Origin: Mustelus asterias
Lineage: Eukaryota
Length of the DNA: 64,000 nt
Assembly (NCBI RefSeq): GCF_964213995.1
Contig: NC_135830.1
Span: 15,128,001 to 15,192,000, forward strand
Direction of reading: 5' to 3'
The position numbers and the translations under genes are program-made. Below the pieces are notes generated by a model. That model did no database searches and was not told the origin of the DNA. It saw nothing but the letters and a program-made list of their open reading frames with translations. This document shows, one piece after another, positions 1 to 64,000 of the stretch (positions are counted from its first letter, which is position 1; every line of letters starts with the position of its first letter).

Positions 1-1404
1 CACTTCTTTCTTAAGATTTCTTAACTTATTCATGGCTTGTGTAAATGACCCCTCTGGATTAGTGTTATTAGGGATAAATGTGCAGCACTGATCCCCAAAC
101 ATAACACACACCCCTCCTTTCTCTGCCAGGAGCCAATCTAACGCCTGTCGATTTTGCCACGCCATTTTGCTGGTCGCATCCAACTGCTCTCCTAAGGCCT
201 CCAGGGCATCATTCGTATAATTAATAAACCTCTGCTGATTATAATAGATGTAATTGATCCACTCAGTATTCTTGCTGGGTGTGATCCAAACAAAGAGGGA
301 TTCAAACCCTGCAGCTATTTCGTTCCTAGCTTTGAACTCATTCGGGATGCCGCGGGGCTGTCCGATTGCATCCAATTTTATCGTAGGGTCAGGGGTATAT
401 GCCCTCTTAACTTTTTGTGATTTAATTTTTCTTTCCACCGGTAGTATCACAGTGCTCTGGGCAAGCATAACTCGAGCACATAGTCCCTTCCAATTCTGTG
501 GTAATTTTGCCAATAGCCCTTTCTCCGGGCCACAAAGCCACCAGAGATCGGCCAGTTGATTTTCTTGATAGTCTAACACATAAGGAGGGGGTGCCCATCC
601 CTCTCCTTAGAGGATCAGATTAAGAGCATCGGTTATATTCCAAATCCTTTCACACTTTCCTGTGTAATTTCCCACACTACTTCCTGTGCTACTTTCCTTC
701 CAATAGCAATCTTGGATTTGTAAGTTGGGCTCTACACTCCATTCCTTTGGGACCGCGTCTACTGTCGTTTTTGGCCACTTTGGACATCTGTGGGTCAAGT
801 TGTAGATGCCCTTTTTTACCCCAGCAAACAGGATGCAGTGGTATTGACACAACGGCGACTCACCTTTACAAAGGTTATCACATGCGGATCCGGAACAGTC
901 TATCTTCTCATACGAGTAGTTCCGATTCCCTATCATATGATACCGTATATATGTGGTATATGGACGGCAATTTTCCTTTCTCCAGCTTTGTTGCCTGGTT
1001 CTACAGTCTCCTGATCCCCATGGTATATCAGTTACTTGGGTGTTAGGTTTCTCTGATGCGCATACTACACACTCTTTCCCATCACTGTTTCTCTGACCTG
1101 TATACTCAGCCCATTTCCACCATTTGTTTTTCTGCGCTTTTTCCCAAATAGTATTTGTGCTCACTAATCGTTCACGTTTTGTTCGTCTTAATACTCTATC
1201 TTCCTGATTTTGCACCCTTATGTCTTCTGTATCCCATTCTCCTTTTCTATGGGTCACGGAAGTTCCTAAGGGAAATAGTTTCCAACTCCCAGGTGGGGAA
1301 TGGGGCCCCTTCCCTGTCCTCACCTCCCTCGGCACCTTGACTAATAGGCTCAGGCTGGGCATTTGTATCATCAGCCAGCTCATGTACAGAACTACTTTCA
1401 TCAT
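1..1404 (-). pseudogene. env: Retroviral env (gamma-type SU/TM) with one in-frame TAA at 607-609; runs off the window edge
   Basis: ORF 607..1404 has a hydrophobic N-terminus and CVVC (CxxC). The same frame stays open from 606 to 1: ...KVKR/AYTPDP...DAIGQPRGIPNEFKARNEIAAGFES...QNRQALDWLLAEKGGVCVMFGDQCC, i.e. cleavage site, immunosuppressive domain and CX6CC. Confidence 0.93.
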
Positions 1405-4400
1405 CCTCTATTCTTTTTGTTCTTCCTTGGCTCTGTTCCTCCTCCCCACGATTCTCCCCGTGTATTTCTATTTCTTCCTCGCTATCACCTCTATCCACTC
1501 TGTGTACTTCTTCAATTTCCCTTCTCTCCCCTACCCCTGGTACCGTTCTGGTACAATGGTTTAAGTGATACCACAGTGTACTGCCTTCTACTTGCAACGC
1601 CGTGGGAGACACTTTGGTGACTTCAAACGGTCCTTCTCGTCTCGGTTCGTTCCAACGTCTCCGGAACTTTCTGATGTATACTCGATCTCCAGGTTTGATC
1701 TGATGTTCTGTTACCGGATTCTCCTCCTCCTTGGCTTTTTCCTGTTCAAATATAGTTCTATGTATAACAGTTAATTGTTGTATATATTCTTTTGTGCTTT
1801 GATCTAAACATTCTAGCGTAGGACCTCCTGATCCCCTGATCTTAGGTACCGGCATTACTCTTCCTGTCATCATTTCATGAGGGCTCAAATGTGTGATTCT
1901 GTTTTCCTGACTCCTGTATTGCATTAGAGCCAATGGCAGAGCATCTATCCAGTTTTTCCCTGTTTCATTGCAAATTTTGCTTATTTTAGCCTTAAGGGTC
2001 CCGTTTGCTCTCTCCACCATTCCTTGGGATTGGGGGTGATATACGCATCCAAACTTCTGCTTTATTCGGAGTGCCGAGAGTGTCTCTCTCAGTGCCCTTC
2101 CTATAAAAGCAGATCCATTGTCTGAACTTAATTGCGTGGGTATGCCAAATCTTGGGATAATTTCTTTTGACAGGAAGTTAATCACCGTTCCAGATCCTTG
2201 ATCTTTGGATGGCGTTGCTTCTATCCATCTGCTGAATCTATCAATAATCACTAACATGTATCTTTTCCCCCTCACCACCTTTCCCATATCCACATAGTCC
2301 ATGCATAGATGTTTAAATGGTCCTTCAGGAATGGGTATATGCCCTATTGGGGCAGTAATGCCCTTCCTGATGTTATTCTGAGCACACACCTCACACTGAC
2401 TTAGTATGGAGTCAATCGAGTTTTGCAGGTATGGTGACCAGAATCCTTCCTTCTTGATCTTCCTAGCCACTTCTCCTCTTGCACAGTGGTCCACTCCATG
2501 CGCTTCGCTAATTAGTACGGTTAGTAATGATGTGGGTGCTATGACTAATCCCTCCCCATTTCTCCATATCCTGTCCTGTTGTCCCTGTAGTGCTCCTCTA
2601 TCTTTCCACATTGCCTTTTCAGCTACAGAGGTTTCCTCCTGTAACTGTGCTACATCTTCTAATGTGATCTGAGGTTCGATATCCCCCGTACCTGGCCCTG
2701 GGTGCGGCCTTGCTATTTCTACTGGGGCTATCGTAGCCTCAATGCATCCTGACGCTTCTTTAGCTGCCTTGTCGGCTTTGGTGTTTCCCTGTGTGATGCT
2801 GTCTGCTCCCTTTTTATGCGCCTGACACTTAATTATGGCTAATTCCCTTGGACCCATCATGGCCCTTATTAAAGCCCTGATTTGACCTTCGTGTTGTATT
2901 GGTCCTCCTCCGCTTTTCATAAATCCCCTTTGCTTCCATATTGCCCCGAACAGATGGCAGACCCCGTGGGCATAGGCCGAATCAGTATAAATTTCCAATG
3001 CTTCCCCGTTTGCTAGCTCACATGGTCTGGTCAATGCTTTAAGTTCTGCCAGTTGGGCTGAACAGGGCTGTTCACATTTCTCTGCTTCTATGACTTCAAG
3101 TGTTTCCCCTTTCTGTTCAACTATGGCATAGCCTGCGTGGTTTCCTAAGTGATCCCTGTAACATGAGCCATCTACATACAGTATCCTTTTCCCTTCTGTC
3201 ACTAGTCCCTCTGCTCTTAAATCTTTTCTCAGTTTCATAAATGTTTTTGCTTCTCTTAAGCATTCATGTTCTTCTCCTTCATGAGGTAATGGCATGTAAT
3301 CAGCTGGATTTACTCTGTTGCACTTTATAATCGTGATATCTGGAAATGTGGTTAGCATTCGATAATGATGGATCCTAGCAGGTGTCAGCACAAATTTTCC
3401 TTGCTCAATCAATTCAGCTACCTTATGGTATACATGTATGTTTATCGGATATCCCATTGTGACCGTGGCTGCCTTTTCGTACGCCCACCAAGCTGCTGCC
3501 AGACCTTGATAGCACGGAGGGTATCCCATTGCTACGTCGTCTAGCTTGGTACTGTAATATGCTACAGCCTGCCTTCGTCTACCCTTGCAATTTTCCTGCA
3601 TTAACATTGCTGTAGCAAATCCAGCTTCTCTGTTACTCACAAATAAGTCAAAGGGCTTGTCATAGGTCGGTAAAGCCAAGGCTGGTGCCTGTGCCATTTC
3701 TCTCTTTATATTCTCAAATGCGTCTGAAGCATCTTTATCCCATTTTAGTTTGGCTTTTAATTCGTCACACCCTGCCTCCTTCATTATCTTTCGTAGTGCC
3801 TGCGTTTTTTCGGCATAGCTTTCCACCCATTCTGAACTGAATCCTGTCATTCCCAAAAATGTCATCATTTGTCCCACCGTCTGTGGTTTCGGAACTTTTA
3901 GTACTGCTTCTATTTGCTGTGAAGCTATCTCCTTCTGTCCTGCTGATATTTCTCTCCCCAAGTATTCTACCTTTTTCTGGCACAGCTGCAGCTTTTTCCT
4001 GGAAACTTTATGGCCCCCTTCTGCTAGTCTTTTCAATAGTTTTAAACTATCCTTCCTGCATTGTTCTTGTGTTCCTGTGCATAATAATAAATCATCCACA
4101 TATTGTATTAGTGTTCCTTCCAACTGTATTCCTTCTAAATCTGCTCTCAACACCTGATTGAATACATGTGGGGAATGTTTAAATCCTTGGGGCATCCTAT
4201 TGTATGTGTATTGTTTCCCCTCGTACGTAAATGCAAAGAGATACTGACTTTCTTGAGCTAGTGGCACACTAAAAAATGCCGAACATAGGTCTATTACAGT
4301 AAACCATCTACTTTCAGGTGGTATATTTGTCATCAAGGTATAAGGGTTTGGAACCTCTGCTGGCATATCTTCCACTACCTCATTAATTGCCCTTAGGTCA

Positions 4401-5620
4401 TGCACCAATCTCCATTTTTCTCCGTCCGCCTTTTTCACTGGTAGTAGCGGTGTATTACACCTGCTCCGGGTTTCTTTTAATACCCCTGCTTCTATCAATC
4501 CCTTAATCGTCCCTCTAATTCCTTCAATTGCTTCTGTCTTGATTGGGTACTGCGGCCTATACGGCCCCTGACGTCCTATCTTTAATCTGACTTCAACTGG
4601 ATTAGCGTTTTTGACCCTCCCTACATCCGTGTCCTGTCTGGACCACAACTCCTGCGGGAGGGAGTTCAAATCCTGCTCTAACCTCTCTCTCCACTCCAGT
4701 TCCTGTTTCTCGATTTGCACTCCTATTGTTATCTGCTTCGGTTTCCCAAGCATTTTAACATCCAAAATTATTTTCGTCATTTGTCCATTGCTGGACGTCC
4801 AAATATCTACATTGTCTGTCTGGACAAATTCTAAATCTTGTGCTCTCAACACCATTGGTCCTAGGTCTTTTGATCTGTATCTCGGATTCACTTTCAATGT
4901 GACATGTGGCTCCGCCCCAGATACAGAGAACCATTTGTTAACCCATTCATTCCTAACAATGGTGAGGGCTACTCCCTCTAGTCCGATTAAAATACTTCCT
5001 GACTTTATTTCCTGTTCTCGTCCTGCCTCCCTTTCCCATTTCTCCTGTATCTCAGGTTCCTGCCCTTCATCAAATATCATTGTACTGTGTAATTCTGTTC
5101 TTGGCCATTTGGCTTGTGGAACCCAAGTGTTTATAAGCTTTCCCCAAACTTCCCATATCTGTTTTTTAACTTGTTCCTCTATATCTCCCAACCAATATAC
5201 ATTAACCCCTTCCTTTCCTGGTATTTCAAGTGGATACATTCCCATCAAATCAATTCCTTGTTCAGTGCATTCTAATTTCAGTCCTAAACCTAGGATTGCA
5301 TCCCTTCCCAATAGATTTAAAGGAGTTTTATCACATACTAAAATAGGTACATGGGTTGTCTTATTTCCAATGGTAACAGGCACCGGCGTCGTCATTCGAG
5401 CTAATGTTACTTTCCCCGAGAACCCCACAGTTTTTACAAACTGGTTTGACAATGGTAAGTGATCCGCATATTTCGTTTGCATGCACGTACATGTGGCGCC
5501 GGTGTCTATCATCATGGGGACCTCGATCCCTCCTACTCTAACGTTAACTATAGGTTCCTGCTCTGCAGTTTCTGTTATCTGTACGTACTGTCCTACCATT
5601 TCGGGGTTCTCTGGGCCTCC
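1247..5620 (-). CDS. pol: Retroviral pro-pol polyprotein: protease, 2H-phosphoesterase-like insert, RT, RNase H, integrase, acidic tail; uninterrupted ORF
   Basis: DTG at aa 32-34 (5506-5498), LLGRD, MPQGFKHSP, YVDD (4102-4091), RNase H ILYVDGS/YTDSAY, integrase HHCC (HGVDH..CEVC), D-D-E (CMDY, SDNG, MVER) and GPF. The ORF is in frame with the gag TAG, and the ATG at 5599 is the eighth codon after that stop. Confidence 0.97.
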   Translation of the reverse strand, partial: GGPENPEMVGQYVQITETAEQEPIVNVRVGGIEVPMMIDTGATCTCMQTKYADHLPLSNQFVKTVGFSGKVTLARMTTPVPVTIGNKTTHVPILVCDKTPLNLLGRDAILGLGLKLECTEQGIDLMGMYPLEIPGKEGVNVYWLGDIEEQVKKQIWEVWGKLINTWVPQAKWPRTELHSTMIFDEGQEPEIQEKWEREAGREQEIKSGSILIGLEGVALTIVRNEWVNKWFSVSGAEPHVTLKVNPRYRSKDLGPMVLRAQDLEFVQTDNVDIWTSSNGQMTKIILDVKMLGKPKQITIGVQIEKQELEWRERLEQDLNSLPQELWSRQDTDVGRVKNANPVEVRLKIGRQGPYRPQYPIKTEAIEGIRGTIKGLIEAGVLKETRSRCNTPLLPVKKADGEKWRLVHDLRAINEVVEDMPAEVPNPYTLMTNIPPESRWFTVIDLCSAFFSVPLAQESQYLFAFTYEGKQYTYNRMPQGFKHSPHVFNQVLRADLEGIQLEGTLIQYVDDLLLCTGTQEQCRKDSLKLLKRLAEGGHKVSRKKLQLCQKKVEYLGREISAGQKEIASQQIEAVLKVPKPQTVGQMMTFLGMTGFSSEWVESYAEKTQALRKIMKEAGCDELKAKLKWDKDASDAFENIKREMAQAPALALPTYDKPFDLFVSNREAGFATAMLMQENCKGRRRQAVAYYSTKLDDVAMGYPPCYQGLAAAWWAYEKAATVTMGYPINIHVYHKVAELIEQGKFVLTPARIHHYRMLTTFPDITIIKCNRVNPADYMPLPHEGEEHECLREAKTFMKLRKDLRAEGLVTEGKRILYVDGSCYRDHLGNHAGYAIVEQKGETLEVIEAEKCEQPCSAQLAELKALTRPCELANGEALEIYTDSAYAHGVCHLFGAIWKQRGFMKSGGGPIQHEGQIRALIRAMMGPRELAIIKCQAHKKGADSITQGNTKADKAAKEASGCIEATIAPVEIARPHPGPGTGDIEPQITLEDVAQLQEETSVAEKAMWKDRGALQGQQDRIWRNGEGLVIAPTSLLTVLISEAHGVDHCARGEVARKIKKEGFWSPYLQNSIDSILSQCEVCAQNNIRKGITAPIGHIPIPEGPFKHLCMDYVDMGKVVRGKRYMLVIIDRFSRWIEATPSKDQGSGTVINFLSKEIIPRFGIPTQLSSDNGSAFIGRALRETLSALRIKQKFGCVYHPQSQGMVERANGTLKAKISKICNETGKNWIDALPLALMQYRSQENRITHLSPHEMMTGRVMPVPKIRGSGGPTLECLDQSTKEYIQQLTVIHRTIFEQEKAKEEENPVTEHQIKPGDRVYIRKFRRRWNEPRREGPFEVTKVSPTALQVEGSTLWYHLNHCTRTVPGVGERREIEEVHRVDRGDSEEEIEIHGENRGEEEQSQGRTKRIEDDESSSVHELADDTNAQPEPISQGAEGGEDREGAPFPTWELETISLRNFRDP
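4715..5227 (-). other. 2H phosphoesterase (CNPase/2',5'-PDE-like) domain inserted between protease and RT; boundaries approximate
   Basis: About 170 extra residues between the protease C-terminus and the RT N-terminus (LPQELWS..DVG), with two H-x-T-hydrophobic motifs: LHSTM (His at 5089-5087) and PHVTL (His at 4906-4904). Confidence 0.8.
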
Positions 5621-5623
5621 CTA
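5600..5623 (-). promoter_or_regulatory. Amber gag/pol readthrough site (TAG GGA GGC CCA...)
   Basis: The gag stop TAG (5623-5621) is followed in frame by pol. The UAG-GGAGG context resembles the MLV readthrough site. Confidence 0.8.
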
Positions 5624-6560
5624 TGGGGAATTCTGATGGTTTACCGGCCCTTGAAACATCGGGATGCTGTTTGGCGATCCTTGGATCAGTTGTTGGCCTG
5701 TCTGCTGCTGGTTTTCTCCCTGTCTGGGGAAATTCCGCGGGCAATTCCTTTTTATGTGCCCTGCCTCCCCGCACCCCCAACACACACCTGAAGGGCCAGG
5801 CAGTGGTCCCTGTCTCGGAGTCTGATGATTAACCTGTCCCTGTCCTCTCTGATTCTGATAGGGTGGCCTACCACCTCCCTGTCCTTTCCCATTTCTATTC
5901 CAGTCAGTCTGACTTTGCAGGGCGTATGGGTTTTGATAATTTAGGCCATAGGCTCCTGGGTTCATGGACAGTGGGAAGGCAGAAATGTTATAGGTTATGA
6001 CGGGCTGGCCTCCATCTCCGCTCCCCCCTTTGATTAGTGCAGGTATTTCCTCTGGCTTTTGCTCCACCATCATTGGTGCTATTTTTCTGGGTGCGAGATC
6101 CTCTTTTGCCTTTAGCTTATCCTTGCTTTTGATCTCCTCCAACTGTGCCTGATATAACTGGGTACAGTCCCGTGGAGCTCTGTTTCTCTAAGTATGGGGG
6201 TGGGGCTACGTTTGGATCTTCCAATTTTGCTTTTTCCTCAAGTTGTACTGGCATCTGCATCCTACCTCCCCTCCATACCCCTCTTCTCTCTTTCCCTTCT
6301 TGTTGGAATAGGGCTAATATCTCTAACTCCTTTTCTCGCTTTTCCCTTCTTTTGCTCGATTTATCCTTAATCTTATAGTTCTTTATCATTCCCTTCTGGT
6401 CCTCACACCTCTCTATGGACCATGTGCCTTCCTCCGGCCACTGTGTATTGGTCTTATTTGTTCTTTTGGCCCATTTTTTAGAGACGTGTTCTATATCTCC
6501 CCTAAGGGCTGGGAACTTATCCCCTAATATCTCCACTGGTGTCTTAACTTGGTGCGCCAT
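5621..6560 (-). pseudogene. gag: gag, internally deleted (capsid missing) and frameshifted near 6145
   Basis: 5' part: matrix-like MAHQVKTPVEIL..WPEEGTWS plus late domains PPPY and LYPV. The 3' part is in another frame, with the NC knuckle CWGCGEAGHIKRNC. Only about 940 nt in total, with no capsid/MHR between the two parts. Confidence 0.85.
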
Positions 6561-7004
6561 TACTCGTCTTTTTGGATCACTGTCACAATTTTTGTCACTT
6601 AGTCTGTCAGAGTTAGGTATTACAGTGATTATTACTTGCTGTATTGTTTTTCCGTGCTCAGTCCCCTGTTTACCTTTCCTTTGGATTTCTTTTGCCACTA
6701 TCTGTAATTCTAACCGGGGTCCTGATATCCACTTCCCCGTAGTCCCCTGTCCCGGCACTATTTTCCTCTCCCGGGCCAGAGGGTAGTAGGTTTTCACTTG
6801 CTCGTCTATGTGTATAAGAATCCTGTATCGGTCAGATCCCTTTATTAATTTCTCTAGGGTTTCCAATTTTATTTCGTCTATCCAATTCCTATCGACTACT
6901 CTTTCCCATTTTACATACGGCCACTCATTCTTTATCTCCTCTAAGTTAGTTATATGTGTAATCTTTTTCCAATCCAGTGTTGCTTCCGTTTTTTTTTTTA
7001 TTAT
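6561..7004 (-). other. Open frame continuous with gag, upstream of the gag ATG (pre-gag extension, candidate ACG start at 6989)
   Basis: No stop between the TGA at 7007-7005 and the gag ATG at 6560. AAAACGG at 6992-6986 gives (M/T)EATLDWKKITHITNLEEIKNEWPYVKWERVVDRNWIDEIKLETLE... Confidence 0.55.
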
Positions 7005-7756
7005 TCAAAGATTAGTTATTTTCAATCTTGTCACCAGGCAGTTATGTCAGGGTAATTTTTCAAGTTGTTAGTTATTACCCTACCTATATTCTGACTCTCT
7101 CTCTTATTTCTGTCCTTCACGCTGTTTTCTCAGACCAGTTTGTTCAAATTGGTCTTTTACTTCCTCTATTCTAGCTGCTACTCCCCTTTCCTGTGGTTAA
7201 AATCCACTCCTGTGCTTTTGGCTACTGTATTAGGTCAGAGAGTGATCTCTCACTGATCTCTCTCCCTCTCGGTTGACGTCCCTTACCCGAGGTCCTGGGT
7301 AGGTTTGGACTGGCAGGTTTTCCCACACTTACTCTCTTCTGGGCAAGTCGTGACCTGAAAAACCCGCTCCAAACCGCTTGACTTAACCTAATTGCATTAC
7401 TTTAGCTTTCGGCCTTTTTCCCGTCTCACTTTTTACCCATTCACAGACAATACAGTATTCGCAGCGCGCTTTTGCATGCAAAAATTCTGCTCTTCAGATC
7501 AGACTCAGTCTCTCAAAAATTTTTACACAATTTGGTTTTACCTGTGCAGGATATCTTTTTGGGTTGGGGAGATCCAGGACCAGCAGAGAGCCGGGCGCAC
7601 CGGGCCTCGAGAAAACCCCTTTCTGACAACAAGGATTTACATGCATGCAAGTCTGCTTACCTTGTTGACAGAAGGCCGGCTGGGGACTTCTCGGTTCCGG
7701 TCGGACCACCGTCTCCGCTACTCCTTCCAGATGCTTTTCTGGGCGATCTCTCACCA

Positions 7757-7775
7757 ACCCTGCTAAGCAGCGCCA
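7757..7775 (-). promoter_or_regulatory. Primer-binding site, tRNA-Ser-like (imperfect)
   Basis: TGGCGCTGCTTAGCAGGGT starts 4 nt after the LTR terminal CA. Its complement ACCCTGCTAAGCAGCGCCA resembles vertebrate tRNA-Ser(TGA/CGA) 3' ends. Confidence 0.7.
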
Positions 7776-7779
7776 ATTT

Positions 7780-8557
7780 TGTCGTGGTTCCCCAGGACGA
7801 CAATTTATTCACATCAATTAAAACAGAGAGTCTGAGCAGCGATCTTCCAAGCAATAGACTTTATTTCTCAGCACAAGAGATAAAGTCGGGAACGTCCGGA
7901 ACACTCCAAAGAGCCCTTGGGCTTACAGTCTTTTATGTACATTTCAGCCTCATATTTCAAGATCCTCCTCTCCCTTTTACAGCCTGTCCTTGGTTGTTAT
8001 CTTACCCTACAGCCCGACCTTTCTTTGGCCACCATTAGTTTTAGTTGACCCTTTATCTGTTTTCTTTGCAATTGGTCGCTCCCTGTTATATCTCTTTGTC
8101 TCTTAAACCATGGTGGTTATAACTCTTGCTCTTATCTGAATTTTTCTGTTTGTATAATAATCGTGGTTTTGTAGACTAAGGCCGAAAGTGTTAGAAAGGA
8201 CATTCTCTCTGCTGATTTTATGGTTTTATGGTCCACTATTAAGTTGAACCACCGAGCAGTCTTCCTTGTTTTCTTAAGTGACTGTTGTCTGCTTACCTTA
8301 ATTAGTGATTGCTATATTACTTCTCTAGTTCCTCCACTTTGATCATATCGACTACACTTGATTATATTAGGTCACACGAAGTTATTTTAGGTTATATACC
8401 CATCTCACTACTCACCTAAATCTGCTATATCATTTCACTAAAACCTGTGAATCTGAATTTCATACCTAGCTCATACAATATCTAATACAATTTCCCTTAC
8501 AAGTGAATCTGAATTTCATACTAAACTCATACAATATCCAGTACAATTTCCCTTACA
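7780..8557 (-). mobile_element. 5' LTR (778 bp) of the ERV
   Basis: Starts TGTAAGGG (8557) and ends CCACGACA (7780) next to the PBS. On the minus strand: CCAAT at 8075-8071, TATA-like CATAAAA at 7937-7931, AATAAA at 7865-7860. Confidence 0.88.
8447..8557. repeat. Tandem duplication (2 x ~55 bp) of the U3 terminus
   Basis: gtgaatctgaatttcata...tacaatttcccttaca occurs at 8447-8501 and 8503-8557. Confidence 0.9.
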
Positions 8558-8970
8558 GTCCCTCTGCGTCTCTACACCCTTTATGGTTCTTCCATTTATC
8601 GTGTAGCTCCTCCTCACATTATTCCCACCAAAATGCATCACTTCGCATTTATCAGGATTGAACTCCATCTGCCATTTCCTTGCCCAAATTTCCAGCCTAT
8701 CTATATCCTTCTGTAGCCTCTGACAATGTTCCTCACTATCTGCAAGTCCTGCCAGTTTTGTGTCGTCCGCAAACTTACTGATCACCCCAGTTACTCCTTC
8801 TTCCAGATCATTTATATAAATCACAAACAGCAGAGGTCCCAATACAGAGCCCTGCGGTACACCACTAGTCACAGGCCTCCAGCCGGAAAAAGACCCTTCC
8901 ACTACCACCCTCTGTCTTCTATGACCAAGCCAGTTCTCCACCCATCTAGCCACCTCCCCCTTTATCCCAG
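8558..8970 (-). mobile_element. CR1 LINE RT fragment, interrupted by the ERV LTR
   Basis: [43 protein letters not shown], then an abrupt switch to LTR sequence. Confidence 0.93.
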
Positions 8971-8974
8971 AATA

Positions 8975-9160
8975 ACCTTGTAGTGGTAGATATATTTACC
9001 TGGTGGATTGAAACTCTTTATGCATAAAAATTATGCATAAATTACAGCTAAAATCTTGTGGGAACAGTTCTTTACAAGATGGGGATTTCTGAAAAGGATG
9101 GAGAGTAATAATAATGGTTCTCATTTCACAGCAGAAATAATGTAACAGCTCCGTTGTCTT
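8975..9160 (+). mobile_element. Degenerate LTR-element integrase core relic
   Basis: Translates as LVVVDIFTWWIET ... TAKILWEQFFTRWGFLKRMESNNNGSHFTAEIM*, with frameshifts. Confidence 0.7.
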
Positions 9161-9174
9161 GTGGGTGTGTTAAA

Positions 9175-9250
9175 CACTCAGATGGGAATCAAATCTGGGT
9201 CCCTGGCGCTGTGAAGCAGCAGTGCTAACCACTGTGCTACCGTGCCTCCC
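9175..9250 (-). mobile_element. HE1/V-SINE tRNA-derived head (partial)
   Basis: GGCACGGTAGCACAGTGGTTAGCACTGCTGCTTCACAGCGCCAGGGACCC on the minus strand. Confidence 0.8.
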
Positions 9251-9699
9251 AAAACATTAAATCTGTTTCTCTCGCCAGAGGTGCTGTCAGACCCGCTGTG
9301 TTTTTACAGCACTCCCTGTTTGTATTTATGAGTTCAGGAGTCAGGCCAGAAGGAAATTTAAAGACAGTTTGGCCCGGTGGGCGAATGGAAGAGAGGGAAG
9401 GAGCAGAGGCAGCTGATCAGATTGTCTCAATCTTGGTGACAAAGAAGCTCCATGAGCTCCTCACACTTGTTGGAGGTGAGGATGGAGGAGACGGGAGAGG
9501 GGGAAGCCCTTCAAATGGAACTAACATGTTTGAGGTATTAAAAGCATTCATCACACTGTGTTGAACATAAAGCTTGTGTATTTAAGTTCCACCCAAAATA
9601 TAAACCTTCCAACTGGGCTAGGATTTATCAGCAGAAACAGACACCAATGAAAATAGTCAGGACCTTGACGTGATTAAGAGCAAAATCCGGTCCTTGCAG

Positions 9700-10737
9700 T
9701 CACTCGTGAACACGCTGGTGTTTCAGCAGGTGAGGTGACTGAGTGAATCCCTTCCCACACACGGAGCAGGTGAATGGCCTGTCCCCAGTGTGAATTCGCT
9801 GGTGCTTTACCAGGTTGGATGATTGACTGAATCTCTTACCACAATCAGAACAGGTGAATGGTGTCTCCCCGGTGTGAACTCGCTGGTGTCTCTGCAGGGT
9901 GGATGAATCAATAAATCCCTTCCCACAACTGGAGCAAGTGAATGGCCTCTCCCCAGTGTGAACTCGCTGGTGTTTCAACAAGATGAATGACTGACTGAAG
10001 CCCTTCCCACACTCAGAGCAGGTGAACGGCCTCTCTCCGGTGTGACCTCGCTGGTGTTTTAGGAGGTTGAATGATTGAGTGAATCTCTTCCCACACTGGG
10101 AGCAGATAAATGGCCTCTCCCCGTTATGAATTCTCTGGTGTTTCAGCAGGTAGGATGAATCAGTGAATCCCTTCCCACAATCAGAGCAGGTGAACGGCCT
10201 CTCTCCAGTGTGAACTCGCTGGTGTTTCAGCAGGATAGAAGAGGTAGGGAATTCCTTCCCACAGTCAGAGCATCTGAATGGTCTCTCTCTCGTGTGAACT
10301 CTCTGGTGTGTCAGCAGGATTGATGAGGTAGCGAATCCCTTCCCACACTCATGACAGTTGAATGGCCTCTCCCCAGTGTGAACCCACCGGTGTTTCAGCA
10401 GATGGGATGAACAAATGAATCCCATCCCACACTTGGAGCAGGTGAACGGTCTCTCCCCAGTGTGAACCCGCCGGTGTGTCAACAAGATGGATGAGGTAGT
10501 GAATCCCTTCCCACACTCAGAGCAGGTGAATGGTCTCTCTCCAGTGTGATTGTGTCGATGAGTTTTCAGTTCAGATGGAAATCTGAATCTCTTCCCACAG
10601 TCTCCACATTTCCATTGTTTCTCCCTGTTGTGACTGCATTTATGTTTCAACAGGCCAGATGATCGGCTGAATGTTCGTCCACACACACAACACGTGTACG
10701 GTTTCTCTCCACTGTTAACCGTGCTTTCCCCTTCCAT
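9700..10737 (-). CDS. Tandem C2H2 zinc-finger protein ZF-1, 12 fingers, no effector domain
   Basis: 12 CxxC-x12-HxxxH repeats with TGERP linkers. ATG at 10737 (the ORF track starts at an upstream TTG). Splice acceptor ttttacag|GATATT near 10848. Confidence 0.9.
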
Positions 10738-11084
10738 GTTCAAAACCCAATGATATTCAGATTACACTAATTTAGGCGATAGCGTCAGATCCTGATGCGA
10801 TGTTTGGTTTGAGTTTTCTCCCTTCCACTCCTGCACTTCTAATATCCTGTAAAAAAAAAGTCCAAAGTTAAAAATTGAAGCAAATATTTCTCTTGGTTTG
10901 AGTTTACTGTGTGGAAATCCTCCCCTTCTCACCCTCTGGAAAAGGAGACTCCAAAATCCATCAATGTCAGTCCAGGATAGAAATTCACAACATTTTCTCA
11001 CAGGGACAGTGATAACCGTGCCTGTGTCCTGAGATGACAGCCATTAACCCAAGTCTATCAGTGTTTCTCCTTCACTATTTCATG

Positions 11085-11372
11085 TGATGTGGGTTTTATT
11101 GCCAAAACCAGCATTTATTTCCTGCCCCTGAGGAGGGCAGTTAGAGACTGAATCGCATGTTGACAAGTCTATGGAGAGACAGCAGATTCCCATGAATAAA
11201 CAGGGTGGGTTTTTAAAATTGTTCACAGCTGTAATGGTTACTCAAGTGAAATTATATTCCAGATTTTCCGGCGTTTTGTGAATTCTATTTAAATCCCCCC
11301 CAGCTCCATGATGGGACTTGAACCCTTGTCCCCAGAACATTAGGCTGTGTCACTGATATTACCACCACCTCC
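11085..11372 (-). mobile_element. Second tRNA-derived SINE family (SacSINE1/Deu-like), decayed
   Basis: Minus strand GGTGGTAATATCAGTGAC..TAATGTTCTGGGGACAAGGGTTCAAGTCCCATC. Related copies at ~11770-12075 (+), ~13920-14005 (-) and 16205-16470 (-). Confidence 0.55.
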
Positions 11373-11439
11373 CCGATTGTAGAGGGGCTGCAATTACCCC
11401 CCAGGTCGGTGCAAACTCGGGCCCGGGGGGGGTTTTATT

Positions 11440-11670
11440 CGGGGTTTGAGGCCTCCTCCACTGGCTGTTTCTGAAGCCTCTGCACTCACTTCCCCGCCTC
11501 CCTGCAGCTCCAGCACCCACACTGCGCATGGGCCAGTCCGAATCCGCACAGCGCATGCTCCACTCAGAATCAGGTACTGCGCCCGCGCAAGCGGCTGCTA
11601 TTGTGACAATACGGCACATTCTCTCTCGCTGCGAATGCTGGGTAAGAGGACCGCCATAGGAAGGAGATAA
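11440..11670 (-). promoter_or_regulatory. CpG-rich promoter region, probably of ZF-1
   Basis: Clustered NRF1-like motifs (actgcgcatg, gcgcatgc, tgcgcccgcgca) and a YY1-like ccgccat. Homologous to 19700-20070. Confidence 0.55.
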
Positions 11671-12074
11671 TGTTCAACACAAAATTGTATTTTGTCATCC
11701 AATTACGATCAGAACTACAGGGTTAATATATAAAATTATTAAACCAATTGATACATCTACCAATGTGCATGGTGGGATTGTCACTGGACGAGTATTCCAG
11801 AGACCCAGGGTCCTTTTAAAGTCTTCCCCACTCTGTCGTAGGTTGCAGCAAGATATAGTTGGGTTGGTCACATGGGCAGAACAGTGATAGACTTCGAAAT
11901 ATATCACCATTCCTTCACAGTCGCTGGGACAAAATCCTGGAATTCCCTCCCGAACCGCATTGTAGGTAAACCCACAGCACATGAACTGCAGCGATTCAAG
12001 AAGGTAGCTCACCACCACCTTCTCAAGGGCAACTAGGGATGGCCAGCGAGCAACACCCATGTCCCACAAATTAA

Positions 12075-12870
12075 TAAAAAAAATATGCTATTTAATCTTG
12101 ATAAGTGCAAAGTGATGCACTTTGGAATAAGTAACAAGACAAAGAAATAATTAATGAAAGGAAGGACACGAGGTAAAATCAGAGGAGCAGATGGATCTTG
12201 GGGTACTTATTCACTTAAGGTAGCAGAGCAGCTGAATAGGATAAGAAGGCATATGAGACACTTGCTTTTATCAGTCGTGGCATACAGTATAAGAACAAGG
12301 AGATAATGTTGGAGCTGTACTGAATGTTGGTTAGGCCACAGCTGGAGTACGGTGTGCAGTTCTGGTCACCTCACTCCAGGAAGGATGTGATTGCACTGGA
12401 GGGGGTACAGAGGAGATTCGCCAGGATGTTGCCTGGGATGGAACATTTGAGCTATAAGGAGACTGGATCGGTTTGGAGTGTTTAGAGCAGAGAAGGCTGA
12501 CGGGGACATGACTGGTGAATAAGATTATGAAGGATATGGACCGGGTGAGCAGAGCCCTTGGTTGAGGGGTCAATCATGAGGGGACATAGTTTTAGGGTGC
12601 CTGACAAGAGATTCAGAGGGGAGTTGAGAAAAAAAAATCAGAGGGTGGTGGGAGTCTGGAATAAACTGCCTGGGAAGGTAGTGGAGGCTGGAAACTTAAC
12701 AACCTTTAAAAAGTATTTGGATGAGCACTTGAAATATTATAGCATTCAGGTAAGGATATGGGACAAGTGCTGGAAAATAGGATTAGCATGGGGTTTAGTG
12801 ATAGCTATTGTTGGTGCAGACTCTATGGGTCGAAGGGTGTTTTCTGCACTGTATGACTATGACTGTAACT
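12075..12870 (+). mobile_element. CR1 LINE 3' fragment, decayed
   Basis: LVRPQLEY(G)VQFWSPH..D.IALE.VQRRF motif, plus a 3' UTR ending ctgtatgactatgact. Confidence 0.85.
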
Positions 12871-14567
12871 CTCGCTCAGTCTCCTTCACTCTAACAGTCT
12901 TTGTCTGTGTCTCTATTTCCCTCTTTTGGTCTTTGTTCTATTTGCTCACTGTCTTTGTGCAACTAAATTTCACTGGATTGATTCCTGAGATGAGGCGGTT
13001 GTCCTTGGAGGACATTCAGTGGGATGAGTCTGTCCTCTCTGAAATTCAGAATAATGAGAAGTGATATCATTGAAAAGGGAGGGAAAAGGAAGGATCAGGA
13101 AAGCAGCAAACACTTGATGTTGTTCCAGGAAAAGTGGGGTCTGGTGGTGTGGATGTCAGGTTTTACACAGCACATGGTCAGCCTGTGGATTCACCCAGGA
13201 TGCAGAATCTCTGAATGATTCTATTCAAATCACCCGGAGAGGAACCTTTGAGAGGAAGCACCTAAGAAGAAGCAGCACATAAAGATATCCAAACACAGAG
13301 ATCCAAACACACTCTCTCTCCCTGTCTCTTACACAGACATGGGCAAACATAGAGACATATCCACAACCAAACAGACATCTTCATTCATAGACACACACCC
13401 ACACAGATAATTCCAGCCCTATCATGTGGAGAATACAGCCCATTCTGACTAATACTGGAGATGAAATAACAGTGGCTTCACAAACTACGATGTTTGAGAA
13501 ATTCAAGTAACCATTACCCGTCAGGGGCAGTGAGCAGTTCTGATTACCCATTTCCACTCCTTTCTCTAAACTTGAATCTATATTGAACAACATCTGGGAC
13601 AGCAGCAGTGACAAATCACTAACACTGAGCTGCCTCTTGTCAGCCTGGGTGAAGAGCCCTGCTGGGGGATAGTGTAAATTACAGAACAACATCCCTGGGT
13701 AATCAGTGTCTCTGGGCTCTGGAATTACAGAAGATGCTAATTCCCCTCACATTGATGGTCCAGTTAATGAAGAGAATTCTAAGACAGGTTTCAAGCATAA
13801 AGAATATAATGTTGTTTCGACTCTGTTATCCTGGCCTCATTCATTACTGCTCCAATGTCCTGGGAAATGTGCTGCACCACATCCAGCAGGTACCACAGAC
13901 ACTGTTCATCTTTTTCAAAATGTGGATTCGAATCCGGGTCCCCAGAACATTAGCTGGGTTTCTGGATTAATAGTCTATCGATAATACCATTAGGCATCGC
14001 CTCCCCCAAATTTGTTCCCTTTAGAACAAAGAAGCTGAAATGGAGATTTCATGGAGCTGTTCAAGATGATCGGGGTGGGGACGGGTGGTTTGATAGAGCA
14101 GATCGGGAGAAACTGTTCCACTGATGCGGGTCAGTAACCAGAGGACTGGGATTGAAGATAATTAAAGAAAGACAGACTGGCAGTAATATCGCACATTTCC
14201 CAACCAGCAGGAATCACAATGGGATCATTGTTATAATGAAGGCTGAATGGCCGAATGCTGCTCCTACGGCTTATGGTCTATTCCTTAGTTCCCTCGAAAC
14301 GGGGATAATCCCAGCCTCCCAAATGAAGATGCAGTCATTCAAAAATTAAAACAAAGTTGATTTTTTTTATTTTGAACCCAGAATACTAATATCTAAATCT
14401 GCACTGGATATTGTTAACATCAGACCCCAATAAATATAGTTCAGTTCTGGATGTGATTAACAGCAAACTCCAATCTGGCTGGTGTGTCAGCACGTTGGAT
14501 GACTGATTGAATCCTTTCCCACACTTGAAGCAGATGAATGGTTTCTCCCCAGTGTGAACTCGCTGGT

Positions 14568-15413
14568 TTACAGTGAGAGGAGATGATTGTCTGAACTCAG
14601 TCCCACAGTGAAAGCATCCGAACGGACTCGAGTGTGAACCCGTTGATGGGTCATCAAGTTCCCAAAACTTTTAAAGCACTTTCCACAGTCTGGGCATTTA
14701 AAAGGTCTCTCGTCAGTGTGAATCCGTTGATGGCAGATCAGGTTCGAAGAGTTAGCGAATTTCTTCCCACATTTGGAGCAGGTGAACGGGTTATCCTCAG
14801 TGTGAATCCGCTGGTGTGTCAACAGTTCTGTTGATGTAATGAATGCCTTCTCACACTCAGAGCAGGTGAATGGTCTCTCTCCAGAGTGAATTCGCTGGTG
14901 AATCAGAAGGTGAAACGACCGGCTGAATTTCTTCCCACACTCGGAGCAGGTGAATGGTCTCTCCCCAGTGTGAACTCGCTGGTGTGTCACCAGGTGGGTT
15001 GACTGAGTGAATCCCATTTTGCACTCGGAGCAGGTGAATGGTCTCTCCCCAGTGTGAACTCGCTGGTGTGACACCAGGTGGGCTGACTGAGTGAATCCCA
15101 CCTTGCACACAGAGCAGGTGAATGGTCTCTCCCCAGTGTGAATTCGCTGGTGTCTCACCAGGTGGGACAACTGAGTGAATCCCTTCCCACACTCGGAGCA
15201 GGTGAACGGTCTCTCCCCAGTGTGACACCGTCGATGAATTTCCAGCTCTGATGGGGAACTGAATCCCTTGCCACAATACTCACATTTCCACAATTTCTCT
15301 CCGTTGTGACTGCATTTATGTTTTGACAGGCCAGATAAACGGCTGAATCCTCGTCCACACACGGAACACGTGTACAGTTTCTCCCCACTGTGAGCGGTGC
15401 TTTTTCCTTCCAT
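14568..15413 (-). CDS. Tandem C2H2 zinc-finger protein ZF-2, 9 in-frame fingers, 3' frameshift
   Basis: 9 fingers from the ATG at 15413. Two more degenerate fingers lie out of frame at ~14475-14630. Confidence 0.82.
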
Positions 15414-16204
15414 GTTCAAAATCCAATGATACGCATATTACGATAAATTGGGCGACTCTGTCTGATCCTGATGTGATGTTTGGTTTCAGTTTTCCGACTG
15501 CAAATCCTCACCTTTGAATATGCTGTGAAATTGATTTAAAAAAGAAAAAAAGAGAGTGAGAGAGAACCCACAAAAACACAAAGGCAGGTTGTGAAATTGA
15601 GCTGAATGAATCTGGTAATTTGTGGGGCCGGCACTGGGAAAAAGAGACCAAGAAAACTGATGGATTGTCACAAAAACCCAACTGGTTCACTAATGTCCTT
15701 CAGGGAAGGGAACCTTTGAGCCAGTCTGAACCTATACAAGACCAGAGCTTCAATGTGAAGAGGCAGCGGATGGGCGGGATTAAGAGATGTGGGAGGAGAA
15801 GAGGTGAAGGAGTGGATACATCTACAACCAGACAGAAACTCCCAAACCCTTAACCTCCACCATTTAGAAAGACCAGGTTCACAGGTGAATGTGAACATCA
15901 TCACCTCAAAGTCACACAGCATCGCGACTGGACTGAGATCCTGTCCTGGATTAGGAGAAGTTTCCTCCATTTAAAGAGTGAGAAACATGAAACAATTGTC
16001 TTCAGTCCACGCTACAAACTCCACCCCGTGGACACTGACACCATCCCACTCTGATGCTGAAGCAGGCTGTTTACAACCAGGTTCAAATATTTATTTTCTA
16101 AGTCTGACTTTGCAGGGTCGACAAGGCTGTTTCCCGTGCCAAGGCCTATGCCTGGTCTGCCCATTTCCATACCTTTTTAGTAACTTTGTACCAGTTGGGT
16201 ATAA

Positions 16205-16470
16205 CTGAGTGGCTTGCTGTGTCATATCAGAGGGAATTTAAGATTCAACCACATTGCAGATCTGGAGATACATGTAGGCCAGACCAGGTGAAGATGGCAG
16301 ATTTGTTTTTCCCTAAACAGCACTAGTGAACCCAATGGGCTTTAATGATAATCAATAATGGTTTTTTGCTCATCATTAGCTTTTCAAATTTAAACTTTTA
16401 TTAAATGTAAATTCCACCACCTGCCGTGGCAGGATTTGAACCTCGGTTCCCAGAACATTACCCTGGGTCT
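16205..16470 (-). mobile_element. SacSINE1/Deu-like SINE, decayed
   Basis: Minus strand GAGACCCAGGGTAATGTTCTGGGAACCGAGGTTCAAATCCTGCCACGGCAGGTGGTGGAATTT. Confidence 0.55.
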
Positions 16471-16804
16471 CACCCCCTCGATGCCCTTCCAACCACACAC
16501 CTGTCCCATCTCCAAGAATGGGTTTCCATCGGTGAGGGGGCTGGGACCTCACACTGCATACTTCTTTGAAAACATGTATTGATATCCTCATAGCTATTTC
16601 TAAAATTATTAAAATGGGAGAAATAGCTGAATCTGTGAGTGTCTCTGACCCCTGAACAAATGGAGCAATCTGGGAGACACAAAGAAACTCACACCTCATT
16701 CTCCCAAAAGCGACATTTTGATTCTGGATCATGTGAAACACAATTGTTCTCTGTGATCTCTGCACTGTAAATCTTTCCTTTCTCTGTCCATCTTCTATGT
16801 ATGA

Positions 16805-18366
16805 ATGCATCCATCATTATGAAGTGCTTCGAAAGGTTAGTCATGGCACAAATCAGTCCGGCCTCCCAGACTGCCTGGATCCACTACAGTTCACTACTGC
16901 CACAACAGGTCCACAGCAGACACCACCTCCCTGGCCCTGCACTCAACCTTGGAACCACCTGGATAACAAAGCACCTATTTCAGACTCCTATGTATTGATT
17001 ACAGCTCAGCCTTCAACACCATTATTCCTACGAAACACATCTCCAAATTCCGTGGCCTGGGGCTTAGCTCCTCTCTCTACGACTGGATCCAAGACTTCCG
17101 AACACACAGACTGCAATCAGTAAGAATAAGCAACAACACCTCCTCCACAATCATCCTCAACACTGGTGCCCAACAAGGCTGTGTCCTCAGCCCGTTACTA
17201 TACTCCTTATACACCTATGACTGTGTGGCCAAATTCCCCCGCAACTTGATTTTCATGTTTGCTGATGACACCACCGCAGTGAGTCATTTCTCAAACAATG
17301 ATGAGACAGAGACAGGAATGAGACAGAGAATCTGGTGAACTGGTGACAATAATCTCTCCCTCAATGTCAACAAAATGAAGGAGATAGTCATCGACTTCAG
17401 GAATCGTAAAGGAGAACATGCCCCTGTCTACATCAACAGGGATGAAGTGGAAATGGTCGAGAGCTGAGTTTCTAGGTGACCAGATACCAACAAACTGTCC
17501 TGGTCCCTCCATGCCAATGCTACAATTACGAAAGCCCACCAATGTCTCTGCTTTCTCAGGAAGCTAAGGAAATTTGGCATGTCCGTTATGACTTTCAACA
17601 ACCTTTATAGATACACCATAGAAAGCATTCTTTCTGGTTGTATCACAGCTTGGCGTGGTTCCTGCTCTGTCCAAGAACGCAAGAAACTACAATGGGTCAT
17701 GACCGAAGCCTAGTCCATCACGCAAACCAGCCTCCCAACCATTGACTCTGTCTACACTTACCGCAACCTCAGAAAAGCAGCCAGTATAATCAATGACCCC
17801 ACACACCCCGGACATTCTCTCTTCCAACTTCTTCCATCGGGAAAAAGATACAAAAGTCTGAGGTCCCGTACCAATCGACTCAATAACAGCTTCTTCCCTG
17901 CTGCTGTCAGACTTTTGAATGGACTTACCTTACATTAAGTTGATCTTTCTCTACACCCTAGCTATGACTGTAACACAACATTCTGCACTCTCTCCTTTCT
18001 TCCTCTATCTATGGTATGCAAGAAACAATACTTTTCACTTCATACTAATACATGGTGGCACAGTGGTTAGCACTGCTGCCTCACAGCACTGGGGACCCAG
18101 ATTCGATTCCCGGCTTGGCTCACTGTCTGTGTGGAGTTTGCATATTCTCCCTGTGTCTGCATGGGTTTCTTCCGGAAGCTCTGGTTTCCTCCCACAGTCC
18201 AAAGATGTGCAGGTGAGGTTAATTGGCCGTGCTAAAATTCTCCCTCTGAACAGGTGCCAGAGTGTGGCGACGAGGGGATTTTTACAGGACCTTCATCGCA
18301 GTCTGAATGTAAGCCTACTTGTGACTAATAAATAAACTTTGTGTGACAATAATAAATCAAATCAAA
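16805..18366 (+). mobile_element. Rex1/Babar-clade LINE, 5'-truncated, with a SINE inserted in its 3' UTR
   Basis: IMKCFERLVMAQI..LDPLQF; [27 protein letters not shown]; 3' tail aataaatcaaatcaaat. Confidence 0.85.
18052..18340 (+). mobile_element. HE1/V-SINE
   Basis: tRNA-like head plus the V-domain GTCTGTGTGGAGTTTGCA..TTTCCTCCCACAGTCCAAAGATGTGCAGG. Confidence 0.9.
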
Positions 18367-19044
18367 TGGTGCAACATTGAGTTACCACATTTGGAGTGTC
18401 TGTGAGTAAACTAAAGTTAATTCTCACTTAGAGTCATAGAGGTTTACAGCATGGAAACAGGCCCTTCGGCCCAACTTGTCCATGCCACCCCTTTTTTTAA
18501 ACCCCTAAGCTAGTCCCAATTGCCCGCATTTGGCCCATATCCCTCTATAGCCATCGTACCCATTTCCTTCCCTAAAGGACATTAGTGAACATACATACGG
18601 ATGTATGAATTACGAGCAGGAGTAAGCCTTGAAGTATTGGGTCGTATGCCACTGCTTATAAAGGACGAATCAAATCAAAAACATCTTTCTGGTCACAGAC
18701 AGATGTGAGATGAGAAATCAATGTGGAATAAGTTACCTTCCGCCCCTCCTGTAGATAACATATCCCCCTAACATGGCTCACCCTGGCCCTGTCTTAGTGT
18801 TGTTTCTGAAAATTTCATGCATTCCCTCCTGACTTGACTGGACAGCCTCATCTATTCATTACCAACTTGAGTTTCGCTAAATCCCTGTCTCAGCTGAGGT
18901 TTCTAGAACTTTCATTCATTCCTTTATTTTCTTTAGACTTGACTGTCAGTGTCCCTCATTTAACCCATGAAAAACGTTGTTGTATATAAACCCCTGTCCT
19001 CTGCATCAAGTCCCACACACTCACCCATCACCATGTCCTCACCA

Positions 19045-19285
19045 TGGGGCTGCAGTGGTTAGCACTGCTGCCTCACAGTGGGTTCAATTCATGGCTTGGG
19101 TGACTGTGTGTGTGGAGTCTGCACATTCTTCCCATGTCTGCATGGGTTTCCTCCCACAGTCAGGAAGGCTTGCTGGTTAGGTGCATTGACCCGAACAAGT
19201 GCCGGAGTGTGACAACTAGAGGAATTTTACAGGAACTTGCAGTGTTAATATAGGCTAAGCCTACTTGTGACACTAATAAATAAAG
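19045..19285 (+). mobile_element. HE1/V-SINE, decayed
   Basis: Same head and V-domain, with deletions. Confidence 0.8.
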
Positions 19286-19399
19286 TTTAAAACACTGACC
19301 CACACAGGCTCCCAGTTAAACAACTCAATTTAAAACATTGCATCTTTTTTTGCAAATCCTTCCATGACATTATTGTTCCGTATTTCCAGTCACACAGAT

Positions 19400-20150
19400 G
19401 TTTGAATCCTTTTCTACAGACACACTTACAATCAGGTTCTGATGAATGGAGTGACTCTGGCAGGTTTTGATCTGATGTCTGGTTTGAGTTTCCCTTCAAA
19501 TTTTGTCGTCAAATTTCCTGTAAAAAAAGATCATCACTGTCAGTCAAGAATAGAAATTAAGTGAGAAACATTTCTCTTGGGTTGAGTTTTCTGTGTGTAA
19601 ATCCTCCCCTTCTAACTCCCTGTAAAAGGAGTTTCCAAAGTCCATCCCTGTCAGTCCAGGAGAGAAATTCACAACATTCTCTCCTCCTGCTGACAGGGAG
19701 CAGCGCGCATGCGCGCTATTGCCCATCGCTCCGAGAAAGATGGTCTCCGTCAACTCGGGGCCTCCAACTCGGCATCTGCGGTCGCGGCCCCGAATGGTTG
19801 GAACGCGGCACTGAGCAGTTATTATTCGGGTTCTCCTGTCTCCACTGGGTGCTTATGAAGCCCCACCCACCCCACCGCCTGCATTACCCTCCAGAATAAG
19901 CCGTTTCCCTGGAAACCCGGAGCCGATATAACCGCCCTGCTGCTACTGCGGCAGCAACATCCACTGCGCATGCACTTTGGATCTACAATGCGCGTGCGCA
20001 AAGTCTGTTGTAAGGATAGATCATATTCTGATTCACTGTGAATGCTGGGTAAGATAGCCACCATTGAAGTATGTTATTGCATATTAAAAAATTATGTTTT
20101 GTGATTCAATTACAACTGAAGCCAAAGCACCAAGGTATAAAATGCAAATA
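19400..20150 (-). promoter_or_regulatory. ZF-type 5' module: CpG promoter with NRF1-like sites plus splice-acceptor/5'UTR block
   Basis: gcgcgcatgcgc (19703), actgcgcatgca (19963), tgcgcgtgcgca (19989). 19480-19685 is homologous to 10800-11000. Confidence 0.55.
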
Positions 20151-20294
20151 ACTAATACAGCAGCTAATGTCAACAGGCACCACAGCTCTGTCCTGAGTTT
20201 AATTAATAGCGGAACAAACGTCTACATCTGAAGATGAACTCCTTGGAGTGTCAGCTGGTGTAACAAACTGATTGATTTACCATCCACCCCCTCT

Positions 20295-20336
<42 letters not shown>
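20295..20336. repeat. (CA)n microsatellite
   Basis: About 21 CA units. Confidence 0.95.
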
Positions 20337-20339
<3 letters not shown>

Positions 20340-21061
20340 CTTGAAAATAAGAATGAACTCATGGTTGATCAAATCCTTTGAACTTTTAAATATGTTAACA
20401 GAAGGGGAAAATGAATAAATCCATTTACACACACAACATACCTGAATGGTCTCTTTCTGGTGTGGCTGTGCTGCTGTAAATAGGATAACTGACCACTTAC
20501 ATTCCAGAACTGACTGGGTCAGCACTGCCCTATTTCCAAGACCAACATTGAGGGGCAGCTGTTTCACAGCGCCTGGGACCCGGGTTCAATTCCCAGCTTG
20601 GGTCACTATCTGTGTGGAGTTTGCACGTTCTCCCTGTGTCTATGTGTGTTTCCTCTGGGTGCATTCACCATTGTTCTTCCTGACTCTAAACACAGTTGTG
20701 AAGGAGCTTCTGTTCCGTGTCTAGGAGCTCTGAACCATGGAAAAGAACGACTGGGACACATTTCTTACACTCCTCAAGATTCACCCACACGGGGACTTTG
20801 TTGTCAGTGAAAAGTGACGAAAAAGAACAAAGTGCTGTTTGTCCCTCTCAGCGTGACCCTGAAGGACTGGGTCAAGAATGAAGTTCTGTTCCTACTGTAT
20901 GATCCTCCCTCAGATTTCCCTTTCTGAGCTCCAGCCTGGTGACGTTAAACACTCAAATGGAAAAGACAAAAATTGACAACAATGATTCAATCAAATGTCT
21001 ATTTCACATTTATTCAGAATATCAAACCTCAACAGAAGAAAAAAGTCAGAGTGAACATGAT

Positions 21062-21874
21062 TCAGACCTGGATATGATTAACAGCATCAATAAGTGTAGA
21101 ATCCAAACCTTGCAGTCGTTTGTGAACTCGCCGGTGTGTTAGCAGGTGGGATGACTGAATAAATCCCTTTCCACAGACGTTACAGGTGAATGGCCTCTCC
21201 CCAGTGTGAACTCGCTGGTGATTCAATAGATTGGATGAACGAGTGAATCCCTTCCCACACACGGAGCAAGTGAATGGCCTCTCCTCACTGTGAACCTGCT
21301 GGTGTGTCAGAAGGTTGTATGAACGGGTGAATTTCTTCCCACATCCAGAGCAGGTGAACGGTCTATCCCCTGTATGGAGCTGCTGGTGTATCAGAAGATT
21401 GGATGAATTAATGAATCCCTTCCCACAGTCTGAGCAGGTGAAGGGCCTCTCCCCAGTGTGAATTCTCTGGTGGTTCAGTAGGCCAGATGGGCGGCTGAAT
21501 CCCTTCCCACACACACAGCAGGTGAATGGCCTCTCCCCAGTGTGAGTATATTGGTGCGTCAGCAGATCTTTTTTGCATTTAAAACTCTTCTCACAGTCAG
21601 AACATGGAGACAGTCTCTCATCAGTGTGAACAACTTGGTGTGTCACAATGTGGGATGAGCGAGTGAATCCTTTCCCACAGACAGGGCAGGTGAACGGCCT
21701 CTCCCCAGTGTGAACCCGTTGGTGAGTCAGAAGGTTGTATGAATGGGTGAACCCCTTCCCACAAACAGAGCAGGTGAACGGTCTCTCTCCAGTGTGACTG
21801 CGCCGATGAACTTCCAGTTGTGATGGGAAACTGATTCCTTTCCCGCACTCCACACATTTCCACGGTTTCTCCAT
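21062..21874 (-). CDS. Tandem C2H2 zinc-finger protein ZF-3 (A-type), 9 fingers
   Basis: MEKPWKC start in a CACCATGG context, 9 fingers, C-terminal tail [17 protein letters not shown]. Confidence 0.9.
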
Positions 21875-22859
21875 GGTGCTGGTGCCCTTGTGTTTCTCCA
21901 GGTTGGATGATCAGTTCAAGCCTCATCCACACACACAACACACACGTAGTTTCACCCTGCTGTGAACTGTGATGTTTTTTCAGGCTGTGTAACTGGTTAA
22001 AGATCTATCCACATGCAGTTCACTGGAACACTCTCACTCGGGTGTGTGTTTGTCTCGATGCTTTTCCAGTCACAGTGATGTTTAATTTCTTTGCCCACAG
22101 GCAGAACAGACAAATATTTCTCTTTCCAAATTCAAAGACCGATGATATTCAGCTCTGAAGGAACTGAATGACTTTGCCAGTTATGATGTTCGGTTTGAGT
22201 TTTCTGTCTGCCATTCTTTCACTTCCAATATCCTGTAAAAACAGTTCAGAAAAGTCATCACTGTCAGAACAGGATAGAAACTCTGAACAGACAATTCTAG
22301 TTCGTCAGGAACATTTTTTCCTCTCTTGTTCCCCCAAATCTGTAAATCCCCGTCCCACCCACTCTCTCTCCCTCCTCCCTGGGCTGAAATCCAAACCCAT
22401 CTCACCATCTCTTTCCTCCACTCCCAGTTTTCTCCCTCCCTCTCCTCTGTCTGGGTTCAGTTCTCCAGCTCCTGTCTGCAGACTGACAATAAAACCAATG
22501 GGTCTTACTGGGGGTGTTGGGGCCTCCAGCGGGTGTTTGTGAATCCTCCCCGCCCACCTCCCAGGGTTTCCTTCCTTCCCAGAGATCAGAGTCCTCATTG
22601 ATTTGAGGCCAAAGTGTAACCTCTTATTTATTGTCCCCCTCCCCCATCCTCTGATGTGAACCATCCTCCAGTGGCTGAGCCAGGATGGGGCCGTTAACCT
22701 GGGCCTGTTCCCGGGAGGGAGGGAGGGAGAAGCCCCGCAGCTGCAAACCAGGGAGCTGACAATGATTCTGAAGGGTTTGCGGATCCACAAAGTGTTTCCA
22801 AATCCTCCCAGCCACCGCCTAACGCTGACTCCGCTTCTCCGGGACAAACAAGCGCCAAG

Positions 22860-23290
22860 GACAGCAATGACACTGCGCATGCTCCACATCACAATGCCCG
22901 GGGACTGATTGACGGCAGCTCGGACCAATAGGAAGAGGGGGCGGGGCTGGAGGACCGAGCGGGAGCGGCTGGTCCTCCAACCAATCGGAGTGAATGGGGG
23001 GCGCGACCTGAAGCATGCGCAGTGCCGGTAATGGCGACGGATGGATGGTTTTGACTCGGAACCGAGATCAATACGAGGTAGAGGGCGGCGTGCGGGGAAT
23101 GATAAATGTGGCGGGTGGGTGGAGAGACTTTGTAAACATGTTGTTCAAACCCAAACCCCGGAAATGAACTTCACGGTTCCCCCCCTTTGTACCAAATGGA
23201 GCGGCAGCTTGTAGTGTTAGACCCGGGCTGACTGCCGCCATTGAGGCTGCATGTGGGAGGCCGGCAGGGATTGTGACCGGAGAGTGAAGC
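22860..23290. promoter_or_regulatory. CpG-island promoter (NRF1-like, CCAAT, GC-box and ETS sites), likely bidirectional
   Basis: actgcgcatgc, two ccaat, ggggcgggg, gcatgcgcagt and ccggaaatgaacttc, lying between divergent ZF-3 and ZF-4. Confidence 0.65.
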
Positions 23291-23292
23291 CC

Positions 23293-23452
23293 TGACGTCA
23301 CAATGGAATGGGTGAGGGTGTGACATCACAATGGAATGGGTGAGAGTGTGACATCACAATGGAATGGGTGAGAGTGTGACGTCACAATGGAATGGGTGGG
23401 AGTGTGACGTCACAATGGAATGGGTCGGAGTGTGAGGTCACAATGGAATGGG
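23293..23452. repeat. 28-bp minisatellite, ~5.7 units, each carrying a CRE-like octamer
   Basis: Unit TGAC(G/A)TCACAATGGAATGGGTGAGAGTG; three units have a perfect TGACGTCA. Confidence 0.92.
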
Positions 23453-23454
23453 AA

Positions 23455-25565
23455 AAGATATTGACTATCTCGCTGATCTATGCCCCTCATTATTTTATAG
23501 ACCTCTATAAGGTCACTACAAAGCCTCCTACGCTCCAGAGAAAAAAGTCGCAGTCTATCCAGCCTTATAACTCAAACCATCAAGTCCCGGTAGCATCCTA
23601 GTAAATCTTTTCTGCACGTTTTCTTGTTTAATAATATCCTTTCTACAATAGGGTGACCAGAACTGGACACAGTATTCCAAGTGTGGCCTTACCAATGTCT
23701 TTTACAACTTCAACAAGACGTCCCAACTCCTGTATTCAATGTTCTGACCAATGAAACCAAGCATGCTGAATGCCTTCTTCACCATTCTGTCCACCTGTGA
23801 CTCCGTTTTCAAGGAGCTATGAACCTGTACTCCTGGATCTCTTTATTCTATAGCTCTCTTCAAGTCCCACCATTAACTGAGTAAGTCCTGCCCTGGTTCG
23901 ATCCACCAAAATGCATCACCTTGCATTTATCTAAATTTAACTCCATCTACCATTCATCAGCCCACTGGCCCAATTGACCAGGATCCTGTTGCAATCCTAG
24001 ATAACCTTCACTGTCCAATATGCCACCAATCTTGGTGTCATCTGCAAAATTAATAACAATGCCTCCTATATTCCCATCCAAATCATGAATATAAATGGCA
24101 AATAACAGAGGACCCAGCACCGATCCGTGAGGCACACTGCTGGTCACAAGCCTCCAGTTTGAAAAACAACCCTCCACAACCACCCTCTATCTTCTGTCAT
24201 CAAGCCCATTTTGTATCCATTTGGCTACCGTACCCTGGCTCCTGTGAGATTTAACCTTCTGCGACAACCTACCATGTGGTACCTTGTCAAAGGCCTTGCT
24301 AAAGTCCATGTAGACAACATCAACTGCACTGCCCTCATCTACCTTCTTGGTTACCCCTTCAAAAATATAATATCAAGGGTAAGACTCTTAGCAGTGTAGA
24401 GGATCAGAAGGACCTTGGGGTCCGGGTCCATAGGACTCTTAAATCGGCCTCGCAGGTAGAGGAGGTGGTTAAGAAGGCGTATGGTGTGCTGGCCTTCATC
24501 AATCGAGGGATTGAGTTTAGGAGTTGGGAGATAATGATGCAGCTTCATAAGACCCTCGTCAGACCCCACTTGGAGGACTGTGCTCAGTTCTGGTCACCTC
24601 ATTACAGGAGGGATGTGTAAATGATTGCAAGGGTGCAGAGAAGATTTACAAGGATGTTGCCTGGATTGGTTGGCATGCCTTATGAGGATAGGTTGAGGGA
24701 GCTCGGTCTTTTCTCCTTGGAGAGTCGAAGGATGAGAGGTGACCTGATCGAGGTGTACAAGATGTTGAGAGGTATAGATCGAGTGGATTCTCGGAGGCTT
24801 TTTCCCAGGGCTGAAATGGCTGCTATGAGAGGATACAGGTTTAAGGTCCTGGGGAGTAGCTACAGAGGAGATGTCAGGGGTAAGTTCTTCACTCAGAGGG
24901 TGATGGGTAGTGGAATCGGCTGCCGTCAGGGTGGTGGAGGCAAACTCGATAGGGTCTTTTAAGAGACTTCTGGATGAGTACATGGGACTTAATAGGATTG
25001 AGGGTTATAGGTAAGCCTATATATAAGCCTAGGTAGGTAGGGACATGACCGGCGCAACTTGTGGGCCGAAGGGCCTGTTTGTGCTGTATTTTTTTCTATG
25101 TTCTAAGTTCTAAAAAACTCAATCAAATTTGTGAGACATGATTTTCCACTCACAAAGCCATGCTGTCCCTAATCAGTCCTTGCGTCTCTAAATGCCTGTA
25201 GATCCTGTCTCTCAAAATTCCTTCAAGCAACTCAGCCACTACAGATGTGAGGCTCACCCACCGGCCTGTAGTTCCCAGGCTTTTCCCTGCAGCCCTTCTC
25301 AAACAAAGGCACAACATTTGCCACCGTCCAATCTTCAGGCACCTCACCTGTGACTATCGATGATTCAAATATCTCTGCTAGGGGACCCACAATTTCCTCC
25401 CTAGCCTCCCACAATGTCCTGGGATCCACTTCATCGGGTCCCGGGGATTTATCTACCTTGATGCACTTTAAGACTTCCAGCACCTCCTTCTCTGTTACAT
25501 GTGCACTCCTGAAGACATCACTATTTATTTCCTCAAGTTCCCTAACATCCATGCTTTTCTCAACA
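23455..25565 (-). mobile_element. CR1 LINE ORF2 fragment, split by a nested opposite-strand CR1
   Basis: KVDKSPGPDE..EVPEDW..ANVVPLF; TNLIEF|FEGVTKK; [18 protein letters not shown]. Confidence 0.88.
24365..25112 (+). mobile_element. CR1 LINE 3' fragment nested in an A-run of the older CR1
   Basis: [29 protein letters not shown]; tail ttctatgttctaagttct; A-runs on both sides. Confidence 0.88.
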
Positions 25566-25579
25566 AAGGATTCCTCAAA

Positions 25580-25975
25580 GGATTGTGAATGAAGCCCAGT
25601 CCATCACCCAAACCTGCCTCCCATCCATTGACTCTGTGTACACATCCGGGTGCCTCGGAAAAGCAGCCAGCATAATCAACCCTCGCACCCCGGACATTCA
25701 CGCTTCCACCTATTTCCTTTGGGAAATGAAACAAAAGTCTGAGCTCACGTACCAACCAACTCAAGAACAGCTTCTTCCCTGTTGCCATCAGACTTTTGAA
25801 TGGACCTACCCCGCACTAAGTTGATCTTTCTGTCCACCTTAGCTATGACTGTAACACTACATCCTGCACTCTCTCCTTTCCTTCTCTATGAACTGTATGC
25901 CTTGTCTTGATAGTGTGCAAGAAACAATTCTTTTCACTGTATACTAGTACATGTGACAATAATAAATCAAATCAA
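25580..25975 (+). mobile_element. Rex1-type LINE 3' end
   Basis: Homologous to 17700-18050; tail aataaatcaaatcaa. Confidence 0.8.
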
Positions 25976-26225
25976 GTGCATCCTCTGATCTTGTGGGAGT
26001 TTGGGGAAGAAATTGCAGAGGCTCTTGCAGAAATATTTGCTTCATCCCTTTCCACTGGTGAAGTTCTGGAAGACTAGAGTGTGGCTAATGTTATTCCATT
26101 GTTGGAGAAGGGTTGCAAAGAGAAGCCTGGTAATTACAGGCCGGTGAACCTGACAACAGTGGCGGGTAAGTTACTGGAGAGGATTTGGCCAACCTTTGGG
26201 TAATCAAGGTCTGGTTAGGGAGAGT
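25976..26225 (+). mobile_element. CR1 fragment
   Basis: EEIAEALAEIFASSLSTGEVLED*..ANVIPL..KPGNYRPVNLT. Confidence 0.75.
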
Positions 26226-26839
26226 TGTCAGAGATCCTGGGTACCAGCAACTTTAAGCATTCTTAGTCAACTTGAGTACAAACAGCACTGGACACCAGGC
26301 ATAATCCAATGTGGGCCCTTTAATAACTTGTGCACAAGGAGAAACCCTGTGCAGCTGTCCCGCAAGTGGTTCTGATGTTACAGAAAAATAACTTGGCAAT
26401 AATAGTCAATTACAGCAAATCAGAAACCAGGAATGTTTCTAATCCTTCATTGACGGACATATTCGCCAATTAAATCCTAGCTTTTCGCCCTTTCGCGTTC
26501 AAAATTGACTTCTGCTAATCTTTTATTTGCATAGCATATCCCCATATCTCGCCTTTGGTATTTGTTATGGAGAAATCTGGTCTTGCTCACCCTCTGGTGA
26601 AGGCCGAAAAGCAGAATGTTCTGGGGCCTACGTAGGTGAAGATTAGCCTGTTCATGCTGAAATAGCAGACACTGACTCCTTTGAAGGTCTGCAAGCCGAT
26701 AAACATTTTCACTCGCTGTTAAAGAGAAGGCAGGAAACTTTAATCTGAGCATTTCCACATAGTCAGCACTGCTTCGTGCATGTGTTAGAGTGGGCCAAGG
26801 CTGAGGCAGCTGTCGTATATATATTTATAGAGTGAGAAT

Positions 26840-27010
26840 AGACTAACATTTCGAGTCTGGATGACCCTTTGTCAGAACTCTGATGAAGGGTCATCCAGAC
26901 TTTAAACGTTGGCTCTATTCTCTCTCCACAGATGCTGTCAGACCTGCTGACATTTTCCAGCATTTTCTGTTTTTGTTTCAGATTCCAGCATCCGCAATAT
27001 TTTGCTTTTA
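26840..27010. mobile_element. Penelope-associated palindromic element with two degenerate hammerhead-like cores
   Basis: aacatttcgagtctggatgacccttt gtcagaactc tgatgaagggtcatccagactttaaacgtt forms an inverted repeat. Related copies near 47400-47550, 49760-49845 and 57830-57930. Confidence 0.55.
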
Positions 27011-28063
27011 TATATATTTATATATCCAAATGTGCTATGTTAACAAAATGGGCAGTTACTAACCGAAATATAAAGCATCATGTGATTTAGCTGACTTGAC
27101 CATATTCCTATAGTTATTCAGTCATTAAAGACACAGTCATGGAGCATTAAACTTGCCTCGCAGGGCCCCTCGTATCAACACACAGGCAGCTGCTTTGTGA
27201 GACTGTGAGCAGCACAGACAAGTCAGAGATAAGAGTGTCCTGAGAAGAGAGATTCATTGTGAAGGCTCAGGGACAGTTGATAAGATGTATTAATTCTATG
27301 ATTCTCATGAACATTTTTTCCCCTCTCATTCCCAAAAGCTGTAAATCTCCATCCCACACACTCTCCCTCCATTCTCACTCTGCTGTATCTAATATTCACC
27401 CTCCCAATTCTCCTGAAGGTGCTGATTGAGGCTGATTGACAGATCCATGCTCACTGCTTCCTGTCCACGACTCAGAAATCATAATAGGAGCTGCAGTTGG
27501 CCATTCAGCCCATTGAACTGCCTCAACCATTCATTGAGAATTGGCTGATCTACCGCAGCATCATTTCCCACGCTATCCACCAGATAGAGAGAGAATAGAG
27601 CCAATGTTCTGAGTCTGGAGAGAGGAAAGAATGTTCCATAGAAACTAGAATTGTGTGTTCTGAATTTCTATCCTGCACTGACACTGATGACTTCTGTAAA
27701 CTTGTTTTACAGGATATTGAAAGAGGAATCACAGGCTGAAATCTCAAACGTCACATCTAGATCTGACAGAGTCATATTCCTTGGGACCTGAATATCATCG
27801 GCCTTTGTATCTTGAAGGAGAAATTGTTGTCTGGTCTGTCAGTTTGAAAAGATTTCAAACATTAGTGTGACTGGAAAAGCACCAACACACGGCCACACTC
27901 GAGTGAGAGTCTTCCAGTTCACAGACTCAAGAGCTTTAACCAGTTACATAGCCTGAATAAATATCACACCATTCACAGCGGGGAGAGACTGGACACGTGT
28001 TCTGTGTGTGGACGAGGCTTCAACTGATTGTCCACCCAAGAGAGAGGCAAGGACACCTGCACC

Positions 28064-28570
28064 ATGGAGAAACCATGGAAATGTGCGGACTGTGGGAAGG
28101 GATACGGAGCCCCTTCAGAGCTGGAAGTTCATCGGCGCAGCCACACTGGGGAGAAGCCATTCACCTGCTCTCAGTGTGAGAAGGGATTCAGTCAGTTATC
28201 CAACCTGCAGAGACACCAGCGAGTTCACACTGGGGAGAGACTGTTCACCTGCTCTCAGTGTGGGAAGGGATTCACTAATTTATCCACCCTGCGTAGACAC
28301 CAGCGAGTTCACACTGGGGAGAGGCCGTTCACCTGCTCTCAGTGTGGGAAGGGGTTCAGTCAATTATCTGACCTGCAGATACACCAGCGAGTTCACACTG
28401 GGGAGAGGCCGTTCACCTGCTCTCAGTGTGGGAAGGGATTCAAAGTTTCATCCCGGCTGCTGAGACACCAGCGAGTTCACACTGGGGAGAGACCGTTCTC
28501 CTGCTCTGTGTGTGAGAAGATATTCAGTCTTTTATCCCAGCTGCTGAGACACCAAAAAGTTCACGAGTGA
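28064..28570 (+). CDS. Tandem C2H2 zinc-finger protein ZF-4 (B-type), 6 fingers
   Basis: ATG in CACCATGG at 28064; 6 fingers; acceptor ttttacag|GATATT at ~27712. Confidence 0.88.
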
Positions 28571-28824
28571 TTCCAGGGGTTGGATTCTGCTGTTATTGTT
28601 TCTGCTCTCAATTACATCCAGGACTGCATTTTGTTCATTCTCACAGTTGGTCAATGGGGAGGGTCAGAGGGTTTCTTTCTGCTGGACTGGCCGGTCTCAT
28701 GACTTTGTCTCCAGTGGGCTGATGCTCTTTGAGTCTTGTTGCGAATACCTGGTTTCAGATTTCACACGGATCACAGAGTGACAGGGTGTTAGGAAGTTCA
28801 GAGTCACTATTTCTGTTTGAAACC

Positions 28825-29110
28825 TCCCAATGCCCATCCAATTTCCTTTGTAATTGTTTATTGTCTCCACTTCCTCCACCCTCGTAGGCAGCGAGTTCCA
28901 GGTCATTACCATTCGCTGCATCAAAATATTCTTCCTCACATCCCTCCTGCATCTCTGACCCAAAACCATAAATCTGTGTCCCCCTCGTCCTTGTCCGTCA
29001 GCTAATGGGAACAGCTTTTCTTTGTCCACCTTATCTAAACCTGTCAGAATCTTGTCCACCTCTATCAAATCTCCCCTCAACCTCCTTTTCTCCAAGAGGA
29101 ACAACCCCCA
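28825..29110 (-). mobile_element. CR1 3' fragment, duplicated with the B-type gene 3' flank (paralog at 60330-60620)
   Basis: GLFLLEKRRLRGDLIEVDKILTGLDKVDKEKLFP. Confidence 0.8.
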
Positions 29111-29879
29111 GCCTGACATTGACAATAAAGAACAAACTAACAGAATATGTTAATACCTGAAATCAAATGGGAATGTTTAATTTCTGTTTTAAAGAAATCA
29201 TGAATATATTGTCCCGTACAATAAAGGGATTTGAATAACTCAGCTTGGGTGCAGTTGAATGAAATGTATCAATCTCGTATCCACCCACAGTCTAGAGGAA
29301 GTGTGGAATGTGTAGCTGGAAATCCCTCCCTAACAGTACTGTGGGTGTACTTACACCTCAGGCATTGTAGCAGTTCAGGAAGGCAGTGTTGGTGCTGATC
29401 GTGGCCGAGGCAGCTACAGACAGCCACATATTCTGTTATAACTGAAGGACTGCAGATTAAATGCGAGGCATTGTGGGACATGACTATCTTGACCACATTC
29501 CTGTGACTGCTCAGTTTCTGCAATCATGAACCATTAAAGCTGCTTAGCAGGGCTCTGAAAGAGGACCTGGTGAGAATATTTACTCATAATGAGTTAGAAT
29601 TAAACTTATCCCAGGACCGGCTGGTGTTCAGTGGCTGAGATTCCTGAATGTGTAAAAAGGGGGTCTGATCAATCAACAAACAGTGGTAGGTAGTTAGTTA
29701 AGAAGCGTTCTCATGCATTATTTGAATTATTTTATCATAAATTTGTGATCAGAACTGTGAGGGACTTGTAACCCAATAGTTGTTGAATTGACGGTAAACT
29801 CCAAGTAGCACTGGACTGAAAAGGGGGTCTGACCAAGAAGTGAAGTGATCTCAAGGCATTGTTTAAATTACATCATCAT

Positions 29880-30300
29880 TGGCCAACTTCCCCTTTGTGA
29901 CGTCACAGTGGAGCCATCCTTGAATCAGCCAATGGGAATCACTGTGCTCCGCGGTGACGTCTCCGGGTTCCAGTGAGCAGGCCCGGGCGCGCGGACCCGG
30001 GAGCCCCGCCCCCACCCATTGTTCCCCTCCCCCTACACCACATCGAGCCACGGTTTCCAGGCAACCGGCTGGCGGCTCCGGCCAGAGCGAGAAGCCGCTC
30101 GGTGAGCTCCCCCTCCCCCCGGCCCGGGACTGCGCAGGTCCAAGGGAGGGGGAAGCTGTGAATTGCAGGGCAGATCCTGCCCCCTGACCTTCTGAGGTGT
30201 TGATTAATAGGAAGAGTTGGAGGACCGGAAGGACTCTGGTTCTCCAGCTGATCAGAGCGCGGGCTTTGCGTGAATGAAGATTGAGCTTCAGACAGACTGA
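29880..30300. promoter_or_regulatory. CpG island with CRE and CCAAT sites
   Basis: GTGACGTCAC at ~29897, gccaat, gtgacgtc, GC boxes and actgcgca. Confidence 0.5.
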
Positions 30301-30332
30301 AACTTCCTCCTGTCTCCAACATCAGAGAGGTT

Positions 30333-30405
30333 GTTTCTGTAGTGAAGTGGTTGTCACGTTTGCCTGACACGCAAAAGGTCCCCGGGTCAGAACCGGGCAG
30401 GAATG
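30333..30405 (+). pseudogene. tRNA-Val pseudogene, anticodon GAC
   Basis: GTTTCTGTAGTGAAGTGGTTGTCACGTTTGCCTGACACGCAAAAGGTCCCCGGGTCAGAACCGGGCAGGAATG aligns over its full length with vertebrate tRNA-Val. The stems still pair, but the T-loop/B-box reads GTCAGAA. Confidence 0.85.
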
Positions 30406-30409
30406 TTAA

Positions 30410-31212
30410 TTTGTTAATTCCAGCATCTGAAAGTGGGAAGGGGGAGGAAGGTGAGCTGTTGCCTGCCTGCCTGCCTGTCGTCTGGCCTGGCTGTCTTCCG
30501 TCCGTCCGCCCACTGGAGGGTGCTCTCTCCCTGGAGGGAGAGAGGACACGGAGTGACTTTCTTTCTTTTTTCTTTCCATCTCTGGGAGGGAGGACTGCAC
30601 GTTTCAACATCGAGGGACTGAGTGGTTGGGCTGGTGCCCTCATCATCAGAAGGTCGGTGCCTGAAAGGGATGGGGGGGTGAAGTAAATTCAGACTGTTTT
30701 TTCCATCGGCGGGCGGGCGGGCGAAGACACCCCGGACTTGAACTGTTTGCGCCCAAAAGGGCTGGAGGAGTAAAGTCCCCCACCCACTGCTGCTGCCCCC
30801 AACACCGGCACCCCCTCCCCTCTTTCCCCCTGACTGGGGCACCGGCCCCCCTCCGTGCCTTGTCCCTCGTCCTCCCTCCTGCTCCTCCGACCTCCTCTCT
30901 CGCTCCGGGGAGAGAGCACCTAGATCCCCATCCACCTACCCTACCCTCCCTTATTTTTCCCTCCTCTTATACGCCCTGCCGTGGCAGAGCCTTCTCGGCC
31001 CACCTATGCGGGCGTGGCGGCTGCCAGAGCCCCCGCCGCTCCCAAGGCCCTGCCACCTTTTTCGTTGCTCACGCGGCAGCTCGGGGTTAAGTGCTACGCC
31101 CACCCCGACATGTCCATCGAGGCCTGTGTCAAGGCAATGGCTGGGGTTGTCGGCCCCTCAGCCATTGTCGCGGCCTCTAAGATGTCCGGCCGGGCCGTAT
31201 TCTTTTTGAAGG
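30410..31212 (+). mobile_element. Tx1-clade (L1 superfamily) LINE 5' end: probable 5' UTR and ORF1 N-terminus, truncated at 3'; 5' boundary uncertain
   Basis: 30981-31212 encodes LLTRQLGVKC..MSIEACVKAMAGVVGPSAIVAASKMSGRAVFFLK, matching the Tx1 ORF1 N-terminal pattern (LTRRHGVK..SVEEC..AVG..I.SASRMN.AVV.FL). Confidence 0.7.
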
Positions 31213-31941
31213 CCACCCACCCGCCACATTTATCATTCCCCGCGCGCCGCCCTCTACCTTGTATTGATCTCGCTTCCAAGTTGAAACCGTCCGTCCGCCG
31301 CCGCCATTACCCGCACTGCGCATGCTTCAGGTCCCGCCCCTCATTCACTCCGATTGGTTGGAGGACCAGCCGCTCCCGCTCGGTCCTCCAGCCCCGCCCC
31401 CTCTTCCTATTGGTCCGGAGCTGGCGTCAATCAGCTCCCGGGCATTGTGATGTGGAGCATGCGCAGTGTCATTGCTGTCCTTGGCGCTTGTTTGTCCCGG
31501 AGAAGCGGAGTCAGCGTTAGGCGGTGGCTGGGAGGATTTGGAAACACTTTGTGGATCCGCAAACCCTTCAGAATCATTGTCAGCTCCCTGGTTTGCAGCT
31601 GCGGGGCTTCTCCCTCCCTCCCTCCCGGGAACAGGCCCAGGTTAACGGCCCCATCCTGGCTCAGCCACTGGAGGATGGTTCACATCAGAGGATGGGGGAG
31701 GAGGACAATAAATAAGAGGTTACACTTTGGCCTCAAATCAATGAGGGTTCTGATCTCTGGGAAGGAAGGAAACCCTGGGAGGTGGGCGGGGAGGATTCAC
31801 AAACACCCGCTGGAGGTCCCAACACCCCCAGTAAGACCCATTGGTTTTATTGTCAGTCTGCAGACAGGAGCTGGAGAACTGAACCCAGACAGAGGAGAGG
31901 GAGGGAGAAAACTGGGAGTGGAGGAAAGAAATGGTAGAGAT

Positions 31942-32522
31942 AGAACATAGAACATAGAACATAGAACACTACAGCGCAGAACAGGCCCTTCGGCCCACGA
32001 TGTTGCACCGACCAGTTAAAAAAAAAACTGTGACCCTCCAACCTAAACCAATTTCTTTTCGTCCATGAACCTATCCACGGATCTCTTAAACGCCCCCAAA
32101 CTAGGCGCATTTACTACTGATGCCGGCAGGGCATTCCAATCCCTCACCACCCTCTGGGTAAAGAACCTACCCCTGACATCGGTTCTATAACTACCCCCCC
32201 TCAATTTAAAGCCATGCCCCCTCGTGCTGGATTTCTCCATCAGAGGAAAAAGGCTATCACTATCCACCCTATCTAAACCTCTAATCATCTTATATGTTTC
32301 AATAAGATCCCCTCTTAGCCGCCGCCTTTCCAGCGAAAACAATCCCAAATCCCTCAGCCTCTCCTCATAGGATCTCCCCTCCATACCAGGCAACATCCTG
32401 GTAAACCTCCTCTGCACCCTCTCCAAAGCCTCCACATCCTTCCTGTAATGTGGGGACCAGAACTGCACACAGTACTCCAAGTGCGGCCGCACCAGAGTTG
32501 TGTACAGTTGCAACATAACGCT
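31942..32522 (-). mobile_element. Young 5'-truncated CR1 inserted in the ZF-5 intron
   Basis: Open ORF2 C-terminus (157 aa, [20 protein letters not shown]) and a (TTCTATG)n tail. Absent from copies A and C. Confidence 0.93.
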
Positions 32523-33044
32523 ATGGGTTTGGATTTCAGCCCAGGGAAGAGGGAGAGTGTGTGGGACGGAGATTTACAGATTTGGGGGAACAAGAGAGGA
32601 AAAAATGTTCCAGACGAACTAGAATTGTCTGTTCAGAGTTTGTATCGTGTTCTGACAGTGATGACTTTTCTAAACTGTTTTTACAGGATATTGGAAGTGA
32701 AAGAACGGCAGACAGAAAACTCAAACCGGACATCACATCTGACAAAGTCATTCAGTTCCTTCGGAGCTGAATATCATTGGTCTTTGAATATAGAAAGAGA
32801 AATATTTGTCTGTTCTGCCTGTGGGCAAAGAAATTAAACATCACTGTGACTGGAAAAGCATCGAGACAAACACACACCCGAGTGAGAGTGTTCCAGTGAA
32901 CTGAATGTGGAAAGAGCTTTAACCAGTTACACAGCCTGAAAAAACATCACAGTTCACAGCAGGGTGAAACTACGTGTATGTTGTGTGTGTGGATGAGGCT
33001 TGAACTGATCATCCAACCTGGAGAAACACAAGGACACCCGCACC

Positions 33045-34025
33045 ATGGAGAAACCGTGGAAATGTGTGGATTGTGGGAAGGGATTCGGTTTCCCATCACA
33101 ACTGGAAGTTCATCGGCGCAGTCACACTGGGGAGAGACCGTTCACCTGCTCCGTCTGTGGGAAGGGATTCACCCATTCATACAACCTTCTGACTCACCAA
33201 CGGGTTCACACTGGGGAGAGGCCGTTCACCTGCCCTGTGTGTGGGAAGGGATTCACTCGCTCATCCCACATTGTGACACACCAACTTGTTCACACTGATG
33301 AGAGAATGTTTACATGTTCTGACTGTGAGAAGAGTTTTAAATGCAAAAAGGATCTGCTGACACACCAACGAATTCACACTGGGGAGAGACCGTTCACCTG
33401 CTCTGTGTGTGGGAAAGGATTCATTCAGTCATCCCACTTGCAGACACATCAACTTGTTCACTCTGATAACAAACTTTTTAATTGTTCCCACTGTGCGAAG
33501 AGCTTTAAAAATAAAAAGGATCTGCTCACGCACCAATATGCTCACACTGGGGAGAGGCCATTCACCTGCTGTGTGTGTGGGAAGGGATTCAGCCGTCCAT
33601 CTGCCCTATTGAACCACCAGAGAATTCACACTGGGGAGAGGCCCTTCACCTGCTCAGACTGTGGGAAGGGATTCACTCGTTCATCCAACTTATTGAATCA
33701 CCAGCGAGTTCACACTGGGGAGAGGCCGTTCACCTGCTCTGTGTGTGGGAAGGGATTCAGTCAGTCATCCAACCTGCTGACACACCAGAAAGTTCACAGT
33801 GCGGAAAGGCCACTTACCTGCTCTGTCTGTGGGAAGGGATTTTCTCATTTATCTTATCTTCTGAAACACCAGCGAGTTCACACTGGGGAGAGGCCGTTCA
33901 CCTGTAATGTCTGTGGAAAGGGATTTATTCAGTCATCCCACCTGCTAACACACCAGCGAGTTCACAAACGACTGCAAGGTTTGGATTCTACTCTTAATGA
34001 TGCTGTTAATCATATCCAGGACTGA
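33045..34025 (+). CDS. Tandem C2H2 zinc-finger protein ZF-5 (A-type), 11 fingers
   Basis: MEKPWKC start; 11 fingers; same tail as ZF-3 and ZF-8. Confidence 0.9.
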
Positions 34026-35079
34026 ATCGTGTTCACTCTGACAGTCTTCATCCGTTGAGGTTTAATATTCTGAATAAATATGAAATAGACCAGCTTTGTT
34101 TTTTAAAATTGTTGTAGATTTTTGTCTTTCCCACCTGACTGTTTAACATCACCAGGCTGGAGCTCAGAAAAGACAATCGGGGGTGGATCATATGGCAAAC
34201 AGGACGCAGTCCTTCAGGGTCACAGAGGGACAAACAGCACTTTGCTCTTCCTCGTCTCTCTTCACGACAGCAAAGTACCCGTGTGGTTTAATCCTGAGAT
34301 GTGCAAGAATCTCAGTCACTCCCTTCTATGTTTCAGCGCTCCTAGACCAGGAACAGAAGTTCCTTTACAACTGTGTTTAGAGTCAGGAAGAACAACAGTG
34401 AATGCTGGAAGCATGCTGCTAAATCAGAGATTGGTGCAAAACTGGGATCTGTTCCTGACTGAGAGTGAAATGGCAGGATTAGATTTCCAGACTGAAAATG
34501 CAGAAAAGTCTAAAATATTTTAATGTGTTTGTGTGTCAGTGCCAGTTTATTGAACAGAAACCAGCTCAAAATAAATTGGTTAAAGTCTGCATTAAAGTAG
34601 CAGCTGGAGAGTTCAAAGGAACCTGTTATCTGCTGGGACAATTAGACAACAATTTGATTCCCACTGAGACCCACAGTGAATGAGGCTCCCGCGGGCCTCA
34701 TACAAAAAGTGACGCAGACGTTTCAGGGTCAGAGAAAAAGAGTCGGATCTCAACGAAAATGCGCAGGAAATGAAGGCCACAATACAGCCCCAGCTGAATA
34801 ATATTCCCCCACTGAGCTCAGCCATTGTCAGTGTTGTGAAATGTCACATTTGCCATCCTATTATTCCCGGATCAAATCCAACCATTCTCCGATCCCATCC
34901 GCACAAAATCTGCAGATTACCCCGGGTGAATAACTTCCTTAATCTGTACTTAGAAAAATTCTGGATTCGGTGCCTATCTGCCCGGCGACACATTTTAAAA
35001 GTGATCTATTATCAAATGCAGCCTCAGAATTGTTCCATTTTCAAGTCCGTGGAGCAGAAATAATAACTGATTGAAATCA

Positions 35080-35555
35080 GAGCTTTTCTATTTGGGGAAT
35101 AGAGGGGTACAGTGAAGATTTACTATGCTGATTCCTGGGATGGCAGCTCTGTCATATGAGGAGAGATTAAATCCGTTAGGATTATATTCACTGCGGTTTC
35201 GAATAGTGAGAGGGGGTCTCATAGAAACTTATAAAATTCTAACAGGGTTCGACAGGGTAGATCCAGAAGACTGTTCCCAATGGTGGAATCCAGAACCATG
35301 GGTCATCTTTTGAAGATAAGGGAAAAACTGAGGTGAAGGGAAATTCCTTCATCCAGAGAGTGTTGAATGTATGGAATTCAATACCACCGAATGTAGTTGA
35401 GGCCAAAACGTTGTCTGATTTCAAGAAGAAATTTGATATAGCTCTTGGGGCTAAAGGGGTCGAGGGGGAAGGAGGATCAGGATATTGAATTCCATGATCA
35501 GCTATGATTACGATGAATGGCGGAGAAGGCTCCTGCTTCTAGTTTCTATGTTATG
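35080..35555 (+). mobile_element. CR1 3' fragment
   Basis: LIPGMAALSYEERLNPLGLYSL..GGLIETYKILTG. Confidence 0.8.
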
Positions 35556-35679
35556 AGTCCGTGAAATATTTCCTGGTGCAGAGTTGAGTGACTACTTATC
35601 CCCGGTATACTTACAGCACTAACTATTAATTATGTTGAGTCCTGGATGCTACTCATTAATCCCTGTACGTTAGGCTGCT

Positions 35680-35982
35680 GAATCATTGAATCCCGACAAT
35701 GCAGGATGGAGCCTGTCCCGACAACAATCCCACCCAGGCCCTATCCCCGTAACCCACATATTTACCCTGCTATCCCCTGACACTTAGGGTAGTTTTGCGT
35801 GGCCAATCCAGCAAACCTGCACAGTTTAGGAATGTGGAGGGAAACTGGAGCACCTGAGGAAACCCACGCAGACACGGTGAGAAAGTGCAAACTCCACAGA
35901 GACAGTGACCCGAGGCTGGAATCGAACCCGTGTCCCTGGGGCTGTGAGGCAACAATGCGAACCACTGCGCCACCGTGTCACC
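35680..35982 (-). mobile_element. HE1/V-SINE
   Basis: Full head, V-domain and CR1-derived tail on the minus strand. Confidence 0.88.
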
Positions 35983-36209
35983 CATAAATGATTAAATTAG
36001 AAAAAAGGATCTGCCTTAAGAAAGATTGATGGACTGAGTTCTGAGGAAAGCGAGTTAACCAGTTAATGAGACAGAATAAGTGATGATGTGGGAGAGAGCA
36101 GAGAGAGAGCAAAGACTTTAGAAATAAGTTTACGGCCAGGGAAGGAATGTGATTGGAAAGTGCCAGCTATATTAAATCATTAACTAACAGTGATTGGTTC
36201 ACTGGTTAC

Positions 36210-36530
36210 GGGGCGGCATGATGCCACAATGGTCAGCGCTGCTGTCTCACAGTGTCAGGGACCCGGGTTCAATTCCGGCTTCGGATCACTTTCTGTCTGA
36301 GTTTGCATGTTCTCCCAGTGTCTACGTGGGTCCCCTTCGGGTTCTCCTGTTTCCTCCCACAGTCCAAAGATGTGCAGGTTAGGTTGATTGGCCATGCTAA
36401 ATTGACCCGAGCGTCAGGGGATACGCAGGGTAAATACATGGAGTTGCGGGAGTGGAGCCTGGGTGGTATTGTGACCGGTATAGACTCGATGGGGCGAATG
36501 GCCTCCTTCTGCACTGCAGGGATTTTATGA
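36210..36530 (+). mobile_element. HE1/V-SINE
   Basis: Head, V-domain and tail on the plus strand. Confidence 0.88.
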
Positions 36531-36535
36531 TTCGC

Positions 36536-36645
36536 AGCTGACGTCAGCTCAGGGAGATGAGCCAATCGCAGCACTGAGAAACGCCTCCCTGTTTCTGAAT
36601 ACTTGAAGCTGCCTCTGATCTGAGTTCACTCTGTGATATAAGACT
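36536..36645 (+). promoter_or_regulatory. V-gene promoter: palindromic CRE, CCAAT and TATA-like box
   Basis: AGCTGACGTCAGCT (36536-36549), gccaatc (~36561) and gatataag (~36635), all upstream of the leader ATG. Confidence 0.65.
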
Positions 36646-36699
36646 AGAGGCAGCAACTTATTGTAAACATTGTCGCTGCTTACTGTCCAATCAGGAACC

Positions 36700-37137
36700 A
36701 TGTATCTCCTGTGTGCTTTACTGATAACAATGACCACGCTGCCCGGTGAGTCTGAGCTCAGATCCTCAGTGTGTGTTTCATGGGTTATATTTGTTCACAG
36801 ATTTCTCACACATTCTACATTTTGTTGCAGGAATCAATGGCCAAGATTCAGTTTCCCAGGACCCGGCTGAATTAACGGTTCAGGAAGGATTGAACGTAAT
36901 AGTGAATTGTAATTACACAACAACGGATGCTTTTCCAAATCTCTTCTGGTACATCCAGTATCCCGGGGAAGCTCCGAGATATTTACTGCAGAAATATAGC
37001 ACGGGGGGCGGAGAAAAGTCTCCAGATTTCCCTGACCGGTTTTCTGCTGATTTGGACAAGGACAAGAAAACAGTTCCTTTAAATATCACTGGGGTCCATG
37101 TCTCTGACTCTGCCGTGTATCACTGTGCGCTGAGCCC
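36700..37137 (+). CDS. Germline T-cell receptor alpha/delta-type V segment (leader exon 36700-36745, intron 36746-36830, V exon 36831-37137), open frame
   Basis: Leader MYLLCALLITMTTLP G|gtgagt..ttgcag|GA. V domain QDSVSQ..VQEG..VNCNY..LFWYIQYPGEAP..RFSA..VPLNITGVHVSDSAVYHCALSP, with conserved Cys/Trp/Cys. Confidence 0.92.
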
Positions 37138-37176
37138 CACACTGTTACAAAGGCGCAGTGAGCCCGTACAAAAACC
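37138..37176 (+). promoter_or_regulatory. 23-bp-spacer recombination signal sequence
   Basis: Heptamer CACACTG (37138-37144), 23-nt spacer, consensus nonamer ACAAAAACC (37168-37176). Confidence 0.95.
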
Positions 37177-37371
37177 TGCAAAGGCACTCTCACCTCCTCT
37201 CACTGAATCAGATCTGTGACCTGGATTGTGAACTGTTAATACAAACAGAACAATTGTATAACGAAGAGTTAGTCCGAATGTTCTCATTCCATGGTGCTGA
37301 ATGTGCCATTCTTGTTTAAACACTCTGCAATGCTGAGACTGGGAGAAGTGAACAACAGGGGGCAGCATTGC

Positions 37372-38470
37372 AGCTTCCATTTTACTATTATTCCTTCCAA
37401 AGTGGATAAGCTCACACTTACCAACGCTATACTCCATCTGCCAGATCCTCGCCCACTCACTTAGCCTATCCAAATCTCTCTGCAGACTTACCGCATCCTC
37501 CACGCAATTCACTTTCCCACTCATCTTTGTGTCATCCGCAAACTTTGTTACCCAACACTCGGTCCCCTCCTCCAGATCGTCTATGCATATGGTAAATACT
37601 TGAGGCCCCGGCACCAATCCCTGTGGCACGCCACTAGTCACCAACTGCCAACCAGAAAAGCACCCATTTATTCCAACTCTCTGCTTCCTGTTAGATAGCC
37701 AATCCCCAATCCACGCTAACACTTTACCCCTAACTCCGTGCACCCTGATTTTCTGCAGCAACCTTTTGTGAGGCACCTTATCGAACGCCTTCTGGAAATC
37801 CAAAAACACCACATCCACTGGTTCCCCTCTGTCAACCGCACTCGTTACATCAACATAAAAATCCAGTAAATTTGTCAAACACGACTTTCCCTTCATGAAT
37901 CCATGCTGCGTCTGCTTGATCAAACCATTTTTTTCCAGGTGTCCTGCTATTTCTTCCTTAATGATGAATTCCAGCAATTTCCCAACTACGGACGTTAAGC
38001 TAACCGGCCTGTAGTTACCCGCCTTTTGTCTACCTCCTTTTTTAAACAGTGGCGTCACATTAGCTGTTTTCCAATCAGCCGGCACTTCCCCAGAGTCCAG
38101 CGTATTTTGATAAATTACAACCAACGCATCCTCTATTACTTCTGCCATTTCTTTCAGTCCCCTGGGATGCATTCCATCCGGGCCCGGGGACTTGTCTACC
38201 TTTAGTCCCATTAGCCTCCCAAGCACTACCTCTTTAGTAATAGTAATCATTTTAAGGACCTCATCCCCTACAGTCCCATGACCGTCAATTTTCGGTAAGC
38301 TATTTGTGTCCTCTACCGTGAAGACTGATACAAAAAACTTGTTTAAGGCCTCAGCCATTTCCTCGTTTCCCATTATTAAATCCCCCTTCTCATCTACTAA
38401 GGGTCCAACATTTACTTTAGCTACTCTTTTCCTTTTTATATATTTGTAAAAACTTTTACTATCTCTCTGT
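37372..38470 (-). mobile_element. CR1 LINE RT region, open reading frame
   Basis: KSFYKYIK..KSPGPDGMHP..NYRPVSLTS..QHGFMKGKSCLTNL..DFQKAFDKV..SGVPQG..KFADDTK. Confidence 0.93.
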
Positions 38471-38692
38471 CCCTCCCCCCCCCTGGGCTTTGCCCCCCCC
38501 CCCCCCCCCCTGGGCTTTGCCCCCCCCCCTGGGCTTTGCCCCCCCCCCCCCCGGGCTTTGCCCCCCCCCCCCGGGCTTTGCCCCCCCCCCCCGGGCTTTG
38601 CCCCCCCCCGGGCTTTGCCCCCCCCCCGGGCTTTGCCCCCCCCGGGCATTGCCCCCCCCCGAGCATTGCCCCCCCCCGAGCATTGCCCCCCC
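38471..38692. repeat. G-rich (minus strand) tandem array of 11 units: G-runs separated by CAAAGCCC/CAATGC(T/C)C
   Basis: Plus strand shows poly-C tracts alternating with tgggctttg x3, cgggctttg x5, cgggcattg x1 and cgagcattg x2. Confidence 0.9.
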
Positions 38693-38761
38693 AACCCACA
38701 CATCCTGGGACACTAAGTGGCAATTGAGCATGGCCAATCAACCTAACCTGTACATCTTATA

Positions 38762-38920
38762 AACAGTAAGAAGTCTCACAATACCAGGTTAAAGTCCAAC
38801 AGGTTTATTTGATCGCACGAGCTTTCGGAGCACTGCTCCTTCATCAGGTGAATGGCCACTCACCTGATGAACCTGGTGTTGTGTGCCCACCCCAGTCCAA
38901 CGCCGACATCTCCACGTCAT
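38762..38920. mobile_element. Penelope-like element terminus in inverted arrangement
   Basis: Reverse complement of the 3' end of the Penelope relic at 50450-50545; internal inverted repeat ttcatcaggtga..tcacctgatgaa. Confidence 0.7.
38816..38850 (-). ncRNA. Minimal type I hammerhead ribozyme motif (Penelope-associated)
   Basis: CAC-CTGATGA-A-GGAGC agt GCTCC-GAAA-GC-TC-GTG: intact CUGAUGA/GAAA core, stem II, palindromic AGCU stem III, UC cleavage site and CAC/GTG stem I. Confidence 0.72.
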
Positions 38921-39656
38921 CTTATGGACTGCAGATTGATTCTCTGTAGAATCCTGTTCTTTCTCTCTATCAACATTCCTCTGCAAGTTTTATTTCCTTC
39001 AAGTACCCATCCAATTTCATTTTGAAATGATTGAATCTTCTGTTCCACCATCCTCATAGGCAGCGAGTTCTAGATCATGTGCTCTCCCTACCTAAATATA
39101 AATCTTCCTCAAATCCCTGCTCTACCACTACTCAAGTAATGTCCTGTATGTTACACTTTTATCCAGTATTATAGACATCTGTCTGGCAGCCTGCATGGAG
39201 ATTTTCAGCTCCCTGTGTCCAGGACAGGAAGCCGTGAGCATGGATCTGTCAATCAGCCTCAATCAGCACCTTCAGGAGAATTGGGAGGGTGAATATTAGA
39301 TACAGCAGAGTGAGAATTGAGGGAGAGTGTGTGGGATGGAGATTTACTGCGTTTGGGGAATGAGAGAGGAAAGAATGTTCCATAGAAACTAGAATTGTCT
39401 GTTCTGAATTTCTGTCCTGTACTGACACTGATGAATTTTGTAATCTCCTTTTGCAGGATATCAGAAGGTGGGGATTTACAGACAGAAATCTCGAATCAAA
39501 CGTCACATCAACATCTGACAGACATTTGATTGATTGGGACCCGAATATCATTGGCCTTTCAATCTTGAAGGAGAAATCTTTTAATGTTCTGTCTGCGTCA
39601 GAATTTTTTATAACATAAATGTGACTGGAAATACACCAAGACACAGACACACCTGA

Positions 39657-39764
<108 letters not shown>

Positions 39765-39778
39765 TGAGATTTAATTGA

Positions 39779-40237
<459 letters not shown>

Positions 40238-41092
40238 TGACAGGGGTTGGATTCTGTTTTATTGCTGCTGTTAATCACATCCAGGACTGAACCATGTTCA
40301 TTCTGACAGTTGGTGAAGTGGGAGGGTCGGAGGGTTTCTTTCTGCTGGACTGGCCGGTCTCACGACTTTGCTTCTAGTTCGCTGATGCTCTTTGAGCCTG
40401 GGAGAGCACATTGCCACTGAAATGATCCACAAAAGCTGATGAAGGACATTTATTTTATCCTGGATAGTAAATAGTGTTTTTCCTACCACTACAGGTAGAT
40501 TTAAAATAAATACAGAAAGGACTGGAAAAACACAACACGTCTTGCAGCATCTGTGGAGAGAGAAACAGTGTTAATGTTTCACACTACTGGATTGGGAATC
40601 AATCTTGTAAACCTCCTCTGAACTGCTTCCAATGTATTTATATCCTTTGTTTAATAGGAGACAAAATTGTACCCTGTGTTCAAGGTGCAATCTCAGCAAC
40701 GCCCTGCACAACTGAAGCATAACATCTTTACTTCTATGTTCAATTTCTCTCAGAATAAAGGATAACATTCCATTTATAAGAACTTTGATTTGTTTGAACT
40801 AAGATTTATGAGGGTTCTCTTGTTTACAATAACTTCCCTCATCGTAAATCACACCAGGTTCCAGTGACTTAATCATATAGCAAGAAAGAACACTTTAAAT
40901 GGTGAATTCAGAAAGTTTATTAACCATTAAAAATGTAACGAGTCAGAAAGATAAAAAAGCAAAGTATCGATCAACAGCAAAAGGAGGAGAGCTTAACTTC
41001 AACTTCTCCATCCTTCTCAAACCAGGACATGAAGTGATGGCTCTGAAAACGTGGATAACTTGTAAAACTAACAGCTCTCAACGTCTCTCTGT

Positions 41093-41375
41093 AGGGCACA
41101 GTGTGAGGCACTGCTGCCTCACAGCAGAGGGTTCGAGTCCCGGCTTGGGTCACTGGCTGTGCGGAGTTCGCCCATTCTCCCCGTGTCTGTGCAGGTTTCC
41201 TCTGGGTGCTCCGGTTTCCTCCCACAGTCCGAAAGACGTGCTGGTTGGGTACATTGGCCATGCTAAATTCTTCCTCAGTTTACCCAAACAGGCACCAGAG
41301 TGTGGCGACTGGGGGATTATCAGAGTAACTTCATTGCAATGTTAATGTAAGTCTATGTGTGACACTAATAAACAA
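41093..41375 (+). mobile_element. HE1/V-SINE
   Basis: Head, V-domain and gtgacactaataaa tail. Confidence 0.82.
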
Positions 41376-42044
41376 ACTATAAAAAAAGTTAACTTTTAAA
41401 AACTTCTACCAGATTGGTTTCTCGAATCCCCTTTTTTATACTTTCAAAATGTAGAAAGCCATCCTCAGCTAATTGTTAGGAATTAGCCAATTGGTCTATA
41501 ACTTGTCAATAATGAAATTGATTTGGTTTTTAGCTAATTGCACATATTGTCTTAATTTTAAGACATACCTTTCTCTCAAACGATATCTCTTAGCTTGGGG
41601 TAGCCCAAGTGTTGACCGATAATTGGTTCACATCAGTCATTCAATGTTGAGACATCTTGAACAGGAGCCGATTCATTCCCTCCAGTCAAGGTTAACAAGT
41701 CCTTTCATCTTTCTTTATTCTGTCAGCATGGGAAGGGAACATCTTATAATTCCCACAGCATTTTAACCATTCTTAAAGTGTTTATAATTCTAAAAGTTAT
41801 AAACCTGTGTTCAAATTTATATTTCCAGCCTTTATAACATATGTATTAATGAATCATTTATTATTTAATTGTCTCACAATTAATGCTGTCTATTTAACTA
41901 ATCTGGCTGCTTTCCAATTGTGGGAACTTCAGGCCACAAAAAAGGTAGTTAGAGTTGTAGAGGTTTACAGCATGGAAACAGGCCTTTCGGCCCAACTTGT
42001 CCATGCTGCCCAGTTTTTACCACTAAGCTAGTCCTAATTGCCCT

Positions 42045-42190
42045 GGAATATTACTCATGATCTGTGCTTCCAAGCATTTTGAATGTGCATCTACAACAAG
42101 CAAAAACATGTGATTCATGAAAGGCCCCCCAAGGGCCACATGTAGTCTGGACCACGGCCTATCAGGCCACTCCCGAGGATGAAGTGGTAA
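42045..42190 (-). mobile_element. Gypsy-type integrase relic
   Basis: PLHPREWPDRPWSRLHVALGGPFMNHMFLLVVDAHSKCLEA. Confidence 0.8.
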
Positions 42191-42815
42191 TGTACCCAGT
42201 GTGTTGTGGGGAATGAACTCAGAAGAATCATTCAACACTCAAACCTGATTCAATCGACAAACAGTTTATTGAGCTAGGCCAGTGGGGAGAAGCCACAGGG
42301 GCTGACCATGTGTAACTCCACCCAACAAAGAAAATCATCAATTCTTATCCAGTTACTCAGCCCATCCCGGCTGGACACAATCCAATCAGAATGGTGATAG
42401 ATTACATACATTATAGGTTCAATAAAATTAGTATCTGGGCATTATGGGGCTTTGTGATCATCTCATGGACAGATAGGTGCCCCCATCATGATGTTTTCCA
42501 GACCCCCTCGTCTACCATCCTTGGGGTTTTCTTTGTACATAGACTCAGTTTGAAAAGGGGTGGATTAAAAATTCTCAAATGGATGTCAGCACCCTTCCTT
42601 TGTTTCAATCTAATGACCACACGGTCTGGGAACATTTCTATTTAATAATCTCTCCTTTTAAACTCTGTTCTTCAGTATCCAATTCCAGAATTTTCCTTTT
42701 CATTGTGTTAATTGTGTCAGGATTAAATCTTTGGACCTGACAGGAAGTTTAACCCAAGATCAATCCAACACAGGATTGGTCAGAATCGTTTCATATGTAC
42801 CAAATTTTAAATAAC

Positions 42816-43392
42816 TGAAGGGGGCGACCTTTATGCTTAATATCATGGATATTTTTACGTGTGTATATCAAATTTATTTTAAAATATTGTCAACAGTTCA
42901 CAGCAATGCGATGACTCATGGAGAGGCTCCTTGCACCCCCTAATCACTTCAGACAGCCTTAATCACTTTAGACTCCAAGCAGGGAAACACAGACAATAGC
43001 TCAACTGATTAGATTATGCAAGAAGCTCAAATCACAAAGGGAGCCCTCCAGAAACAGATCAGCCCAGGGGAAATGGGATCAGCTCCACCTATCTATAATG
43101 GCTGTTTTAATATCTCGCTATTGTGCCACTGCTTTGTGTTATGAGCTGGTACTGATCATGTAACTTGTCGTAAATGTTGAACCTATTACCATATGTTTGG
43201 CATGAAGTTCAAAACCCTATAAACTGTAAAGCGCATAATGGCCAGGCAGAGCAGTTGACGAGCAGCTGTCTCTCCCCAGGCCTGCGGTTTTGTTATTTTA
43301 AACAGAGAATAAAATTTGTGTTGCCTTTTTGTACTGTACTCATGTCTGCTTGTCTTTCATGCTGGTAGGAAGTGAGAAAACTTCCCCTTACA
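42816..43392 (+). mobile_element. Solo LTR (577 bp) with 5-bp target-site duplication ATAAC
   Basis: TGAAGGGG...CCCCTTACA termini; ATAAC at 42811-42815 and 43393-43397; TATAAA at ~43218; AATAAA at ~43308. Confidence 0.85.
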
Positions 43393-44249
43393 ATAACCAT
43401 GACAAATTAAAACTCTCAATTTCATGAGTGAGTTTTATCTGGATTAAAATTCCCACATGTTTAGTAAAATATCCTGGAATCCTGTCTCTGGACAGTAAAT
43501 ATGGCTCCAGGTTCATAACTTTTGAAAAAAAAAGCTTTATTCATTACACTTCCATTTTAAAAATCTGTTTGATTTAAATCACAGACAAAAAACCTCAAAG
43601 CTTAAAGCGTTCAACCCACAAATATCATCCACACACCAACAGAGAAACTTAGCATGTGCTTTACAATAATAACCAAAATTAATTACTTAAGCATTCTTCT
43701 GATTCTGTTTTTAAACTCCCAAAAATGCCTTTAATTAAAGACTCAAGGTAAGGTTAATTCCCCAGAAAGATAAACCTTAACAAATGTAGCCCAAAACAAT
43801 GATAAAACACATCTACAAACATCCACACAAAAACAAACAAAACACACAGATTCTCACAGCTTGTAAATTTCAAACAATGAATCCTCAGCATTCTCTCTCG
43901 CAGCTATAACTTCTTAAAGCGACAGAGCACTACAAGCTCACAACTCCTTGATTAAAATAAGATGCAAGATCCTTCATTGTAACTTAACCCTTTTTAAGCC
44001 AACTTCCAAGGCCTGATTTTATCAGCAACATCTAATCTTTGTTAATTTAAAATCCCAAACACGTTACCACCTGCAAACTCTTTGTTCTTTATCTGGTGTT
44101 GAGGTGACAACAAAATAAAATTCTCAGTTATTCCAAATTCCTCCAGGGTATGCTTAAAATTTCCACATTTAACTGGCTCCAATAAATCCACAATTATAAA
44201 CTAAAATAGACACGAGTTTCTGGGTGATTTAAAAACAAGTTAAAAACAA

Positions 44250-46995
44250 GATGCCAGAGGAAAGATAGAACAGGAGGAAAGAAAGGAGGGGGAGTTGCAC
44301 TTTTGATTCAGGAAAACATCACGGCAGTACTGAGAGGGGATATATCCGAGGGTTCGCCTACTGAGTCAAAAGGGTTGAACTGAGAAAGAAGGGGGAAATC
44401 ACTTTGATATGGTTGTACTATAGGCCCCCAAATAGTCGGTGGGAAATTGAGGAGCAAATATGTAAGGAGATTACAGATAGTTCCAAGAAAAATTGGGTGG
44501 TAATAGTCGGGGATTTTAACTTTCCCAACATTGACTGGGACAGCCAGAGGCTTGGATGGAGAGAAATTTGTTGAGTGTATTCAGGAGGAATTTCTCATTC
44601 AGTATGTGGATGGCCCGACTAGAGAGGGGCAAAAGTTCACCTCCTCTTGGGAAATAAGCCCGACTAGAGAGGGGCAAAAGTTCACCTCCTCTTGGGAAAT
44701 AAGGAAGGGCAGGTGATAGAAGTGTGAGTGAGGGATCACTTTGGGACCAGTGACCATAATTCCATTAGTTTTAAGATACCTATGGAAAATGATTGGTCAG
44801 GTCCAAAAGTTAAAATTCTAAATTAGGGAAAGGCCAATGTTGATGGTATCAGGCAGGAACTTTCGACAGTTAACTGGGGGAGTCTGTGGGAAGGCAAAGG
44901 GACGTCTGGTAAGTGGGAGGCTTTCAAAAGTGTTTTAACCAGGGTTCAGGGTAAGCACATTGCTCTTAGAGTGATGGGCAAGGCTGGTAGAAGTCGGGAA
45001 CCCTGGATGACTCGAGATATTGAAGCCCTCGTCAAGAAGAAGGAGGCACATGACATGCATCGGCAGCTGGGATCAAGTGGATCCCTTGAAGAGTTTCGAG
45101 GGTGTAGGAGTAGAATTAAGAGAGAAGTCAGGAGGGCAAAAAGGGGACACGAGATTGTTTTGGCAGATAAGGCAAAGGAGAATCCAAAGAGGTTCTATAA
45201 ATACATAAAGTGCCAAAGAGTAACTAGGTAGAGAGCAGGGCCTCTTAAGGATCAACAAGGTCATCTATGTGCGGATCCACAAGAGATGGGTGAGATCATA
45301 AATGAATATTTTTCATCATTATTTATTGTTGAGAAAAGCATGGATGTTAGGGAACTTGGGGAAATAAAGTGATGTCTTGAGAAGTGTACTTATAACAGAG
45401 AAGGAGGTGCTGGAAGTCACAAAGCGCATCAAGGTAGATAAATCCCCGGGACCTGATGAAGTGTATCCCAGAACACTGTGGGAGGCTAGGGAGGAAATTG
45501 CGGGTCTCCTAGCAGAGATATTTGAATCATCGATAGTCACGGGTGAGGTGCCTAAAGATTGGAGGGTGGCAAATGTGGAGCCTTTGTTTAAAAAGGGCTG
45601 CAGGGAAAAGCCTGGGAACTAAAGGGCGGTGTGATTCACATCTGTAAGTTGTCAGAAGGTATTTGAGAGACAGGATCTACAGGCATTTGGAGACACAAGG
45701 ACTGATTAGGGACGGTCAGCATGGCTTTGTGAGTGGAAAATCATGTCTCACAAATTTGATTGAGTTTTTTGAAGGGGTAACCAAGAAGGTAGATCAGGGC
45801 AGTACAGGTGATGCTGTCTACGTGGACTTTAGCAAGGCCTTTGACAAGGTACCGCAAGGTAGGTTGTTGCTTAAGGTTAAATCTAATGAAATCCAGGGTG
45901 AGTTAGCCAAATGGATACAAAATTGGCTTGATGACAGAAGACAGAGGGTGGTTGTAGAAGGTTGTTTTTCAAACTGGAGCCTGTGACCAGCGGTGTGCCT
46001 CAAGGATCGGTGCTGGGTCCACTGTTATTTGTCATTTATATTAATGATTTGGATGAGAATGTAGGAGGCATGGGTAGTAAGTTTTCAGATGACACCAAAG
46101 TTGGTGGCATTGTGGACAGTGGAGAAGGCTATCTAGGATTGTAGCGCGATCTTGATCAATTGGGCCAGTGGGCTGACGAATGGCAGATGGAGTTTAATTT
46201 AGATAAATGCAAGGTAATCCATTTTGGGCGATCGAACCAGGACAGGACTTACTCAGTTAATGGTAGGGTGTTGGGGAGAGTTACAGAACAGAAATCTAGG
46301 GGTACAGGTACATAGCTCCTTGAAAATGGAGTTGCAGGTGGACAGAGTGGTGAAGAAGGCATTCTGCATGTTGGTCAGAACATTGAATACAGGAGTTGGA
46401 ATGTCTTGTTGAAGTTTTACAAGACATTGGTAAGGCCACACTTGGAATACTGTGTACAGTTCTGGTCACCCTATGATAGAAAGGATATTATTAAACTAGA
46501 AAGACTGCAGAAAAGATTTACTGGGATGCTACCGGGATTTGATGATTTGAGTTATAAAGAGAGGCTGGATAGACTGGGACTTTTTTCCCTGGAATGTAGG
46601 AGGCTTAGGGGTGAACTTATAGAGGTCTATAAAATAATGAGGGGCATAGATCAGCTAGATAGTCAATATCTTTTCCCAAAGGTAGGGGAGTCTAAAACTA
46701 GAGGGCATAGGTTTAAGGTGAGAGGGGAGAGATACAGAAGGGTCCAGAGGGGCACTTGTTTCACACAGAGGGTGGTGAGTGTCTGGAAAAAGGTGCCAGA
46801 GGTAGTAGTAGAGGCAGGTACAATTTTGTCTTTTAAAAAGCGTTTAGACAGTTACATGGGTAAGATGGGTGTCGAGGGATATGGGCCAAACGTGGACAAT
46901 TGGGATGAGCACAGGGGTTAAAAAAGGGGCGGCATGGACAAGTTGGGCTGAAGGGCCCGTTTCCAAGCTGGAAACCTCTATGACTCCATGACTAA
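44250..46995 (+). mobile_element. Long decayed CR1 LINE (endonuclease remnant, RT, 3' UTR)
   Basis: GGGVALL, YYRPPNS, GDFNFPNIDW and RT motifs with many stops/frameshifts; internal tandem duplication at ~44613-44702. Confidence 0.93.
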
Positions 46996-47584
46996 ATCAA
47001 CTGTCTGCTGAAAGGGTTAACTTTTCTACAGAACCGAAAGGGGTGGGGAGTGAGAAGAAACTTGGCACACAGTTACATCACTTTACATAATTTTTAAAAA
47101 CTTCTCTAACAACAAAACAAAGTTGATTTTAAACTTTATCTATGAATTCTTTTGTTCTCTTCCTCAACCTAATTATTTTAATTTGTTCAGTTTTTGTTAG
47201 GGATGGGTAACTTCTGTTCTTTATAAACTGGTTCACTCATTTTGTTAATTCTACATGGGCTCGGAGAATCAGAACCCAGACTTTATCATCCTGATCCTTT
47301 TTCTCCTTCTGCCACCACTCCCTCTGTTTTGAAGGAGGGTCATGGGGATTCCAATCAGAACTAATCATTTCATCAGAAGAGTAAAATACTGCAGATACCG
47401 GAATCTGAAACAAAAACACAAAATGCTGGAAAATCTCAGTAGGTCTGACAGCACCTGTGAAGAATGGAGCCAAGGTTTCGATAATGGATGACCCTTCATA
47501 ACAGCTCTCATGAAGTATCATTCAGACTCAAAATGTTGGCTCTGTTCTCTAATCATTTTATCGATACATTTCTTGTTCTTAGTT

Positions 47585-47860
47585 TGAGGTTTAAAGTGAG
47601 AGGGGAGAGATACAAAAGGGTCCAGAGGGGCAGTTTTTCACTCAGGTCGTGGTGAGTGTCTGGAACGAGTTGCCAGAGGCAGTGGTAGAGGTGGGTACAA
47701 TACTGTCTTTTCAAAAGCATTTAGACAGTTACACGGGTAAGATGGGTATAGAGGGATATGGGCAAAATACGGGCAATTGGGACTAGCTTAGTGGTAAAAA
47801 CTGAGCGGAATGGACAATTTGGGCTGAAGGGCCTGTTTCCATGTTGTAAACCTCTATAAC
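47585..47860 (+). mobile_element. CR1 3' fragment
   Basis: Homologous to 46710-46985. Confidence 0.8.
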
Positions 47861-48086
47861 TTCCTAACACCCTGTCACTCTGTGATCCATGTGAAATCTA
47901 AAAACCAGGTATTCGCAACAAGACTCAAAGAGCATCAGCCCACTGGAGGCAAAGTCATGAGACCGGCCAGTCCAGCAGAAAGAAACCCTCCGACCCTCCC
48001 CATTGACCAACTGTGAGAATGAACAAAATGCAGTCCTGGATGTAATTGAGAGCAGAAACAATAACAGCAGAATCCAACCTCTGGAA

Positions 48087-49265
48087 TCACTCGTGAACTC
48101 GCTGGTGTCTCAGCAGGTGGGATGAAACTCTGAATCCCTTCCCACACTGAGAGCAGGTGAATGGCCTCTCCCCAGTGTGAACTCGCTGGTGTGTCTGCAA
48201 GTTGGATGACTGAGTGAATCCCTTCCCACACTGAGAACAGTTGAATGGTCTCTCCCCAGTGTGAACTCGCTGGTGTCTCTGCAGGTGGGATGACTGAGTG
48301 AATCCCTTCCCACACTGAGAGCAGGTGAACGGCCTCTCCCCTGTGTGAACTCGCTGGTGTGTCCGCAGATCAGATGAGTTAGTGAATCCCTTCCCACACT
48401 GAGAGCAGATGAATGGTTTCTCCCCAGTGTGAACTCGCTGGTGTATTCGCAGGCTGGATAACAGAATGAATCCCTTCCCACACTGAGAGCAGGTGAACGG
48501 CCTCTCCCTTGTGTGACGTAGCTGGTGTCTCTGCAGGTCGGCTGACTGAGTGAATCTCTTCCCACACTGAGAGCAGGTGAACGGTCTCTCCCCAGTGTGA
48601 ACTCGTTCGTGTGTCCGCAGGATGGATGAGTTCGTGAATCCCTTCCCACACTGAGAACAGTTGAATGGCCTCTCCCCAGTGTGAACTCGTTGGTGTCTCT
48701 GCAGGAGGGATAACAGAATGAATCCCTTCCCACACTGAGAGCAGGTGAACGGCCTCTCTCCTGTGTGAACTTGCTGGTGTTTCTGCAAGCTGGATAACTG
48801 AATGAATCCCTTCCCACACTGAGAGCAGGTGAATGGTTTCTCCCCAGTGTGAACTCGCTGGTGTATCCGCAGGCTGGATAACAGAATGAATCCTTTCCCA
48901 CACTGAGAGCAGGTGAATGGCCTCTCCCCAGTGTGAACTCGTTCATGTGTCCGCAGGGTGGATAATTGAGTGAATCCCTTCCCACACTGAGAGCAGGTGA
49001 ACGGCCTCTCCCCAGTGTGAACTCGCTGGTGTCTCTGCAGGTCGGATAACTGACTGAATCCCTTCTCACATTGAGAGCAGGAAAATGGCCTCTCTCCAGT
49101 GTGAACTCGCTGGTGTCTCTGCAGGAGGGATAATCGAGTGAATCCCTTCCCACATTGAGAGCAGGTGAATGGTCTCTCCCCAGTGTGGCTGCGTCGATGA
49201 GCTTCCAGCTTAGATGGGGCTCTGTATCCCTTCCCACAGTCCCCACATTTCCATGGTTTCTCCAT
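48087..49265 (-). CDS. Tandem C2H2 zinc-finger protein ZF-7 (B-type), 14 fingers
   Basis: CACCATGG start at 49265; 14 fingers, mostly CSQC; 3' flank shared with ZF-4 and ZF-9. Confidence 0.9.
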
Positions 49266-50173
49266 GGTGCAGGTGTCCTTACCTCTCTCTTGACTGGACA
49301 ATTAGTTGAAACTTCGCCCACACTCAGAACAAGATTACAGTCTCTCCCCGCTGTGAATGGTGTGATATTTATTCAGACTGTGTAACTGGTTAAAGCTCTT
49401 TAGTCAGTGCATTGGGACACTCTCATTCAAGTGTGGCAGTGTGTTGATGCTTTTTCACTCACACTGACATTTCAAATCTTTTCAAATCGACAGACTGGAC
49501 AATCATTTCTCCTTCTGGATTCAAAGTCCGATGATATTGAGGTCCCAAGGAATATGACTCTGTCACGTCTAGACATGACGTTTGAGATTTCGGCCTGTGA
49601 TTCCTCTTTCAATATCCTGTAAAACGAGTTTACAAAAGTCATCAGTGTCAGTACAGCATAGAAATTCAGAACAGACAATTTCTATGGAACATTCTTGCCT
49701 CTCTCATTCCCCAAAAGCTGTAAATCTCCATCCCACACACTGTCTCCCCATTCTCAGCAGGTCTGGCAGCATCTGTATGGAGAGAAAAGAACTGATGTTT
49801 CAGAGCTTTGACAAAGGGTCATCGAGACAAGAAACATCAGCTCTTGATGTAGGAAGAGAGATTCCTATTCGCTGATTCAGGCAGGCTCCATTGTGACGTC
49901 ACAATGCGGAAGTTGTCCAATGAGCTTCAGATTGAAACTTCCTCTTCTGGACAACATCTGGGAGGAAATCAATGTTTCCCCCTTTCCATTTCTTTTCTCA
50001 TTCTGGGGAAATTGGGGACTTGCAGCAACTGAAGGGAGTGAAGTGAATTCGGTCTGTATATTCCACACATTTTTACTCCAGTAATGTAGACATTTATTTG
50101 TCTGGCAGCCTGCATGGAAATTTTCAGCTCTCTGCATCCAGGGCAAGAAGCAGTGAGCATGGATCTGTCAATC

Positions 50174-50545
50174 ACACATGAGGACGGCCTCAACCGGGAT
50201 CTTGGGTTCATGTCACACTATCTGTAACTCACACTGTCTGTAACCCCCACAAATTGCCTGGGCTTGCAAAATCTCACTAACTGTCCTGGCTGGAGACAAT
50301 ACACATCTCTTTAACCTGTGCTTCACCCTCTCTCCACTCACATTGTCTGTACCTTTAAGACTTGATTACCTGTAAAGACTCACATTCCAACCATTATTTT
50401 GTAAATTGAGTTTGTGTCTCTGTGCCCTGTTTGTGAATAGAACTCCCACTCACCTGATGAAGAGCAGCGCTCCAAAATCCTGTGGCTTATGCCAGCAAAT
50501 TAACCTGTTGGATTTTAACCTGGTGTTGTGAGATTACTTACTGTC
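50174..50545 (+). mobile_element. Penelope-like element 3' end with a degenerate hammerhead
   Basis: THEDGLNRDLGFMSHYL* (C-terminus after GIY-YIG), then cacctgatgaagagcagcgctccaaaa. Confidence 0.75.
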
Positions 50546-50671
50546 TGAGGCTGAAACAGGCTGTTCACAACCAGGGTGAAATAGTTCATCCCAATATGAG
50601 CTTCCAACCACGTCCACATCATCATCAAGACCACCTTCATTCAAAGTAATTAATTAATTAACAGTAATGAA

Positions 50672-50972
50672 TCATAAAATACATTGTAGGAGGAGGCCAT
50701 TCAGCCCATCGAGCCTGCACCGACAACAATCCCATCCAGGCCCTATCCACATATTTACCTGTTAATCCCCCTGATGCCAAGGGTTAATTTATCATGGCCA
50801 ATCTGTCTAACCTGCACATCTTTGGACTGTGGAAGGAAACCGGAACACCCGGAGGAAACCCACACAGACACGGGGAGAATGTAGAAACTCTGCACAGACA
50901 GCGACCCGAGGCTGGAATTGAACCCGGGTCCCTGGCGCTGTTAGGCAGCTGCGCTAACCACTGCGCCACCGG
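50672..50972 (-). mobile_element. HE1/V-SINE
   Basis: Full-length copy on the minus strand. Confidence 0.88.
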
Positions 50973-51026
50973 GTCACATGTCAGTGCCATCGCCCGACTC
51001 CAGCCCAGTCTCAGCTCATCTGGAAC

Positions 51027-51191
51027 CCTCACCCATTCCATTGTGACATCACACTCTCACCCATTCCATTGTGACGTCACACTCTCACCCATTCCATTGT
51101 GACATCACACTCTCACCCATTCCATTGTGACCTCACACTCCCACCCATTCCATTGTGACCTCACACTCTCACCCATTCCATTGTGACGTCA
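51027..51191. repeat. 28-bp CRE minisatellite, 6 units (inverted paralog of 23293-23452)
   Basis: Octamers TGACATCA, TGACGTCA, TGACATCA, TGACCTCA, TGACCTCA, TGACGTCA at 28-bp spacing. Confidence 0.92.
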
Positions 51192-51620
51192 GGGCTTCAC
51201 TCTCCGATCACAATCCCTGCCGGCCTCCCACATGCAGCCTCAATGGCGGCAGTCAGCCCGGGTCTAACACCACAAGCTGCCGCTCCATTTGGTACAAAGG
51301 GGGGGACCGGGAAGTTCATTTCCGGGGTTTGGGGTTGATCAACATGTTTACAAAGCCTCTCCACCCACCCGCCACATTTATCATTCCTCGCACGCCGCCC
51401 TCTACCTCGGATTGATCTCGCTACCGAGTTAAAACCGTCCATCCGTCGTCATTACCCGCACTGCGCATGCTACAGGCCCCGCCTCTCATTCACTCCGATT
51501 GGTTGGAGGACCAGCCGCTCCCGCTCGGTCCTCCAGTCCGGCCCCCTCTTCCTATTGGTCCGGAGCTGCCGTCAATCAGTGCCCGGGCATTGTGATGTGG
51601 AGCATGCGCAGTGTCATTGC
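51192..51620. promoter_or_regulatory. CpG-island promoter between divergent ZF-7 and ZF-8
   Basis: ETS pair ccgggaagttcatttccgg, actgcgcatgc, two inverted CCAAT boxes, and gcatgcgcagt. Confidence 0.65.
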
Positions 51621-52601
51621 TGTCCTTGGCGCTTGTTTGTCCCGGAGAAGCGGAGTCAGCGTTAGGCGGTGGCTGGGAGGATTTGGAAACACTTTGTGGA
51701 TCCGCAAACCCTTCAGAATCATTGTCAGCTCCCTGGTTTGCAGCTGCGGGGCTTCTCCCTCCCTCCCTCCCGGGAACAGGCCCAGGTTAACGGCCCCATC
51801 CTGGCTCAGCCACTGGAGGATGGTTCACATCAGAGGATGGGGGAGGGGGACAATAAATAAGAGGTTACACTTTGACCTCAAATCAATGAGGACTCTGATC
51901 TCTGGGAAGGAAGGAAACCCTGGGAGGTGGGCGGGGAGGATTCACAAACACCCGCTGGAGGCCCCAACACCCCCAATAAGACCCATTGGTTTTATTGTCA
52001 GTCTGCAGACAGGAGCTGGAGAACTGAACCCAGACAGAGGAGAGGGAGGGAGAAAACTGGGAGTGGAGGAAAGAAATGGTGAGATGGGTTTGGATTTCAG
52101 CGCAGGGAGGAGGGAGAGTGTGTGGGACGGAGATTTACAGATTTGGGGGAACAAGAAAGGAAAAAATGTTCCAGAAAGACTAGAATTGTTCAGAGTTTCT
52201 ATCCTGTTCTGACAGTGATGACTTTTCTAAACTGTTTTTACAGGATATTCAAAGTGAAGGAATGGCAGACAGAAAACTCAAACCGAACATCACATCTGAC
52301 AAAGTCATTCAGTTCCTTCGGAGCTGAATATGATCGGTCTTTGAATATGGAAGGAGCAATATTTGTCTGTTCTGCCTGCGGGCAAAGAAATTAAACATCA
52401 GTGTGACCAGAAAAGCAGCAGGACAAACACACACCCGAGTGAGAGTGTTCCAGTGAACCGACTGTGGAAAGAGCTTTAACCAGTTACACAGCCTGAAAAA
52501 AAATCACAGTTCACAGCAGGGTGAAACTACGTGTATGTTGTGTGTGTGGATGAGGCTTGAACTGATCATCCAACCTGGAGAAACACAAGGGCACCAGCAC
52601 C

Positions 52602-53750
52602 ATGGAGAAACAGTGGAAATGTGTGGATTGTGGGAAAGGAATCAGTTTCCCATCACAACTGGAAGTTCATCAGCGCAGTCACACTGGGGAGAGACCGTTC
52701 ACCTGCTCTGTTTGTGGGAAGGGATTCACCCATTCATACAACCTTCTGACTCACCAACGGGTTCACACTGGGGAGAGGCCGTTCACCTGCCCTGTGTGTG
52801 GGAAGGGATTCACTCGCTCATCCCACATTGTGACACACCAACTTGTTCACACTGATGAGAGACTGTCTCCATGTTCTGACTGTGGGAAGAGTTTTAAATG
52901 CAAAAAAGATCTGCTGACGCACCAACGTATTCACACTGGGGAGAGACCGTTCACCTGCTGTGTGTGTGGGAAAGGATTCATTCAGTCATCCCACTTGCAG
53001 ACACATCAACTTGTTCACTCTGATAACAAACTTTTTAATTGTTCCCACTGTGAGAAGAGCTTTAAAAATAAAAAAGATCTGCTGACGCACCAATATACTC
53101 ACACTGGGGAGAGGCCATTCACCTGCTGTGTGTGTGGGAAGGGATTCAGCCATCCATCTGCCCTATTGAACCACCAGAGAATTCACACTAGGGAGAGGCC
53201 CTTCACCTGCTCAGACTGTGGGATGGGATTCATTAATTCATCCAACCTTCTGATACACCAGCAACTCCACACAGGGGATCGACCGTTCACCTGCTCTGAA
53301 TGTGGGAAGGGATTCACCCGTTCATACAACCTTCTGACACAGCAGCAGGTTCACAGTGAGGAGAGGCCATTCACTTGCTCCGTATGTGGGAAGGGATTCA
53401 CTCGTTCATCCAACCTATTGAATCACCAGCGAGTTCACACTGGGGAGAGGCCGTTCACCTGCTCCATGTGTGGGAAGGGATTCAGTCAGTCATCCAACCT
53501 GCTGACACATCAGAGAGTTCACAGTGGGGAGAGGCCATTTACCTGCTCTGTCTGTGGGAAGGGATTTTCTCATTTCTCTTATCTTCTGAAACACCAGCGA
53601 GTTCACACTGGGGAGAGGCCGTTCACCTGTAATGTCTGTGGAAAGGGATTTGTTCAGTCATCCCACCTGCTAACACACCGGCGAGTTCACAAGGGACTGC
53701 AAGGTTTGGATTCTACACTTATCGATGCTGTTAATCATATCCAGGTCTGA
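52602..53750 (+). CDS. Tandem C2H2 zinc-finger protein ZF-8 (A-type), 13 fingers (finger 9 lacks its first His)
   Basis: CACCATGG start; 13 repeats; LLTQQQVH in finger 9. Confidence 0.9.
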
Positions 53751-54654
53751 ATCATCTTCACTCTGACTTTTTTCTTCTGTTGAGGTTTGATATTCTGAAT
53801 AAATGTGAAATAGACATTTGATTGAATCATTGTTGTAGATTTTTGTCTTTTTCATTTGAGTGTTTAACGTCACCAGGCTGGAGCTCAGAAAGGGCAATCT
53901 GAGGGAGGATCACACAGTAGGAACAGAACTTCATTCTTGACCCAGTCCTTCAGGGTCACGCTGAGAGGGACAAACAGCACTTTGGTCTTTTTCGTCACTT
54001 TTCACTGACAGCAAAGTCCCCGTGTGGGTGAATCCTGAGGTGTGTAAGAAATGTGTCCCAGTCGTTCTTTTCCATGGTTCCGAGCTCCGAGACACGGAAC
54101 AGAAGCTCTTTTACAACTGTGTTTAGAGTTAGGAAGAACAATGGTGAATGCTGGAAACGTGCTGTCAAAGATTGGTGTAAAACTGGGATCTATTCCTGAC
54201 TGAGAGTGAAACGGCAGGTTTAGGTTTCCAGACTAAAAATGCAAAAAAGTCTAAAACATTTTAATGTGTGTGTGTGTCAGTCCTGGTTTATTGAACAGAA
54301 ACTGGCTTAAAATAAATTGGTTGAAGTCTGCATCAAAGTAGCAGCTGGAGACGTTCAAAGGAGCCTGTTAACTGCTGGGACAATTAGACAACAATTTGAT
54401 TCCCAGATAGAGAAGGAGCTGCAGTGTGGATCCAAAAATTCTCAGTTTTGTTGTGTGCTTCCCATACACTATCCTTTTAAATAAACCTCGCTCCTATCAG
54501 CCTTTAACCATTAGAAACAGAACAGAGAGAAGCTGAGCAGCAACAGAGCCCTGACTGACCATTTAAGAATGAGTGATGTGTTCAGCTGAAGTTTCCTGTT
54601 GGTAGTTTTTTGGGTGATCTTATTTTGATCATTCTCAGTGACCCCTGGGTGTGA

Positions 54655-55150
54655 ACCTGCTCTCCTCTCTTTCAGACATTCACTCACTTAGCATCTCCTC
54701 TCCCTCAGAAACTCAATCACTTAACATCTCTCATCTCTCTCACACTCACTGAACATCTCTCTTTCTCTCCAGGCATTCACTCACACTTACCTTACCTTCC
54801 ACCTCTCTTACACTCTAACCTCGCTCCTCTCTCACATTCACTTCACCTCTCTCCTCTCAGAAACTGTCTTCATCACTTAATGTCTCTCTATCTTTCTTTC
54901 AAACACTCACTCGTTTAACCTTCCTATTTCAGATCTGCTTAAACTTATTCATTGTTTTCTCTCTCTCATTACCTCTCTCTGAAAAAGCACAAACACACTT
55001 CATCTCTCTTCGCTGTCTGAGAAAACATCTAATTGATGGAGATTCAATCCTCTCTGTTTCTCTCTCCCACTTCCTCTGACAGGCCCTGACTCACTTTAAA
55101 TCTCCTCTTTTCTAATAACCCTCTTTGGGAAAACTCATTTGTTCTCTAAT
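54655..55150. repeat. Pyrimidine-rich low-complexity tract
   Basis: Degenerate ctcactcacttaacatctctc-like units. Confidence 0.6.
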
Positions 55151-57269
55151 TCCTCCTCATTTCTCCCAGTGATGACCCTCAGTCCATCTCCCAATTCAGT
55201 GAATGTGTTAAAAGTCCAAATAATCTCCTTTATTGTTTAAAATGGGAATGGAGATGAATATACTGCTGAGACTGGCAGCAATCTGTGTGGTTGTTCTTGA
55301 TGCTGTCAGAGTGAGTTCACCCTCACAGGCAGGAAGACTGTTCATGGTGATAACATCAAACTGACGCCGGCTGTTTCATTCTCAGGTATCACAACTTCCT
55401 GTTTCTCTGCTGCCGGTTCCAAACCTCACATCTCACTTCTGAGCAGAAAATAAATCCAGGGACCACAATCTGGTGAGAACATCTGTCAATGCGGCCGATA
55501 TCTGTCCACAGAGTCAGGGCAGAGTCTCACAGGTCACATTGTGGTGACATTTACAAATGAGCCTGTTATTTCTATTCAGAGTTTCCATTCTCAGATATAA
55601 CCAGCTGTGTCTGTGGATCAGTTACTGAGTTCCCTCTGCTTCCCATAGCTGGGAACTGATAGCCTGCTCCCTTACATACAGAGCATTCTCTCTGTATTGC
55701 TTGTTTCCTCTGATTCTCAGCTTTTATCTTTGACCTTCCTCATCTTTCTGCTTTTTAAATCTTTCTCAATTTTTCTCTGTCTTTCTGTCTCTCCCTTCCT
55801 CTGTATCTCTCTCAGGCTTTGTGTGTTCCTATTTAATCGAGCTGTTCAAAATCATGAAGAGTTTCTGATTGATTTTCGAAGGAAAAACAGGGAGAGAAGC
55901 AGAAAAACCCGGCAGATCCGGCGGCATCTGTTCAGAGAGAAACAGTTAACATTTTGAGTCCATATAATTCTTCAGGGCAGGAAAAACATGGGTTATCCAC
56001 CTTAGATCAGGGAATGTAATGGGGAGAGGTGTTTAAAATGACAAATGATTTATGATAGTGTCAATGGAGAGAAATTATCTCCCAGGAGCACGAGGGTTTG
56101 TCGATGGAGAGAATCTATTTCCCCGGTGCAGGAGGGTCTGTAAGCAGAGGACACAGAGATTTAACTTAATTGACAACAGAACTGGAGGGGGTGATAAGGA
56201 GAATGTTTTACACAATAACTTGATATGATCTGGAATGCACAAACTGACAGGTGCTCGAAGCAGGTTTAGTAGTACCTTTCAAAGGGAATTGGATAAATAC
56301 TTGCAGAAGGTAAATTGGCAGAGTTATGGTGAATGGGATTAATTGGACAGTTCACTCATCTTTGTGACATTCTGAATGTTTCTCTCCGAAGGTTTTAATA
56401 TTTGATCTTTTCGGTCATAATGTGTCTCAAACAGAAGATTTAAACATTGGGTTTGATGAGCTGTCAGATCTCTTTCCTGTGTGTCTCTGTAACTTGCGAA
56501 CTGGAGATAACCATGAGAAGGAACTGATTATTTTCAGTTCCTCTAACAGATTCCCCTCAGATATCAGGAATCCCTGGAGTTCCCCATATCCTCATTATTC
56601 TCGCCTCGAGTATAACAGCTCTCAGTCAGGCCGAGTCAGTCACATGTGTCTCTGTCATGATGTTTCCACTTGTATTTTATCACTCACCTCCCAGTGACAC
56701 TCACCATAACACAGACACCGTAAAATATCATTGTTCCCTTACACTTTGTCCTCCTATTATAATCAAATGTTTGTTGGGCCTCTTGTCTCCCTTAATGTCA
56801 GATTACCTGCAGTTAAAATGACCTCAGAGACACTGAAACCGACCTTTGTGATTATTATACCAGACTCCAATCAGCCCCAGGAGCTGCAGTTGTAAAATAC
56901 AGCAGAATTGGAATAACAGACAGGTTATTGTCTGATACTGACAGTGGCAGAGTAACACACACCGGAATCTAAATACATTATATCAATGGACCACGACTCA
57001 CTCACACTATCAAATGAAACTTAAACTTTGGTTATGGTGCACGAGATACTGACTGTATTACCATTACATTGGATCAAATGCTGTGTTCACTAACATACTG
57101 CAACGTGACTCTTATTATTTGAACAAGCATTGTATTTGTTACACTCAGAGTAAGTCAGTGCTTTGCTGTGTTGTCTCTGTGCTCCATCCCCACTCTGATT
57201 GTATTGGAGCCTGTGTGTGTCATTGTTACACTGAGACTCTGTCACTGTGATTATTGGACAAGCAGCAAG

Positions 57270-57700
57270 TCACCGTCACAATGCCCGGCTGATTGACGGC
57301 AGCGTGGACCAATGGGAAGAGGGGGCAGAGCTGGAGGCCCGATCAGGAGCGGTTGGTCCTCCAACCATTAGGAGCAAACGAGGGGCGGGGCCAACTTTGA
57401 CTCGAGCATGCGCAGTGTGAGTAAAGGCGATGGAAAACGGTTATTTTGGGCTCGGAAATCTGTTCGAGGTGATTGGCGGTACGGAGAGAGCAATGGATCG
57501 TCCAGGTGGGTGGAAACGCTGCGTAAGCATGTTGTGAGAGTCGCAAAATGCGGAAGAGAGCTTCCCGGACCCAGTTTGCACCGAGCGGGGCTGCAGCTCC
57601 TCATGTTCGTTTCGGGTTAACGTTCGCCATCTTTATTGGGGGCAATATGCAGCAGTGCGCACGTGTGGCCGCCATGTTTGTAGAGGGCAATGTTGTCAAT
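57270..57700 (+). promoter_or_regulatory. CpG-rich promoter, probably of ZF-9
   Basis: Homologous to the ETS-side orientation of the copy A promoter (22890-23020); ggggcgggg, gcatgcgcagt and a YY1-like gccgccatg. Confidence 0.55.
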
Positions 57701-58029
57701 CAGTGGGAGGAGCTTGTTCCCCAGTGTTCAGAATGGAGACAACTTGTCCATCAAACTGCATCAACCCTCTGAGTCCCAATGTCTTATTGATGAGGCAGAG
57801 CGGTGACAGAGAAGGAAAAAGAAAGGGAAAGTAAAACAGTAAATGCTGGAAAATCTCAGCAGATCTGACAGCATCTGTGGAGAGAGAATAGAACCAACGT
57901 TTCGAGACTGGATGACCCATAGTCAGAGCTTGTACACGTGTAAACAGAGCATGTAAACTTTGACACCTCCATGTACCCTTGTACACCTCTATCAATCTAC
58001 TTTGCTCCAAGGAGAACAAGTTATCCAGC

Positions 58030-58398
58030 CTAACATTGAGGTGTATAAAATTCTGAGGGGCACAGATAGGGGGGACAGGAAGGAACTTTTCTCTTTAGTA
58101 GAGAGGTCAATAACCAGGGGCCTGGATTTAAGTTCAGGGGCAGTAGGTTTATAGGAGATGTGAGGGAAAGCTTTTTCACTCAGACGGTGGTGGGAATCTG
58201 GAACTCACTGCCTGAAAGGGTGGTAGAGGTGGGAATCATCATCACATTTAAGAAGAATTTAGATAAGCTCTTGCAATGCCATAGTATGGAAGGTTACACA
58301 TCAAGTGTGGAAAATGGGATTAGAATAGAACGGTGCTTGATGGCCGGCACAAACACGATGGGCCGAAGGGCCTCTTTCCATGCTGTAAAACTCTATTG
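58030..58398 (+). mobile_element. CR1 3' fragment
   Basis: IEVYKILRG..FFTQTVVGIWNSLPERVVE. Confidence 0.8.
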
Positions 58399-59145
58399 AT
58401 CACCCACGTTGGCAGCAAGTTCAATATCATCATCAGTCACAACCCCCCTGTATCTTCACTAACTGAAACAATCCATTTAAAACATTTTTATCGAGAATGT
58501 AGCCATATTTCTTTTGGACTGGCAGCCTGCATGGAGACTTTCAGCTCTCTGTGTCCAGGACAGGAAACCGTGAGCATGGATCTGTCAATCAGCCTCAATC
58601 AGCATCTTCAGGAGAATTGGGAGGGTGAATATTAGATACAGCAGAGTGAGAATGGAGGGAGAGTGTGTGGGATGGAGATTCACAGCTTTTGGGGAATGAG
58701 AGAGGAAAGAATGTTCCATGGAAACTAGAATTGTCTGTTCTGAATTTCTATCCTGTACTGACTGTGATGAATTTTGTAAATTGTTTTTACAGGATATTAG
58801 AAGAGGAATCACACTGATAAATCTCAACTATCACATCTCGATCTGACAGAGTCACTCGATTCCTTGGATACTAAATATCCTCAGCCTCTGAATGGGAAGG
58901 AGAAATGTTTGACCGGTCTGTCCACTGCAAGATTTTAAGCAACAGTGTGACTGGAAAAACACCGGGACACAAACACACACCTGAGTGAGAGTGTTCCAGT
59001 GCACTGACAGTGGAAAGAGCTTTAACCAGTTACACAGCCTGAAAATACATTGCAGCATTCACAGCAAGGAGAGACTGTACACGTGTTCTCTGTGTGGACA
59101 AGGCTTCAAATGATTGACCTGCAATGATACAAGGAGACCGACAAT

Positions 59146-60072
59146 ATGGAAAAACCGTGGAAATGTGAGGACTGTGGGAAGAGATACAAAGCGCCCTCTC
59201 TACTGGAAGCTCATCGGCGCAGCCACACTGGGGAGAGGCCGTTCACCTGCTGGGTGTGTGGGAAGGGATTCACTGATTCATCCACTCTGCAGAGACACCA
59301 GCAAGTTCACACTGGTGAGAGTGCATTCACCTGCTGTCAGTGTGGGAAGGGATTTACTCAGATATCAAGCCTGCGGACACACCAGCGAGTTCACACTGGG
59401 GAGAGGCCATTCACCTGCTCTCAGTGTGGGAAGGGATTCACTGAGTCATCCAACCTACAGAGACACCAGCGTGTTCACACAGGAGAGAGGCCATTCAGCT
59501 GCTCTGCATGTGGGAAAAGATTCACTCAGTTATCTCAACTGCGGGCACACCAGCGAGTTCACACTGGGGAGAGACCGTTCACCTGCTCTCAGTGTGGGAA
59601 GGGATTCACCCAGTTATCCAACCTGCAGACACACCAGCGAGATCACACTGGGGAGAGGCCATACAGCTGCTTTCAGTGTGGGAAGGGATTCATTCATTTA
59701 TCAAACCTGCAGACACACCAGCAAGTTCACACCGGGGAGAGGCCATTTACCTGCGCCGTGTGTGGGAAGGGATTCACTCGGTTATCCACCCTGCAGTCAC
59801 ACCAGCGAGTTCACACTGGGGAGAGGCCATTCACCTGCTCTCAGTGTGGAAAGGGATTCACTCAGTTATCTAATCTGCGGAGACACCAGCGAGTTCACTC
59901 TCAAGAGAGGTCGTTCACCTGCCCCGTGTGTGGGAAGGGATTCACTCGGTTATCCACCCTGCAATCACACCAGCGAGTTCACACCGAGGAGAGACCATTC
60001 ACCTGCTCTCAGTGTGGGAAGGAGTTCTGTGATTCATCCACCCTGCTGACACACCAACAAGTTCACAAGTGA
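59146..60072 (+). CDS. Tandem C2H2 zinc-finger protein ZF-9 (B-related), 11 fingers
   Basis: MEKPWKC start; 11 fingers; acceptor ttttacag|GATATT at ~58792. Confidence 0.9.
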
Positions 60073-60769
60073 ATATGGGGATTAGATTCTGCTGTTATTG
60101 TTTCTGCTCTCAATTACATCCAGGACTGCATTTTGTTCATTCTTGGCCAATGGGGAGGGTCGGAGGGTTTCTTTCTGCTGGACTGGCCGGTCTCATGACT
60201 TTGCCTCCAGTGGGCTGATGCTCTTCGAGTCTTGTTGCGAATCCCTGGTTTCAGATTTCACAAGGATCACAGAGTAAGACGGTGTTAGGAAATTCAGAGA
60301 TATTTCGTCAGCATTTATTTTTGAAATCCCCCAAATGCCCCATCCAATTTCCTTTGTAATTGTTTATTGTCTCCACTTCCCTCACCCTCGTAGGCAGCGA
60401 GTTCCAGGTCATTACCATTCGCTGCATCAAAATATTCTCCCTCACATCTCTCCCTGCATATCTGACCCAAAATCTTCAATCAATGTCCCCCTCGTCCTTG
60501 TCCCATCAGCGAATGGGAACAGCTTTTCTTTGTCCACCTTATCTAAACCTGTAAGAATCTTGTCTACCTCTATCAAATCTCCCCTCAACCTCCTTTGCTC
60601 CAAGGGGAACAACCCCAGCCTGACATCGACAATAAAGAACAAACTAACAGAATACGTTAATACCTGAAATTAACTGTGGAGGTCGAATTTCTGTTTTGAA
60701 AATATTGCAAACATATTGTCCTGGACAATAAAGGAATTTGAATAACTCACCTTGAATGTGGGTGAAATG

Positions 60770-61940
60770 TGTTATGATCCAGGTCAGAAATCCAAGGTGT
60801 TTTAGAAAATCAGCCTCGCCAGAAGATTTGCACTCGAGTGAGTGTAAGGTGTTTCACTCCAGGTACGATTCAAGTGACCCACTAGGAAGCTTTTATCAAA
60901 CAAAGTTAATTTAAGAACACAGTTAAAATATAATTAGAAAAAATAGCATAACTTTTACCAATTGCAATAAAAAGCAACCATGATCTTGCTTATATCAACC
61001 AGTGCAGCTTAGTGTTCCAAATCAAATAATCCCTACAAATATACACCCCATTCTAGGTTTTGCACAGAAAGCAGGTATGCTCACGTGATGCTGGATTTGG
61101 CAGCTTTTTAACACCTGCTGTGAATTAGCGCTTAAAATGTTGAATTCAAACTCTGCCTTCCCTGTCCTGGAACTTCCAAAACCGAGAGAGAGAGAGACTG
61201 CTTGCTTCTATGTTCCAGCTGGCAACTCTCAGGCAGCGGAATCTTCATTCTAGAGAGAGAGACGACAAACACTGCTTTCAGTTTGCAGTCCAGACAGCTT
61301 GTGACAAAATGAAACTAAAACTTTCTCCTGTTAAAAAAAAACTGTCCAAAGACAGCACTGACCTTTCAATCAGGCTCCACCCAACAATTCCAAAAGGATT
61401 ATAAAACTCCAGGTCACTGTATTAGCCCAGGCTGAAAATCAACAAGATGCCCATTACATTAGCTTCATTATATTCATAGAATAGAATCCCAACAGTACAG
61501 AAAGAGGCCATTCAGCCTATCGGGCCTGCACTGACAATAATCCCAGCCTTTCTCCGTAACCCCACCTGTTCACCCTGCTAATCCCCCAGAAACTAGGGTC
61601 AATTTAGCACAGCCAATCAACCCAACCCACACATCTTTGGACTGTGGGAGGAAACCGGAGCATCTGGAGAAAACTCACGCAGACACAGGGAGAATGTGCA
61701 AACTCCACACAGACAGTGACCCAAGCCAGGAATCAAACCTGGATCCCTGGTGCTGTGAGGCAGCAGTGCTGACCACTGTGCCACCGTACTGCCATGTTGT
61801 TCTTTGTATTAGCTGAGTTGTAAATCAGTGAAGGCCAGCATAATATTTGGTCTGTGAAACACTCCGACATCCATGAACTTTGTTTTAAAGAAATCCACAT
61901 TTGAAAGCCCGGTCACTGCATGAAATATCAGACCATAACA
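60770..61940. mobile_element. LTR-like element with a nested SINE
   Basis: Inverted termini TGTTATG...CATAACA. Starts where homology with the ZF-4 3' flank ends. No TSD seen. Confidence 0.45.
61478..61795 (-). mobile_element. HE1/V-SINE
   Basis: Full-length copy on the minus strand. Confidence 0.88.
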
Positions 61941-63489
61941 AGGGGAGATAAGAAAGACAGACACTCACTTTGATCCTTTCGTCAGCACATCTGAGAGTTA
62001 AGAATGTGTGACATGATTTTGGGATAGCGGAGTGAGTGTGCAGATGTGATTTGTTACATGTGAAAAATAGCAAGCCTAAATTCATGGTGAGATGGAGTGA
62101 GGAGCGGGTCCCAAACACACACAGCTACTTGAGACACAGCAGGAGATGAAATGGTTAATGTGGCCAGGGGATTGAGACAACATTGTGACATCATCTAGGC
62201 ATTGACACACACTCCAGAGAGAACCTGAGTTCAAAACAATCAGGGTCCAATTAAACACACTGCACATGGACACACAGTGAGGAAAGGTAAAATGATAATA
62301 TTATAGATTAGGACAATTAAGGGCTTGGAAGAAATAATACTGAGTAAGAACTGTCCACAACTCGGATAGGGGTAAAGAGAGAGCTGGAGAATCTTTTACA
62401 TCCATGCTTGATCTGTTGCTTGAAGCATCTGTCCTTATGTACAAGTAACCTAGAACTCACGGTGCTCCTTCAGAAGAAAAAAGATCGATCAGATGTTACC
62501 CCAGGCGGGGCCAGAACAGAACTGGAAAATAATGGAGTGAAATTGAGTGAGTGTCAGCGACATAATTTTCCTCCCCTTCACGGTGTGGACTTTAAGAATC
62601 CTGGGAGATCCCCTACTTGGGATTTTCTTGCTAATTAGTGAATCTATGACTGGCTGTGCATTTATATTGAATTTGATTGTTACACTTCTCCTGTTTTTAT
62701 TCCTGTTGTGATTACGCTCTGGGTAAGGATGGTTGACAGGTGACAGGATGGGAAATTGTGGTTTGGGTCATTGACCAAATGTTTTATTGATCTGAAAGGT
62801 GTAAAAGGGGCCAAACTTCAGCAGAAATGTTAGCTGGGCAATGATTGGGTTAAATCAGTCTTCATAGACTTTGTGATGTAAAAAAGTATAAGAAGGGATT
62901 CCCCGAGCACAGAGATTTGTCGAGGTTTTACATATTGCATTGACTGGTGCCATGGCATCTGGGGCAGAGCAGGGAGCATTTCCGTGGAGATGCTGCTTCT
63001 ACCCAGAGTGTAATGGTAATGCTGCTGCACTTTGATACGACTGCTCAGACATTAGCCTGTGTCAGCTCTTATTGATACTGAATAAAATCTAACCACTGTC
63101 ACCAATAAGGGTTATCACTGGCAATCATTTCAGAGTTTGGGAAAAGGGGAGAAAGGGTTAATTGACTCCCTGAACCCCATTTTCTAACATCGCTGAGTCA
63201 AAAATAAAATCTCATCTCCCCCTCTGGCTCCTTTGCCAATTACCTTAGAGGGACTCACTTTCTGTTAAAGAGCCTGCCAACCCCTCTCACCCACTTTCCC
63301 TAAAGTGCATCAATCTCATCAGGAAAAGTCCAGAACAATCAAATATTTTTACTGATAAAAGTTTATTGATGAAACAGAACATGGTTAAAACAAACAGAAA
63401 ATGACTTGAGGATCAAAGACAACCAGAGTAAAGGGATGTTCACAATGTTCTGGACACAACTGGATTCTCTTCAGCTCCTCTGTCCCCTA

Positions 63490-64000
63490 AGACCATAAGA
63501 CATAGGAGCGGAAGTAAGGCCATTCGGCCCATCGGGTCCACTCCACCATTCAATCATGGTTGATTTCAACTCCATTTACCCGCTCTCTCCCCATAGCCCT
63601 TAATTCCTCGAGAAATCAAGAATTTATCAATTTCTGTCTTGAAGACGCTCAACGTCTCGTCCTCCACAGCCCTCTGTGGCAATGAATTCCACAGACCCAC
63701 CACTCTCTGGCTGAAGAAATTTCTCCTCATCTCTGTTCTAAAGTGACTCCCTTTTATTCTAAGGCTGTGCCCCCGCGTCCTAGTCTCCCCTTTAATGGAA
63801 ACAACTTCCCTACGTCCATCCTATCTAAGCCGTTCATTATCTTGTAAGTTTCTATCAGATCTCCCCTCAACCTCCTAAACTCCAATGAATATAATCCCAC
63901 GATCCTCAGAAGTTCATCGTATGTCAGGCCTACCATTCCTGGGATCATTCGTGTGAATCTCCGCTGGACCCGCTCCAGTGCCAGTATGTCCTTCCTGAGG
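63490..64000 (-). mobile_element. CR1 3' end
   Basis: MIPGMVGLTYDELLRIVGLYSLEFRRLRGDLIETYKIM; tail tatgtcttatggtctta. Confidence 0.88.

Follow-up and report, generated by a model that had tools for sequence, protein, structure and literature searches.

The window analysed here, 64,000 nucleotides of Mustelus asterias DNA (C71:15128001-15192000 of the assembly, C71 being the scaffold that carries the window copy), contains an intact T-cell receptor (TCR) α/δ V segment in a neighbourhood of C2H2 zinc-finger (ZNF) frames. A CRE octamer, a split leader, a GT-AG intron, an open V-set exon and a 23-RSS with a perfect nonamer are all present in the window sequence, as a sequence-only reading had listed them. 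The features of the segment and its surroundings, in window coordinates, are as follows.

32523-64000: V-carrying ZNF segmental duplication, 98-99.8% identical between copies, with right ends from 51135 to beyond the window, depending on the copy
33009-34025, plus strand: upstream C2H2 ZNF frame with its 3′ flank fused to the V-array piece; paralogy of this flank stops at 34663
34662-34663: left junction, a 2-nt microhomology common to the ZNF flank and the donor V end, directly behind the donor V cryptic heptamer
34662-38178, plus strand: block common to TRAV-array copies at 93-97% identity, including SINE-like repeats and a CR1 fragment
34664-34710, plus strand: remnant of the neighbouring array V, an 8-nt stump followed by a 23-RSS whose heptamer is at 34672-34678 and whose nonamer, at 34702-34710, has 2 mismatches
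35706-36533: two opposed SINE-like repeats (35706-35983 and 36211-36533), in array copies too, with very high contig depth up to 36533
36539-36546, plus strand: CRE octamer TGACGTCA of the V promoter, at the same place in 15 of 17 array paralogues
36700-36745, plus strand: leader exon, 46 nt (15 codons and 1 nt), ATG at 36700
36746-36830, plus strand: leader intron, GT-AG, 85 nt
36831-37137, plus strand: V exon of TRAV/TRDV type, open, with both Cys and the Trp
37138-37176, plus strand: 23-RSS, with heptamer CACACTG at 37138 (1 mismatch to consensus), a 23-nt spacer and a consensus nonamer ending at 37176
37177-37219, plus strand: read-through of the unrearranged frame to a TGA at 37217-37219 (spliced frame 144 aa), equal in length in 17 of 17 array paralogues
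37352-37365, plus strand: putative CTCF-like 14-mer, 175 nt behind the nonamer (a stricter pattern gave no match), in 13 of 13 ZNF copies and 6 of 17 array copies
37380-38465, minus strand: CR1-type LINE fragment, common to array copies up to 38178
38466-38686: C-rich minisatellite and right junction at 38686, followed by a ZNF segment of which V-less copies exist
39779-40237, plus strand: downstream C2H2 ZNF frame

We take the repeats at 35706-36533 to be SINEs, the element at 37380-38465 to be CR1 from its RT frame, and the motif form used to call the 14-mer at 37352-37365 to be that of CTCF.

The V exon matched the Pfam V-set family (E 1.2e-17) and its best single-domain PDB matches were TCR α V domains. 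Its assignment to TRAV/TRDV follows from a split leader with the intron in phase 1, a 23-RSS directly 3′ of the exon, TCR α/δ V as the closest relatives and descent from a TRAV-type array. A search for protein relatives returned one match of near length (P0010, 75%) and no longer relative at E 1e-15 among 47 candidates, and a relative at 59% lies on C546, a contig described below. One such RSS was found in the real window and none in 100 base shuffles of it. Counting from the Cys codon, its heptamer begins at position 15, as reported for 99.2% of expressed zebrafish TRAV in PMC10322711. The CRE octamer alone is a weak sign, because it occurs 8 times within the window.

Other elements were noted in the window: a CR1-like element inserted into the ZNF gene upstream of the V (31941-32523), absent from sibling copies; endogenous retrovirus-like DNA on the minus strand at ~600-7000, with gag-, pro-pol- (a 1457-aa open frame, 1247-5620) and env-like frames; and an apparently tRNA-like sequence with anticodon arm and T-loop (29939-30688) inside a GC-rich stretch at 30-32 kb.

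Derivation of the V segment from a TRAV array

An ordinary TRAV array supplied the 3.5-4.0 kb piece that holds the window V and that was fused once to a ZNF 3′ flank. At its left end the piece retains the stump and 23-RSS of the preceding array V, and all 17 V-less ZNF paralogues read diverge from 34664 onward. At the right junction (38686) the minisatellite lies beside a SINE, and the V-less form of the ZNF segment was read in three copies; positions 38179-38685 had no match in the array copies read. The SINEs and the CR1 element said to box in the V are indeed there, but they are donor array DNA and not the insertion site. Similarly, the statement that the 64 kb hold no other V is correct for exons, none having been found in the window by tblastn, but overlooks the V stump and 23-RSS at 34664-34710. 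The segment is not the terminal member of an adjacent V array, since no V motif was found in the 20 kb before or the 40 kb after the window and, among the matches listed, the nearest other V lies 0.48 Mb before and 0.65 Mb after it.

Copies in the assembly and their spread with ZNF duplications

Thirteen matches at 100% over 98 aa were found on 13 contigs, and the next 20 stood at 92-95% (best 150 scored of 1899 candidates). The 13 are hereafter called ZNF copies, comprising the window copy and 12 siblings, each on its own contig, and the relatives that lie in TRAV arrays are called array copies. A 29-mer spanning the junction was found at exactly the same 13 places as the 100% V. A segment described as solitary from the window is therefore one of 13 near-identical copies, and is accompanied by the second 23-RSS and V stump already mentioned. 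The 12 siblings lie on smaller contigs with no chromosome assigned.

Flanks were read for all 12 siblings and for seven of the relatives at 92-95%. At least six C2H2 fingers were present in each of the 23 10-kb stretches flanking siblings, whereas none occurred in the 14 flanking array copies, around which further V exons were found. From 32523 to ~46900 the siblings are 97-99.9% identical to the window in 11 of 12 cases (C1203 begins near the V); for seven siblings compared beyond this point, the alignment breaks off at 51135, 53607, ~56900 (two) or 62233, or reaches the fetched end at ~66800 (two), the ZNF duplications that carry the V measuring 19-34 kb. A tree of 30 V regions, its bootstrap rough and not settled, unites the 13 ZNF copies in a single clade (100/100) nested among the CR1-bearing array copies; the stem of this clade measures 0.032 and no tip exceeds 0.003. 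One transfer to a ZNF flank was followed by recent amplification with ZNF duplications, and the multiplication by ZNF segmental duplication that the sequence-only reading had offered as one option is seen at 13 places. The start codon, CRE and RSS are kept in 12 of the 13 copies; the copy on C89 has no ATG.

Two further V families or fragments were observed. A second V, 74% identical to the window V, gave equal scores at seven places (C71:15816907 and on C140, C270, C466, C888, C89 and C106) and is probably another amplified cassette. C24, a 63-Mb contig, holds a true orphon fragment at 38776763-38777138: 376 bp belonging to the V family of the window copy (93.6%), with the leader, the intron and the greater part of the exon. 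The 10 kb of sequence read there contain no fingers.

Uncollapsed haplotypes or false duplication could have inflated the count of 13, in which case the haploid number would be lower, about 4-7, and possibly about half of 13; we give this slightly less than an even chance, and it is compatible with the single transfer described above. Contigs, not reads, were compared in four runs of one study (X1-X4, run type not stated). Depth for V pieces (0-2 differences) against TRAC exon pieces was 100 against 12.5-18.8 in X3, 24-27 against 6.3 in X2 and 11-17 against 4.1 in X4, i.e. ~3-8 times higher for V in X2-X4, a weak hint at a lower number given that contig depth is not copy number. On the other side, every V/TRAC ratio is well above 1, and the ZNF copies have different breakpoints and diverge by 0.1-2%, as expected for distinct loci.

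For 12 ZNF copies (C1203 left out), the V exon has one segregating site against 2.1 expected (P 0.38, a low-power test), and the ZNF V differs from seven array copies by 10-15 replacement and 2-5 silent changes. No signal of purifying selection on the V was obtained with this weak test, and the V is probably intact because it is young.

TRAJ-TRAC units and the reach of the window V

A search for 12-RSS led to C71 at 18.37 Mb and to C546. On C71, 34 J-like segments, retained by our own filter, lie on the plus strand at 18.371-18.417 Mb and are followed by a TRAC gene (TRAC1) with open exon 1, hinge and TM, the J-C unit spanning C71:18370804-18431910. The unit begins 3,205,666 nt downstream of the window RSS, in the orientation for deletional joining. 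Mapping this distance places the window V in cis with TRAJ and TRAC at scaffold level, 3.2 Mb apart on the assumed scaffold order and with ZNF genes between them: at least seven fingers were counted in 8 of 20 sampled 10-kb stretches, and none of the 20 contains N. The 67 kb before the first C71 J hold ZNF genes and no V.

Among 54 candidates, two TRAC genes were found in the assembly, on C71 and C546; they are 77% identical and NCBI gene models (Mustelus asterias) exist for both. On C546 (138260-242100), TRAC2 lies after about 135 J; farther upstream, beyond a 200-N gap, come ZNF genes and a V array. C546:68000-129750, which separates the V and J arrays, contains this gap (at 129550) and ZNF genes; TRD usually sits at such a position. 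No J or C1 motif of TRD was found in the C546 interval from V to J or in the 67 kb preceding the first C71 J, with a C1 regex insensitive enough to have missed TRAC, and TRDC was not located. That TRAC1 and TRAC2 are alleles is less likely: they show 32 differences over 243 nt, and both types are present in the assembly, in X3 and in X1 and X2 taken together. Ahead of the TM exon, the TRAC1 intron (C71:18419875-18431650) contains a simple tandem repeat of ~12 kb, against ~1.5 kb in TRAC2.

Along the scaffold, consensus 23-RSS sites extend from 6.5 to 19.4 Mb (first 100 of 304) and other V matches often contain stops. C1-set exons, taken as IgH, are found on C71 and on at least 5 of the 12 sibling contigs. 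A proteasome-family search, not typed to PSMB5, placed 0 of 20 matches on C71 and 2 on C185. Beyond TRAC1, at C71:19363772-19396915, at least 11 consensus 23-RSS on the minus strand spaced ~2.46 kb apart mark a V array that would join by inversion, and head-to-tail stacks of 23-RSS with a 61-nt period were seen at C71:7091239, C71:12229725 and C87:2180780.

Run X1 was inferred to be RNA because a 627-nt TRAC contig begins exactly at the first base of exon 1; all 20 listed differences in this contig are TRAC2 bases. A single 905-nt contig of the same run covers 36501-37380 and passes through promoter, intron and RSS without splicing; its two spacer alleles match 8 of 11 siblings and not the window copy. 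In this unspliced form the ATG frame leaves the V frame and the V is not encoded. The contig, whose strand is not given, may be DNA carry-over, against which the lack of array-type V contigs in X1 speaks weakly. Among X1 contigs there were no TRAC1 type, no array-type V at ≥90% and no leader-to-V splice joint, with a TRAC depth of 50; these blanks are silent on rearrangement, because such a depth over many V puts a single rearranged V below contig level. ZNF read-through, and not the T-cell promoter of the V itself, would be the source of the RNA over the V. Such read-through may be due to a lost ZNF poly(A) signal: in V-less ZNF paralogues an AATAAA stands 73 nt beyond the break, but upstream of the break two others remain.

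We favor, at about two chances in three, the reading that an intact TCR α/δ V on a piece of V array was joined once to a ZNF flank, was copied to 13 places and is a likely passenger that rearranges rarely if at all. The strongest competitor, which we consider unlikely but not negligible, is that the window V works at a distance: RAG would join its 23-RSS to a 12-RSS TRAJ 3.2 Mb downstream, deleting on that allele the ZNF genes between, and the near-identical copies would raise the dose of one V and yield a public TCR α chain. The intact signals and the RSS at position 15, the same-strand unit at C71:18.371-18.432 Mb with its 34 J and an open TRAC that includes hinge and TM, the N-free and ZNF-rich sampled stretches leading to them, and the CTCF-like motif behind the RSS are in line with it, and long-range joining of IgH V to TCR δ is described as common in sharks in the text of PMC12227049. 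The passenger reading is weakened by the 100% identity of all 13 ZNF copies over 98 aa and the retention of ATG, CRE and RSS in 12 of them; also, since the C71 J-C unit has no V in the preceding 67 kb, its V supply may consist of scattered segments like the window V. Against the working V stand the missing selection signal on the V, the location of the 12 other copies on contigs other than C71 when the two TRAC were found only on C71 and C546, the uncertain scaffold order in so repetitive a region, and a V promoter that would now lie in ZNF chromatin, far from any TCR enhancer.

More doubtful still is a broader version with two complete TCR α J-C units, in which the C71 unit, having no V array of its own, is fed by ZNF-scattered and ZNF-multiplied V. 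Were it so, ZNF turnover would set TCR V dosage, one multi-copy V would give a public α chain and every joining would delete megabases of ZNF genes in T cells.

Route of transfer and comparison with known systems

In the passenger reading, the piece would have moved by microhomology-type repair or template switch between neighbouring repetitive domains of the antigen-receptor chromosome. No target-site duplication was found, the V-less flank sequence does not resume after the piece, and no RSS lies on the ZNF side of the left break. RAG transposition was rejected for the lack of flush signal ends (8-10 nt of V coding sequence precede the left heptamer and the right end has no RSS) and of a target-site duplication.

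A germ-line RAG cut at the cryptic heptamer of the donor V, with the coding end joined to ZNF DNA much as in VH replacement, would be compatible with the same history, but we hold it to be improbable. The donor TACTGTG ends 0-2 nt before the join, a proximity with a post hoc chance of 0.05-0.17% given one V end per 5.8 kb in donor arrays; a cryptic heptamer needs no conserved nonamer according to the text of PMC3526766, and RAG-like joining in shark germ cells is reported in PMC2193156. VH replacement at a 3′ cryptic RSS, outlined in PMC3526766 and PMC3918983, likewise leaves a short stump of V just behind the cryptic heptamer; unlike the process outlined there, the V in our case is germ-line and unrearranged, the ZNF partner has no RSS and there is one event. 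The absence of a partner RSS at the other break is what keeps this alternative low; in addition, the 2-nt microhomology suffices for the left join, which has no N or P bases, and the right junction is a minisatellite without an RSS.

A secreted 144-aa single V domain with its own function, translated from spliced germline transcripts and suggested earlier from the frame that runs from the leader through the RSS to a stop, is highly improbable, because the read-through tail is a family trait (identical in length in 17 of 17 array paralogues and like the tail of the distant P0010), while 36172-38374 contains no AATAAA or ATTAAA, the sole long RNA-type contig is unspliced and a single V domain is without the J-encoded G strand.

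The route of the V has been traced base by base, from the donor array through both junctions and a single origin to recent ZNF-driven amplification. Bases diagnostic of the ZNF clade, at Y2, L3, T10 and T12 of the leader and I39 of the V, offer a simple test of the reach of V-to-J joining in sharks and of host gene deletion, and the second TRAC unit bears on allelic exclusion and on the annotation of shark TCR repertoires. If the copies never rearrange, they are a case of the ordinary birth-and-death of V segments.

Scattering of V segments in sharks is already known from PMC12227049, and the claim of a novel locus design did not survive this precedent. Its main text describes elasmobranch TCR α/δ V exons that, as here, stand alone, in both orientations and megabases from TCR α C, on a chromosome rich in Ig C1 exons, likewise a property of C71. 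In the white shark, TCR α/δ-type V exons lie between IgH clusters at 8.2-17.1 Mb of chromosome 27, and by its Table S1 they are found up to ~9 Mb from the TCR α C model. Unlike our case, neither ZNF nor zinc is mentioned in that main text, nor 'zinc finger' in its Table S1, and no 13-fold amplification is described in either; the sheets of Table S1 list at most one TCR α C each, and the present assembly has two. Interleaving with ZNF genes, ZNF-driven V amplification and two TRAC units were not found in the literature searched (non-exhaustive, mostly open-access), which is not proof of novelty because coverage of shark TCR locus papers was incomplete.

The other comparison is with mammalian orphon V genes, such as human IGHV OR15/OR16, the IGKV orphons and TRBV OR9. 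These too are pieces of V array moved with their flanks and spread by segmental duplication, some of them intact. The suggestion of a recent orphon holds to the extent that the window V was copied with its flanks from an array; it fails in that an orphon is found away from the main locus and, as in these mammalian cases, has no J-C in cis, whereas the window copy shares its scaffold with a J-C unit.
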